DNA of 60,250 nucleotides, filler included, from Hausera hauseri (Eukaryota), in the NCBI GenBank assembly GCA_046269625.1. It is 10 parts of 10 records of this genome, joined end to end, with 100 filler letters (N's around TTAATTAATTAA, not from the genome) between each part and the next. Parts side by side here need not be neighbours in the genome. Positions count along the whole stretch, not along the records: positions 19,723 to 28,410 come from JBJURY010568783.1; 9 more parts are not named here. One strand, 5' to 3'. The notes beneath the pieces were generated by a model, which searched no databases, had not been told where the DNA came from, and saw only the letters and a list, made by a program, of their open reading frames with translations. Positions within the stretch are counted from its first letter, which is position 1, and the number at the start of each line of letters is the position of its first letter. Below, piece after piece: positions 1 to 60,250 of the stretch. The position numbers and the translations under genes were made by a program.

Positions 1-2627
1 CAAAGATGGAAGGTGAATTGTTGGATTGCTGAGCGTCGTGTAAAGATGTTGCTGGAGAAGTAGTTTCGATAGGAGACGTATCGTCAATGAAAAAATCCGG
101 CTTAGCATTGTTGATGTGGACTGTTACTTCTTTGTCGTCCTTGAGAATGATGATATTGTGAGAGTGTAAACAAATTACTTTGTAAAGGCCAACATACTGA
201 GGTTGAAAACCACACGGCGTCTGATTCTTTAGCCATACGAAGTTAGCAGTATATAAATCGTCGGGTATGTAGGGTTTATTTCCGTGTAACAGTTTACTAA
301 ATGAGTCTTTGCTGATCTCAACGAAGTGTCTCTGGGTCGCTTGTATGGTTTCGTCTGTAAGAATATTGTCCAGCTCAGCCAGCTCGTATAATGGTCTTAT
401 AGAAGCACCAAATAATGCTTCTGCAGGAGAGCAGCTTGTAGAAGTAGATGGTGTGTTCCGCCAGCCAAAAAGAACGTACGGAAGGAGTGTAGTCCACCTG
501 CGATTGGACTTAGCAAAGATTTTGAGAGACGTTTTCATCGTTCGGTGAAAGCGTTCGAGAAGGCCATTTGATTGAGGGTGATATGGTGACGTGTGAATAT
601 GATTAATTCCCAATCGATTGACAAGAGCTTTAAACAGGTTGGATTCGAACTGCGGGCCTTGGTCCGAAATAATGTGGTGAGGTGATCCAAACCTGCTGAT
701 CCAAGTGCGGATGAAAACATCTGCGATTGTTTCTGTGTTAGTACTCAGAAGCGGGACAGCCCCTGGCCATCGCGAGGAACGGTCTATCATTGTGAGGATG
801 AACTGATGGCCGTTGTCTAAGGGTAGTGGGCCTACAAGGTCAATGTGAACAGATTCAAAACAAGACGTGCATGGAAAATGATATAGTGGTGGCTTTAAGT
901 GCTTAGTAACTTTGTATTTTTGGCATGCCACACTGCCTAACCCATGCCTGCACGTCAGGGCGCATCGACGGCCATACTACTTGGCGTTGTAAGAGTCGAA
1001 AAGTGGCGTTGGTACCAGGATGGTGCAACGAATGGATGTTGTTAAATGCTTCTTTTTGAGGTAATTCAGAAAGGGTGACTTTAGGATTATTAGGTTTGGA
1101 GGTGTCGAAGGCCGATCGGGACAAAAAGTCAGCTACTAAATTGAAAACTCCGTTTATGTGCTTAATTTCAAAATTAAATATGAACAAATACGCTATTTTC
1201 CTCTACTGATGTGAAGAAGGCGATTTCATGGTGAGAACTTGAAGCAAGGGCTTGTGGCCCGTTTGTATTGTAAAGGTTCGTGCGGTTAGCAGATGCTTAA
1301 AGTGTTTTACGGCAAGGACCATTGCAAGCAGCTCACTGTCAATGGTGGAATATCTTTGCTCTTGTGCCGTGAATTTTCGAGAAAAGAATTCTAATGACTC
1401 ATGAGATACATTTTTGACTTGATAGAGGACAGCACCTGCAGCTGTTGTGGATGCGTCCGTGGTTAAGAAGAGTTCTGCATGGGAGTCGGGATAGTCCAGG
1501 ATTTCCACAGGTTTTAGATTACCTTTGAGGTGATCAAAAGCGTTGACTAACTTGGCGGTCCATTAAATAGACTGTTTTTCTTGCCAGAGCTTAGTGATGC
1601 AAATGGAACGGTTAGACTGGAGCAGTGTGGATTATACTTATGAATAAAGTGCAAAGTTCCGAGGAAAGAACGCATCTCTGTTGATGTCCGTGGTAGCTGT
1701 ATGTTTTTGAGCTGTGTGATGCGTTCTGGCTAAGGTGAATGTCCGAAGGAGCTAATAACATGTCCTAGGAAGTTGACCTTATGTTAAAAAAGGAGCATTT
1801 GGAAAAATCAGTTTGCAAGTTGTTTTGGTGCAGGCTCTGGAAGATTAAACGTAAGTGCTTGGAGTGTTGTTTCGAGAAAGATGATGCAATTAGGATATCA
1901 TCGATATAGGGATAAGCAAAGTCTAAACTTGAGAGAACTCTATCAATATGCCTTTGGAAAGTCTGGGAAGCGCTACGGAGTCCAAAAGGCATGAAAAGGT
2001 ATTCTAAAAGGCCAAAAGGTGTAATGACAGCCGTTTTAGAAATGTATGCTGGGGCCACCAGAATTTGGTGGTATGCTTTGTGTAAATCAATGCAGGAAAA
2101 ATGGTCTAGCTATGGAGACTGTGAAGGATATTGTTGATTAATGGTAGAGGGTAGGCACCCATTGTTGTTATGATGTTGAGTTGGCGGTAATCAGCGCATG
2201 AGCGAAAGGTACCATCTTTATGTGGAACCACATGCATTGGTGAAGACCAAGGGGCTTTGGATCTTTTGATTATTCCTGATTTTTCCAGTTCGAGAAACTC
2301 AGCCTCCACTGCCTGTCTGCGGCGAGGCGATAGCGGGAGGACTTTTTGATATATGGGTCTTTGATGTGCTGTTACTATGTGGTGGAAGGTGAATTTAGGT
2401 GGTACGAATGATTTGTCCTTTTGCAACAGACGTGTGCAGGAAGATGAAATATATTGCTGTAAGTCAGAGGGCAGCGATGAAAAGTTTTCAGAAGTTGTCG
2501 ATGCATCGTGACTGGATGCAGTTGAGGTATGAGTTGTAGACGAGGTGTTGTGACAAGGCGGTATTAGGTGCGGGATGTTCGTGTTGAAGATGGTGTTGGC
2601 AGCTGTACTATCAGTAATAGGTGCCAC
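1..2627 (-). mobile_element. Degenerate Ty3/Gypsy (CsRn1-like) pol: RT, RNase H and integrase, 5'-truncated
   Basis: Frameshifted pieces PWSSPMHVVPHKDG, KTAVITPFGLLEYLFMPFGL, YPYIDDILI, LTTDAS..AGAVL, HSLHHPG..AT, C..C; integrase remnants run to the window start. Same family as 54141-58340 (LSPRRRQAV.AEF in both). Confidence 0.93.
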
Positions 2628-3171
2628 GCAGTTGGCAATATCGTATTTGCTGCCGTAATGAAATTTTCTAATAAATGATTAGAAAAATAAGTTTACTAAA
2701 ATTAGCAGCATTCCGGTGACCACCCAGGCGATCGCTTCCAGCATGTCAATACTAAAGAAAACGAAAAAAGTTCAGTTAAGAAATGCTCTTCACATGGTTG
2801 TGTCGTACGTATTTGAAAATGCCGGATTTCCCGGACCTGTTATGTCATTTGTTGTAAAACTTTTACGCATTTAAAAAGTAGATAGTTTAAAAATACACAA
2901 TTATTCGACTTCTTGAGTTCTACCTGCACCACATTGGAGTTTTTATTGACAGTTTTAGTTTGAACTGCATCTTTCAATTACAGTGAGTTCGTTTTCTTTG
3001 ATTTCGGTTTCCAGAGGTTTTGATCTGCAATTTTTAAAGGTTGATATTTGTGTACCAAGTATTTTATTGGACTTTGTCGATTTGTTAAGCTCATATAAGC
3101 GCAAACATCGAAAGTCTGCTAAGTTTTTGCTGATACTTTCGTGATTGGTTGTTGTGGCTTTACAAATGAGG

Positions 3172-3345
3172 AACGATTCAATTTTGGGTGTCTGTGACGT
3201 TCGTGACTGGGTCCGCCACGAAAATGTCGTGGGGTGTTTTCTGGGGTATGGAAGGATTGAGTCAATTTTGATTGACCGCTGCTATATTTTTATAAACTTT
3301 GAAAATTCCTTTGACGCTGAATCGGAAATGGACATTTTGGTAAAC
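3172..3345 (+). pseudogene. Fragment of the N-terminal RRM of an SR-type splicing factor
   Basis: VRHENVVGCFLGYGRIESILIDRCYIFINFENSFDAE resembles the SRSF4/5/6 RRM1 pattern (DVExFFxGYGRIxDI..xFVEFxD..DA); it stops mid-domain. Confidence 0.5.
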
Positions 3346-3619
3346 GTCAGTAAAGTCTCTAATAGAATATACAAATGCATTTTCATGTTGATGTCGGCCA
3401 AGAATTTCATCATAATTAAGTCAGTCAGTCCGTCATTGGAAATAAACGAATTAAACGGAACAGTCCGTCATTTTGAACGCGTCGCTGATATCTCCGTTAG
3501 CCACATCAATAAATGGTGTCAGAAATGTTACTCTCTTATTTCCTGGCACTCGGACGTGGAAATTTTCAACCGGATAACGTTGATATTTTTTTCCATTTCA
3601 AATTTTGAAAGTTCTGACC

Positions 3620-4530
3620 ATGATAATAACGGATATGCGTTATGTTCCGTTTCGGAAACGGGTACTGATGATCTGTACGTCGACACAAACTACTTTCTTG
3701 ATATAAGTGGCAACGATCCCCCGCTAATTCTAACCAGATGCTCATCTGTTGCCCCCCAACTAGGTTTACCGACGGCCATTTGCGCATACAACAGCACACC
3801 GTTCTGCTTGGCTGTTTGGCCCGACGTATTTGTCTACCAGGTAGCGGAAAGGCATGGTGGTGCTGGGCCAGTATCACTGGACATATCTGACATATCGGTA
3901 GCCAATCTTACCAAAGTTACGGATGCTATCACATTCCCACAGCGCGCAATCAATGACGGATGTAGTCACACTGCTAAAGCATATATGGTCTCTACTTCTG
4001 ATGTGTTGTACTGGCTACGCGACTCATTAAGAAACTCATATTTATATAATTTTTTGGATAGCGCACCAGTGTTTCAACATATTACCGATGATCCAACATC
4101 AACCATGGAGGGTCAACAAAAACAGCATAAGACTCCGAATAGCGTTTTTTAATGATCCATTATGTGGTCATATACCCTTTAATTTTTTAGACCACTTTGA
4201 ACAGACGAACGACGTTTCATTCAGTAGAGATCGGCTGTTTGAATTATACTCACAGTATATACTTAGTAGTCGCATGGCCAGTCAGGAACAGAGCATCACA
4301 GTTGCTTGAAAAAACCCCGTAGCAATGGCCATTAGCAACCGGCGACCGGACTCAGTAATTGTTAGTATATGCTTCGGTATCAGTTCTGCTGATCCCAGTA
4401 AAGTGCCAAGATATGTTGAGGTATACAGAAGGAAGGCACACATGCCTGATGGATTAACAAAGAGCCGCATTGTTGACATCGGTTTATACGAATCAGAAAT
4501 AGCCCATAACGAAACGTCGCTCACTAGCCA
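3620..4530 (+). pseudogene. UBR4: Internal fragment of UBR4/poe/BIG with a frameshift and an in-frame stop
   Basis: IPFNFLDHFEQTNDVSFSRDRLFELYSQ..SRM and ISNRRPDSVIVSICFGIS..PSKVPRYVEVYRR..RIVDI follow the UBR4 blocks FPIDFFEH..TDVEFGGNDLLQVYN and ISNNNSTMVMTGMRIQIG..APSYIEIFGR..RWFD. Stop at 4307-4309. 5' boundary approximate. Confidence 0.65.
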
Positions 4531-4633
4531 TGCGGTCCCCAGTAGGAATACTAACGATATGATCGTTGTCGACTTCAAACAAGCTGACAAACAAACGCTA
4601 CTCAGAGGCAAGGATTTATTTGCTCCATGCTAA

Positions 4634-5005
<372 letters not shown>

Positions 5006-5280
5006 TTCGCGGATGAGTCAATGGGTAGAAAAAATGATACTAACATGCATGTTTAATAGGGCGAAGATAAGAGACACAGTTGCGAATGTGATACACACAA
5101 GCACGCGTACTGCATGGATTGTAGGCGGAATTAAAAATGTGAATTTCGCGCCAAAATTTTTTTTGTTTAAATTTTGATTAATTGCTTGTGTTTAAATTGT
5201 GATATATAACTACTAAAAAGCCTAACAAACAAAAACAGCATAAGACATAAATATTTTTTAATATAACAGTTACAACACAA

Positions 5281-5569
5281 TTAAAAATTTACAGTTTGAA
5301 TACTATAATGTCCATATGCGACACTTTTGTTCTTTGTTACCCACTGACGTTTTTCATCGAATGGATCCAACGCCATTTTTCTCGAATGGATTGTTATCAG
5401 CTGATAGTTTTTGGTGCCAGTTTGTTTCTGATCCACCATGATGCTGCAACCGCTTTCATATGCTTGTAAGTAATTGCTGAACTGCAAATCGGACTGATTG
5501 AGATTGATGCCCTTACATTTGAACACTGGTTTGGTTTGCGTTTTGAAAACATACGATTTCGGTCGTAAG
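5281..5569 (-). mobile_element. C-terminus of a Polinton-type protein-primed DNA polymerase B
   Basis: LRPKSY..KCKGIN...KMALDPFDEKR..AYGHY; aligns with 11253-11471 and 43220-43376; cut by the contig end. Confidence 0.85.
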
Positions 5570-5669
5570 NNNNNNNNNNNNNNNNNNNNNNNNNNNNNNN
5601 NNNNNNNNNNNNNTTAATTAATTAANNNNNNNNNNNNNNNNNNNNNNNNNNNNNNNNNNNNNNNNNNNN
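5570..5669. other. Artificial contig spacer (also 10347-10446, 15011-15110, 19623-19722, 28411-28510, 32841-32940, 38804-38903, 43377-43476, 51526-51625)
   Basis: Identical 100-nt N runs with a central TTAATTAATTAA six-frame stop linker. Confidence 0.99.
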
Positions 5670-6640
5670 ATTCCCATCAATTTTTCCCCTGTTCCCATGG
5701 TCAGACAATGTTGAAATTGTGCGCCTCAACATTGATTTGACATTTGCGCCAAACATTGCGGAATTCGTAGCTTGTGTCTCGTTTCTCATAAAACATTTCC
5801 TGTTTTGCTTATTTTGCTTCTAGCGCCGTCCAGTAATATTTTCAATCCCTCGCTGTGCCAGAAAATTTTTCTCGCCTCATCCAGCTCTACCGATTTCCAT
5901 CGGTGACATGTGCGAGGTGTGACATGTACTTCCGGTTGGGGGTGTCTCCGACCATGAAACATGAAATGCTCAGAATTGCGAGATAGGTGGGGAAAACTGG
6001 TTTCCAGCTGGATCTGAGTACTTTTTGAAAAGTGGTTAGGACCCCACACTTTTACCCACTATGATGATTTTGACTTTAACATTGCGCCTTTTTGATTGGT
6101 TGGTTCGTTCGTTCGTTTAATTGCATTTTCACTTCGATCCATTGGTCTGATCGTGAGGCAACTATAATATAAAATTTTCCCCAGCTTACGGGCAATGTAT
6201 TAGACCAATTTCCATCACCGGCAGACTTGAACATGGGGAGATTTTACCCGTTTGAAATTTTCCCATCGATTTTTCCCAATGTTACCGTGGTCTTACCGAC
6301 TTGCAACAGTGTCCATTGCAATCGCCAATATCGATTTACCCTTTGTACACATTTTTTTAGTGCTAGCAACATGTTTCGCGTTACACGTGGAGCATTTCCT
6401 GTTTTCCTTCTTCCTCTTCTAGCCCCTCTCCCTTACATTTCTGTAAGCCGCACCTCTGTTAACTTTTGCTCACCTCGTCACGCGCTATCGATATCACCTG
6501 GTTCGAACCTCATTTTCTCGAGAGGGGGGTCGTGCGAAAATTTTAGTGAAATGTTCAGAATAGCCAATCGGGTGGGGAAAACTGATCACGGACCAATCAG
6601 AGAAGTGCGGTGGAGATCTCACTTCTACCTACTTTTGTCA
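5670..6640 (+). repeat. Diverged direct duplication, period about 590 bp
   Basis: Collinear shared blocks TTCCCATC.ATTTTTCCC (about 5671/6260), CATTTCCTGTTT (about 5793/6393), TGAAATG.TCAGAAT and GGTGGGGAAAACTG (about 5986/6571). Confidence 0.7.
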
Positions 6641-6798
6641 TAGAATTACATTTAAATATAATTGACTCTAATGTACTTTTATTGTTTATATGGTAATTTT
6701 GACTTTTTTGGAGTTTATTTGTTTGTATTTGTCACGGACAAGCCAAATAATAAATGTAGCAAAAGTGATTAAACATGTTTATTCCTAATGTACAAATC

Positions 6799-8178
6799 TA
6801 TATAATTGATATCGCCAAATAGTATCACTAGCCTAAATAATATCACTAAACGTGGCAGGAGGTTGGTGATATTATTTAAATAGTATCACTACTCAAATAA
6901 TTTAAAATTTTATTCCCGTCGCAAACCATATTCAATACTGCTTCGTTTATGAGCAAAATAATTAAATAAATGATATTTCTTTTCTGTTGTTTTACTGAAT
7001 ATTAATAAATAATCGATTTCAAAATTTTTAAATGGCTAAACGAACATTTACAGTTGCTTTCAAGAAAGAAGTTATCGAGTTTATGTTGCAAGGCAACATT
7101 TTAAGGCCCAAAATCGATGTTTCAGCAGTGGTTTAGGAACGAGTGCAAACTGACCGAACAAATTCCATCAATGAAAAGAGTAGTTGGTGCAGGGAAGAAA
7201 ACCAGCCTGGGATTTATGAAACAAGTTTTACATGATGATATCATAGATCTCAGAATACGAGAGATGAAAGTTACTCGACATTTGCCTTGGGAAAATAATT
7301 AAATATTGAGTTAAAAGCCACTTGAAACTGGATTACCGAATTCATGAAAAGAAACGGCTCCAGTCTTAGGCGCGCCACCAATTTGACCTCTTTATCAGAC
7401 ACTAAATGGATTGTACGTGATGTTAATTACATGAAATATTTGAAATGGCGTATTGTGTATTTCAATATTCAAAAAACTTTGATCATGGACAAAACAGAAG
7501 TTTTTTTTTGAGGGTGTCAGAAAAAATTCTGTTGACTTACTCGGCGCACGTCATGTCGTGATGAAATCAACTGGATTTAGTTCAATGCGACTTACAGCAA
7601 TAATTTCTGTTTGGGCAGAGGATAGAAAGGCAATGCCATTAGTAATACATAAAGGCAAGAATGGAGGTATCATTTATAATCAAAATCATGTGTTATATAC
7701 CGGTCGATCAAAATCCTGGATCAACCAAAAATTAATTATAAAGTGGATCGACTTTATGTTTCCTTTGGTTAATGTAGGCAATGGTAAGCGTATTGTTTGG
7801 GATTCTTGTCCAGTACAAATCATTGTAGTAGGCGAAAATTAGAGATGATCGTCATCCCAAATGGGTTATATAGGAATTTCCCGCTCATTGAAAGATTTAA
7901 TATCTTTGCGTATTAATGAATGGAAAAACTCTGAATCTGTTGAATATACCAAAAATGCCAATCCAAGACCACCATGGTAAAAGATTCTGTGAACCATGGG
8001 GTCTACTTCAAACCAAGAGGGGCAACTCAATAACGAGTCTATTTTTGATGAAAATGAGTAAGATCAGGATGTCGAATGCTTAGATGACAATGAAAGCACC
8101 AAATAATATCACTGCCCAAATAGTATCACCAAATGTCAAAAATTTTTAGTGATACTATTTGGCAATATCCGTTATATA
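6799..8178 (+). mobile_element. Pogo-family (Tc1/mariner superfamily) DNA transposon, TIR-bounded, with decayed transposase (about 7032-8060)
   Basis: Left end TATATAATTGATATCGCCAAATAGTATCACTA versus right-end reverse complement TATATAACGGATATTGCCAAATAGTATCACTA, in TA context. MAKRTFTVAFKKEVI (Brinker-type HTH), WITEFMKRNG.SLRRAT (CENP-B HTH), PLVIHKGK..SWIN..IVWDSC (DDE_1). Confidence 0.9.
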
Positions 8179-8466
8179 TGACAGAAGCAATTGATGTTGT
8201 GTAATATCACATACAAATCCGCGGTTCCTAAATCCACCTAAACATGCATAAATAACAATCACAGCAGTTTTCAAAAGAATACTCTCAAGTTCTATTTCTG
8301 CTTAACCAACGTGAACACGTTTCGCGTTTGGCTATAATGAAAGTGATGTTATTATTGAGAACTTTATGCAACAAATGATCGAGCGATATTCGAAAACATG
8401 CAAGAAAACTTATAACAAGACTTTATCATATTATACTTTTTCTTTCGGATCATCGGATTTTAAATC

Positions 8467-8919
8467 TTAAATCAATAGCATAATTCCAAAACAAATCAAC
8501 GACATTCCAAAAAACCAAGTCCATTTGAGAGTTTCTGCAAAAACGACAACACCAAAAAGAGCCTATAACAATTATGAAATGTCGTATTAAACAATTACCG
8601 TCGTTCCATAGTTTGCAAATATATTTATCACAATTGCTTCAACAGTGTTTCGCGATTCCTTTAGTGCTTTAAGAAATACAAACCACATAAGGACATTAGT
8701 CAATATGTACAACACATAACAAATAACCTGCCATTCAAATCTACCCTAAATTGAAAATGTTATTGACAAAGATATTACGTAAATTACATCATTTGAGACC
8801 AACGTTAAATGATCACTGATTTTGTATTTTTCGATTTCTAATGATGGAAACTTACCGAATAACGAGGAAATACCGGCAATAAAACCTGATACGACTGATA
8901 ATAGTCTGTTATTCCTCAT
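8467..8919 (-). CDS. TMEM42: Transmembrane protein 42-like (EamA-type), 3 exons
   Basis: Spliced by hand over GT-AG introns of about 42 and 36 nt: MRNNRLLSVVSGFIAGISSLFGK..|..LTNVLMWFVFLKALKES..ANYGTT|ALFGVVVFAETLKWTWFFGMSLICFGIMLLI*. Absent from the ORF track. Confidence 0.8.
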
Positions 8920-10106
8920 AACTTTGTTAAAATTTAATTAAAATAATTAAGGTAAAAGGTTGTTAAGGTAACATCATGGGACATTACATTAGCAACCATT
9001 TGCTGAAATTTGAACAAAAGTGTATGCTGATATGGTGACATATTTAGTATATATGTAAATGTAATGGCTTAGATACTATAGAAATTCTTATTTTTATTCA
9101 CTTGATGCAACAGAATAAAGAAATTTTAAATTCATCTTGGGTTATTTAGCTCAGTGTGTGTCCAAGTAATGACAGATTCACAGTACGAAAATTATTACAT
9201 TTTAAACTCCTAGTGGAAAAAAATTGTAAGTTGAAATAAATAAACTTCATTTCAATCTGATAAGTATCAATCAGTATTAGATTGCTCAGAAATGCCACTC
9301 AAAGTGAATAATGAATAGTTCCAACTAGTCACCGTCTATTACCATTATTTGTACAAGAAAAGACTGACAAGTCCGGTAAGACGATTTCTAAGAATGTTCC
9401 ACCCCCGCCTCTCATTATTCTACAGACGGACTAAAGTAATGGTGAAATATTATGTACTGTAGATGAATGGACTAAACATTTGCCAACATTTGTTATTCGC
9501 TAATTTTCATTAATAATTCATCGAACTATTGAGTGTCTGTATTTAGTGTCTATGTCAAATGTTTTGTTGTTATTAAAAAATCAGAGTCCGTTATATCTTG
9601 ATGTTTGAATGAAAATCGATAAATTATTTTTTGGTTGTATTTGAAGCTATTGTAAATGATTACTTATGTAACAATGACATTTTTCAATTAGTTTGATTAT
9701 GACATTTAATATATCATGCCATAATCGATATTTTTTTACTTTTTTACTTATGTTGTCATGCGAAACAAAACGTACTGTTTGTTTAAGTCCACAGAGTAAT
9801 GCTAATTATTGATTTATTGAATTATTCAAACATATTTAAAGTTAAATAAGGATGTAAGAACTTGACACATCACTTTCCAGTGGATGTCGAGGTTAGTAGT
9901 GAACTGTGGGCAGGACGGCACCGTGTTGCAAGTACAGCTTCCTCACTGGTAAGCAGGCATTCTCAGAATGACATGCTAAACCATGATCATTATTTGGATG
10001 AATTCTACTGAACTGAACCAAGGCAGTAACTGTGGAGAAAATTGCTTTGTTGTAGATGTTGGAACCTAGAATTTTCAACGTTTATTTATTGTAAAATGTT
10101 TGTATA

Positions 10107-10274
10107 GGGTTCCTCTGTGGTTAGAACTACTTGCCTTGGTATCCAATTGTAGGGGGCTCAAAAACCCCACGGGATCCCACTTACGATGGACTGACCGTTT
10201 TCGCTTAGCATTCATCTTTCACCGTCTCAAAGGTTAGACTAGCTTAATGGGTTTTCTTCACTACTTCGACCCGT

Positions 10275-10314
<40 letters not shown>

Positions 10315-10346
10315 GCTGTTCGTGTGTATGTGCGTGTGTGTGTGGT
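10107..10346 (+). mobile_element. Candidate tRNA-derived SINE with (GT)n tail
   Basis: GGGTTCC..GGGATCC acceptor-like pairing, A-box-like TGGTTAGA, T-arm-like GGGG-CTCAAAA-CCCC, about 90 nt body, then a GT microsatellite 10273-10346. Confidence 0.4.
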
Positions 10347-10557
10347 NNNNNNNNNNNNNNNNNNNNNNNNNNNNNNNNNNNNNNNNNNNNTTAATTAATT
10401 AANNNNNNNNNNNNNNNNNNNNNNNNNNNNNNNNNNNNNNNNNNNNTGAGACAATACTCATAAAGTAAATATCTATTGTTTACAATGAAAACAAACCGGT
10501 ATAAACAAATTTTATATAAATATGGATGCAATTTCATTTCACGTTTGTCTTTAAACA

Positions 10558-10860
10558 ATGTCTTTTGAAAATAATTCAGCAGGTAACAGTTCCATGAATC
10601 TCTCAAAAAAGCCAGGGTACAGCGAATATTCGATCAGAAATTTACGAATGTATAATAAATACAACTTACATTATCTGCGCAACGCTATTCCATTGCCATT
10701 GACGCAAACGGTCAAAATCAAACTGGTAAAATATGGTCTATTGGTGGAAAAGATCAGCGACAATGATTTGGATACAATGGAAGGCACAGTTATAAAAATT
10801 GACAATTATTTCGTGTTGATTAACGATATCCGAGACACATCGTCGATTTTTCTCAAATGA
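10558..10860 (+). CDS. Small hypothetical ORF, probably Polinton accessory
   Basis: 100-aa intronless ORF, immediately followed by a 55-aa basic ORF (10864-11031) and AATAAA, converging on the pPolB 3' end. Confidence 0.35.
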   Translation: MSFENNSAGNSSMNLSKKPGYSEYSIRNLRMYNKYNLHYLRNAIPLPLTQTVKIKLVKYGLLVEKISDNDLDTMEGTVIKIDNYFVLINDIRDTSSIFLK

Positions 10861-11252
10861 AATATGGCGAAAATTGTCAGTTCACATGGTGGAGAAACAG
10901 CAGCAGCAGCAGCAAAAGCTGTTTTGCCACCGAAAAGAGCTAAAGGCCACCCAACATTGAAGTTGAAAGGATACAAGAATTTGCACAACTTTAAATCACC
11001 AATACGGAAGCTGGGAAAGTTTACGCTGATTTGACTTACTTTATTTTGGATTTAGCTTATGTTGATTAATAAATTTTATTCTTTGTTTTTCATATTGTTT
11101 CTCGTCACATTAAGTTAAATAGATAGATTAAATGATAATAAAACAAAAAGTAAAAACAACGAAGAATATACATTATTTATACAATACAAACAGATCACAA
11201 TGATTTGTCACAGTAATTTGATCTGTCTGCACCGAATTCATGCGTGTAAGTT

Positions 11253-14200
11253 TTATTCCAAGCGCCAATGTCCGTACGCCCAACTCTTATTTCGCCCCAC
11301 CCACTTACGCTTATCATCATTGCATAATAAAGCGACTTTTGTATTGGTCACCGTATACAGCTGGTGCTCAATCGATCGGATAATCGCTTGTGACACAACA
11401 GCCTTTGATTGTCCATCTTCTTCTTCATAGATACGGCGATAGTCACCGTGGTTTATTTCCGTCTGGGCCAATGAACTCCTTTATTGCGCAGTTTCGGTCT
11501 AGCGTCAGTTAAAAAATTGTAACATTTTAGGCGTAGAAATATCCATTTCCAATACTGAACCCGACCTTCACCTTCATCCTTAAAGCAGCCGATTTTGTTG
11601 GTGATCGCGCCGCTGTACAACGGATGATCCCGTGGATAGTTGTACGTGTCTAGAATTCCATCTGACTGTATTTGCTGCAGTAGCTGTTCGCAATTGACTT
11701 TTTTCAGCCGCAGGAAAAAACTGTTGTGTCTTCGGCAATTATACTAATGTCACAGCTGTCAAACATTTGCCTGTAACGTGCCAAATTGCGATACAGTAGC
11801 TCATACATTCACAACTTGTTCAGGTCAAATACCACTTGTCCGATGTAACTTGGCCGGTCCAGAACGACTTTTTTTCTGTTTAATAGCACCGCAACCAATC
11901 TATTGACAATGTGCATTGACCACCGAAACTGCGCCTTATTCGTGTACGTGACCAACCGCTGTTCGCTATTGCATAGGCGGACATTGAGCCGCTTTTTCAG
12001 ATTCTTCACTGTTTTTCCGTATAGAGAATTGTTTTCCAGCTTGTAGTAGTCCTTATCGAACTTTGTACAAGGTACGGCTTGTTTCTCTGAATTTCCATCT
12101 ATGTACGCCTTGAATATGGGAGCCTCAGCAAATCGGATTGCACAATGCAGCTGTGTGACACGTACACCGAGCTGCATGTAGAACTGTAGAAGATGCCAAT
12201 GAACCACGTAATTCAGCTTCGGTTCATGCGTCATCAGCAGTTTCTTCCCTTTTGAGTCTGGTGGGCATTGGTTAAATGGTGCTACCGGTAAATCGTCCAA
12301 AACATCATGCAGCTCATCTGATACCATGAGATCGACCTCCATCAAATATCCGACCGAGCCTGCCATGTCTTCTCGTGGTAGGTTGACCATTATGTTGTCC
12401 GGATCTTGTCTGTGGACAACTCATTCGAATGAACCGTACGGCAAGGGTTGCCAAAGTGCCAAGCCATACCGGTTATTAATATCAATATTCAGCAGTGATG
12501 CGGTATCGGTAGCATGGACCTGATGCTTGTTGACAAATGTTATGCTGCCGCGAATACCAACATCAAACAGCCGGTACATTTCCGGATCTTGCAACAGCTC
12601 AATGTCTTGATCCAGTAACATTGGAGCTGACGTCAAACTCATTCCCGGTATGGAATAAAAGTTGGGTGGCTCCAGCATATCTTTAGCCAACGCTTTAGCT
12701 CCAAACGCTTGGAACACATCGGCTAATAAGTACGCGTCCAGTTTAAGATACTGGAACATGTAATCCAACATGTTTTGACAAAAGAGTTCTGTCCAACACC
12801 TATGTGCTTTCTGGTATTCATCCTCTGCAATGCCTGTCCATCGCGGCGGTAATTCCTCTGCTGTCCGAAGTCGCTCATATGATGTTGCAAAGTCATATGG
12901 AAATATTCCTTTGCTGCGAGCAATATGTGCAGGGAACTGCTTCAGTGCTATCTGCAAATCTGTCAAAGCATTTACCGGCCTTGCCAATGTTCATTGAGAA
13001 ATTGCAATGAATCGAGGATGCGTACCTGAAAACGGTTTATACCAGAAGATAGTGACAGATATTTCTCCATAGTAGTCGGAATTATGGATAGTTCCCAGTG
13101 CGGAAATCCGTTTATTGCCCATTTAAAAATATGGTGACAATCATAACCCCTGAAGTTATGAAAACCACCGGCAAGAATGGCCGCAAACACCTTGCCAAAT
13201 TGCATAAATTACATGCCGCTCCAAGATATCGACCAGTAGAATGATCGTGATCCGGTACGAGCCGTTCCAGTGTGTCAAACGGTAATATTTTGTGGCACAG
13301 GTAACATTCATCTGTGACTGCAAATGTCAGGCGTTCATCTTTATCTGTCCATATAAAGGGTTTATTGCTATTTCTACTGTACTATGATGCGAATTTGGTT
13401 TCCACTATGGTTTTCAACTGATGCAAGAAATCGCGTACACAATTTCATTCATGGAAAACATAATATTGAGGTTGACTTGTGGCTTTTATTAGGACAACCA
13501 ACATACCGACGGAGACTGGAACATATTTTTGGTCATGTATGTTGTTCCGTGGTAAGACAGCTTCGATATCGGCATATACTACATATTCCGGACTGTCTGT
13601 TTTTGACCAATCAGTGAATCTGAGTTCCTGTTTGACGGGCATGACATACATTTTAATTCCTGACGAATTTTGTCTGCACAGAGTCACATGTTTCTCCCAT
13701 GTTGTTTCTGACTGAATCCATGAAGACATACAGGACACCACTTACACTGTTTCCGTTTTTGGAGGAAATGGTCATGCTCCATGTTCAGTAGTCTGCCCAG
13801 TTTTGTCACTGCAACGTAATGGTACTTTTCTTTTTGTTCCAGTAGCAACAAATTTACTGAGCTACCACTTGGATTCCGACACGGATAAGTTATATCCACA
13901 TGAGGATTTTTGTAAATTTCTTCATCCGCTGGTAATTCTACAACTGTGTTGTACCGGAACACGTTGATTGCCAGTGTAGGATTACGCTGTTCAAAAGCTG
14001 GAATATATTTCAGTTTTATTGGCATCCAGCTTTCGTCAAAATACAATTCGGAAAAATATTTCTGATACTGTTTTGGACGAGATGCACTATGTCTGTCCAC
14101 TTCGTAATATTTCAATACCACCAGAATACTGTAAAGAAAACAGTATTCATCGTTAGTATTTTTTACATTCACTACCGCCAGAGACTGCTTCAGAGATGCA

Positions 14201-14450
14201 GGTGTCGGTATGAATGATCGTCCAGACAAATATATTATGTCACTCGACTTTGTTTTGATAAAGCCAAAAATGACAATTCGTATAATTCGCCATCCACTAC
14301 CCTTTTCAGTGTAGTTGGCGATTTTCTCCTCGAGTTTTCGCCTACGTCGGCAATAAAATCATTGGCATATTGTGCAGCTCGATGTGACAGGTACCATTGT
14401 TTTCTGTTACCTTTAACGTTTTCAAATTCTACAAGTACATAATATTGCAC
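11253..14450 (-). mobile_element. Polinton/Maverick-type protein-primed DNA polymerase B, near full length but frameshifted
   Basis: VVNVKN.NDEYCFLYSIL, VVYADIEA (ExoI), DHDHSTGRYLGAACNLCN (EndoVII-like insert), FHNFRGYD.H (ExoII), ILDSLQFL, KGIFPY, Y..LD..LLADVF (ExoIII), IDINN.YG.A, YKL.NNSLYGKT, DDKR..AYGHW. Confidence 0.93.
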
Positions 14451-15744
14451 TTTTCAGTGTTGGTGTTAGAATTTCTCAACTTTTGATTCCAATCGATTAC
14501 ACACATTTTGCGGAACATGTCTCAATTGCGTTGTTGTTTTTGTTGTTTTCGCCGACATGTTCGCTTTTATGTCCACGTACGATCTGTTCAGATCGTACTT
14601 GACTCCAATATTGGGCAGATTGGCATATGGTTGCTACTGTTCTTGTTGTTATTGTTTTTGTTGATGCTGTTTCTCGGTACTGTTTCTGATTAAATCGTCA
14701 AGACTTGTTGAGACCTGACGTTTCTACTGGTTATTGAGGGACTGCTGCTGCTGCTGGTTGAGTCTATAACTATTTGTTTTTTCGACCACTTAAACTGGTT
14801 AATTAGAGTGTGTAGATAATAAAATTGTTCATAGTTGATTTCATCAACTATAGAACAACAACCGGGGCAAACGTAGGCCCTTTTACCGTGCACCGTTGTG
14901 GCGCCATAGTACTGCTACATTACACTATGGCAGCCGTCAACGTCATGCACTCTATTACTACAGTATCGTGGGTATGTGGGGCAATGTACAAGCATCATCT
15001 TCTTCGACCGNNNNNNNNNNNNNNNNNNNNNNNNNNNNNNNNNNNNNNNNNNNNTTAATTAATTAANNNNNNNNNNNNNNNNNNNNNNNNNNNNNNNNNN
15101 NNNNNNNNNNCACTCTGATTTCAAATGTCAGAAACTTTTCTCCTTCTTTCTGATACATGTTGGCCAATTCGACCACCTCATCGAGAGAGTTCACCTTCCT
15201 CATGAACGTCGATTTAAACCATATTATGGCTTCTCAATCCGACGGTTGATTTCCCTTCTTTTGTTTGAAATCCGTCCGCAGAAATCAGGCTTGTTCCGTT
15301 AACAGGAATTCACAGCTCCACAAACGGCCGTCGAAAAAATTTGTTAACATGAATCATGTCTTCCAGCCATCTAAACACGATAAAATTCGTCTGCAATTTC
15401 GGCAATTACACAATATTGCCCGACCCCTGAAAAAGCATGCAAAATTTAAATATACACACAAACAAATTTTCGTTAGCGACGATTCTGTTTACCGGCTATG
15501 GAATTATGTATATGTAAATTAAAGGTTTGTTAAAATGTCGATAATTTTTTGTTTGCATGACGGACAGCGATACTATTCAAGGGCCGAAATTTTTGCAATG
15601 TGTAACACGGTAACAGGACAGCGCGGCGTTTGGGATGTGGTAAGGGTTCTGGCAAACGTCATTTTGTCAAAGAATTCACGCCACCCGACACCGAATGCAT
15701 ATTGCCCGTAATTGTATTTTCATCGAAATTATAAAAGAAGCGGT

Positions 15745-18214
15745 CTATGAATATATTTTCACAATGCCCTCGGACCCGCAACTGGCGATAAACGGCATCT
15801 GAGGGTGGAACTGGACGCCATGAACTGATTCGCTGTTCTTAATCCGGTGACACGCGATCTCCTGAATGCACGACTTCTTGTCAAAGTCCCACATGCGCAA
15901 GGAGCCGTCGTGGCTGCCGGTAACCAGGTAGATACCGTTTTTGTCGATGTCGACACACGACACGACATCCTGATGGACGACCATCGAATGGACCACTGAA
16001 GGGCCGGCACGGATGTCCACCGTACGCAAACTGTGATCTTCATGTCCGCAGAAAATTAACGGCATTGTCGGATGGCTAACCAGTGCGCTGACACCCTGTT
16101 CGTTCCATCCGTTTCTCAATGAGCTGTCTACAGTCGATAAGTCAGTGTGATTGTCGCTAAATTGCCGTCACTCACCTGTTTTGCTGAGATCAATGGAGCA
16201 TTTGACACTGTCCGACTGCAGATCGACGATGTGCAGTGTGCCCGCAGACGTACCTATAGCCATCTGATTGACGTCCGTTCGAAGCATTGTTGCCCGGGTG
16301 ATTCGAGAATTGTTCACATTCGGCACAAGATCGGCCAACTTGATATCCTTCAACATGTGGGCAGCAAGGTCGAAACCTTGGTAGATTTTATTATCCTGCA
16401 AAATAAATCAATATTGAATTATTTACTGACGTCAATTAACAAGAATTTACTTACTGACGATTGTCAATCATAAATGTACACACAAACACGCAATAAATTT
16501 AACAACACATTACTTACTCACAATAAGAAAGTATCCACTGCCAATTGGCAATAAATAATTTTCAATCAGTTAGTCATCATAAATACACACACACAAGAAT
16601 GCATTAATTACTGACAAAACGAAATTATCTACTGACAATTGTCAGTAGATAATTCTCCATTAGCTAGTCATCGACCGTTTTACATGCAATCAATATGTCA
16701 AACAGCTGCAATAAATTTGGTGATAAATTGTTTACCGTACTGAGATTGGCGATGCTGTCAGCAGACAACAACGACCACAGTTTGACCTCATAAAGCGACA
16801 CTGAATAAATGACTGGTTCCGTTGGCAGATAATCCACGCACCATACCGGGTTTTCATGAGCTCCTAAACTCCTATTAAACTACCACAAAATGAAGCATTG
16901 ATATTTACCGGCAATATTCAATGCGTTTTGCGAAGGATCAAACAACTCATATGGATCTATTTCGAGACTGGGCAGGTTCCATAGTCGAATGCTGCCATCG
17001 AGACCGCCAGATACAGCCAGCGGCGTACTGCAAAGTTGCATCTCATCGCCAAGCACCTGGACCGATAAAACTGAACCGTCGTGGCCACGCATTGTTTGCA
17101 CAGCTTCCATTTCCATATTGGGACCCTTCTTTGACAACTATCGTAACGTCAATGTTACTCAAGCGAGCATCGCTGTACCTGAGTCTTATTGAAATTCCAC
17201 ACCTTGATAGTTCCATCGTCACTGCCGGACAGAATGGCACTGTCGTTCTTGTAGAACGACACGCACCGCACACTGTCAAAATGACCGCGCAACGTGTATT
17301 TTACATTCCACAGCTTCTTTACGGCATTCGAATCAACAACACCCGAATCGACCTTATCGCTGACCGATATGCTATTTGGAATTGGTACTGACCCACTGAA
17401 ATTTTTAGAAATATCTGGATTCTCTACATGAATGTTCATGAAACGTTATTCGCGCAATACCCTAAGACACCCACTTCCGTCGGCATCGTTAGCTACCGTA
17501 ATTCCCTCGAGATCCCCTAATCCAAAACTGTTCGTGTAATTGTCCATGTCGTTACCCTGAGACATTAACTTTTTGTCTTTGTTTGGCCCTAGAAATTGCT
17601 GTGATCGACAAACAAACAAGATTCGTTAACGAACCATCGAGAGAAATCTTTTCCGTTGCAAAATCGTCATTCTGAAAGTTGTCCTCACTCAAATGTGCCA
17701 AAAAATCCTGACCAAATCACATCCAACCAAATCCAATTAAGATTACTTGTAATTCCGAATCTTTCTTGGACAGTCTCCCAAACTTATCCGCTTTAGAAAA
17801 CGCTTTATACTTCTCTTTAAATCCACCTCCGAACTGTTGTGAGTCTCCTCGGAATCCCTTTTTCTGAGCTGCAGATATTCGACTTGACAAATGATCCAAC
17901 CAATTTGGATCATCATCGGTTTGTCGTTTACTGTCGTAATTATTAAAATCCGATGACACGTCATTCTTGTCTTTATCTTGGCTTAGAAAATCAAATGTTT
18001 TCATGACGGACTTTTCTGCATCGAGTAACGATTCATCACCATGTCTGTGTAGTCAACGGACGTAAAAAATCAATCGGGCAATCACGAAAATACGAACTTC
18101 ATTTTCGTCGAGTCATCCATCAATCGAGAAAAATAACTATCGGAAAAAACGTTTCGAAGTCGTATTTGACGAGCATCAACAACCGTGTCGACGTACCCGA
18201 CTTCTTGTAAAATC
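15745..18214 (-). CDS. STRN: Striatin/Cka (WD40), multi-exon, 5' exons not in this contig
   Basis: LQEVGYVDTVVDAR, KKLWNVKYTLRGHFDSVR, SGGLDGSIRLWNLPS..IDPY, CIQEIACHRIK.SESVHGVQFHP..IASCGSEGIVKIY*; short GT-AG introns between these blocks. Confidence 0.93.
16423..16730. repeat. Intronic array of palindromic motifs including a perfect 32-bp palindrome (16623-16654)
   Basis: AATTATCTACTGACAA|TTGTCAGTAGATAATT; degenerate relatives TACTGACGATTGTCAA (about 16453) and CACTGCCAATTGGCAA (about 16536). Confidence 0.75.
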
Positions 18215-18320
18215 CTAAAACAGCTTTTAGTTCATTTCTTTTAAATTGGGGAGTTTGTGGATTCCAAATTTTGTGTTTTTATACAACTCGGAAAGTATAC
18301 TAAATGTCTGTCCAAACGAA

Positions 18321-19152
18321 CACAATGTTTGTGAAATTTAAATTAAAATAAGTATGTCAAATAGTAAATTTGTTCGATAAATATACTTATATTCAAACGT
18401 AACAGTACTAATTCCTCAAAAAGTTAATATTATAATACTCCTCTACTCATCTTATATCAGCCACAAGAGACACTAGTTTACTTCTAACAATGGAATATTT
18501 CTAACTGCCACAGAGGAATTTTTATAACACAGTTAAATACGTTCAAAATACAATGCTGATTAATAATATGAAAATACTTTTTACAAACGCACTCAAATTA
18601 ACGTACGTGGAGCTTTTAAATATGACAGCTTTGGGAACTTCTTCAAAAAATTTTCTTCCATTTTCTCGAATTAATGTTGATTTTCAATTTGTTTCCTTCA
18701 TGTTCTGTCGGAATAAACAATTTCCATTTAATATTAGGCCTATAGCCTGTTTTAAACTGACAGAATTTTAAGAAGACATTGTAGATCGAATATTAAAAGA
18801 ACATTAACTCGAGAAAATGAACGAACATTTCTTTAAAGTTCAAAATTCTTAAACGTAGTGAGGAGAAACTTCAAGTGCAGAATGCTGTCATTTCAAAAGT
18901 TCCAAATGCGTTATTTTGACTGCGATGGCAAAACTTTTTCACATTATTAATCAGCATTATATTTTGCGCCTCTCTAACTATTTGACATAAAAATCCCAGT
19001 TAGAAATGTTCCCTTGTAAGAGCAGATTTAATTGAAAATTCGCAGGCTGACGATATTTGTTACGCTAATTTCAAATTATTTTTGCTCTTATCCAGAATTT
19101 TCTTAGCTATTGACAATAAACTTTTATCAGCAATAGTGTGATGCCCACCGTG
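18321..19152. mobile_element. About 830-bp imperfect palindrome (foldback/MITE-like), upstream of the first visible striatin exon
   Basis: Arms pair along the whole length, e.g. CAAAATACAATGCTGATTAATAATATGAAAA with the reverse complement of TTTTCACATTATTAATCAGCATTATATTTTG, and TTTTCTCGAATTAATGTT with AACATTAACTCGAGAAAA; centre near 18737; ends CACAATG...CACCGTG. Confidence 0.8.
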
Positions 19153-19182
19153 CTTCGAAGCCCCTTGGTCCATTTCGGTCGG

Positions 19183-19268
19183 ACAGCGACCGGGGTGTCG
19201 GTTTCGCCCCGACTGCCCCGTTTACCGGGTCTGTTTTTTCTCCCTCCGTGGGATCATCAGACCGGTTT
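19183..19268 (-). ncRNA. Degenerate hammerhead-ribozyme-like motif / GC-rich structured segment
   Basis: Minus strand CUGAUGA (19260-19254) ... GGGGC-GAAAC-CG-ACACCC-CG-GUC; stem III is perfect, stems I and II are imperfect. Confidence 0.3.
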
Positions 19269-20166
19269 AACTTCATCGAATAGTTTCAATTCAGAAACTC
19301 CAAAAAATTATGCAGTTAACAAAAATTGGTTAAGCGAGTTTACCTCAAAACGAAATCCAATAATACTCAATTTATAAAACAATTATTGATGCTCAAATTA
19401 TCGTATCACAGAATCAGATCAATCACAGAAAATATCCCGCAGTCAAAATTACCAAATTTGTCAAGAAGTCCACTTTAAGTACAACAATTGGCAACCATAA
19501 TATATCCTATTGGACAAGATTGACCGTATCAACAATATTAAATGACATCTGAAATTTTACGACTACTTCGTAACATTGTTTAGTCAGTCGCATTTTACTA
19601 CTGTTCTGAACTTCTCGAGATTNNNNNNNNNNNNNNNNNNNNNNNNNNNNNNNNNNNNNNNNNNNNTTAATTAATTAANNNNNNNNNNNNNNNNNNNNNN
19701 NNNNNNNNNNNNNNNNNNNNNNACAATAAAAATATAAAAATTGTAAGCTCTTGTTCGGATTTCTACCATATATGGAGTTTTTACATACGATTAGAAATTA
19801 TATTCCTAACTGTTATTTTAAGAGAAGTACTCCTTTATGCGGAGTTATTACAAGTGGAGATACTGCATAAATATATTGGTTTTTAAATCCTATCATATTC
19901 ATCCAACAGTTTACCGAATATGCGACAGAACTGTATAATTTCAGGAAATCTCCTTGTATACATTTTTTTCGAGATTTATTATGCAGGCATCAATAATTGC
20001 CTATCATTATGCACACATGATTTCGAGATCCACTTGATGTAATTGAATTTGTGTGTCAGTATGTACTATATATGCATGCTCTGTGTTTACTGAACAATAC
20101 ACTTTAAAATTTTTCTCTTTGTTTAAATAATATTTATATTTTTTTATTCGAAACTAAAATTTCATT

Positions 20167-23100
20167 ATGGCAAACCTCGATGTGGCTACAGTTCCATTGA
20201 AAGAGGTTAAACGAGTTCAATTCGGTCTTCTCAGTGCAGAAGAAATAGTAAATTTTTCATTATTTTAATTAAATCTATTTCTAATATAATTTTAATTAAA
20301 ATTTTCTAATAATTATTTAGAAGCGAATGTCCGTTGTTGAAGGTATTGAATATCCGGAAAAAACCGAAGAGGGTAAACCGAAGCGGAATGGTCTAATGGA
20401 CCCAAGACAGGGTCCTTGTGACAGGTATTCATTATGTCAGACGTGTGGTGGAAATATTGCCCAGTGTCCCGGCCATTTTGGTCATATGGAACTGGCAAAA
20501 CCAGTTTATCATATTGGTTTTAAAGAAAAGATTTTAAAAATATTACGATGCGTATGTTATAATTGTTCGCGAATTCTAGTCGATATTAAAAACGAGCGAA
20601 TAAGAGAAATTCTAACATCAACGGAAAATTCACCAAATAAACGATTTGAATTTATGTACGAAGAATGTAGGAAAAGGAAAAATTGTTTCATACCTATTGA
20701 AAAAAAAGTCGACTCTATTGAAAAGCAAGGTTGCGGGTATTTGCAGCCACAATTTAAAAGAAACGGATTGGATTTTTTTGTCATTCATCGAAGAAATGTT
20801 GAAAATGAATCCGAAGGAAAGCAACCGTTACTCGCTGAGACAGTTTTGGAGATTTTTCGTCGAATAAGCGATGAAGATTGCCTGATGTTGGGATTCAATC
20901 CGAAATTCAGTCGACCGGATCACATGATTATTTCAGTTTTATCCGTTCCGCCTTTGGCTGTCCGACCGCCGGTTGTTATGAATCATTCCGGAAGATGTCA
21001 CGATGATCTGACTCATAAACTAACTGAAATCGTCAAAGTCAACAATGATATTAAAATGTCGACAAAGAATGGCGTTGCGTCGACAATTATTCAGGAATTA
21101 ATCAATCTTCTTCAATATCACGTAGCGACTCTGTTCGATAACGAATGTGCCTTTTTACCAACGGCAATTCAAAAATCCGGTCGACCGTTAAAGACATTAA
21201 AACAACGATTGCAAGGAAAGCACGGCCGGATCCGCGGGAATCTGATGGGGAAACGTACGGATTACGCTGCACGAACAGTAATAACCGCCGATCCAAATCT
21301 CGATCTCGATCAAGTCGGTGTCCCACGAATGATTGCACACAATCTGACATTTCCAGAAAAGGTGACGCCGTTTAACATTCATTATTTACAGAAACTCGTC
21401 AACAACGGCACACTGTATCCCGGTGCCGAATTCGTTATTCGTGAAAACGGTGAACGAATCGATCTGAAACGACGACCGGACACATCAGATGTTCGATTGC
21501 AATACGGATATACGGTCGAACGTCACATGCTCAACGACGATTTTGTCGTGTTCAATCGTCAACCGACTCTGCACAAAATGTCCATGATGTGTCATCGTGT
21601 GAAAATTCTCCCGTTCTCTACATTCCGATTAAATCTCAGCGTTACAACACCGTACAATGCCGATTTCGATGGTGATGAAATGAATCTCCATTTACCGCAG
21701 TCTCTGGAAACGATTGCTGAAGTATCGGATCTAGCCCGGGTAACGAAATTGGTCGTCACTCCACAGAGTAATCGACCGGTGATGAGTATCGTTCAGGACA
21801 CGCTGACATCAGCAAATAAACTTACTCGTCGTGACGTATTTCTCGATCGTGCCGACATTATGCATCTGTTAATGTTCCATCGGAATTGGGACGGCGTTTT
21901 ACCGAAACCGGCAATCTACCGACCGAAAATGCTCTGGACCGGTAAACAGCTGTTTTCTCTGCTTATTCCCGGCCGGATAAATTGCATCAGAACGCACAGT
22001 ACCCATCCGGAATCGGAAGAATTCGGTCCATTCAAATGGATTTCACCGGGTGATACGAAGGTCATCATTGAAGACGGGGAATTGATTTGCGGAATGCTCT
22101 GTAAGAAAACATTGGGTAGCAGTTCCGGTTCATTGATTCATATCATTGCATTGGAACAGGCCCATGAAGAAACGGGCATGTTTTTCAATAACGTCCAATC
22201 GGTCGTCAACAATTGGCTGTTACTCGAAGGCCATACAATCGGCATTTGCGACACACTGTACGATTCTCGAACTCGAGAGGAAATTAAGTTAACAATTGAG
22301 AAAGCCAAAGAGGCAGTATTCGAAACGATCGATCGAGCACACAATGACGAGCTGCAATCGACACCGGGCAATACGCTGCGGCAGACATTCGAACATACCG
22401 TTAATAAAATCCTCAACGATGCTCGAGATAAAACGGGGAATTGCGCACAGAAATCGTTATCGCAGCACAACAATTTCAATGTCATGGTTATGTCCGGTGC
22501 CAAAGGATCGAAAATCAACGTTTCCCAAGTGATTGCCTGTGTTGGACAGCAGAATGTCGAAGGACGACGAATCCCATTCGGATTTCAACAACGAACTCTA
22601 CCGCACTTTATCAAGGACGATTACGGACCGGAATCGCGGGGATTCGTGGAGAATTCGTATTTGGCCGGTTTGACACCGACGGAATTTTATTTCCACGCAA
22701 TGGGCGGTCGGGAGGGACTCATCGACACAGCGGTAAAGACCGCAGAAACCGGCTATATCCAGCGACGACTGATGAAGGCATTGGAATCGGTGATGGTGAA
22801 ATACGACGGCACCGTTCGTAATCAGATCGATCAGATCATTCAATTTCGTTACGGAGAAGACGGACTCGATGGGGCGTTTGTCGAATTCCAGAATTTGCCG
22901 ACGTATCGATTGAGTACCGTTCAGTTTGAGAAGCAGTTCCGATTGGATGTAACGAATGAGGACGAGCTGCTGGAGTGTCTCGATGAACATGTTGTCCATG
23001 AAATAACGACTCGAACCGATTGCGTTTGTCTGCTCGATGCCGAATGGAATCAGCTTTTTAAGGATCGGCGATCAATTCGGAAAATATTGAAACACGACTC

Positions 23101-26100
23101 AAACGGGCGAGTTGTGCTGCCGTGTAACATTCAACGATTGATTTCCAATGCGCAAAATATTTTCAAAATCGATTTGTTAGCCAAGACGAGTTTATCGCCG
23201 ATTCTCGTTATTGAGGAAGTCAACAGTTTATGTTCGCAATTGATCGTTGTTAGCGGTGATGATGAAATCAGCAAGAAGGCTAATCACAATGCGACGTTGT
23301 TGCTATGCTGCCTTATTCGCAGCTGCCTTTGTTCGAAAAAGGTCGTTCAGGAATACCGATTAACGCAAAAGGCATTCGAATGGATAATCGGTGAAATCAA
23401 AACGAGATTCGATAAGGCATTGGTTCATCCGGGTGAAATGGTCGGCGCATTGGCCGCAGAAAGCCTCGGTGAGCCGGCTACACAAATGACACTCAATACG
23501 TTTCATTATGCCGGCGTTTCGGCGAAAAATGTCACGCTCGGCGTGCCACGACTTAAGGAAATTATCAACGCTAGCAAAAAACCGAAAACGCCATCGTTGA
23601 CCGTTTATTTAACGGGGGGAGCTGCAAAAGACGCAGAAATGGCCAAATCCGTTGCAGCGAGATTGGAACACACGACGCTACGGAAAATCGCGTTCAAATC
23701 GGAAATCTATTACGATCCAGATCCGGAAAATTCCGTCATTGAACGAGATCAGGAATGGGTTCGAACGTATTACGAATTACCGGATTTCGATAGTTCCCAA
23801 ATGAGTCCGTTTATGTTACGAATCGTTCTCAATCGAAAGAAAATGACCGATAAAAAGCTGACGCTTCAAACGATCGCTGAAAAAATCACGGAATATTTCC
23901 ATAACGACATAATTTGCCACATGCCCGATGATAATCTGGATTTGGTTTTGCGTATTCGAATGTTGAAACGAGAGGAATTTCGGGATATTGACGACAAAGA
24001 TACGATGGAAGATCGAAAGTATTTGGAATTGATCGAAAATCTGATATTGGACGAAATTTGTTTGCAGGGAATACCGCAGATAACTCGAGTGTACATTCAT
24101 TTTCCACAAACCGATGATAAGAAAAAGATCGTTATTAGCAAAGATGGATCGTTCGAAGCAAGAAGCGAATGGTTATTGGAAACGGATGGGACTTGTTTGC
24201 AGAAGGTTTTAACGGAAAAGGACATTGACGCATATCGGACAGTTAGTAATCATATCACGGAGATCTTTGAAACGTTGGGAATAGAAGCAGCGCGAAGTGC
24301 CATTGAAAATGAAATGGTACAAGTCATATCATTCGACGGTTCTTACGTGAATTATCGACATTTGGCATTACTTTGTGAAATTATGACTCACAAAGGTTAT
24401 TTGATGTCCATCAATCGCCATGGAATTAATCGGCAAGAAACCGGAGCCCTTGCCAGGTCATCATTTGAGGAAACCGTTGATATTTTAATGGAAGCCGGTG
24501 CGCATTCGGAAATCGATCCAATCAAAGGTGTTTCCGAATCGGTAATATTGGGACAGTTGGCTCAAGTTGGAACGGGCTCATTCGATATTCTAATGAATTT
24601 CGATAAGTGTAATGAAGCCCAGGCTCTTCCAATGCTCGGTGGTATTGCTCAGAATCTCTTTATGGCCGGTGGAGCTACTCCTGTGCATATTGGCTCACCG
24701 AATATTAATGATTATTGTTCATCTTCTCCATTCGGTATTCCATATGAGGCACGATTTTCACCCAGTTCCTTTTCCGATATGGGAACTGGTAATTATGGTT
24801 ACACACCCGTTCAACGTCAACCACCGAAGGATATTCAATTACAGTCGAGCTTTCCGTTGACTCTGAATATCAGTCCTGGAAGTCCTGATAGTTATTCTAG
24901 TCCGGTTTATGGAATGGACAGTCCAGATTACCCAATGTCTCCGACGTATAGTCCAGCGAGTCCGAGATTACAACCACAATATGCCACTTCGTTTTCAAGT
25001 TCCTCATTTAACGATCCAGCTGGTGCAAGTTATAGTCCAATGAGTCCTACTTACAACCCGGTAGGTCCGGGTTTTACTCCGACATCTCCAACTTATAGTC
25101 CAACTAGTCCCAGTTACATTGGTTCATCACCGGCTTACAGTCCATTGAGTCCAACATATACACCGGGGTCACCTTCATATACTCCAGTTAGTCCAAATTA
25201 TTCACCAGTTACTTCCATACTAAGTCCAAATTACTCACCAAGCACTCCATCATACAGTCCAAGCAGTTCCAGCGTTTCTCAATCGTACAATCCACATAAT
25301 TTTGGATCAAGCGTTACGTATTCCCCGGTGACTTATTCGTCATTGTCTAAAAATTTTGCATATGCGCCATCAAATTCTTTGTTTAAACAAAACTTTATCC
25401 AGTATAAATCAGCGGCTCCATCATATTCACCGGCATCTCCATCAACAAGTACATTCTCACCGGCTTCACCGACATCTTCTCTGGGTTCAACATCATTTTC
25501 ACCGGCATCACCTACGTTTATACCAGGTTCACCGACATTTTCTCCTAGCTCTCCAACACTTTCTCCTGGGTCGCCGTCATTTTCACCAGCATCACCTACT
25601 GTTGTGCCTGGTTCACCGGGTTGTTCTCCAGCTTCACCGATTTATTCACCATGTTCACCGGTTTCTCCAACATTTAATTTTTCGCCATTATCGCCAACTT
25701 CGCCTAGTTCTTTGGCATCACCGACTTACTCACCGGCGTCTCCGCAATCGCCTTTTGGTGCTGGTACTGGATTTTTGGCGTCTCCTTCGTACTCTCCAAT
25801 GTCTCCTTCTTATTCGCCGGATACTAATTTTACTCCATCATCTCCGTCGTATTCTCCAACGTCACCCGTATCACAGGCACCATCTTATTCTCCAGTCAGT
25901 TCTAACATTCACAGAACAACATCGTTTACTACGGACTATTCTATTAGCAAGCCGAGTTATTCACCAGCCTCACGTGTGCTTTCAAATTATTCGTCTTCAG
26001 ATGTATTGTCAACTCAAAAATTTGCACCAACTACACCAAGGTATAGTTCTGTACCTTCTTCAATGTATTACTTATCCTTCTCATCGGCACCAAAGTATAC

Positions 26101-27985
26101 ATCTCCTGCCTATTACAAAACAGTTAGTGACGCAGGTTACAGGAAGGCGATAGCAGTGGAATCATTTTCTTCTAAACCTCCAGCATATTCACCGGCAACG
26201 GGGTATAACGTACTAGGTTCAAAAAAGATTGGCACAGATTCTTATTCTCCTACTTCTCCCACTTATTCCCCTATCACAGGCTATGCACCAGCTTCTTCCA
26301 AACAACCATCTGCCAAGTCATATTCACCAGCTTCACCGGTTTATTCACCAACTGCAGGATACACACCAGCTCCTTCAAAAACCCAAACAGCTAATTCCTA
26401 CTCACCTGCTTCTCCAACTTATTCACCTACTACTGGTTACGCACCAGCTCCCACAAATAGAACAGACATCGATTCATTTTCTCCGGCTTCACCGACATAT
26501 TCACCGACGGTTGGGTATGCGCCAGCTCCGAATAAAACTCAAGGCGATTCATTTTCTCCAGCTTCACCAACGTATTCTCCTACAACTGGGTATACTGCTG
26601 CTTCAAATATAGAAATGTTTTCTCCTGCTTCACCTACTTATTCTCCTTCAACCGGGTATACATTTGCTCCAACAAGAAGAACGACTACGGATTCTTTTTC
26701 TCCAGCTTCACCGACTTTTTCTCCCTCGACCGGTTATTCAGCAGCTCCTTCAAAGAAAACTATTGTGGATTCATATTCACCGGCATCACCAGTTTATTCC
26801 CCCTTTACTGGGTACGGTCCCGATAATACTGCAAATTCATATTCACCTGCTTCGCCAAATTTTTCTCCAACATTAGGATATACCAAAGATTCCTTTGGGG
26901 AAAGTTCTCCAGCTTCGCCTAGTTTTTCACAAAGCTCTGGATATGGTCCATCTGGAACGACGGATTCTCCGGCATCTCCGCCATGTGAGACTTCTCCATG
27001 TTATGTACCGGATTCTTATTCACCAACTTCTCCAGTTGACTCTGTTCCCCAAGAATCTCCGACTTCTCCTGCAGAAACACCGAGTACTCCAGCGAGTCAC
27101 TCTTTCTCTCCTGAATCGCCACCCACGTTTCAACAAAGTTCCAAGTCACAATGTTACAGCAGTACCGACATGTATTCACCACCTTATTCTTCCATCACAA
27201 CCGGTTATGCACCATCGAGTACTCATGATTCGACAAATTCTCAACAAGTTCCTGTTGATGACGCTCTATCTCCTGTCTGTCCGATCTTTTCGCCGATTGC
27301 TGAAGATTCTTATCCTCATCTATCACCACCGGATTCCCCAATGAATACCGGTTATGCACCATCGGATTCTCAGTATTTTAGTGTTGTCGATTCGTATTCA
27401 CCAATACCACTTCCATTTTCTCCAAGAGGTCCTGATTTAATTCCGACCTATTCGCAGAGCTTAATTTCTAATGATCATTCACAAAATTCGATTGAATCGA
27501 CTCCAGATTCGGAAAATCGCCAATCGGCCGTCAATGTTGGAGTAAAGACCGAGAGTTGTCCATCATCTTCACCGAACGTTGACAGCCAAATGGATCCATC
27601 AACAGTTGATTTAAAGACGGAAAGTCATTCTAATAACGACAATTCGAGTAGCTCGATAAGTAAATCCATAGGAGATGCTACAGTGAATGAACATTCTCGA
27701 GATCCACACGTTCCAATTAACACAGACGTTGAACGAATTTTGTCAGACAATACCGGCGTGACACCGATTTCACAAAATAATGCCGAATTTTCAAGTTCCC
27801 TTTCCCGAGTCTCGTTGATGTTTTTACGAACAACTTTACAAGATGACAATGATTCTATTCCAGTCGATTCTTCAATAACTGCAGACGTTGTTACTGACAT
27901 ACAAAATGCTCCTGCTGAACTCGATTCTCTTGGCAGTGCGAATGTTGCTATTACGAACGAAGATGATAATTCCAATTGTTCTTGA
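20167..27985 (+). CDS. POLR2A: DNA-directed RNA polymerase II largest subunit RPB1 (exon 1 20167-20247, intron 20248-20320, exon 2 20321-27985; about 2581 aa)
   Basis: Exon 1 [27 protein letters not shown] splices in frame to KRMSV; [61 protein letters not shown]; YSPTSPS-type CTD. Confidence 0.99.
24890..27420 (+). repeat. Degenerate CTD heptad region with higher-order repeats (about 26185-26950)
   Basis: YSP/FSP-x-SP-x heptads; about 10 units of [YF]SPASPx-[YF]SPxxGY plus an 8-12 aa spacer. Confidence 0.95.
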
Positions 27986-28214
27986 GTCTTTATAATATTG
28001 TAAAAGATGTTGTTTGTGTATAATTTAGTATTTGATAGAATTTATTTGATATTCGTAATAAATTTTAGTTTTTGTTATTTTTTATCGAATTACTGAAATA
28101 GTGCAAGTTTTCACATTTGATTTAACACTTTAACTATCCATTTTAATTCACCAGAAATTTGGAATGAATACGAGTGATAAGTTTATAGGTGTAGAAACTT
28201 GGTCTTAAACCTTA

Positions 28215-28410
28215 AACTTATTCTCTATCTTTAATAGTCTGAGTGTGGTGCCCACATTGCCCCACGCAAAAATAACAGTACATAAATCTACATATGGGAC
28301 ATAGTAAGTAAAAGGTGTTGTTTGAATGTTCCAATGGATTCAGTGGAGTAAGGAGGACTTTTTGTAAAAAGGAAATAAAATCTATTTGAGGTCTTATCAA
28401 ATCGTTCGGA
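28215..28410 (-). mobile_element. Dispersed repeat, probably the 3' end of a LINE; second copy at about 41465-41552
   Basis: About 85 bp near-identical in two contigs (GGTGCCCACATTGCCCCA.GCAA.AATAACAGTA.ATAAATCTACATATGGGACAT.GTAAGTAAAAGGTGTTGTTTGAAT); minus frame ends ..PPYSTESIGTFKQHLL..*, like CR1/L2 ORF2 termini. Confidence 0.5.
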
Positions 28411-28513
28411 NNNNNNNNNNNNNNNNNNNNNNNNNNNNNNNNNNNNNNNNNNNNTTAATTAATTAANNNNNNNNNNNNNNNNNNNNNNNNNNNNNNNNNN
28501 NNNNNNNNNNAAT

Positions 28514-31144
28514 TAGGGTGGTCCACAGTAGTATGCAAAAAAATTAACGTCGTCAAATCTTCTCTCAACAAGGCTTATTTTTATCCACTTCGTATGTTTT
28601 ACTTACCTGTAAAATTTCAGTTTAATTAAACAATATTTTGAGGTCGCCCCAGAATTATCCTTTAACTGGTTCCATTTTCGTTTAAATCTACTGCCTGCAG
28701 CCGCCGCTGTGAGTCAGCTGCCTTGTTTGAATGGTATGGCGCTTGTAAACAAACATTTTGTCATATTTAAATTCAAATTTTCATGTAATTTTGGTATATT
28801 CTTAAAATGAAAATTTGTCTGGTACATTTACTGTAGATGATTGTGAGTAGTTAGCTTCTCTGGAATCATTTAGATTGCAATTGGAACGGGCTTTGTGGGA
28901 AATCTGCCGATCAGTTGTCAACAGCAAAACTGCATATTCTGAGATTGGTCATTTTTCCTCACTTTGAAGAGGGAAAACCTTTACCTGAAAGCTACAAGTT
29001 GGCATGCGGGTCAGCTATTGCTGTATCGGATCAAGCCAGGATACCGACACAACGCAAATATTCATGCATCGGAAAGCTGAAGAAACTATATGAAGAGTAC
29101 TTATCCCTAAAGAAACACAGAGCTAAACAACGGAAAAGTGATAAACAGAATGAAAAAATCTTTAAAAGTAAACTCAAACAGCTATTCCATAATGCCACAA
29201 AAGATGTTTTGACTGAACTCAAAAAAGAAGAAGACCGAGAATTTCTACAAAAAAGGCGGAACGTGTTTTCTTGCAGAATGAGCGGAGTTGACCTTCAAAC
29301 AACTGATAAAAAATGCAAAAAAGACAGCACGAAAAAAAGAAAACTCTGACAAAAGTAAGATATGAAGAAAGGCAGACGAAAGCAATTTCCAGTCCAACAT
29401 CGAAATTTTCTTCATCACCATCTACTGAGTCTGAAAGCGAAGATGAATATCAATCTGTGAAATCAGTATCTATTGAGATTGTCAGTAATGATGCAGTAAT
29501 AAAAACACCAAAGAATATCTTCACATCCCCTGTAGTTGTTGAATCTTTCGATAGAGTCAATCTTTCTGACTGGAGTGCGGTATTTGTTGCAGGTGCCATT
29601 GTTCAGGCTCTCGATCATGAAATTCCTGATACAACATTACCTAGAAGTTCAATCAGACGATGTCGAATGCAAATTAGAAGAGATGTTGCAACAGCAAAAG
29701 AAACAAAAATTTCCTTTAAAGGTCCTCTTCTTTTACACTGGGATGGAAAATTGTTACCGGATATAAATGGATCAAAGGTAGACCGATGTGCTATAACTGT
29801 TACTGGAAATGGGGATGAAACGTTACTGGGTATACAAAAGATAGGGAAAGGAACAGGAGAGGCGCAAGCAAATGCTTGTGTTGATGCTATCAAGAAATGA
29901 TACCTTAGTTCAAACAATAAAGGTCTTGTCTTTGATACAACAGCAAGCAATGCAATACTTTGCAAAGGGCCATGTGTCCGACTTGAACATTTTTGCGGAA
30001 CTACATGTGTCGCCATCATGTAATGGAAGTCATGCTGTCTGACGTCTCCTGTTGTCTGTTTGGCTCAACTGAAAGCCCACAAACAGAACTTTTCAAGCGA
30101 TTCCAGAAGCAGTGACCATTAATAAATCAGTCTAGTCTTGCAGCTGCAAGTGATAATCTCTTTCACGATCCTGTACTGGGCAACCTATACCGAGAAATCC
30201 TCGGTTATTTGTCTCGTGCTCTTGAAGCACAACAACCACGTTATGATTATTAGAAAATATTTCACTTGTCTCTCTTGTTCCTTGGTGCACAATATCCTGG
30301 TAAAGTAATTCGAGTACTGGACTATACATATCACGCGCGATGGATGGGGAGAGCCATTTACACACTGAAGTTATCACTATTCAGAACAGTTTCAGATGAC
30401 AGCACGGCAACTCAGCAACATAACAGACTTGGCTTTGTTTGTCAGTGTTGTGTATGTAAGATACTGGAATGAAGCGCCAATTGGAATTATGGCTCTATAC
30501 AATGACGTTGAACTAATGTTTGTTCTCACCATATATCCAAATAAACCATTTCCATATAAGGCACACGCAGCTATTTCCAGACATCTGTGGTTTCTGACCG
30601 AGCCAATGGTTGTATTTTTGGATTACAGAATCCGACCAGAAACAAAACTGCTAATGGTGTAAAACTTACAGCGTCCACCATTACCAGACATTCCACGGCG
30701 CCTCAAACGTACAGATGAAGCAGAACCTGTCGTCTTTGAGGATCTTGTAACACAAAGAACACAATTATTTTTTAATCTCTTGATTGAAGAAGGATCAACA
30801 AAAACAAAATCATTCTTGGAGTGGACCTTACTGAGTAGACTGATGATCCAGTTTTCAAGGAACCTTGGAACCAGGCATCCAAAGTGATGGTTGTTAACGA
30901 CGCCGCTAAATGTGGGATATATCTAATTGAAAAATACAATAATACTTTGACAAAAGATGAAGAACAAAAGCAGTTTGTTCTTCGACTGGTGGCAAGTTAC
31001 CGAAAGAAATTTCCTTCTGCACCAAATACAGCTGTTATGTCATAGACCACTGACTATTTGTCATGTGTACAGACACCGCAGTGCAATAGACTGTTAAGTT
31101 TAAGCTGTTGCAGTTAAACATTTTGTAAGGTGGAGTTACCCCTA
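28514..31144 (+). mobile_element. hATm-like DNA transposon with decayed transposase (about 28837-31045)
   Basis: LHWDGKLL, GTGEAQA, VFDTTASN, CRHH.ME, HARWMGRAIY.LK, RHLWFL, VVNDAA motifs across frameshifts; termini TAGGGTGGTCCAC and (reverse complement) TAGGGGTAACTCCAC. Confidence 0.8.
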
Positions 31145-31479
31145 AGCTGTGTCTGTTTGCTTTAAAATTTTATGTACTTATCATTTCTGTGACAAGAAAC
31201 AAAACCACCCGAATATATATTGATACAATATTGACTAATAACAAATATATAAAAGTCAAACACAATGGCCTATTAAAATTACTTAACACATTGAGCATCG
31301 CATTTCGAGTGAATTACTTAATGCATGGTACAGAAAATGTTTACCGATGGGAAAAAATAAACAACTTCATGAAACTCAATTTATTCTGAATAAAATACAA
31401 ATAATAAGTTCTAAAACTGTTCAAAGACCTGTGAAAAGTAGCTAAGGGAATGATAAATTAAAAAATTTAAAAATCATCT

Positions 31480-31722
31480 CTATAAAGCGTTTTCATTGAT
31501 ACGTCTCAGTTTTTCGTTAATGAGCTTCGAACTTTGTTCCCATAGAAGTTCGGCTAAAGTTTTATTATGTACCTCCGGATTACGAGAAATATGTGGTTTA
31601 CACTCACTGAAATATTGACCGGTGTATTTCAATAGATCTGGGTCGACAGCACAACAGATGCTTGTCTGCGCACCTTCAATTGGTGTTTTCATAAGGAAAT
31701 ATTTTGATATTTGAGTAAGCGG
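31480..31722 (-). CDS. Last exon of a retinol dehydrogenase 11-14-like short-chain dehydrogenase
   Basis: KTPIEGAQTSICCAVDPDL..TGQYFSECK..AELLWEQS; AG acceptor at 31724-31723. Confidence 0.85.
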   Translation of the reverse strand, partial: PLTQISKYFLMKTPIEGAQTSICCAVDPDLLKYTGQYFSECKPHISRNPEVHNKTLAELLWEQSSKLINEKLRRINENAL

Positions 31723-32940
31723 CTAGACAAATGAATATCAGGACAAAATGTAATGAATTTTAAACGATAGAATTTTATGAAAAATCGGGGTCCATAGAAG
31801 TTTTAAGAGGTCCACAAAAATTGTATTTCAGTGTCCATGGTATAAACTAAGGGGAGTATGATAAAATATGACTAATTAATTAATTTAATAATAATGTCAT
31901 AGAAGTCTAGAAATTAATGGTTAAAGGATATTCATATTTTCTGGAACCATTGTTAGTTAACGGAAAAAATTCTATCCATAGAACATTCTCGATGAAGAAA
32001 TCATTATTTGAGCACCAATTAATCAGCCAATCAAATGTGTTCGTTTCATTCTATAGTGAGTAATCGATATCGTAGTGGTGAACTTTGATATTTGTCGTAT
32101 TGAATATGATTGATAAAATGAACTATGTTAGGTTATACTTTTAAAAACAGCTATTTAAAGTAAACCGTGGGTTGATGTAGAGTATATTCAATGTTTCGTA
32201 AATGATAGGAAATAAAGTTAAATTACAAAAGAATGCGTTTATTGTTGTGGAACCATGATCCAGGATATTCCAGGTTTCCGGTCCCGCAACCATTAAGTGT
32301 TTTAATATGAATTAATATATTTTCCTCCATAACATTTCCGTGTACTCAGCTTCATCATTTTTCCTGTGTAAACATTTCACACATTAAAGATATCTTGGTG
32401 GTTGGAAACTGAGAAAAAGTGTAGACTGAAAAATCATTACCTGGGAAAACTTTTAGTGATAAATTTCCTACCAAAAACTATGTGGACATTGTCAGTGCTC
32501 ANNNNNNNNNNCCTCCTGCTGTAGCTTGCTTTTAAATGAAATCTTCGCTTTCAAACTTTTACGTACTCGCACTAACAACAAAAGCAACATCAACAACAAC
32601 AATAATAAGTTAATAAACAAGAATCCTTGGGAGACCGATAGGCTACTTCATTGACGGGAGTCTACTTTCTCGCAGTCACTGCTACGCACTGAAACAATCT
32701 TTCACAGATATCGTCCAGATATATTTTTGTACATTTAATGCCTTCGCCGGGAATGGATCTTGTCCGAAGATCCTAAGCGTCTCGCACTAACAAGAAAAAT
32801 TACTAAATACCCTTGATACATCGAGTCATGTGTAAAATGCNNNNNNNNNNNNNNNNNNNNNNNNNNNNNNNNNNNNNNNNNNNNTTAATTAATTAANNNN
32901 NNNNNNNNNNNNNNNNNNNNNNNNNNNNNNNNNNNNNNNN

Positions 32941-33153
32941 GAATATTTGTTTTGTCGAATTGGTGAAGGAAATCAAGTGCTGTTCATGGACATTGGAAAA
33001 GTCTGCATATTTGGTTTGGGACACTACCTCACATGTAGGGCATATATAATACTGAACCATGTTATGTAGATGGCCAAAGTACTTCTTCATAATGCTGTGG
33101 CAATTTTCAGGCTCATGAATTTGAGTTATGCAATCGCTGTAGAGTTTGCACAT
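32941..33153 (-). CDS. Internal exon of an unknown gene, possibly a USP-family zinc ribbon
   Basis: Preceded by a TTTTAG acceptor; IMKKYF..QYYICPTCEVVS...F resembles the USP finger CxxC region. Confidence 0.25.
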
Positions 33154-33324
33154 CTAAAAATCAACCAATTATTTTAAGGAGAACAATAAAAAAATTCACC
33201 ATTCATTGTAGTGATTTTGGAAATAATGAAATATATTGCCATATTAACTTGCACTGCTCCGCTTATTGATCGGTTTTAATGCACTTTTTTAATGCATCAA
33301 TTAAATTAAATACAAGGCGGAACC

Positions 33325-34778
33325 AAATTTTAGGTTTTCCTATATGTGGAATCGAATTCCGTTATCTGATTCTTCGAATAATGCATTCTTAACCAAATAT
33401 TCGAGTTCGAATCGATAATTATTCGAATTTGAAGCTCGATTTAAAATATTTGACATCATATTCCTAATCACAATATACGTGTTCCTATCTATCTGTGCTT
33501 AAAGATTTATTGATTTCAATGTGCTTTACCTTCAAATTCACCTCAGTTGCTTAATCAATATAAGAATTATTTAGCATTTATTATGTACTTTTACCATATT
33601 GGAAAAACCTTGTTTTATACAGCGCGGTGCACTGCATCGCACTAATATCGATTGTCCTACAGGTTTTCGACCATGGGAAATCGAATGATATCATTAGATT
33701 CTTTGAATAATGCATGCTTTACCGAATATTCGAGTTCGAAGAGCTAAGTATTCGACATGTTAGCTTGAATTCGAATATCTAACATCATATTCCAGTGCAA
33801 CATAAATGACTTCCTATCCGTCCCGCTATTAGATTTATCAATTTCCACTTCACTGGGCTTTAAATGCACATTTTACTTAATTCGAAATATTGATTTTATA
33901 TTTATATAGTACATTTTCACAGAATAATTTTTATGAATAAGATAATCGATTGCCGCTGTTAGATTTTTCGAGTAGTTCGATATTCGATATTCGAGCTCGA
34001 AAATATTCAAATTTCGAATATCTGACTCGAGATTCCAGATCGCCATAGTCGACTTCCTATCTGTCCCCGCTAATTATAATATCGAATGCGGGGCCTAAAA
34101 ACTTATGCGGGTTCTCCCTCAGTTGCACTTTGGATCGAAATTATTCGAGAACTAATCGATAAATTTAAATTCTAACTGCACATTCATATACTGCACCATG
34201 TTTCCAATCGATCCCATCCGGTCACATGTCCTTATCATCAATAATGAAAATATCAGAAATTCTATATTATTGATTTTTGCACACTTTCACACATGTTTTT
34301 GCACTGCAGATCATCCATCAAGGTGCATGTCGATGTGCTCTATCTATCTGCACTTGATCCCGATCGATTCCATCAATCCTACGCTGTATAATTACCAAAA
34401 TGTGAAAAGTGAAAAAGTGCCTTGGCAACCGTATCCAGAAGCACACATAACACGAGTATTTCACTAAACGAAAGAACATCAAGTACTGCACCTGCCAGTA
34501 TATGTGTCATATTACTATTATTGATTTTCAATTTATAGCGGAAAGCCCCTCGGAAGCCTGGCCCAGTTGGCAATTATTCGAAAACCAATCAATATATTTA
34601 AATTCTAACTGCACACAGACACAGTGCATTATGTGTGCTACCAATTGCACCCGTTGCCGTGCCCCAATAATCAATATTAGAAATTTCGGAAATCCGATAT
34701 TATTGATTTTTGCACATTTGCACATATGCTGCACACCTGCACTGTGTACCAATCGATGCGCAAAGATGTGCACTATCG
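33325..34778 (+). repeat. Two sets of diverged direct repeats (periods about 330 and 433 bp), rich in TCGA and TGCA
   Basis: GAATAATGCAT...AATATTCGAGTTCGAA..ACATCATATTCC..TTCCTATC at about 33375/33705 with a third partial copy near 33990; AATTATTCGA..TTTAAATTCTAACTGCACA..TATTATTGATTTTTGCACA at about 34139/34572. Confidence 0.8.
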
Positions 34779-37700
34779 TGTTACAGTAATTGTAGTAAGT
34801 CAAACGTTGTAAATAAGTAGCAGTAATTAGAATATTATTTACTATAAGAGACAGCTGTTGATTTGTAAATATTGATTTTAATTTATTATTGATTTGAATA
34901 GCATACGGTGAATTGTTAATTGAAAAATTGTTAGACAAATGTCGAGAAGCTAAAACCACTTGTTGAACTAAATGTTAGGAATTGAAATTAATTGAAAGGA
35001 AACGACACCCACACTGAATCAACTAGTATATAAAGACTGAGCTAAATGAAGATAAGCATTATCTTAACATCGACTGTAGCGTCGACTAGAGCAAAATTCA
35101 AATAAGAAAATTCTATTGTGAGAAACTAAAACCGAAGACGAGGCCATATTTTCAGTTGATTGATATCATTAACTTTGCGACACTTCGTAATCGATACTGT
35201 TTATATTTGGTAATTGTGTTAATATATTGTTTATATTCTTAAAAGTTCTCTAAATAGTTTTACATCTGCACTTAAAGCTGATTAGCGTTACCCTAAGTAT
35301 TAAATTATCACTTAACTTACATAGTTACTAGATTTGTCAATATACGCACAGGACACGGCATTTATCCACTGCATTTACGCAATATCGACATATTAGGCAC
35401 ATTCGTTTAACGAGAACGTTAAACCGAATTTGCATATAGCGGTTTCAATTCAAGTGTAACGTTATATATAAGGGGAGAGAGTTAAGGGTAACCCTAATAT
35501 ATAACATTTGGTGACCCTAGCAGGACAGTTTGTGCCTAGGTAGATACAATTCAGAGTTTATTAACGACATACCGGCGATCAGCGCCAATACACCGATTAA
35601 TTGTGAGAAAATTAAACTTTGGGATATAAGTTATCAGACTTAAAATTAAAAGGATAATTAAGGACGAATACTGACAATCAAATAAACGGTAAAGATAAAT
35701 AACCTATACGTGAGACACGTAGAGTTATATATAGAGCAAATTCTGAAACCAGAATTAACATAGAAACAAACGGTAAGTTTAAACTTCCTCAACTTAAGAA
35801 TAAACCTTACAAGAATAAAACAGATATGGCAGCAGATAATCCGGCCATAGCACAGAAGCTCGACATTGACATATGATTCTTTGAATTTGCCGGCATACGA
35901 TGGCGATCCAGACGGATTAAACGATTTTCTGAGAACTTATAAATTGCACGCGGATGGTGCTAGTCTCACTCCTGAAGTAGAAATAAAACGCTTATCAATA
36001 TATCTTAAGAACTTAGCTGCCGATGCTTATAGTGTGCTTACCAATGACGAAAAGAAATCTTGGTCCTCTCTGGTAGGAGCATTAAACCGTAAACTATTGC
36101 CAACAATAACGCCGCAACAGAAACCTATGGCATTTCAAAACAGAGTGCAACAGAAGTGTGAATCGGTAACCCAGTTTGCATTTGCATTGAAGAAACTCGC
36201 TAATAATTATGTAAGTACCTTGAGAATGGCCAACGTAGCAAAAGCTAAGACATACGCAGAACGTAATACTGCGGAAAAGCGACATCGCCAGATTTAGACG
36301 TCATGATGACGACTCAGTTAATAAATGGCATATGGTCAAGAGATCTAGTTAAACAGTTAATTTTGGCCAGACCCGATAATTTTGTGAGGCCGATACAATT
36401 AGCTCAAGACTTGGAAATGGCATTGGAACGATATGCTTAGCAAGGTGACAAATACGAAAGGAACAATGACCGTAATAATCAGAATAGAAACGAGAACCAA
36501 GACAACAGACGATTTAGTGATAATACCCGAAATCGAGGTTTTGATAATAGGAACAGAAATCAGAGACAATAGAAATTTTAGTAATAATCGGAATACATTC
36601 AGCTTATATAATAAATCGGGTTATAATCCGGACAGGAACCAAGCTAGCTACCGAATAAATAATAAATATAGGGATAATCGAAGTAATGAAAACAGATATG
36701 ACGGAGATAACAGACATATCACAGAGCCAAAATTAGAATATAAACAGATCAAAATCATCCGTGAACGAAGATGGCCGACAAAGGATTGGTCGAAATGGGA
36801 ATTTAATTTGTTTTACATGTGGCAAAGAAGGATATATTGCTAGGTCATGTCCAAATCCTAGAAGTGTCGCATTTACTGAACCGAACAAAACAAGTATGAT
36901 TAAAAATAACTTAGAAGCCATCTATGGTAAACGAGGTGGTATAAGCATGATTATTGAAATGTAAGACCTGCGTAGGTCTGTAAGGAATCTAGGTGAAACT
37001 ACTTATCCTCAAGTCATAAAAGCTAGAAGAGTATGAAGAGAAATTACGACTAATGGAAGTCTATTCCGGACTAAGAGAACCACAAACCAAAGAAGAATAT
37101 GCACTGACACCAAATAATACTAATATGGCGCGTAAAAAGTCTATTTCCCAAGGGATAGCCCACTCATAGAATCTAACGACGTCTCAGAATGTCGACTTAG
37201 ACGCAGAATCCGAAAAGTACAACCCAGATGAAACGACAGATGAAGTCGAAAGTGAATTCATTGGGCCTTTAGTTCTCAAAATAACGAAGAATAAGGGTAG
37301 AAGCCCATCGCCCAAGAGAATCCAAGACTCGCTCACGCTCTCCCGTTAAAAAGAACGAGGAAGAAAATGAAGACATCTATACTGCTATCTTAGGAGACGA
37401 CTCGGCTTTAGATACGCCCGAGGGAACATCAGAAACGTTGGAAACACCAGATATAACAAACATTAATGACGAAATTAATGAAATTTGTCCGCTTCCCGCT
37501 AGTGAGGAAGAAACAGAAGATAGTAATGATTTTGATGCGAGAAAATGGAAAGTTCGATGTTCATGGAAGAATGCCGACGAACTAAAGAGAATGAGAATTA
37601 GGTGTCACGATCCAGAGATACTCCGACACAATTTAGAAAGACTTAAATAGATCAGTAAACAAGCAGATATATCTGGTAAAGAGCGACAATTTGCGGAGAA

Positions 37701-38803
37701 ATTATATAAAAGTTTAAAATTATGCAACGAAGGAAAGCTCGACGAAGCAATCGAATTAAGACAACCCGAAGAGGTGACACGAGATACGTTGATGAAATGG
37801 AACCATGAATTAGAGTCGTGAATTAAAAGTGGAGTCGAATTTTCGGAAGGATGGAGTAAAGACGAAGATATTCTCGGTGTCAAAGTCGTTTAAGCGCAAA
37901 CACTACTATCTATGTTAGAGGCTAATCCCAAGCTGAAGAGAGTAGCTAGTAACTTAGAACGTAAGATGGATGAAATCCGTAATGCAATGATCAACCGGCT
38001 TAGACAAAAACCGATTGGTATTCAAAAAGATACTGATTTAGAAATATTGGGTATAGACCCGATAGATATTCCTCTCTTACTGGAGATGATAAAAATTGCC
38101 TTTACCGAGCCCAGACGATATAAGAACTTTGAGAATTGTATTAAAATGGAGAATGAAAATAGGTCACATATCAACAGTTTGAGAAATCGAATTATGTTAA
38201 TGAATAACGAGGAAACCAAATACATAAAAAAGGCGTGCATCATAGAATTCTATGAATATAAGGACGAATTCAACTACGTTAGTCAGATCATGAATTTTAT
38301 AAAAGGTCCAGATGATAAACTAAAGGGTGCATATAAGATGCTGGACAAAGCAATATTAGCAAAGCCAATAACCGCCAATCAATTGTCGGAATGGTCCGAA
38401 CTATTAACGAGATTAAGCAAATTAGTAGAAGAACGTAAGAAAGAATTTCCAGAAAGCGATCCTTCTGTAAAAAGGCAACTAAAAGAAAGTGGACGTAAAT
38501 TAAACACTATACAGGCAAAAATAGACATCCGGACAGGGTTCGAAGCATTACGACGATTAATCTTTACGAAGAAGAAGCAAGAAATGACAATATTGGAAGA
38601 AATATATAAAATGATCGAAGAAACGAATTTTACAGTAAAACAAAATATGACTTGCAATTTTCACTCAAGGTTAAGAAGCATCTAACGAGAAGAAATCCAA
38701 CATTTAACAGAGAAACCTATCGACGAGATTTCAATCTAGGATATCGAAACCCTAGGTATTTGTCCAGAACATAGAGCAGCCCTAACAGAAGCAGTAATAT
38801 TCT
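34779..38803 (+). mobile_element. LTR retrotransposon 5' half: LTR 34779-35506, PBS 35509-35526, extended gag
   Basis: TGTTA...TAACA termini, TATATAAA near 35027, PBS TGGTGACCCTAGCAGGAC, gag capsid-like LPAYDGD..FL..Y, QQK.ESVTQFAFALKKLA, knuckle CFTCGKEGYIARSC; frameshifts and stops. Confidence 0.9.
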
Positions 38804-40324
38804 NNNNNNNNNNNNNNNNNNNNNNNNNNNNNNNNNNNNNNNNNNNNTTAATTAATTAANNNNNNNNNNNNNNNNNNNNNNNNNNNNNNNNNNNNNNNNN
38901 NNNTTATTGGTATATTACCACAAGAGATATCTAAAATGTGTTCGGCAAAGACATCTAGAATTAAAAATAGAGCAGAAGATCTATGCAAGATCAGGAAAAA
39001 TATGGATAGTCGAAAGAATATTATAAATTCTACCGTAAAGACTGCTAATGAAGGTTTAGATTTTAAGTGGTATCGGAGCTTCATTGTTCTTGAACGTGGT
39101 ATTTATTCTGCTACCGCACGGACTAGAGAAAGACTCTCATTACCTGGTCGTCGATTACGGAGTCAAGGGCCGATAGTTAATTGGACGACTACAAATATAT
39201 GCTACCGTGACTTATCCTCATTTGAGATGTTGCGAATTACGCAAAAGGTACTAAAGTGTGGTTTGAATATTATCGTTATTTTCCGCATTTTTTATTCTGG
39301 ATGTCTGATTGTCGATTCGAGCTGTCTGATTGTTGGTATGCATGAAAAAATCAAAGTGACTGAGTTGGTAATAGCATTTAAAGGTAGAGAGAATCCCCCG
39401 GAGAGGAGCACTCCGAAAAAAAATGGCTACGTATGTTTGTAAAGTTAACTTAAATGTATTTTTATATAATTATATATTTTAAGGGGGGTTTAGAATTTGA
39501 AGAGAATTATAGAACGAGATTCAGAGGATTCGAGATGGGCGAAAAGATGGTAGTGGTAGAATTCTGCAACAAAGGGTTGGAGACGTTTCAAGGCAAGATA
39601 GAAGTATTATGCACGGGGTCATACATCGATGCGACACGAAAGAAGGCACGTTCTCAACGATGTGAGGTTCCTATACATTTGGGGGAATTGTTGTTGGGGG
39701 GAAGATTGATGAGGAAAAGAGAATTCTGGAGATCAAAGAAGGGACTATTAAGGTCCAGTGGAAAATCGAATGACGAGATATCTAGAAGTAACATGGAAGA
39801 CACTGAAAGGAATATAGCTAGTTATCTGTGGGAAATAACGTGGGACGCTAGAATGAATTTATCGCGTACATATCATAAAGGTGTTCTTTCAAGCGGTCTT
39901 AAATACAATGCTTTAATTTGATAACATTTAATCATTGACCTTTAATGCCATAACAATTAACATATGCACTTGTTATCAATTGACATTGTAGAAAATGGCC
40001 CAATGATTGATTGAAACACGACTTGTAGCGTCAGCAACAATTGTACTTTCGTTTTGAATTTTTTGTACAAGCAATGACATTTAACAAAAATTCTTTTTTT
40101 TAATTCAATAAAATTGAAACTAAAAGACAACGCGTCAGAGTTCAATTGCTTTTCAATCCTTAAGAGGCTTTTGTGAACGTGAGATGTTGTTTATGATCCA
40201 GCTGAATCTCTATTATTGAAGTTTTGGAATTTTTATCATTTTGAAGCATTGACGAAATAACTCATGATGCCTGTCAAATAATTTTCATCGTTCCAATTGT
40301 TTTCTGTACTTTCTTGAATTCGGT

Positions 40325-40830
40325 ACCAGTGAAATTATTTGCTTCGTTGTAATAAGCACGCATATCTTGCATATTAGAGTCAGTAACTGAAAGTCGTTTA
40401 TGACAGAAAAGCTTTTCATGATGGAAGGGAACGTTGTTTGTAACATTTAGAATATGAGTTATTTACTTCTCTTGCAAAATATCGAGATCATTCGAATACA
40501 TTTCATTGCCTAAGTAAAGAGACGACAACATCTCTGTCATTGTAGCGTTAAGTACGTCTGCTGATTTATTTAATTCATTTGTTGGACTGTAATGGTATTG
40601 CTCAAATTTATTCTCATGGATAGCCAATATAATAATTTATTTAGGTGAATATTTAATAGATTCTTCAAATCCTCCTGTCAAGAAATAGACGTCACTACAA
40701 CTGCATTTGATACATTCGATAAAATCTTTAATCAGTGAAGTTTCGTCTCATTTTTGATTATAGACCACAATGAGATCACAAGATTTTATCCGTTCTGAGA
40801 ACGTTCTACAATTTTTCTTTGCTTTCAACA
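40325..40830 (-). pseudogene. DUSP10/MKP5-like MAPK phosphatase fragment (rhodanese end plus start of catalytic domain)
   Basis: LIVVYNQ..DVYFLTGGFEE..Y.P, then TEMLSSLYLGNE..SNDLDILQ..ITHILNVT..HKRLSVTDSNMQDMRAYYNEANNF (cf. DUSP10 [24 protein letters not shown]); contains stops; no HCxxGxxR seen. Confidence 0.8.
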
Positions 40831-41440
40831 TCATAGCTCGAGTATGTTCGGATGACGTAGTAAAAATGTATTGTAAATATGCATTTCCCGTGCCCAACTT
40901 GTCTCATTACGAATAGAAAAGATTTTAACGGCCACAAATTCAATGTAGTAAGCACCTTTCCATACTTCACCAAATCGACCTTTCCCAATTGCACTGATTA
41001 GTTGACCTTGTCTGGCGACTGTTCGCTGTACGAGAAACGGCATACCGGAATCTCTGCCACTCGTGTATGAATCGCACTGTCAAGTCTGCTGATGCGGACT
41101 GAAGTGTGTCAATCCGCCTTCGGTCAACGGTAGAATGACGCTAAAATTATCGACGAATCGACTACCGCCATTCGATTGCAAACAATTGTCAAAGCACGGT
41201 TTAAGAAACGACGATGGGGGATTAGCACGAAGTTCCGATGGTGTTGTGTTGTTGATTTCTGTCTTCAATGTTAAATTGGAATAAATTTTCAAATATTTCG
41301 TCGGGCTGTTATGGTGTTTGCTTAAGATAGCTAGGCGAATAGTGATGACGAGCATAACCAAAATGCATAACGGCAGAATAATTTTCACGGAGATATAGTA
41401 GTAATCAAAATATGCAGTTGACATAGACTTATGAACTGAT
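40831..41440 (-). pseudogene. TGF-beta/activin type I receptor fragment (TM, GS box, kinase N-lobe)
   Basis: IILPLCILVMLVITI (TM); [59 protein letters not shown]; truncated there. Confidence 0.9.
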
Positions 41441-41829
41441 GATTCCTCACCGACGTTCGAACTCAAGTGGGGTGCCCACATTGCCCCATGCAAGAATAAC
41501 AGTATATAAATCTACATATGGGACATTGTAAGTAAAAGGTGTTGTTTGAATATTAATGAATCAATATATTGTTGATGTAGAATAAATGATATCTAGCTAA
41601 TTGAATATTTTCAAAATTCTCCTCATTCATCATTGTTTGTTCAATTTTTTGTGTTTATTCCAATAAGTTGGAGAAATTTCAAAACAAAAGTCGCGTATTA
41701 CTACAACTCGATCTGTCACTGTCTCATATTTCGTGGATCACAATTTTTATAATCGAATAAAACTGATCAAATTCTGGAGGACTAATATCTATCCAAAAAT
41801 ATTAAATTGACGGATATAACATGAGTGAT

Positions 41830-43376
41830 TTTATAGGAATTAAGGGTAATTCCACAAACAACGGAGAAATTTTTAACCATTCAGGCAAATATACAGTGTT
41901 CATTTAAAAAGTCAGTTTCCGTTCGATTTCTGGACTCCTTGCAGTTTTTACCGGCTTTACTTAAAACTTTAGCGTCGAACTCAGTTACCTATCCATTTAC
42001 TGCGTCGGTTTTTCAATCTGATATCATTAATGGAAAAGGGATTTTTCCATATACTGCAGCCAAATCTTTCAGTGACTTGCAGTCGATTTCTGAAGTACCA
42101 CAAAAATGGGATGGTGTTAGTGACAGTGATTATGAGGAAGCACAAGTGGCTTGGTCGAAATATAGTTGTACCTGTCTTTTAGATTATATGTTACTATACA
42201 TGAAACTGGATGTACACTTGTTAAGTGATGTTTTTGAGCTATATAGAAAAGTGTTTGTGCTGCAGGATAATCTAAAGTCTACTAACTTTGTCTCCATTCC
42301 AGGTTTAAGTTGGGCAACAGCGCTAAATACAAGTCCGTGTAAGATCGAGCTCATTCAGAATCCTAAAACGTACCGTTTCTTTTAATCTGGTATTCGCAGT
42401 GGTATGACTTTGTAAATAAGCATATGGTTACCACTGATGAAAGCATCAGTCTCTTGTATATATATGTAAATAACTTATATGGCTGGGCCTTATCTTAACC
42501 TTTGCCGTTTGCGAATTTGACGTGGGTTTATGATGAGGAAAAATTAAATAGTCTTGTTGAGCAGTTGCCTTATGTTGACTGTGTTAAGGAAAAACGGGGC
42601 TTAGTGCTTGATATTGACATAAGTATTCCGTCTGACAAACATGACAGATTAGATCAATTGTTTTTAGCTCCGATTAATCAATGTCCACCTGGCTCAAGAG
42701 TTAAGAAAATGTTGTTGCCACACGAGCGTAAAACCAACTATGTGATTCACTATCGGCTTTTTTAGTTTTTCATTGAGTCAGGTGTTGTTGTTAAGAAAGT
42801 TCATCGGGCTTATTACATATAAGAAGCAGTTTAAGGAGAGCATTATTATAGCTGATAATCTAGTTGCCGTTCTTCTCGATAAAGATATGATTGTGTTAGA
42901 TAGGCCCTCATACAACGGTCAGGGAGTACGTGATCTGTTGAAGTTACTGATATATGAGTTGAACTATATCGAGTTAAAAATGTACAGGCGATAGTTTAAC
43001 TGCGGGATTGATATCATTGCCGATGGCACGGACAGCTTCTTTCTTGAGCGCCGTTGTCTTGATTTTGCGATCACAGCGTTAACAAGCAATGTTAGCTACT
43101 GAAGAGTTGGACACTTCCAACTATAATGTGAATGATCCACGTATTCATCTCGATTCTCAGCTGTTACTGGGAAATTTAAATATGAAAGTAACGGTTATGT
43201 TGAATATCAAGAGGGGACTTTCTTACGGCCAAAATCATGTGCTCTGAAAACACTGAACAAACCAGTCTTAAAATTCAAAGAGATCAATCTGAATCAGACA
43301 CATTTACATTACAACAGTTATCTGCAGGCATACGAAACTGGTTATGGGACAGTGGATGAACAGGAGAGAAATGGTA
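41830..43376 (+). mobile_element. Polinton-type pPolB remnant, internally deleted
   Basis: IPQTTEKFL, RFLDSLQFL, KGIFPY, YMKLDVHLLSDVF, QCPPGSRVKK, LDRPSY.GQ, DTSNY, FLRPKS; the K-x3-NS-x-YG segment is missing near 42820. Confidence 0.9.
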
Positions 43377-43476
43377 NNNNNNNNNNNNNNNNNNNNNNNN
43401 NNNNNNNNNNNNNNNNNNNNTTAATTAATTAANNNNNNNNNNNNNNNNNNNNNNNNNNNNNNNNNNNNNNNNNNNN

Positions 43477-44803
43477 GTGTGCCGAATTCAAGGAGACGGA
43501 CATAAAGAGCCTCTAAGACAACCGCATTACGTGGCTTGTGTCTGCGGATCACGGTGCAGAACACAAACCACGCTCTGCTACCATAAAATGGAAAATCTAT
43601 GTATAAAGAGTAAGAGGAAATTTTTTGGATATTAATTATATCATTGTTGGAGTTAAGAAGGGTGATCGTCAAGATGTAGTGTCCGTTAGAATATACAAAA
43701 ACGATTATCAATTTATTGTCCAATATAACCTTAGTGGGATTATAATTACAATTCTTTTTAACTTTAGATAATGATGATCTTTCAGTTGTGTCATCGTATA
43801 AAACTATTCCTATGACAACACCCTTTCTCTTTTCAATGTACAAAGCTATGTCAGTTTCTTTTTCATTATTTTGTACTAACGTCAATCTTATAATACGTTT
43901 CATCCTGATTTCTATTAATAATCTATCATTTATAATTTTACCTTCATTCAAACTTGCGATTCCATTCACTCTCTGTACAACATACATACTCCCTTTCATT
44001 TTGTGTATGTTAAATTCAAACACACAAATACACGCACTTTCAACACTCATTCTACGGGCCCCATCGACGCACGAAGAACAAGAGAACAAGTAACGATAAT
44101 AACTGTTATAATGTACAATACCTTTCAATTCATCATAAACCATCTGAAACCATTTTCCTATTCGTTCATTATCGTACACTCTCTTTTTCCTCGTCTTGTC
44201 CCCTCTTTCCAAATCTTTTAACTGGCGTTTGTATATGTTCAATTCTCTGATGATCGGATTTTTACCAATTGCGAAATTCTTTGTCTCCTCTTCAAGAGTT
44301 CCTTTATAACTTTTATGGCTATTAATATATATTAGTTTAATACAAACTAACGGTAGTTCAAGGTTTTTCTGCCTATCTTTTTTCTTCAATTGGACATATA
44401 CCGTCTTCTCTTCCAATTCAAAATTTTCTTTTATTTTATCTTTCGTAACCGTATCTTTATGATCTTTATCATCATCGACTTTACTGACGTACATCATCAA
44501 TTCATAAACTTTCGTCTTGGACGCCTTTTTATTCATAAATTTTCTCCACTGTTTGTAATCAGACTTCATTGTTTTGCTTAAAGTTAATTTCATCATGTGA
44601 ACATTATAATATTTCGAATCATTCTGCATGTAATTTCTCTTGTGTCCCTTGATTTCGTGCATATATCTTCGTTCTATTTTTTGTGGAATCGACACTTTAA
44701 CGTACGAAGAACGAGAGAACGAGTAACGATAACAACTGCTTTTCTCCGTGAATATTTTATCGTTCGACGATACCAACTTTTCTGTATTCATCATAGTTTT
44801 CAA
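43477..44803 (-). CDS. Orphan intronless ORF, more than 440 aa, Lys-rich, open into the contig end
   Basis: 1.33 kb without a stop in very AT-rich DNA; no family recognised. Confidence 0.45.
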
Positions 44804-45589
44804 TCTAATCCTTTTTATCGTATTTTAAATTTTTTGAATTCATTGATTTATTGGTGATCTTTTTTTTGCCTTAGATTTATTTCCATGACGGTATAACAAT
44901 ATTATTGTATTACGATTTTACCCTTTATTTTGCAAATGCTACCATTCAAATATCAGCTATCTATAAAATTACATAACGTACACAGTGCTGGCTAAACTGT
45001 TTATTAACGCATGTTTTATATATAATACCGTCCCGTTCTTCATGTCAAGACTAGAAAGCTGACGTTGAATAAGCAAACTATAGAGAATTCAAATAACAAA
45101 ATAACGTTAAGGCATCGTTCATGGTGTAGATCTGTGTGACTGTATTAATGTATCATTGAAACTCGGTAGTCGATATGTATATATATATACACACACATAT
45201 GTACATATATACAACGTATATTTGTACGTGATAAGTTGTTTGTACCTGTCGCATTCTGAGTGCAATAAAACTGTTCGTTCGTTTCTCGGAGTATTGTGAA
45301 CACTGCCATTACATTCTGTTCATTAAGCATCCAACCTAAGTAAGACATGGTCATAATTCTAGATTCGTCAGTCGAGCATTTAATAGTCATTTTTACATTG
45401 TCTCGTCGGTGTTATCTTTCAGCGTAGTCACCGCTAATGGATTTTATTAACCGGTTGTTTTGATGGAGTTGCCATACTCCATCCTTAACGTCCCTTCTTA
45501 TAACTAATATGACAACAGTGACCGTCCCCCGCTCTCCAGTCCCCGGTCGTCAACGGAGCCCGTATATCATTTTTAATCATTCTCACATT

Positions 45590-45710
45590 TTACTCTATAC
45601 ATCTATGTACATATGCACACGCACACGTATATACATATACATACACATACATACATACACATACATATATATATACACATATATAATTTTATATATACAT
45701 ATATACAACC
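45590..45710. repeat. (TA/CA/CATA)n compound microsatellite (smaller one at 45174-45215)
   Basis: Directly visible. Confidence 0.9.
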
Positions 45711-45902
45711 CCCTATACCTCTTCCGTTGGGGTTTGACCGGATTCCCCAACCAGTCGATCTAGTTCTAACAACGAGAATTAAAACAAAACTCTAATAAAT
45801 AATCGACATGAAGTTTATATTAATCACGTTTGACCAATGGTTTTCTTTTCTTTTTCCCTTCGATTTTGAAACCAGGTGGTTAGCTAAATTGAACAAATTA
45901 AT

Positions 45903-46181
45903 TTAATCTCGAAGTAATTTACTATTACCTGATTTGTTTTCATTTAAATATTTGTTAAGTGCGAATTCTTTTTCTAACACGGCCTTTACTTTTTCATCTA
46001 CAAATATTCTCTTCGTTTGAGTTGAATCTGGATTGATCTGTTTTACAAAAAATTTATCTTTAAACAAAATTCGATCGCAACATTCGCAGTAAAATATTTT
46101 TTCGTCATTAACCAATAAACGGAAATCATGTAATTTCTCGTTTTCGTCATCTGAACAATCTGGTCCTGTGCAACTTTTCAT
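45903..46181 (-). mobile_element. Possible Helitron/Helentron N-terminal remnant
   Basis: FRLLVND..IFYCECCDRILFKD resembles the F..I...P.Y.C..C.R..F motif upstream of Helitron Rep domains; no Rep or helicase seen. Confidence 0.35.
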
Positions 46182-47679
46182 GAATCTTACTAAATGGCAT
46201 ACAGTTATTTTATAATAACTAATTTTCTTTTTAATAAATAAATTTAACGAATAAAACTAATTATGCAATCCAATAAATTAATCCTAATTGGGCTAAACTT
46301 CATGAATAGTTTTACACACAAGCATGTTTCACATACATACAATATATGACCGAGCCAGTAATGAGTCATACAAATATAATAGCTTTATAGTACTGAGCCG
46401 AGCCAGTGGCTCATAAAGACTCATTTAGTGAGTGAAAAAGACAATTGTTATACAAACTTTTATAATAAATTTATAATGTATAATTCAGTCTTAGAATCAT
46501 CTAGTGACGTTAATGTCGGTTTGGTAGAAACGCGATCTACTAACAATATCTATATCTGTTTTTTGTAATTATTAAATATGCAATTATCAATTTATTTAAT
46601 TGTGCAAGCACAAGTTCATTACCACCATCCGTCAATCTATAACTTAGTAAATCAAAAGTTCGGCGATGTAGTAAATGGCAATGTATCAATGATAAAGTAG
46701 AAACCATTTCTAAATAAAATACAAGGTGGGTTATCATAAAATCTTAATAACTGTTTATTATTTATAAAATCGTCGTTTTCATGTACTTTTTCCGTTGGAT
46801 CATGCGTCAGTTCACACAAGTAGTAGCACTTTATAGTGGTTCAGAAAGAAAATGTTTTATCGTATTTGCAACGTTCGCCTGATATATAGATATTTATGTA
46901 TAATCATAAAAAGCCGTTTGCACGAAAATAGTAGACAGTTGAAAAACGTAAAACATTTTATAAGACCTATTCAAAGTGCCTGTACTACTATTGACAGAAC
47001 AATTATTCTGTATTTGCTAAACACTATGCCAAATTATACATCCAAAGACATAAATCGCTGAAGCAGATACTGATACATTGCATAGCTTGTTGGGATGATC
47101 AGGTGATCAGCAAACATCGGATTTCAGTGTAAATAGCCGACACTAATATCCAATGTTTTGCAGATCACCCGGTATTTATATCAAACCGTTTCTATAATTA
47201 TGTACATCAATTATCATTTATGATTTTGATCTGTATATGTGCATTTCTAATTCAATTTACAATTTGTTTGTATATTTATATTTCTTCATTATAATTATAC
47301 AGAGCTAAAGTTAACATAACTCTCTATTGCATTGTGGTCCCGTTTGGCGCCATCAACAAAAAACGTCTGTCAGCCTACAAATTCTTTGCTGCAACGAAAC
47401 TGCTTTTAGTCCATATCAAAGCGAATGCTTATAAATAAACTTTTGTGAACAAAAAAAATCTCTAATCCATCGGTATACTGATTGCATTTTTACATTGAAA
47501 TTACAATTCATCCAATAGACGGTTAAATTATGACTGTATACTATAGATCTAATCACACCCACAAAATGTTTCCCTCTTGTTTTTAAAACACGCACTATGT
47601 CTCTAATGCTGTAGTAGATATTTCAGCAGATGTCGCTGTTGAATGTAAAGAAAAAACTTTTAATTATATTCTTTTAGAT

Positions 47680-48758
47680 CAGTGGTTTTCAACCTTTTTT
47701 GGCTACAATTATTTTCCAGCGACTCCCACCCATTTTATATAAAAAGAAAAAAATTAAAATATTCAAAATCAAATTTATTCAATGAGAAGGCTGGCTTTGT
47801 ATTTTTTGCACATGTCATCAATTCTGGGCTTCATATTAGCACAGCGAGGCAATCTTAATTCATTTTCAACATAGAGCTTGTTCCTAAATTTTGATTTAAT
47901 CGAGAACGTAGCCCTACGACAGTCTCGCACGACCAAGTAAAAGCAAAGGGCAACAAAAGTCTAATGGCCAACAATACTGCATTGGGAAACTGAGATAAGC
48001 ACTAGCACCAAAATTCTCGTAGAGGAAGACTCCCAAAAATTGATTTGAATGAAAGGTTTTCAAAAATTTCCACAAGTTGCTCCATAACAAGTACATGAGA
48101 AGAGGCTCCAAACATTTTAACGGCGTCCAAAAATAATGGAGAAACGACCCAGAGTTGTTTGTTCAAGATCTTGAAGCTTTCATCAAAAAATTTTGAGAGC
48201 TGCATTTTCCAATTTGTAAGATATCACATAATCAATTCTGGGACATTTACTCCCAGTATGCTAAAGATACATCGTCTTGAATTGAGGAAATGAATCGAAA
48301 TTTTCGTTTTCAGTCATCTTCATCCATATGTCAATTTTTATCCGAATCCGCGTACACCTGAAGAGGCATAGACTACTGTCTGTTCGGGACCTTGCATACA
48401 TAAATTAAGCCCATTCAATTTTGCAAACATATCACACACACACAAGTAGGCCAATTTCATTATCCAGAAAGAATCTGTAAATTTGTCAGCGAATTCGTGC
48501 TTGTTGCTCCTAACAGATTGCTCAACTTCATCTTTTAATGTTTGAAGGCGCAGAAGAACATTGTCACGAGAAAGCCATGTAACATGAAAATAGAAAAGCA
48601 AATAGCTATACACGGACCTCATTTTGTCGCAAAGCGCAGAAAACAATCGTTGATTCAACGAGCGGCTTCTGATAAAGTTGACAATTGTTATGCAGTCAGA
48701 CTGTATTTGATGAAATTCTGGGAATTCCTTTGCAGTCAAAGATTATCTGTGAATGAAG
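47680..48758 (-). mobile_element. hAT Buster/Charlie (ZBED5/SCAND3-like) transposon 3' half, cut by an LTR insertion
   Basis: TIR CAGTGGTTTTCAACCTTTT preceded by TTTTAGAT; FIHR.SL.AK, VNFIRSRSLNQRLF..LC..M, WLSR.NVL.R, KLAYL.DMF.KLN.LNL.MQG, KSKFRNKL..E, SQPSH*. Confidence 0.92.
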
Positions 48759-51525
48759 TGTTATGAGTCAGACTGCTATTGTTAAGTAGCTGATTTGAAG
48801 AATTCGAAATGTAAATATTTATTAAACTTATAGAATTTGTAGTCGGCATAATGATATTCGTAAAAATAGACCATTATATCAAACATTAGAATATAATCAA
48901 AATAAACCTGAAATAAAATATAAACGATCAAAGTCAAGTCCGGCTGAAAAACTATATGAACAGCTCGCTAAAATTCAGAAGTTGAACAAGTTGAAATTGC
49001 GACTTCGGTTCGCAAAGCCTTCGATAGAGAAACTAATTCAGTACCTTACAACTTTTCGAAAGACTTATATTGCTGACATTATTATTGATCGATAACTCTC
49101 TGTTTACGATTTCGGTTGAAGTAGAAAAATAAATGTGATTATTTATTTGTGTTTTCCTCAAACTACATAGATTTCCATCGTCCCTTAAGGACGATTTGTA
49201 TTACACTAAGGTCAAAATACGACTTAAAATTCATAGTTAGGACGAGATATTGTAACGTGAGACATTCAATTAACACACGCAGTACCCGCAATCAGTTAAA
49301 TTATCTTCTAAAATTCGTAAGGCACAAGCAGATTACTCAAGAACGAGTAATCCTAACCTGCTTAAAAAGCGATATAAATTAGTAAAACGTTGTTATAGTG
49401 GGAGACGTTTAGGGCCACATCAACTGTAACATACTTGGCGAACCTAGCAGGACAGTTTGTGCCTCGCGAGACTTGACTCTTGAGAAACCAATTAACGACA
49501 TACCGGCGAATAGCGCCATCTACATCAAGTAATTGATTTAATAGGAATCGAAGTTTAAAATTTGAGATTGTAAGTTGATAGAAGGGATTAAGTAAAATTG
49601 AATTGAGAGCAAACATTGATAGGCTCAATTTGAATCAAAACTTATTAGTAAACGGTAGAAAGGAACTTAATCGGAGAGAGACACGAAATAGACTTTATAC
49701 GGAAGGTAAGATAATAGATAAGCACTATCTGTCCGATACAGAATTCGACTCTGTTAGAGAATTTAAAGTTCCAACTAGAACTATTGTAGACAAAACGAAT
49801 AAAATTAAAATGGAAACAGATAATCCAGCGGTAGCTCAACAACTTGATATATTCACGTTCGACTCGTTAAATTTACCCGCACACGACAGACACCCGGATG
49901 GGTTAAATGATTTTCTAAGGACTTACAAATTGCATGCAGATGGTGCCGGTCTTGCAACCGAAGTCATGATCAAACGATTATCATTATATCTAAAAAACTT
50001 GGCTGCAGATGCCTATAGTGAATTGACTAATGAAGAGAAGAAATCATGGTCCTCAGTAGTAGGAGCTTTGAATCGTAAACTATTGCCGACAGTTACGCCA
50101 CAACAGAAGCTGATGGCTTTCCAGAGCAGAACACAACAAAAGGGTAAATCGGTTACGCAATTTGCATTTGCACTTAAGAAACTTGCTAATAGTTACGCAA
50201 GCACGTTAAGGATAGCTAATGCTGCAAAGGCAAAGTCAGACGCAGAACGTAAAGCTGCAGAGAAGGCGAGTCCTCCAGATCTGGATGTTATGATGACAAC
50301 GCAGTTAATAAACGGTATATAGTCTAGGGATTTAGTTAAGCAACTAATTTTAGCTCGTCCAGACAATTTCGAGACTGCGTTACAGTTAGCGCAAAACTTA
50401 GAAATGGCACTAGGTAGATACGCCAAACAGAACGATAGATATGATCAAAATAATGATCGTGACAATTGAGATAGAAACCGAAACAATGAGATTTTATGAT
50501 AATAATAAAGAACGAAGTTATGAGAATAGAACTCAAAATGTCCCTAATCGCAGATATGACAATAGGAACTTTGGTGATAATCGGAACACATACAATCCTT
50601 ACAACCAAACAGGTTATAATCCGAATAGAAACCAGAATAATGACCGAAATAATAAAAGCCGATATATAGGTAATCGGAGTTTTGAAAATAGAAATAACGG
50701 ATTCGATAAACAAGCTCAAGGCAAAATAATGGGTAGACCCAAATCACCAGTGAATGAAGAAGGAAGACAAAGGATCAATCGAGACGGAAATCTAATTGTT
50801 ATTCATGCGGTAAGGAAGGACATATAGCTAGATCATGTCCTAATCCACGGAGTGTGTCATTTGCAGAGACTAGCAAAGCTAACACAATAAAAGATAATTT
50901 GGAAGGAATCTACGGAAAACGAGGTGACATAAGCATGATTATTGAAATGCAAGACTTACGAAGGTATGTAAGAAATATGGGTAAATCTAATAATCCACAA
51001 GTAATCAAGGCTAGAAAGGAATATGAAGAGAGGTTGCATCAGATGGAAGTTTATCATGGATTAAGAGAACCAACAACGGAATACGAAAAGGCTATAGCGA
51101 CTAAGAATACTAATATGGCCAGAAAGAAAAACCTAAATCCAATGGCAAAGCCAACTACGCCTCCAAGCATAGATTTGGATGCAGATATCGAGGTCGCGCC
51201 TATGGACAAGGACAAAGTAACACTGGATGTTGAGGTTGCACCTCAAGATAAGGATAAAGCATCAAATGAGGTTGAAAGCGAATTTATTGGCCGACTGATA
51301 CTTAAGATAACAAAAAATAGAGGTAGAAGCCCCTCTCTTAGGAGAAGGTTTAGAAATCATTCACGATCACCTATTAAAAGGGATGTAGAAAAAGAAGAAG
51401 ACTTTACTATCACTTTAAGAGACGAAACAGAGTTAGACGCTCCTGTTAGAGTACAAGACGCTCTGGAAATAACGAACATTCCGAACATTGAGGAAATATA
51501 TGAAATATGTCCATTACCATCTACC
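48759..51525 (+). mobile_element. Second copy of the extended-gag LTR family: LTR 48759-49431, PBS 49436-49453, gag
   Basis: TGTTA...TAACA, PBS TGGCGAACCTAGCAGGAC followed by AGTTTGTGCCT as in copy 1; gag closely similar to 35826-37500 (LNDFLRTYKLHADGA, EVESEFIG.L.LKITKN.GRSPS, EICPLP). Confidence 0.9.
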
Positions 51526-54140
51526 NNNNNNNNNNNNNNNNNNNNNNNNNNNNNNNNNNNNNNNNNNNNTTAATTAATTAANNNNNNNNNNNNNNNNNNN
51601 NNNNNNNNNNNNNNNNNNNNNNNNNCACCGCTCAGCGACAAGGAGTTATATCATAACCATCTTTCAATGTATCCGCCTAAGATATTATGATAAACGTTTG
51701 ATTGTCATTGCATGTCTTTTGTGAGCTACACAAGTAAGCTGTAACAAAGTGTCGATTCTTTTCATCGACCATGACAAAACTTACAGTGTTCATAAAAATA
51801 ATTGTTATTAGAAAAAAAAAAAACTCACTATTACCTTTTTTTTCAAGTACTTTCAAATATACCTTCATTAAAAAAATGATTTTAAAATAGTTATCAATGT
51901 TTAAAGTCAATACATTCCCTTCTCGACTCGCGCCTAACCCATTGATATGACGCTCCCCAGGGGACACACTACCGAGTTTAAGAACTGCTAGTTTAAAGTG
52001 TAAGAGTATTGACCAACTAATTAGTCAATATGTTTTACAAATAAAAACCAGTGTTTGTCGAAAGAAGGCGGAAATACTTAGCATATTCTAATCCGTTAAA
52101 TCGATACTGAGCAGCCCACAGTTAAATGACAATCCTAAACTTTATGCACATGAGCCAGAACTGTCATAGGTACCGATAACGCGGACATTTTTTACTGCTG
52201 AAACTCCACATCACTCAACGATTGCGTGGTCTTACAAAAACGTGCTTCCACCAGCAAATCGCTTTGTTTCCGTTCGCTCCATTCGTCTAGTATTTCTAAG
52301 GCTCCGTTTATGTCTGCGTTTTCTCTTTGGTAAATACAATGATTTATGAAAAATAAACAGTTCTTGGTCTGAAATATATCGATTTAATATTGAATTATTT
52401 AAAAATACACTTCTGACCGAATGTATAAATAATGACGATTTGAAATCCGATCATTCTGTTCGTTTTCAAAAATCAAGTGACAAATTTTATACAAATGGTT
52501 ATCCACCATTTTCTAATGGTAAATACGATAATTCAATAGAACTGATCAAATCTAAATCGCTAATTAAAGTACTTGAAGAACTGTTGAATTACTATCAGAA
52601 AGAGGCACATCTAATGTCTCTAAATGGCATATCGAAATCTATAAAGAAATTAAACGATTAAATTTATGGCACTGAGGCATCATTATCAAATCAATTAAGG
52701 AACGAAATTTAAAAAGTAAATATACTTAAAGACGTTCTGGATTCAATAAAACATTTGGAGGATTATGTAAGACTAGTATATTTTTTTGAAGTAACAGTAA
52801 ATATATCGGAAACAAAAAGCTGTGCACAAACTTATTAAAAACTAACAATTTTTATATATTCTCGACAATTACTATGTTTAAATCTTGTTATACGCGTACA
52901 TCCTATTTCATTACACGTAGTGATCATTGTCGAATTTGAATCAGGCCCAAATAACTTACCGTACTAATTATCTGTCGCAAATTCTCCATCCCTATACATA
53001 CGGATTAAGTAAGAATGCAAATTATTTTATACATTTCAAGTACTTCCCCAATATTTGACATTGGCCAAACCTTGCTGTCTATTGAGAACAATGAATCATT
53101 AGCGAAGTATTTGCTAATCGTGAACAGAGTCAATACAAACTCAGCCAAGTCATTTAACGTTAAGGTTGAATATACCATTCAATCGACACATCACAGCATA
53201 TACGTAATTCTGATTTTACATCGAAATTTCGCCGATTTCAAACTACAATGCGTGATTTGCAAATTTCTTAAAAAAATTAAGAGAAAGCGACAGAAAGCAC
53301 CTATAGGACGTTGGCAAAATACTCATCGACAAGTAGTAAAATTGGTGAGTCATCGAGACAGTATTATAATATTTTACAGCCCATTCACCGAGAAAAACAT
53401 TAGTATCACGTAATGTATCGGCCATTTTTAAATATTTAAACATTACGGCTATTATTGGAGGGAATAGTTGTGAAAAATCAACACTATTAAATATTCTGAA
53501 AAATGTTTGCCATCAAAAGCAGATATGTACATTAAGGGAACTATTTTCAGACGAAATATTCGGCATTTGCTGAATATATATCCGTGAATATTTATACCAT
53601 GTCGAAATTGTTGAATTTCTAACTGTTTTTGAATATTTTTGATCGAATTTTAGAATAAACGAACTCGAAACTTCGAAATAAACTATTGAAACAACGAAGA
53701 CAATTTCGAAATTTTCTTCAAATAAACCGGTTATTCCACCTCCAATTTATTTAATTCAGCCAATAACAATTCGATCGCATACTGTACAGCAAAGAAACTC
53801 AATGATCTCGTGCTCTACAGCCGTTATGATTTCCCTGGTTAGAAAGACCAGTCATTACAATATAGCGATTTTCGGTGCGACCGTGTCCCCGGTGGCACAC
53901 CATACCTTGACATAACACCCACCTTTTTTTCTATTTTTCTTTTTTCAAAATAAACATCCACACACACCGCACACACGCTAAAGCGACAGTATCAGATTTG
54001 TTTGTAGATTTGGCTCATCGCATTAACTTAAAAGGCTACACTAAGCATAAACGGATACTATCTTTATTATTCCGATTTAATATTATCCTTTTTATCCTCA
54101 TATTCATCGCTAATAATTACCTTATGTCATTGACTACTCG

Positions 54141-57100
54141 GTGGTTTCGACATTAAAGGAACTCACCGATATTCCCACCATACACGTTCCTCTAAAGCCA
54201 TTCCCTGTAGTTCTATCTGCAGCATCCTCTTTGGTCAACTTCCCTTGTGTCGACTATTTTATCGACAGGCAATACTTCAGCCGGACGTGGTTAGACTTTC
54301 ATGCGGCTTGGTTGAAATCAAATAATATTGTCGACTCATTCTTTAAAGCAAACAGTTTGCTGATACGCCTGCCTTCCAACACTAAGTCACAACTTTCCAA
54401 CCTGTCGGATATTTTCCAAAGTAGTAACCCATATAAAACGCTCTAGCGCTATTTTAAACATTACCGAACGATTCCTAAATAACATCATCCATAAATACTT
54501 TAATGACAACACCATAGGAACATTGAAACCCTCTGTATTTCTACAAATCTCACTAACACAATTGAGTACCCTTGGCGTTAATCAAGCAAATAACGCTGAT
54601 TTACTACGCAGGTACTTTCTACAGTCTTTACCAAGAGACATACGCGCACTATTGACAATAGTAGAGGACACCGTCATTACAAAAATTAGCGCAACTGGCT
54701 GACAAAAGCCACGAAATTTTACATGCACATACATCCCCATTAGTAGCCACTACGTTACATGCACCAATAACTCAACAAGATAGTGACATAGCTAATCTGA
54801 ACTCAGATAAATTCTTTACGCGCCGAAAACGCCAACATTCACCAAGCAATTTCTGCACTCGCATCAAAAATCGAAGCTTTGACCATGCCTAGACGAAATT
54901 GCCCCGATGCAAGCCATAGCCACACCTCATCTCAAAATTCAAGACATGCGAGGTCACCTACACGGTCAATGGTATGTTACTACCACACCAAATTTAAAGA
55001 CAACTTCACTAAATGCTGCTTCGGTTGCAGATTTTATGCTCCCCATTTCAAACGACCTGAAATGATCTGTATTTATCATAACAAATTTAATTCTAAAGTA
55101 CATAATTGCGTTACAGGTTACACTTTTGTTAACCAATCTAATTCACCACTACCTACCTTTTCCAACAATATAAATCCTGTGCCTCCAAAAAATTCATAAG
55201 GTCACCAGATGTTTCGGCACATGTTGGTACAGCAAACGTTTTCATCATGATAGCCGTACTTATGCCGTTTTTACACTAAAGTTTCTTTAACTTCCGAAGC
55301 CAATCAACCCATCAATTTCCTAATTGACTCTGGCGCTGCCATTTCTTTGTTACCACCATCTATCAAAACACCATTCATCTCACCATCTGACACTAAATTA
55401 TACACAGCTAACGGCCAAGCTTTACTCATTTTCGGCACGTCCAAGGTTTTATTCACTTTACCACCATTCTCAGACATTTTTAATTGGACACTCCTCGTTG
55501 CCGACACATAATCTCCAATACTTGGATCTGGTTTCTTATCTTTCTACAACCTCCTTGTAGATTTTAGACAACGTCGGATCATCAAAATCAGTTCTACAAA
55601 TCCTACCTTTACAAATAACCAACAAATCACGCAACCTATCTCGCCTATAAAATCGATATTAAAAGAACCATCAGACGACGCAAATAAGAACTCCATTAAT
55701 ACCAATATAAATAATCCAACGTTTTTGTTGCAGTCCGGAAATAGAGGAAGAAAAAGAGTTAACAAGGATAATTTAGGCGACTCGATTTCTAGCGTTTCAC
55801 ACACTATGTCCAGTCAAACCACTGTGGTGACAAGAACAGCCTTTACTATGCTTAGCCAAGAAATGCAACAATATCTAACCAAATCTTGTTTCAATACAAT
55901 TAAGAAAAACTCGGCATTTCGACCGACTAACACGACGTTTCATCATATCATCACAGAAAACCTTAGGCCAGTTAAGCAGAAACTCCGCCCACTTTCACCA
56001 CGCCGTCGACAGGCAGTACAAGCGGAATTCACAGTACTCGAGCAAGCAGGCATCATAAAACGATCTAAATCACCATGGGCATCACCACTCCACGTCGTCC
56101 CAAAGAAATATGGCACATTCCGTCCATGCGGTGACTATCGACAACTTAATAATGTCACAACCATGGATGCTTATCCTCTACCGTTAGTTAAGGATATATT
56201 GCATTTTTTACACAAGACTACGATTTATTCAGCCATAGATCTTGAAAAAGCCTACCACCAAATACCGGTAGCACCAAAATCCATCCCAAAAACGGCCATT
56301 ATAACACTTTTTGGTCTTTTCGAATACGCATTTATGCCGTTCGGTTTAAAAAACGCAGCACAAACTTTCCAACGCACATCGATTCAGTTCTTTCAGGTTT
56401 GCCATTTGCATATCCATACATTGATGACATACTAGTCGCATTGGCATCGCCCAAACAACACGAAGAACATCTGAGACTAGTTTTCCAACGCTTGCACAAC
56501 TACAATTTTCAAGTGAACTTTTCTAAATGTTTCTTGTTTCAGAAAAAAGTAAATTTCCTTGGCCACGTCATCACACATGACGGTCACAGTCCAAAGCCTG
56601 ATAGCATTTATCAATTACAAAACATCGAGCTACCAAAAACCACTACTGACATGCGTAGTTTCCTTGGGACTTTACATTTTGTCCACAAATACGTCCCACA
56701 CTAGCCAGTTAACTGCTCCTTTCGCTGAACTAGGAGCAAGGCCGAAGAAAAAGCTTATTAACCAGTTTGATGAACTTCGCAACAAGCTCAAAACAGTCGA
56801 AATTTTAGTCTATCAAAAACCTGATGCTGACCTCATTCTAACAACCGACGCATCAACTACAGCAGTAGGAACGGTTCTTCATCATATATCTCAAGGTACA
56901 AATGAACCGTTAGAATTTTTTTCGCGAAAGATGCAGCCACAGGAACGCCGCTATTCTACATTCGATAGAGAACTCTTGGCTATTGTTTTAGCTCTGAAAC
57001 ATTTTTCACACCTGCTTATCGCTCGTTTCTTCACCATTCAAACTGACCACAAACATCTCGTTCACGTAATGAACATGAAACAACCATCACACCGACAAGA

Positions 57101-58340
57101 ACGTCATATCTCATATCTGTCAACATTTAACTTCAAAATTCGCCATATTTCCGGCACAGACAATTTAATAGCCGATTTCTTATTACGTTTAGTTGGAGCA
57201 ATTAGCTTCACACCAATATTTTCAAAAGACCAGTTAATCCAAAATCCACCTTCTAATGAAATCCTTAGACAATACAAATCCGTGCAAATCATCTTTGGAA
57301 TAGCCACGGATACTTCGACACTTGGACAACATTTTCCAATTTTGGCACCTCCTCTTCAACAAACTGCATTTCAACATGTTCATTTTTTGCATCACCCAGG
57401 TTCCAAGGCTACATTCCGCCTTCTCAAACGCCACGTAACATGGACATCAATGAGGTCTGATGTACAAAATGGGATTAGGCAATGCGTAGGTTGCCAAAAG
57501 TTTAAAATAGCTAAATATCTTAAACCACCATTATTCCATTTCCCATGTACACCCGCTTTGCGTCAGTTCACACAGATATCGTTGGCCCATTACCTTCCGA
57601 TAACGGCCACAAATTTATCTTAACAATGATGCACTGCGCGTCTCGTTGGCCTGAAGCCGTACCTTTGCGCTGCATCAATATAGACTCCATAGCCGACGCA
57701 TTTATAAGGATTTGGATTAGCCGGTTCGGTTCACCTTGTTATATAATTACAGACCAAGGTCCCCAATTTGAATCAAACCTATTCAAATCTTTAGTTAAAT
57801 GACTGGGCATAAATTACATACACACAACTCCATATGAACCCCAGTCGAAAGGCTTATTGGAACGCTTTCATCGCACTCTCAAGATCTCTTTAAAAATCTT
57901 GGCCGAAACCAATAAGAATTGGACAATCATCCTCCCTTTTGTTTTACTCGGGTGGTGCAACACACCGTCTACCACCACCGGTTGGCACCCACTGAAGCAC
58001 TCTTCGGTACCACAATTCGGGCACTTTTTGAGCTCACCGACTTGGACAAAACACCAATTGACGAAATTATTACATCCGCACAAAACCATTTCATACAATT
58101 AAGCCAGGACTCTTTCTGCAAAATAGTACATGGAGACAAAACGTACATACCTGATAAGCTATTTGACGCAAAGTTTGTGTGGATAAAAATCCTTTACCTG
58201 CAGGATTCCAACCAAACTATTTAGGACCATTTAAAGTCCTTAACCTAAGTTCACACACAGTTACAATACTCAAAAAGTAATAAAGAACAAAACGTACACA
58301 TAACTAACGTAAAACCTGCATTCTTCATCGATGACACCTG
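54141..58340 (+). mobile_element. Near-complete decayed Ty3/Gypsy of CsRn1-like type: gag, protease, RT, RNase H, integrase
   Basis: G.LKPSVFL, CYYH-x9-C-x3-C gag motif, FLIDSGAAISLLP, PWASPLHVVPKK.G.FRPCGDYRQLN, YIDDILVA, LTTDAS, HFLHHPG, VHTDIVGPLP, ITDQGPQFES, ERFHRTLK; PPT-like GGAGGTAG|TGT near 58761. Matching LTR pair not found. Confidence 0.95.
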
Positions 58341-59769
58341 AATTTTCAGCTGAATCCACATAAACCTTTCTTGATTCTTTCAATTTTTCTGCCACCCTAC
58401 CTACACGAGAACCCGCTACTCTAAAACCTGCATCAATTCAAAAGACTACTCTAAACGACATGCCGACTATTTCCCAAGCTGCTGACACGTCAAATCAAAA
58501 TTAAATTTCTCCCATCCAACTCAGCAAGCAATCAAACAACACAGTAAGAAACATAAGATGGTTACCTTCAGGAAATACAGCAGAGAACAGAATGTCGACA
58601 AAATTCAACGCCTTGTCCATAAAAAGATGCAATAGCTTATAAAAAGTATTCTTTCCACGTTTTTGTTTTAATCACATCAAAAATTTGCTTCTTTAATTAG
58701 TTCGCCTACACCTCACTGCTTTGTCTTCCTGCTTTCGCCCCAACAGTGTCATTTTACAACGGAGGTAGTGTGGAACCGCGGAATCGGGCGCTAGCACAGT
58801 CCAACAACCCGTAGGAACAATGGACATCAACAAACGGAATACTGAATGCAAAATCTCATTTATTATAAATAGCTCCAATATGCACCTCAAGGTATGAAAC
58901 AAAACTCAATTTATTATAAATTACACCAATAACAACGAAGAGCGACGATCGACTCGATTTATAAATTCGTAGAAGTTGCAAATTCTTACCGATAATTTAA
59001 GATTTATATATTCAACAAAGTTCGATTGAGATTTAATTAAAAAACAATTTTAAATACCTCGGCTCAGTTCGAAATGCTATTACCACGACCAATCGCCATT
59101 TAATCAAATTGCCGCCAAATTTCTTATTTGGCCTGAGCCGACTTTATACGTTAGGCCTTTAGCTCTAACAGTTTGACGGATATTTCCGATCCATTTCAGG
59201 TTTTATTAAGTAATCTCAAAATCTTGAAGATAAATTCTAATCCTATTAAAACTTTCAAACCATTTTCGTTAAAGAAAATCGAATTCAGTTGTAACAAAAT
59301 AAGAAAGCGTAACAATCTATCGTCAGTTTCAGCTGTCAATCGGTATAGCTGCAGAGCAGTGAAACGTATTCTAATGAGTAACAAATCTTTAACTCAGTGT
59401 TCAACAAAGAGAACCAATTCACCGTTTGATTTAAATTAATGTGAAGACGGCAGCAATCTGTTTTTCACTTAACTGTGTCCAAATTGGAAATATAACGTTT
59501 ATTTTATATTTTCTGTGTTTAATGGAATTTCATTGTTATTGTGAACACGCTTTCTTTGTTGTTTTCGGTTCTTAGCGGCAGGAATTTTGAGATTGGATTA
59601 TTATATTTTGTGGTTAATATGGATAATGCATGATAGAAAAATAGATTGATTTTTTAAATTATTGGAATTTTGAATGACAAATAAAACTTTTCTGTAGTTT
59701 CGCATTATTTATCAGTTCGTATTAATGAAATTTATTATATGCAAATTTCATTTTAATGTTACAAAGAAA

Positions 59770-60250
59770 ACAATGGTGTCAGTGGAAAATATGGTAGACT
59801 ACTGCAATTATTATAAAAATGCACCTCTGAAAAAACTAACAACGTGTTTGGCAACTATGAAAAAGTCTCATTTTGAGGAAGATGTTATTAGTTGCTTGGT
59901 TGTTGGAACAGAAGCTTGTCAACTGCTCATTATTGATCCGAAAGCATTCACAATTCTTTTTGCTATTACTCTGGAATCTGTTCCTGTTTTTCTGTCTTCA
60001 ATTGATTTATACGATGTTGAATTTTGGCTGTATATAGTTTGTCGCAATGGTTGTATTTATGTTGCGAAAAGAGGCGATCAAAATACACGAAAGATTGTTC
60101 AGTTAAATACTCAAATCATTGGTATGTTACGAATTAATAAGAGCTTGATAGTTGGCTGTATGGATGATACGTTACGGTGTTATAGTCTAAAGGCCGAGAA
60201 GTCTGGCGGAAACAATTACCATGATCACTTATCAGCATGACGTTATTTGA
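59770..60250 (+). pseudogene. BBS1: BBS1 (BBSome subunit) internal fragment, apparently disrupted
   Basis: TMKKSHFEEDVISCLVVGTE..LLIIDPKAFTIL..LESVPVFL...YDVEF.L...CRNG.IY..KRG; after YSLK the homologous G..VW...LP continues in another frame and hits TGA. Confidence 0.85.

What the first reader, a model, noticed from the sequence alone, without database searches (positions are those of the whole stretch)
26185..26950. RPB1 CTD rebuilt as about 10 higher-order 'diheptad + spacer' modules
Seen: instead of contiguous YSPTSPS, the distal CTD repeats S-[YF]SPASP[TV]-[YF]SPxxGY followed by an 8-12 aa, often basic spacer (e.g. [52 protein letters not shown]), a 22-26 aa unit also visible at DNA level. 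Known: yeast genetics defined the minimal CTD functional unit as paired aromatics at positions 1 and 8 with SP at 2, 5 and 9, tolerant of spacers between units. Those are exactly the positions conserved here, while the second Ser5-Pro6 is replaced by a fixed x-G-Y. Inference: a natural animal CTD that has converged on spaced minimal units, possibly with a new lineage-specific docking motif (TGY plus basic spacer) and a different CTD code.
Basis: partly seen in the sequence, partly recalled or inferred. Interest (0 to 1): 0.8.

Follow-up and report, generated by a model that had tools for sequence, protein, structure and literature searches.

The report
Flatworm RPB1 tail with spaced diheptads
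The RNA polymerase II largest-subunit gene of an unidentified flatworm carries, in the far part of its tail, ten old copies of a 20-26 residue unit ([Y/F]SPASPT-[Y/F]SPxxGY plus a loose spacer) whose core is kept by selection, an unusual natural variant of the normally contiguous YSPTSPS repeat.

Summary
The piece holds one two-exon gene for RPB1 (2581 aa; Pfam Rpb1 domains 1-7). Its nearest relatives are parasitic flatworm RPB1s at 66-68% identity. Residues 2002-2241 (nt 26243-26962) form ten tandem units, [YF]SPASP[TV][YF]SPxxGY plus a 6-12 aa spacer. A half unit lies upstream and two relics lie downstream.

The units are old and constrained, not recent copies:
- Core synonymous differences are saturated (pS 0.63). 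Third positions at invariant S/P/G columns agree no more than chance (0.31 vs 0.32).
- Core dN/dS is about 0.13, against about 0.7 in the spacer.
- S2, P3, S5, P6, S9, G13 and Y14 are 10/10.

No protein in two very large libraries, and none of 124 other RPB1s examined, has this array.

- The conserved decapeptide does match the yeast minimal unit.
- Units lie 11-16 residues apart, beyond what yeast tolerates, and mammalian cells need penta-heptads.
- Positions 1 and 8 swap Tyr and Phe.
- The spacers are not basic overall.
- The unit reads best as four decayed heptads (7+6+7+6) that were amplified.

No RNA data, close relatives or whole genome were available. The RPB1 core sits on a very long branch, so a specialised paralogue cannot be excluded. 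Verdict: a new variant of a known kind, of moderate interest.

The parts
20167..20247 (+). RPB1 exon 1 (27 codons, [27 protein letters not shown])
   Evidence: Read from the sequence. It matches the conserved N-terminus (V[KR].[VL]QFG[IL]LS..EI) of the flatworm RPB1s and ends at a gt donor.
20248..20320 (+). The only intron, 73 nt, gt..ag, 8% G+C
   Evidence: Joining 20247 to 20321 keeps the frame and gives ...EEI-KRMSV..., as in relatives.
20321..27985 (+). RPB1 exon 2, uninterrupted to the stop codon at 27983-27985
   Evidence: ORF 20327-27985 of 2552 aa. Pfam Rpb1 domains 1-7, E 5e-99 to 2e-37.
24932..25894 (+). Proximal CTD: degenerate heptads in short runs of 2-5 (19 [YF][ST]Px[ST]P motifs, one exact YSPTSPS), including a 42-nt diheptad repeat FSPASPT-xxPGSPx
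25895..26179 (+). Non-repetitive Ser/Tyr/Lys-rich stretch (aa 1886-1980) between the proximal CTD and the module array
   Evidence: 2.1 SP per 100 aa, against 11-14 on either side
26180..26242 (+). Half unit: PAYSPATGY plus spacer [12 protein letters not shown]
   Evidence: Unit profile, 7.4 bits, profile positions 7-26
26243..26962 (+). Ten tandem units [YF]SPASP[TV][YF]SPxxGY plus a 6-12 aa spacer. Unit starts: 26243, 26321, 26399, 26477, 26552, 26618, 26696, 26774, 26840, 26903
   Evidence: Core dN/dS about 0.13 with saturated dS.
27176..27241 (+). Relic unit [22 protein letters not shown]
   Evidence: 1.7 bits, profile positions 6-26. Weak; recognised by the TGYAP..DS motif.
27347..27370 (+). 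Relic TGYAPSDS
   Evidence: weak
27440..27982 (+). C-terminal extension of 181 aa: acidic, Ser/Asn-rich, almost no SP, no known domain or relative
   Evidence: No Pfam hit. No hit in 1.84 billion representatives.
28057..28062 (+). AATAAA, 72 nt after the stop codon (consensus match only)

Best explanation
This is the RNA polymerase II largest-subunit gene of a rhabditophoran flatworm allied to the parasitic Neodermata. Its CTD is halfway along the flatworm trend of heptad decay.

**Origin (inferred).** The distal third arose by tandem amplification of a block of about 78 bp. That block was already a decayed run of four heptads: YSPASPT / YSPTTG / YAPAPSK / TQTANS, i.e. 7+6+7+6 residues.

**Selection (shown).** Since the amplification, long enough ago for synonymous sites to be randomised, selection has kept one complete heptad, the Y-S-P of the next, and an invariant Gly-Tyr in every unit. 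The remaining 6-12 residues have drifted and changed length.

**Function (inferred).** Each unit offers kinases, phosphatases and CTD readers the short epitopes that fit within about ten residues: S2-P3, S5-P6 and S5-P6-x-Y-S-P. It also offers a lineage-specific Tyr at position 14 whose hydroxyl seems to matter. The array therefore acts as an auxiliary set of about ten separated docking and phosphorylation sites. Functions that need longer contiguous heptads would rest on the proximal CTD, with its runs of 2-5 heptads. The array alone is unlikely to be a sufficient CTD.
For: **Identity**
- Pfam Rpb1 domains 1-7.
- Best hits are Spirometra, Schistosoma, Fasciola, Hymenolepis and Echinococcus at 66-67%, with Macrostomum at 62%.
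- The tree groups the protein with Neodermata (SH-aLRT 100) and then with Macrostomum (100).

**Array and conservation**
- Unit layout and per-position counts.
- Core pS 0.63 and pN 0.16 (dS 1.41, dN 0.18). In the five 26-aa units, core dN/dS is about 0.09 and spacer dN/dS about 0.68.
- Third-position identity at invariant S/P/G columns is 0.31, against 0.32 for random draws. This rules out recent duplication or gene conversion as the cause of the amino-acid identity, and it shows the frame is translated.
- Tyr14 is 10/10 (TAT x7, TAC x3), while positions 1 and 8 carry Phe in 4 and 3 units. If Phe were as acceptable at 14 as at 1 and 8 (7 of 20), ten Tyr in a row has a probability of about 0.01.

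**Four-heptad reading**
- Position 16 is Pro in 6/10 units and position 17 is Ala in 7/10.
- BLASTP aligns [14 protein letters not shown] with Macrostomum SPGYSPTSPGYAP--TSP.

**Gene model and assembly**
- Contigs of run X1 tile 24500-28000 with 0-2 differences. Single contigs span 26306-26515 and 26546-27117, and no joints were reported.
- No intron-like AT island lies in the array: 70-nt G+C is 0.34-0.54, against 0.08 for the real intron.

**Context**
- Schistosoma mansoni is on record as an animal whose CTD has no repeat structure (PMC3646058). The five neodermatan CTDs retrieved here show one YSPxSP each.
Against: - No RNA evidence: no run with this sequence is on record as RNA, so transcript continuity rests on the ORF and the selection signature.
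- No orthologue from a close relative could be found. Constraint is therefore measured only between paralogous units within one gene.
- The RPB1 core has an end branch of 0.82 changes per site against a median of 0.15. The gene may be a specialised paralogue rather than the sole RPB1.
- The docking function is inferred from what is known of CTD readers in yeast and mammals; nothing was tested in this animal.
- The four-heptad origin needs two single-residue deletions and rests on a weak alignment.
Confidence: 0.7

Rival explanations
1. One reading: the array is a natural set of spaced minimal functional units that by itself supplies essential CTD function. It would have a new TGY-plus-basic-spacer docking motif and an altered CTD code.
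For: - The decapeptide [YF]SPxSPx[YF]SP is kept in 9 of 10 units, and G13-Y14 is invariant.
- It matches the yeast decapeptide unit and the layout of the viable AR mutant.
- The core is under purifying selection.
Against: - Units are 11-16 residues apart. In yeast 5 Ala between diheptads already cripples growth and 7 Ala is lethal.
- Mammalian cells need penta-heptads and die with diheptad arrays.
- Phe replaces Tyr at position 1 or 8 in seven cells of the table.
- Thr12 is only 6/10, and spacer charge sums to about zero.
- A proximal CTD with 19 heptad cores is also present.
Confidence: 0.2
2. The gene is a divergent, specialised paralogue of RPB1 (for example stage- or germline-specific, or a partly retroposed copy). 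On this view the odd tail is not the CTD of the animal's main polymerase II.
For: - The end branch is 0.82 against a median of 0.15.
- A 7.7-kb coding region has only one 73-nt intron, at its 5' end.
- The protein is 2581 aa, against about 1900 in other flatworms.
- Two X1 contigs match only in part and continue into unlike sequence at 26292 and 27117.
Against: - All seven Rpb1 domains score strongly, and the [10 protein letters not shown] and bridge-helix motifs are intact.
- The 5' intron argues against a plain retrocopy.
- The signature ICHxPDDNL, shared with Neodermata, fits ordinary descent.
- A uniformly fast-evolving lineage explains the branch equally well.
- Only this 8.7-kb piece was available, so copy number could not be tested.
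Confidence: 0.15
3. The array is a neutral by-product. It would be a tandem duplication in a decaying tail whose similarity reflects recency or gene conversion, or an assembly artefact.
For: - The flatworm CTDs retrieved here are degenerate.
- Short-read contigs break inside the array.
Against: - Synonymous sites between units are randomised while seven core residues are invariant.
- The spacers are unique, so each junction is distinguishable, and single contigs cover 210 and 572 nt of the array.
- A 2552-codon open frame in AT-rich DNA is not expected by chance.
Confidence: 0.04

Closest known systems
Synthetic yeast CTDs built from diheptads with spacers (2A-5A insertions; 'AR' [14 protein letters not shown]; '252' [11 protein letters not shown]). 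Work of Stiller, Cook, Liu and Greenleaf, as summarised in PMC6548728 and PMC2894937.
   Same: - One full heptad is followed by Y-S-P of the next.
- Positions 5-7 of the second heptad are replaced.
- Non-heptad residues lie between units.
   Different: - This array is natural, old and under selection.
- Spacing is 11-16 residues from P10 to the next unit, longer than yeast tolerates.
- Tyr and Phe interchange at positions 1 and 8.
- There is an added invariant Gly-Tyr.
- It sits downstream of a separate proximal CTD.
Repeat-less C-terminal extension of Schistosoma mansoni and other Neodermata RPB1 (PMC3646058; proteins P0006-P0011)
   Same: - Same phylum and the nearest relatives by RPB1 core.
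- Loss of contiguous consensus heptads.
- Isolated Y-S-P...G-Y strings such as YSPASVGY occur once in their tails.
   Different: - Neodermatan tails are about 440 aa, with one YSPxSP and no higher-order repeat.
- This tail is about 1130 aa, with 30 heptad cores and a ten-unit array.
- No colinear similarity between the tails was found.
Non-consensus distal CTD repeats of other animals (Drosophila; the mammalian Lys7 repeats)
   Same: - A lineage-specific departure from YSPTSPS in the distal half.
- Evolution by tandem amplification of repeat blocks (PMC3646058).
   Different: - Those stay in an unbroken 7-residue register.
- Here the register is 7+6+7+6 or shorter, and half of each unit has lost all SP motifs.
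Macrostomum lignano RPB1 (P0019), proximal SPGY-type heptads
   Same: Gly directly before Tyr1 followed by Y-A-P (SPGYAPTSPS) aligns with TT-GYAPAP of the unit.
   Different: - Macrostomum keeps about 20 perfect YSPTSPT heptads distally.
- It has no 26-aa unit.

Membership tests
[quoted passage not shown] | Rpb1 domains 1-5 plus the Pol II-specific domains 6 and 7 | tested here: met
   Pfam PF04997, PF00623, PF04983, PF05000, PF04998, PF04992 and PF04990, all far above their cut-offs
[quoted passage not shown] | Catalytic aspartate loop NADFDGD and the bridge helix | tested here: met
   [14 protein letters not shown] and [22 protein letters not shown] are present in the translation and identical to the relatives
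[quoted passage not shown] | C-terminal domain of tandem YSPTSPS-type heptads | tested here: inconclusive
   There are 30 [YF][ST]Px[ST]P motifs but only one exact YSPTSPS. The longest in-register run is 5 heptads. Pfam PF05001 was not reported at E <= 0.01.
[quoted passage not shown] | Being the single housekeeping copy in the genome | not testable with these tools
   Only an 8.7-kb piece of the genome is available. The long branch leaves a paralogue possible.
Array of yeast-type minimal functional units (diheptad units) | Decapeptide Y-S-P-x-S-P-x-Y-S-P in each unit | tested here: met
   S2, P3, S5, P6 and S9 are 10/10 and P10 is 9/10. Position 1 is aromatic in 9/10 units and position 8 in 10/10.
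Array of yeast-type minimal functional units (diheptad units) | Tyrosine, not just any aromatic residue, at positions 1 and 8 | tested here: not met
   Phe occurs in 4 units at position 1 and in 3 units at position 8. That budding yeast needs Tyr there is from my own knowledge and was not checked in a paper here.
Array of yeast-type minimal functional units (diheptad units) | Units close together (up to 5 Ala after a full diheptad viable, 7 Ala lethal) | tested here: not met
   11-16 residues lie between P10 and the next unit. That compares with 9 (5 Ala) and 11 (7 Ala, lethal) in yeast (PMC2894937).
Array of yeast-type minimal functional units (diheptad units) | Sufficiency for viability when it is the only CTD | not testable with these tools
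   This needs complementation experiments. In mammalian cells diheptad arrays are not sufficient (PMC6548728).

The most novel reading that the evidence does not exclude
This would be an animal polymerase II in which a third of the recognisable CTD works as widely spaced diheptad units. Each unit would carry an extra, strictly conserved Gly-Tyr that serves as a lineage-specific phosphorylation or docking site. That would be a natural experiment showing that CTD readers can act on isolated units about ten residues long, and that a new letter (Tyr14) was added to the code in flatworms before the heptads were lost altogether in the parasitic classes.
Probability: 0.2. Interest if true: 0.7.

Novelty: new variant of a known kind. 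Interest (0 to 1): 0.5.

Why it matters
The idea that the CTD works through diheptad units comes almost wholly from engineered yeast and mammalian tails. This gene offers a natural array in which selection itself marks what must be kept: S2-P3, S5-P6, S9-P10, an aromatic ring at positions 1 and 8, and Gly13-Tyr14. It also marks what may drift. The array sits in a phylum that runs from perfect heptads (Macrostomum) to none (Schistosoma, tapeworms), so it could show how an animal dismantles the canonical CTD and which reader proteins go with it. That makes the question testable by comparative genomics of CTD readers and by phospho-proteomics in flatworms. It is not a new kind of system, because lineage-specific CTD variants built by block amplification are well known.

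Tried and rejected
- **Word search with the array**: only four weak CTD hits (E about 1e-4), none with the unit.
- **Full HMMER scan** of 1.84 billion representatives with array plus tail: three weak hits. On reading they are small secreted repeat proteins with DFRPTxPGHSPGVGH units (they look like plant CEP-type peptide precursors, from my own knowledge). I rejected them as chance periodic similarity.
- **Metagenome contig scan**: 194 pattern matches, none confirmed.
- **ESM Atlas**: best score 0.76 to a staphylocoagulase fragment cluster. Meaningless.
- **BLASTP of the tail** against Echinococcus and Macrostomum RPB1: no colinear homology of the array, only heptad-like matches.
- **Sequencing runs**: three DNA-type contig sets and no RNA, so expression and splicing could not be checked.
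- **Papers not held**: Yang & Stiller 2014, Liu et al. 2010 and Stiller & Cook 2004. The exact wording of the yeast 'Y1-Y8, S2, S5, S9' rule is therefore taken second-hand from PMC6548728 and PMC2894937.
- **Rejected readings**: recent duplication or gene conversion, and a hidden intron.
- **Spliced model**: the two exons were joined only inside my own script, for residue numbering. No search tool was given the joined model; all searches used exon 2 by reference.
Full report
**What is in the piece**

The usable piece (19723-28410) holds a single gene on the + strand.
- An ORF of 2552 codons runs from 20327 to 27985.
- Upstream lies a 27-codon first exon (20167-20247) that encodes the conserved RPB1 N-terminus. 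A 73-nt gt..ag intron of 8% G+C follows at 20248-20320, and exon 2 starts at 20321.
- The model is 2581 aa. I joined the two exons only in my own script, for numbering. Every search used exon 2 by reference, and the joined model was given to no search tool.
- Pfam finds Rpb1 domains 1-7, including the Pol II-specific domains 6 and 7 (E 5e-99 to 2e-37). It finds no CTD-repeat family.
- An AATAAA lies 72 nt past the stop codon.

**Whose gene it is**

- The best matches to the 1450-aa core are RPB1 of Spirometra, Schistosoma, Fasciola, Hymenolepis, Anoplocephala and Echinococcus at 66-67% identity. Lophotrochozoans follow at 62-64% and Macrostomum at 62%.
- A quick maximum-likelihood tree of 22 cores puts the protein with the five Neodermata (SH-aLRT 100) and then with Macrostomum (100).
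- Its end branch is 0.82 changes per site against a median of 0.15. The careful tree search did not finish, so the quick tree is what I cite.
- It shares the derived string ICHxPDDNL with the Neodermata, which argues that the grouping is not only long-branch attraction.
- The source is therefore a rhabditophoran flatworm closer to the parasitic classes than Macrostomum is. It is either very fast-evolving or represented here by a divergent copy.
- The protein itself and anything close to it are absent from the protein libraries.

**The observation**

After the linker the tail has five parts.

| Part | Residues | Content |
|---|---|---|
| Proximal CTD | 1565-1885 | 19 [YF][ST]Px[ST]P motifs in runs of only 2-5 in-register heptads; one exact YSPTSPS; a 42-nt diheptad period |
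| Non-repetitive stretch | 1886-1980 | About 95 aa with few SP motifs |
| Array | 1981-2243 | Half unit plus ten full units |
| SP-rich relics | 2244-2400 | Two more TGYAP motifs |
| C-terminal extension | 2401-2581 | Acidic, Ser/Asn-rich, nearly SP-free, no relatives |

The array is a half unit plus ten full units of 26, 26, 26, 25, 22, 26, 26, 22, 21 and 20 aa at nt 26243-26962.
- Consensus: S-[YF]-S-P-A-S-P-[TV]-[YF]-S-P-x-x-G-Y-[AT]-P-A-P-x-[KR]-x-x-x-[DN]-S.
- S2, P3, S5, P6, S9, G13 and Y14 are invariant. A4 and P10 are 9/10.
- Tandem Repeats Finder sees the 78- and 75-nt periods.
Only 'often basic spacer' fails: net charges run from -1 to +2 and sum to +1.

**Is the conservation meaningful?**

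Yes. I compared units by the Nei-Gojobori method.

| Region | pS | pN | dS | dN | dN/dS |
|---|---|---|---|---|---|
| 14-residue core, all ten units | 0.63 | 0.16 | 1.41 | 0.18 | about 0.13 |
| Core, five ungapped 26-aa units | 0.65 | 0.12 | 1.50 | 0.13 | about 0.09 |
| Spacer, same five units | 0.48 | 0.38 | 0.77 | 0.52 | about 0.68 |

- At the six invariant Ser/Pro/Gly columns, the third codon positions of two units agree in 31% of comparisons. Random draws from the same base composition give 32%.
- Gly13 uses all four codons, Pro6 uses four, and Ser5 uses three.
- The units are therefore ancient copies whose DNA has fully diverged. Neither recent duplication nor gene conversion explains the identical residues.
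- Protein-level selection in this frame also shows the stretch is translated.

**Is the sequence sound?**

- Contigs of run X1 tile 24500-28000 with 0-2 differences. Single contigs span 26306-26515 and 26546-27117, and no joints were reported.
- X1 may be the sample the assembly came from, so this is not independent support.
- None of the three runs is on record as RNA, so there is no direct evidence of expression or against splicing.
- Indirectly, every 70-nt window of the array has 34-54% G+C, whereas the gene's one intron has 8%.
- Two X1 contigs match only partly and run into unlike sequence at 26292 and 27117. I could not follow these up.

**Is it found elsewhere?**

- A word search with the array found only four weak canonical CTDs.
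- A full HMMER scan of 1.84 billion representatives with array plus tail found three weak hits and nothing at E < 1e-10. On reading, these are small secreted proteins with DFRPTxPGHSPGVGH repeats, which is chance periodic similarity.
- A metagenome scan confirmed nothing.
- Among the 124 RPB1s retrieved, [YF]SPxxGY occurs at most once, in three plant proteins, against ten times here.
- The five neodermatan tails examined by eye are about 440 aa with one YSPxSP each. This fits the published note that the S. mansoni extension has no repeat structure (PMC3646058).
- Macrostomum keeps about 20 perfect YSPTSPT heptads. This tail is intermediate between those two states.
- Full-text searches found no description of such an array in flatworms. 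One planarian paper says only that the heptad repeat is found in S. mediterranea (PMC6169894).
- Closer free-living flatworms could not be examined, so the array may be wider than one species.

**How the unit is best read**

- The conserved [YF]SPxSPx[YF]SP is the decapeptide defined as the irreducible unit in S. cerevisiae and S. pombe.
- Loss of S5-P6-S7 in the second heptad mirrors the viable AR ([14 protein letters not shown]) and 252 ([11 protein letters not shown]) mutants (PMC6548728).

Two points temper it.
- The start of the 'spacer' is itself conserved: Y14-[AT]-P(6/10)-A(7/10)-P(5/10). It looks like a third heptad, Y-A-P-A-P-S-K, in a register shifted by one. BLASTP aligns [14 protein letters not shown] with Macrostomum SPGYSPTSPGYAP--TSP, where Gly is residue 7 before Tyr1. 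The 26-mer is thus plausibly four decayed heptads (7+6+7+6) amplified as a block. That is the usual way CTDs evolve, so no convergence on a minimal unit need be assumed.
- Tyr14 is the only strictly Tyr position (10/10; TAT x7, TAC x3). Positions 1 and 8 take Phe in 4 and 3 units. If Phe were equally acceptable at 14, the chance of ten Tyr is about 0.01. The ring seems to be what matters at positions 1 and 8, and the hydroxyl at 14.

**How it most likely works**

- Shown: the array is part of the RPB1 reading frame, it is old, and its core is under purifying selection.
- Inferred: each unit presents three Ser-Pro sites and the S5-P6-x-Y-S-P stretch, which is enough for enzymes and readers that contact about ten residues or fewer. 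It also presents a lineage-specific Tyr.
- Units are 11-16 residues apart, counted from P10 to the next position 1.
- In yeast, growth falls with each Ala inserted between diheptads. Five Ala (9 residues by the same count) gives sick cells and seven Ala (11 residues) is lethal (PMC2894937).
- In mammalian cells the minimal unit is a penta-heptad, and doubling the spacer is deleterious (PMC6548728).
- By those yardsticks the array alone should not be a sufficient CTD. I take it to be an auxiliary platform beside the proximal CTD.

**Rivals**

- A specialised paralogue (0.15) is suggested by the long branch, the near-absence of introns, the 2581-aa length and the partly matching X1 contigs. The intact catalytic core, the retained 5' intron and the possibility of a generally fast lineage speak against it. 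It cannot be tested on an 8.7-kb piece.
- A neutral by-product or assembly artefact (0.04) is contradicted and by the unique spacers that make each junction distinct.

**Verdict**

- The thing is a lineage-specific higher-order repeat in a decaying flatworm CTD. It is a new variant of a known kind, not found in any protein library I could search.
- Its value is as a natural read-out of which CTD residues selection keeps when heptads are pulled apart, and as a possible intermediate towards the repeat-less tails of parasitic flatworms.
- Interest: 0.5.

Noticed in passing
window 20167-27985: A 7.7-kb RPB1 coding region is interrupted by a single 73-nt intron (8% G+C) after codon 27. The rest is one exon. 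The pattern (only the 5'-most intron kept) suggests massive intron loss or a partly retroposed origin.
   Followed up: partly
window 20327-24600 (RPB1 core): The conserved core sits on an end branch of 0.82 changes per site, about five times the median of 21 other animals, although all catalytic motifs are intact. Either the lineage is very fast-evolving or this is a divergent copy.
   Followed up: partly
window 27440-27982: A 181-aa acidic, Ser/Asn-rich extension follows the CTD. It has almost no SP motifs, no Pfam domain and no relatives in 1.84 billion representatives. Other flatworm RPB1s end about 650 residues earlier.
   Followed up: partly
window 25541-25810: Runs X2 and X3, labelled as two other organisms from two other studies, each hold one low-depth contig identical to this stretch of the proximal CTD, and both end at exactly 25810. 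This could be carry-over between libraries, the same animal living with other hosts, or a very close relative. It is unexplained.
   Followed up: no
window 26292 and 27117: Two contigs of run X1 match the array only partly and continue into unrelated sequence: 70 nt before 26292 and 26 nt after 27117. This could be a second allele with another unit number, a second locus, or a graph artefact.
   Followed up: no
window 25451-25661: The proximal CTD has its own diheptad period of 42 nt: [14 protein letters not shown] / [14 protein letters not shown] / [14 protein letters not shown] / [14 protein letters not shown]. The second heptad has lost Ser2 and carries Gly4, and Phe rather than Tyr is the usual first residue.
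   Followed up: partly
P0006-P0011 (neodermatan RPB1 tails): Each parasitic-flatworm tail has one string such as YSPTSVGY, YSPASVGY or YEPMSVGY, and a GTGYGTSY near the end. These may be the last traces of the same Y-S-P..G-Y unit. BLASTP gives no significant colinear match.
   Followed up: partly
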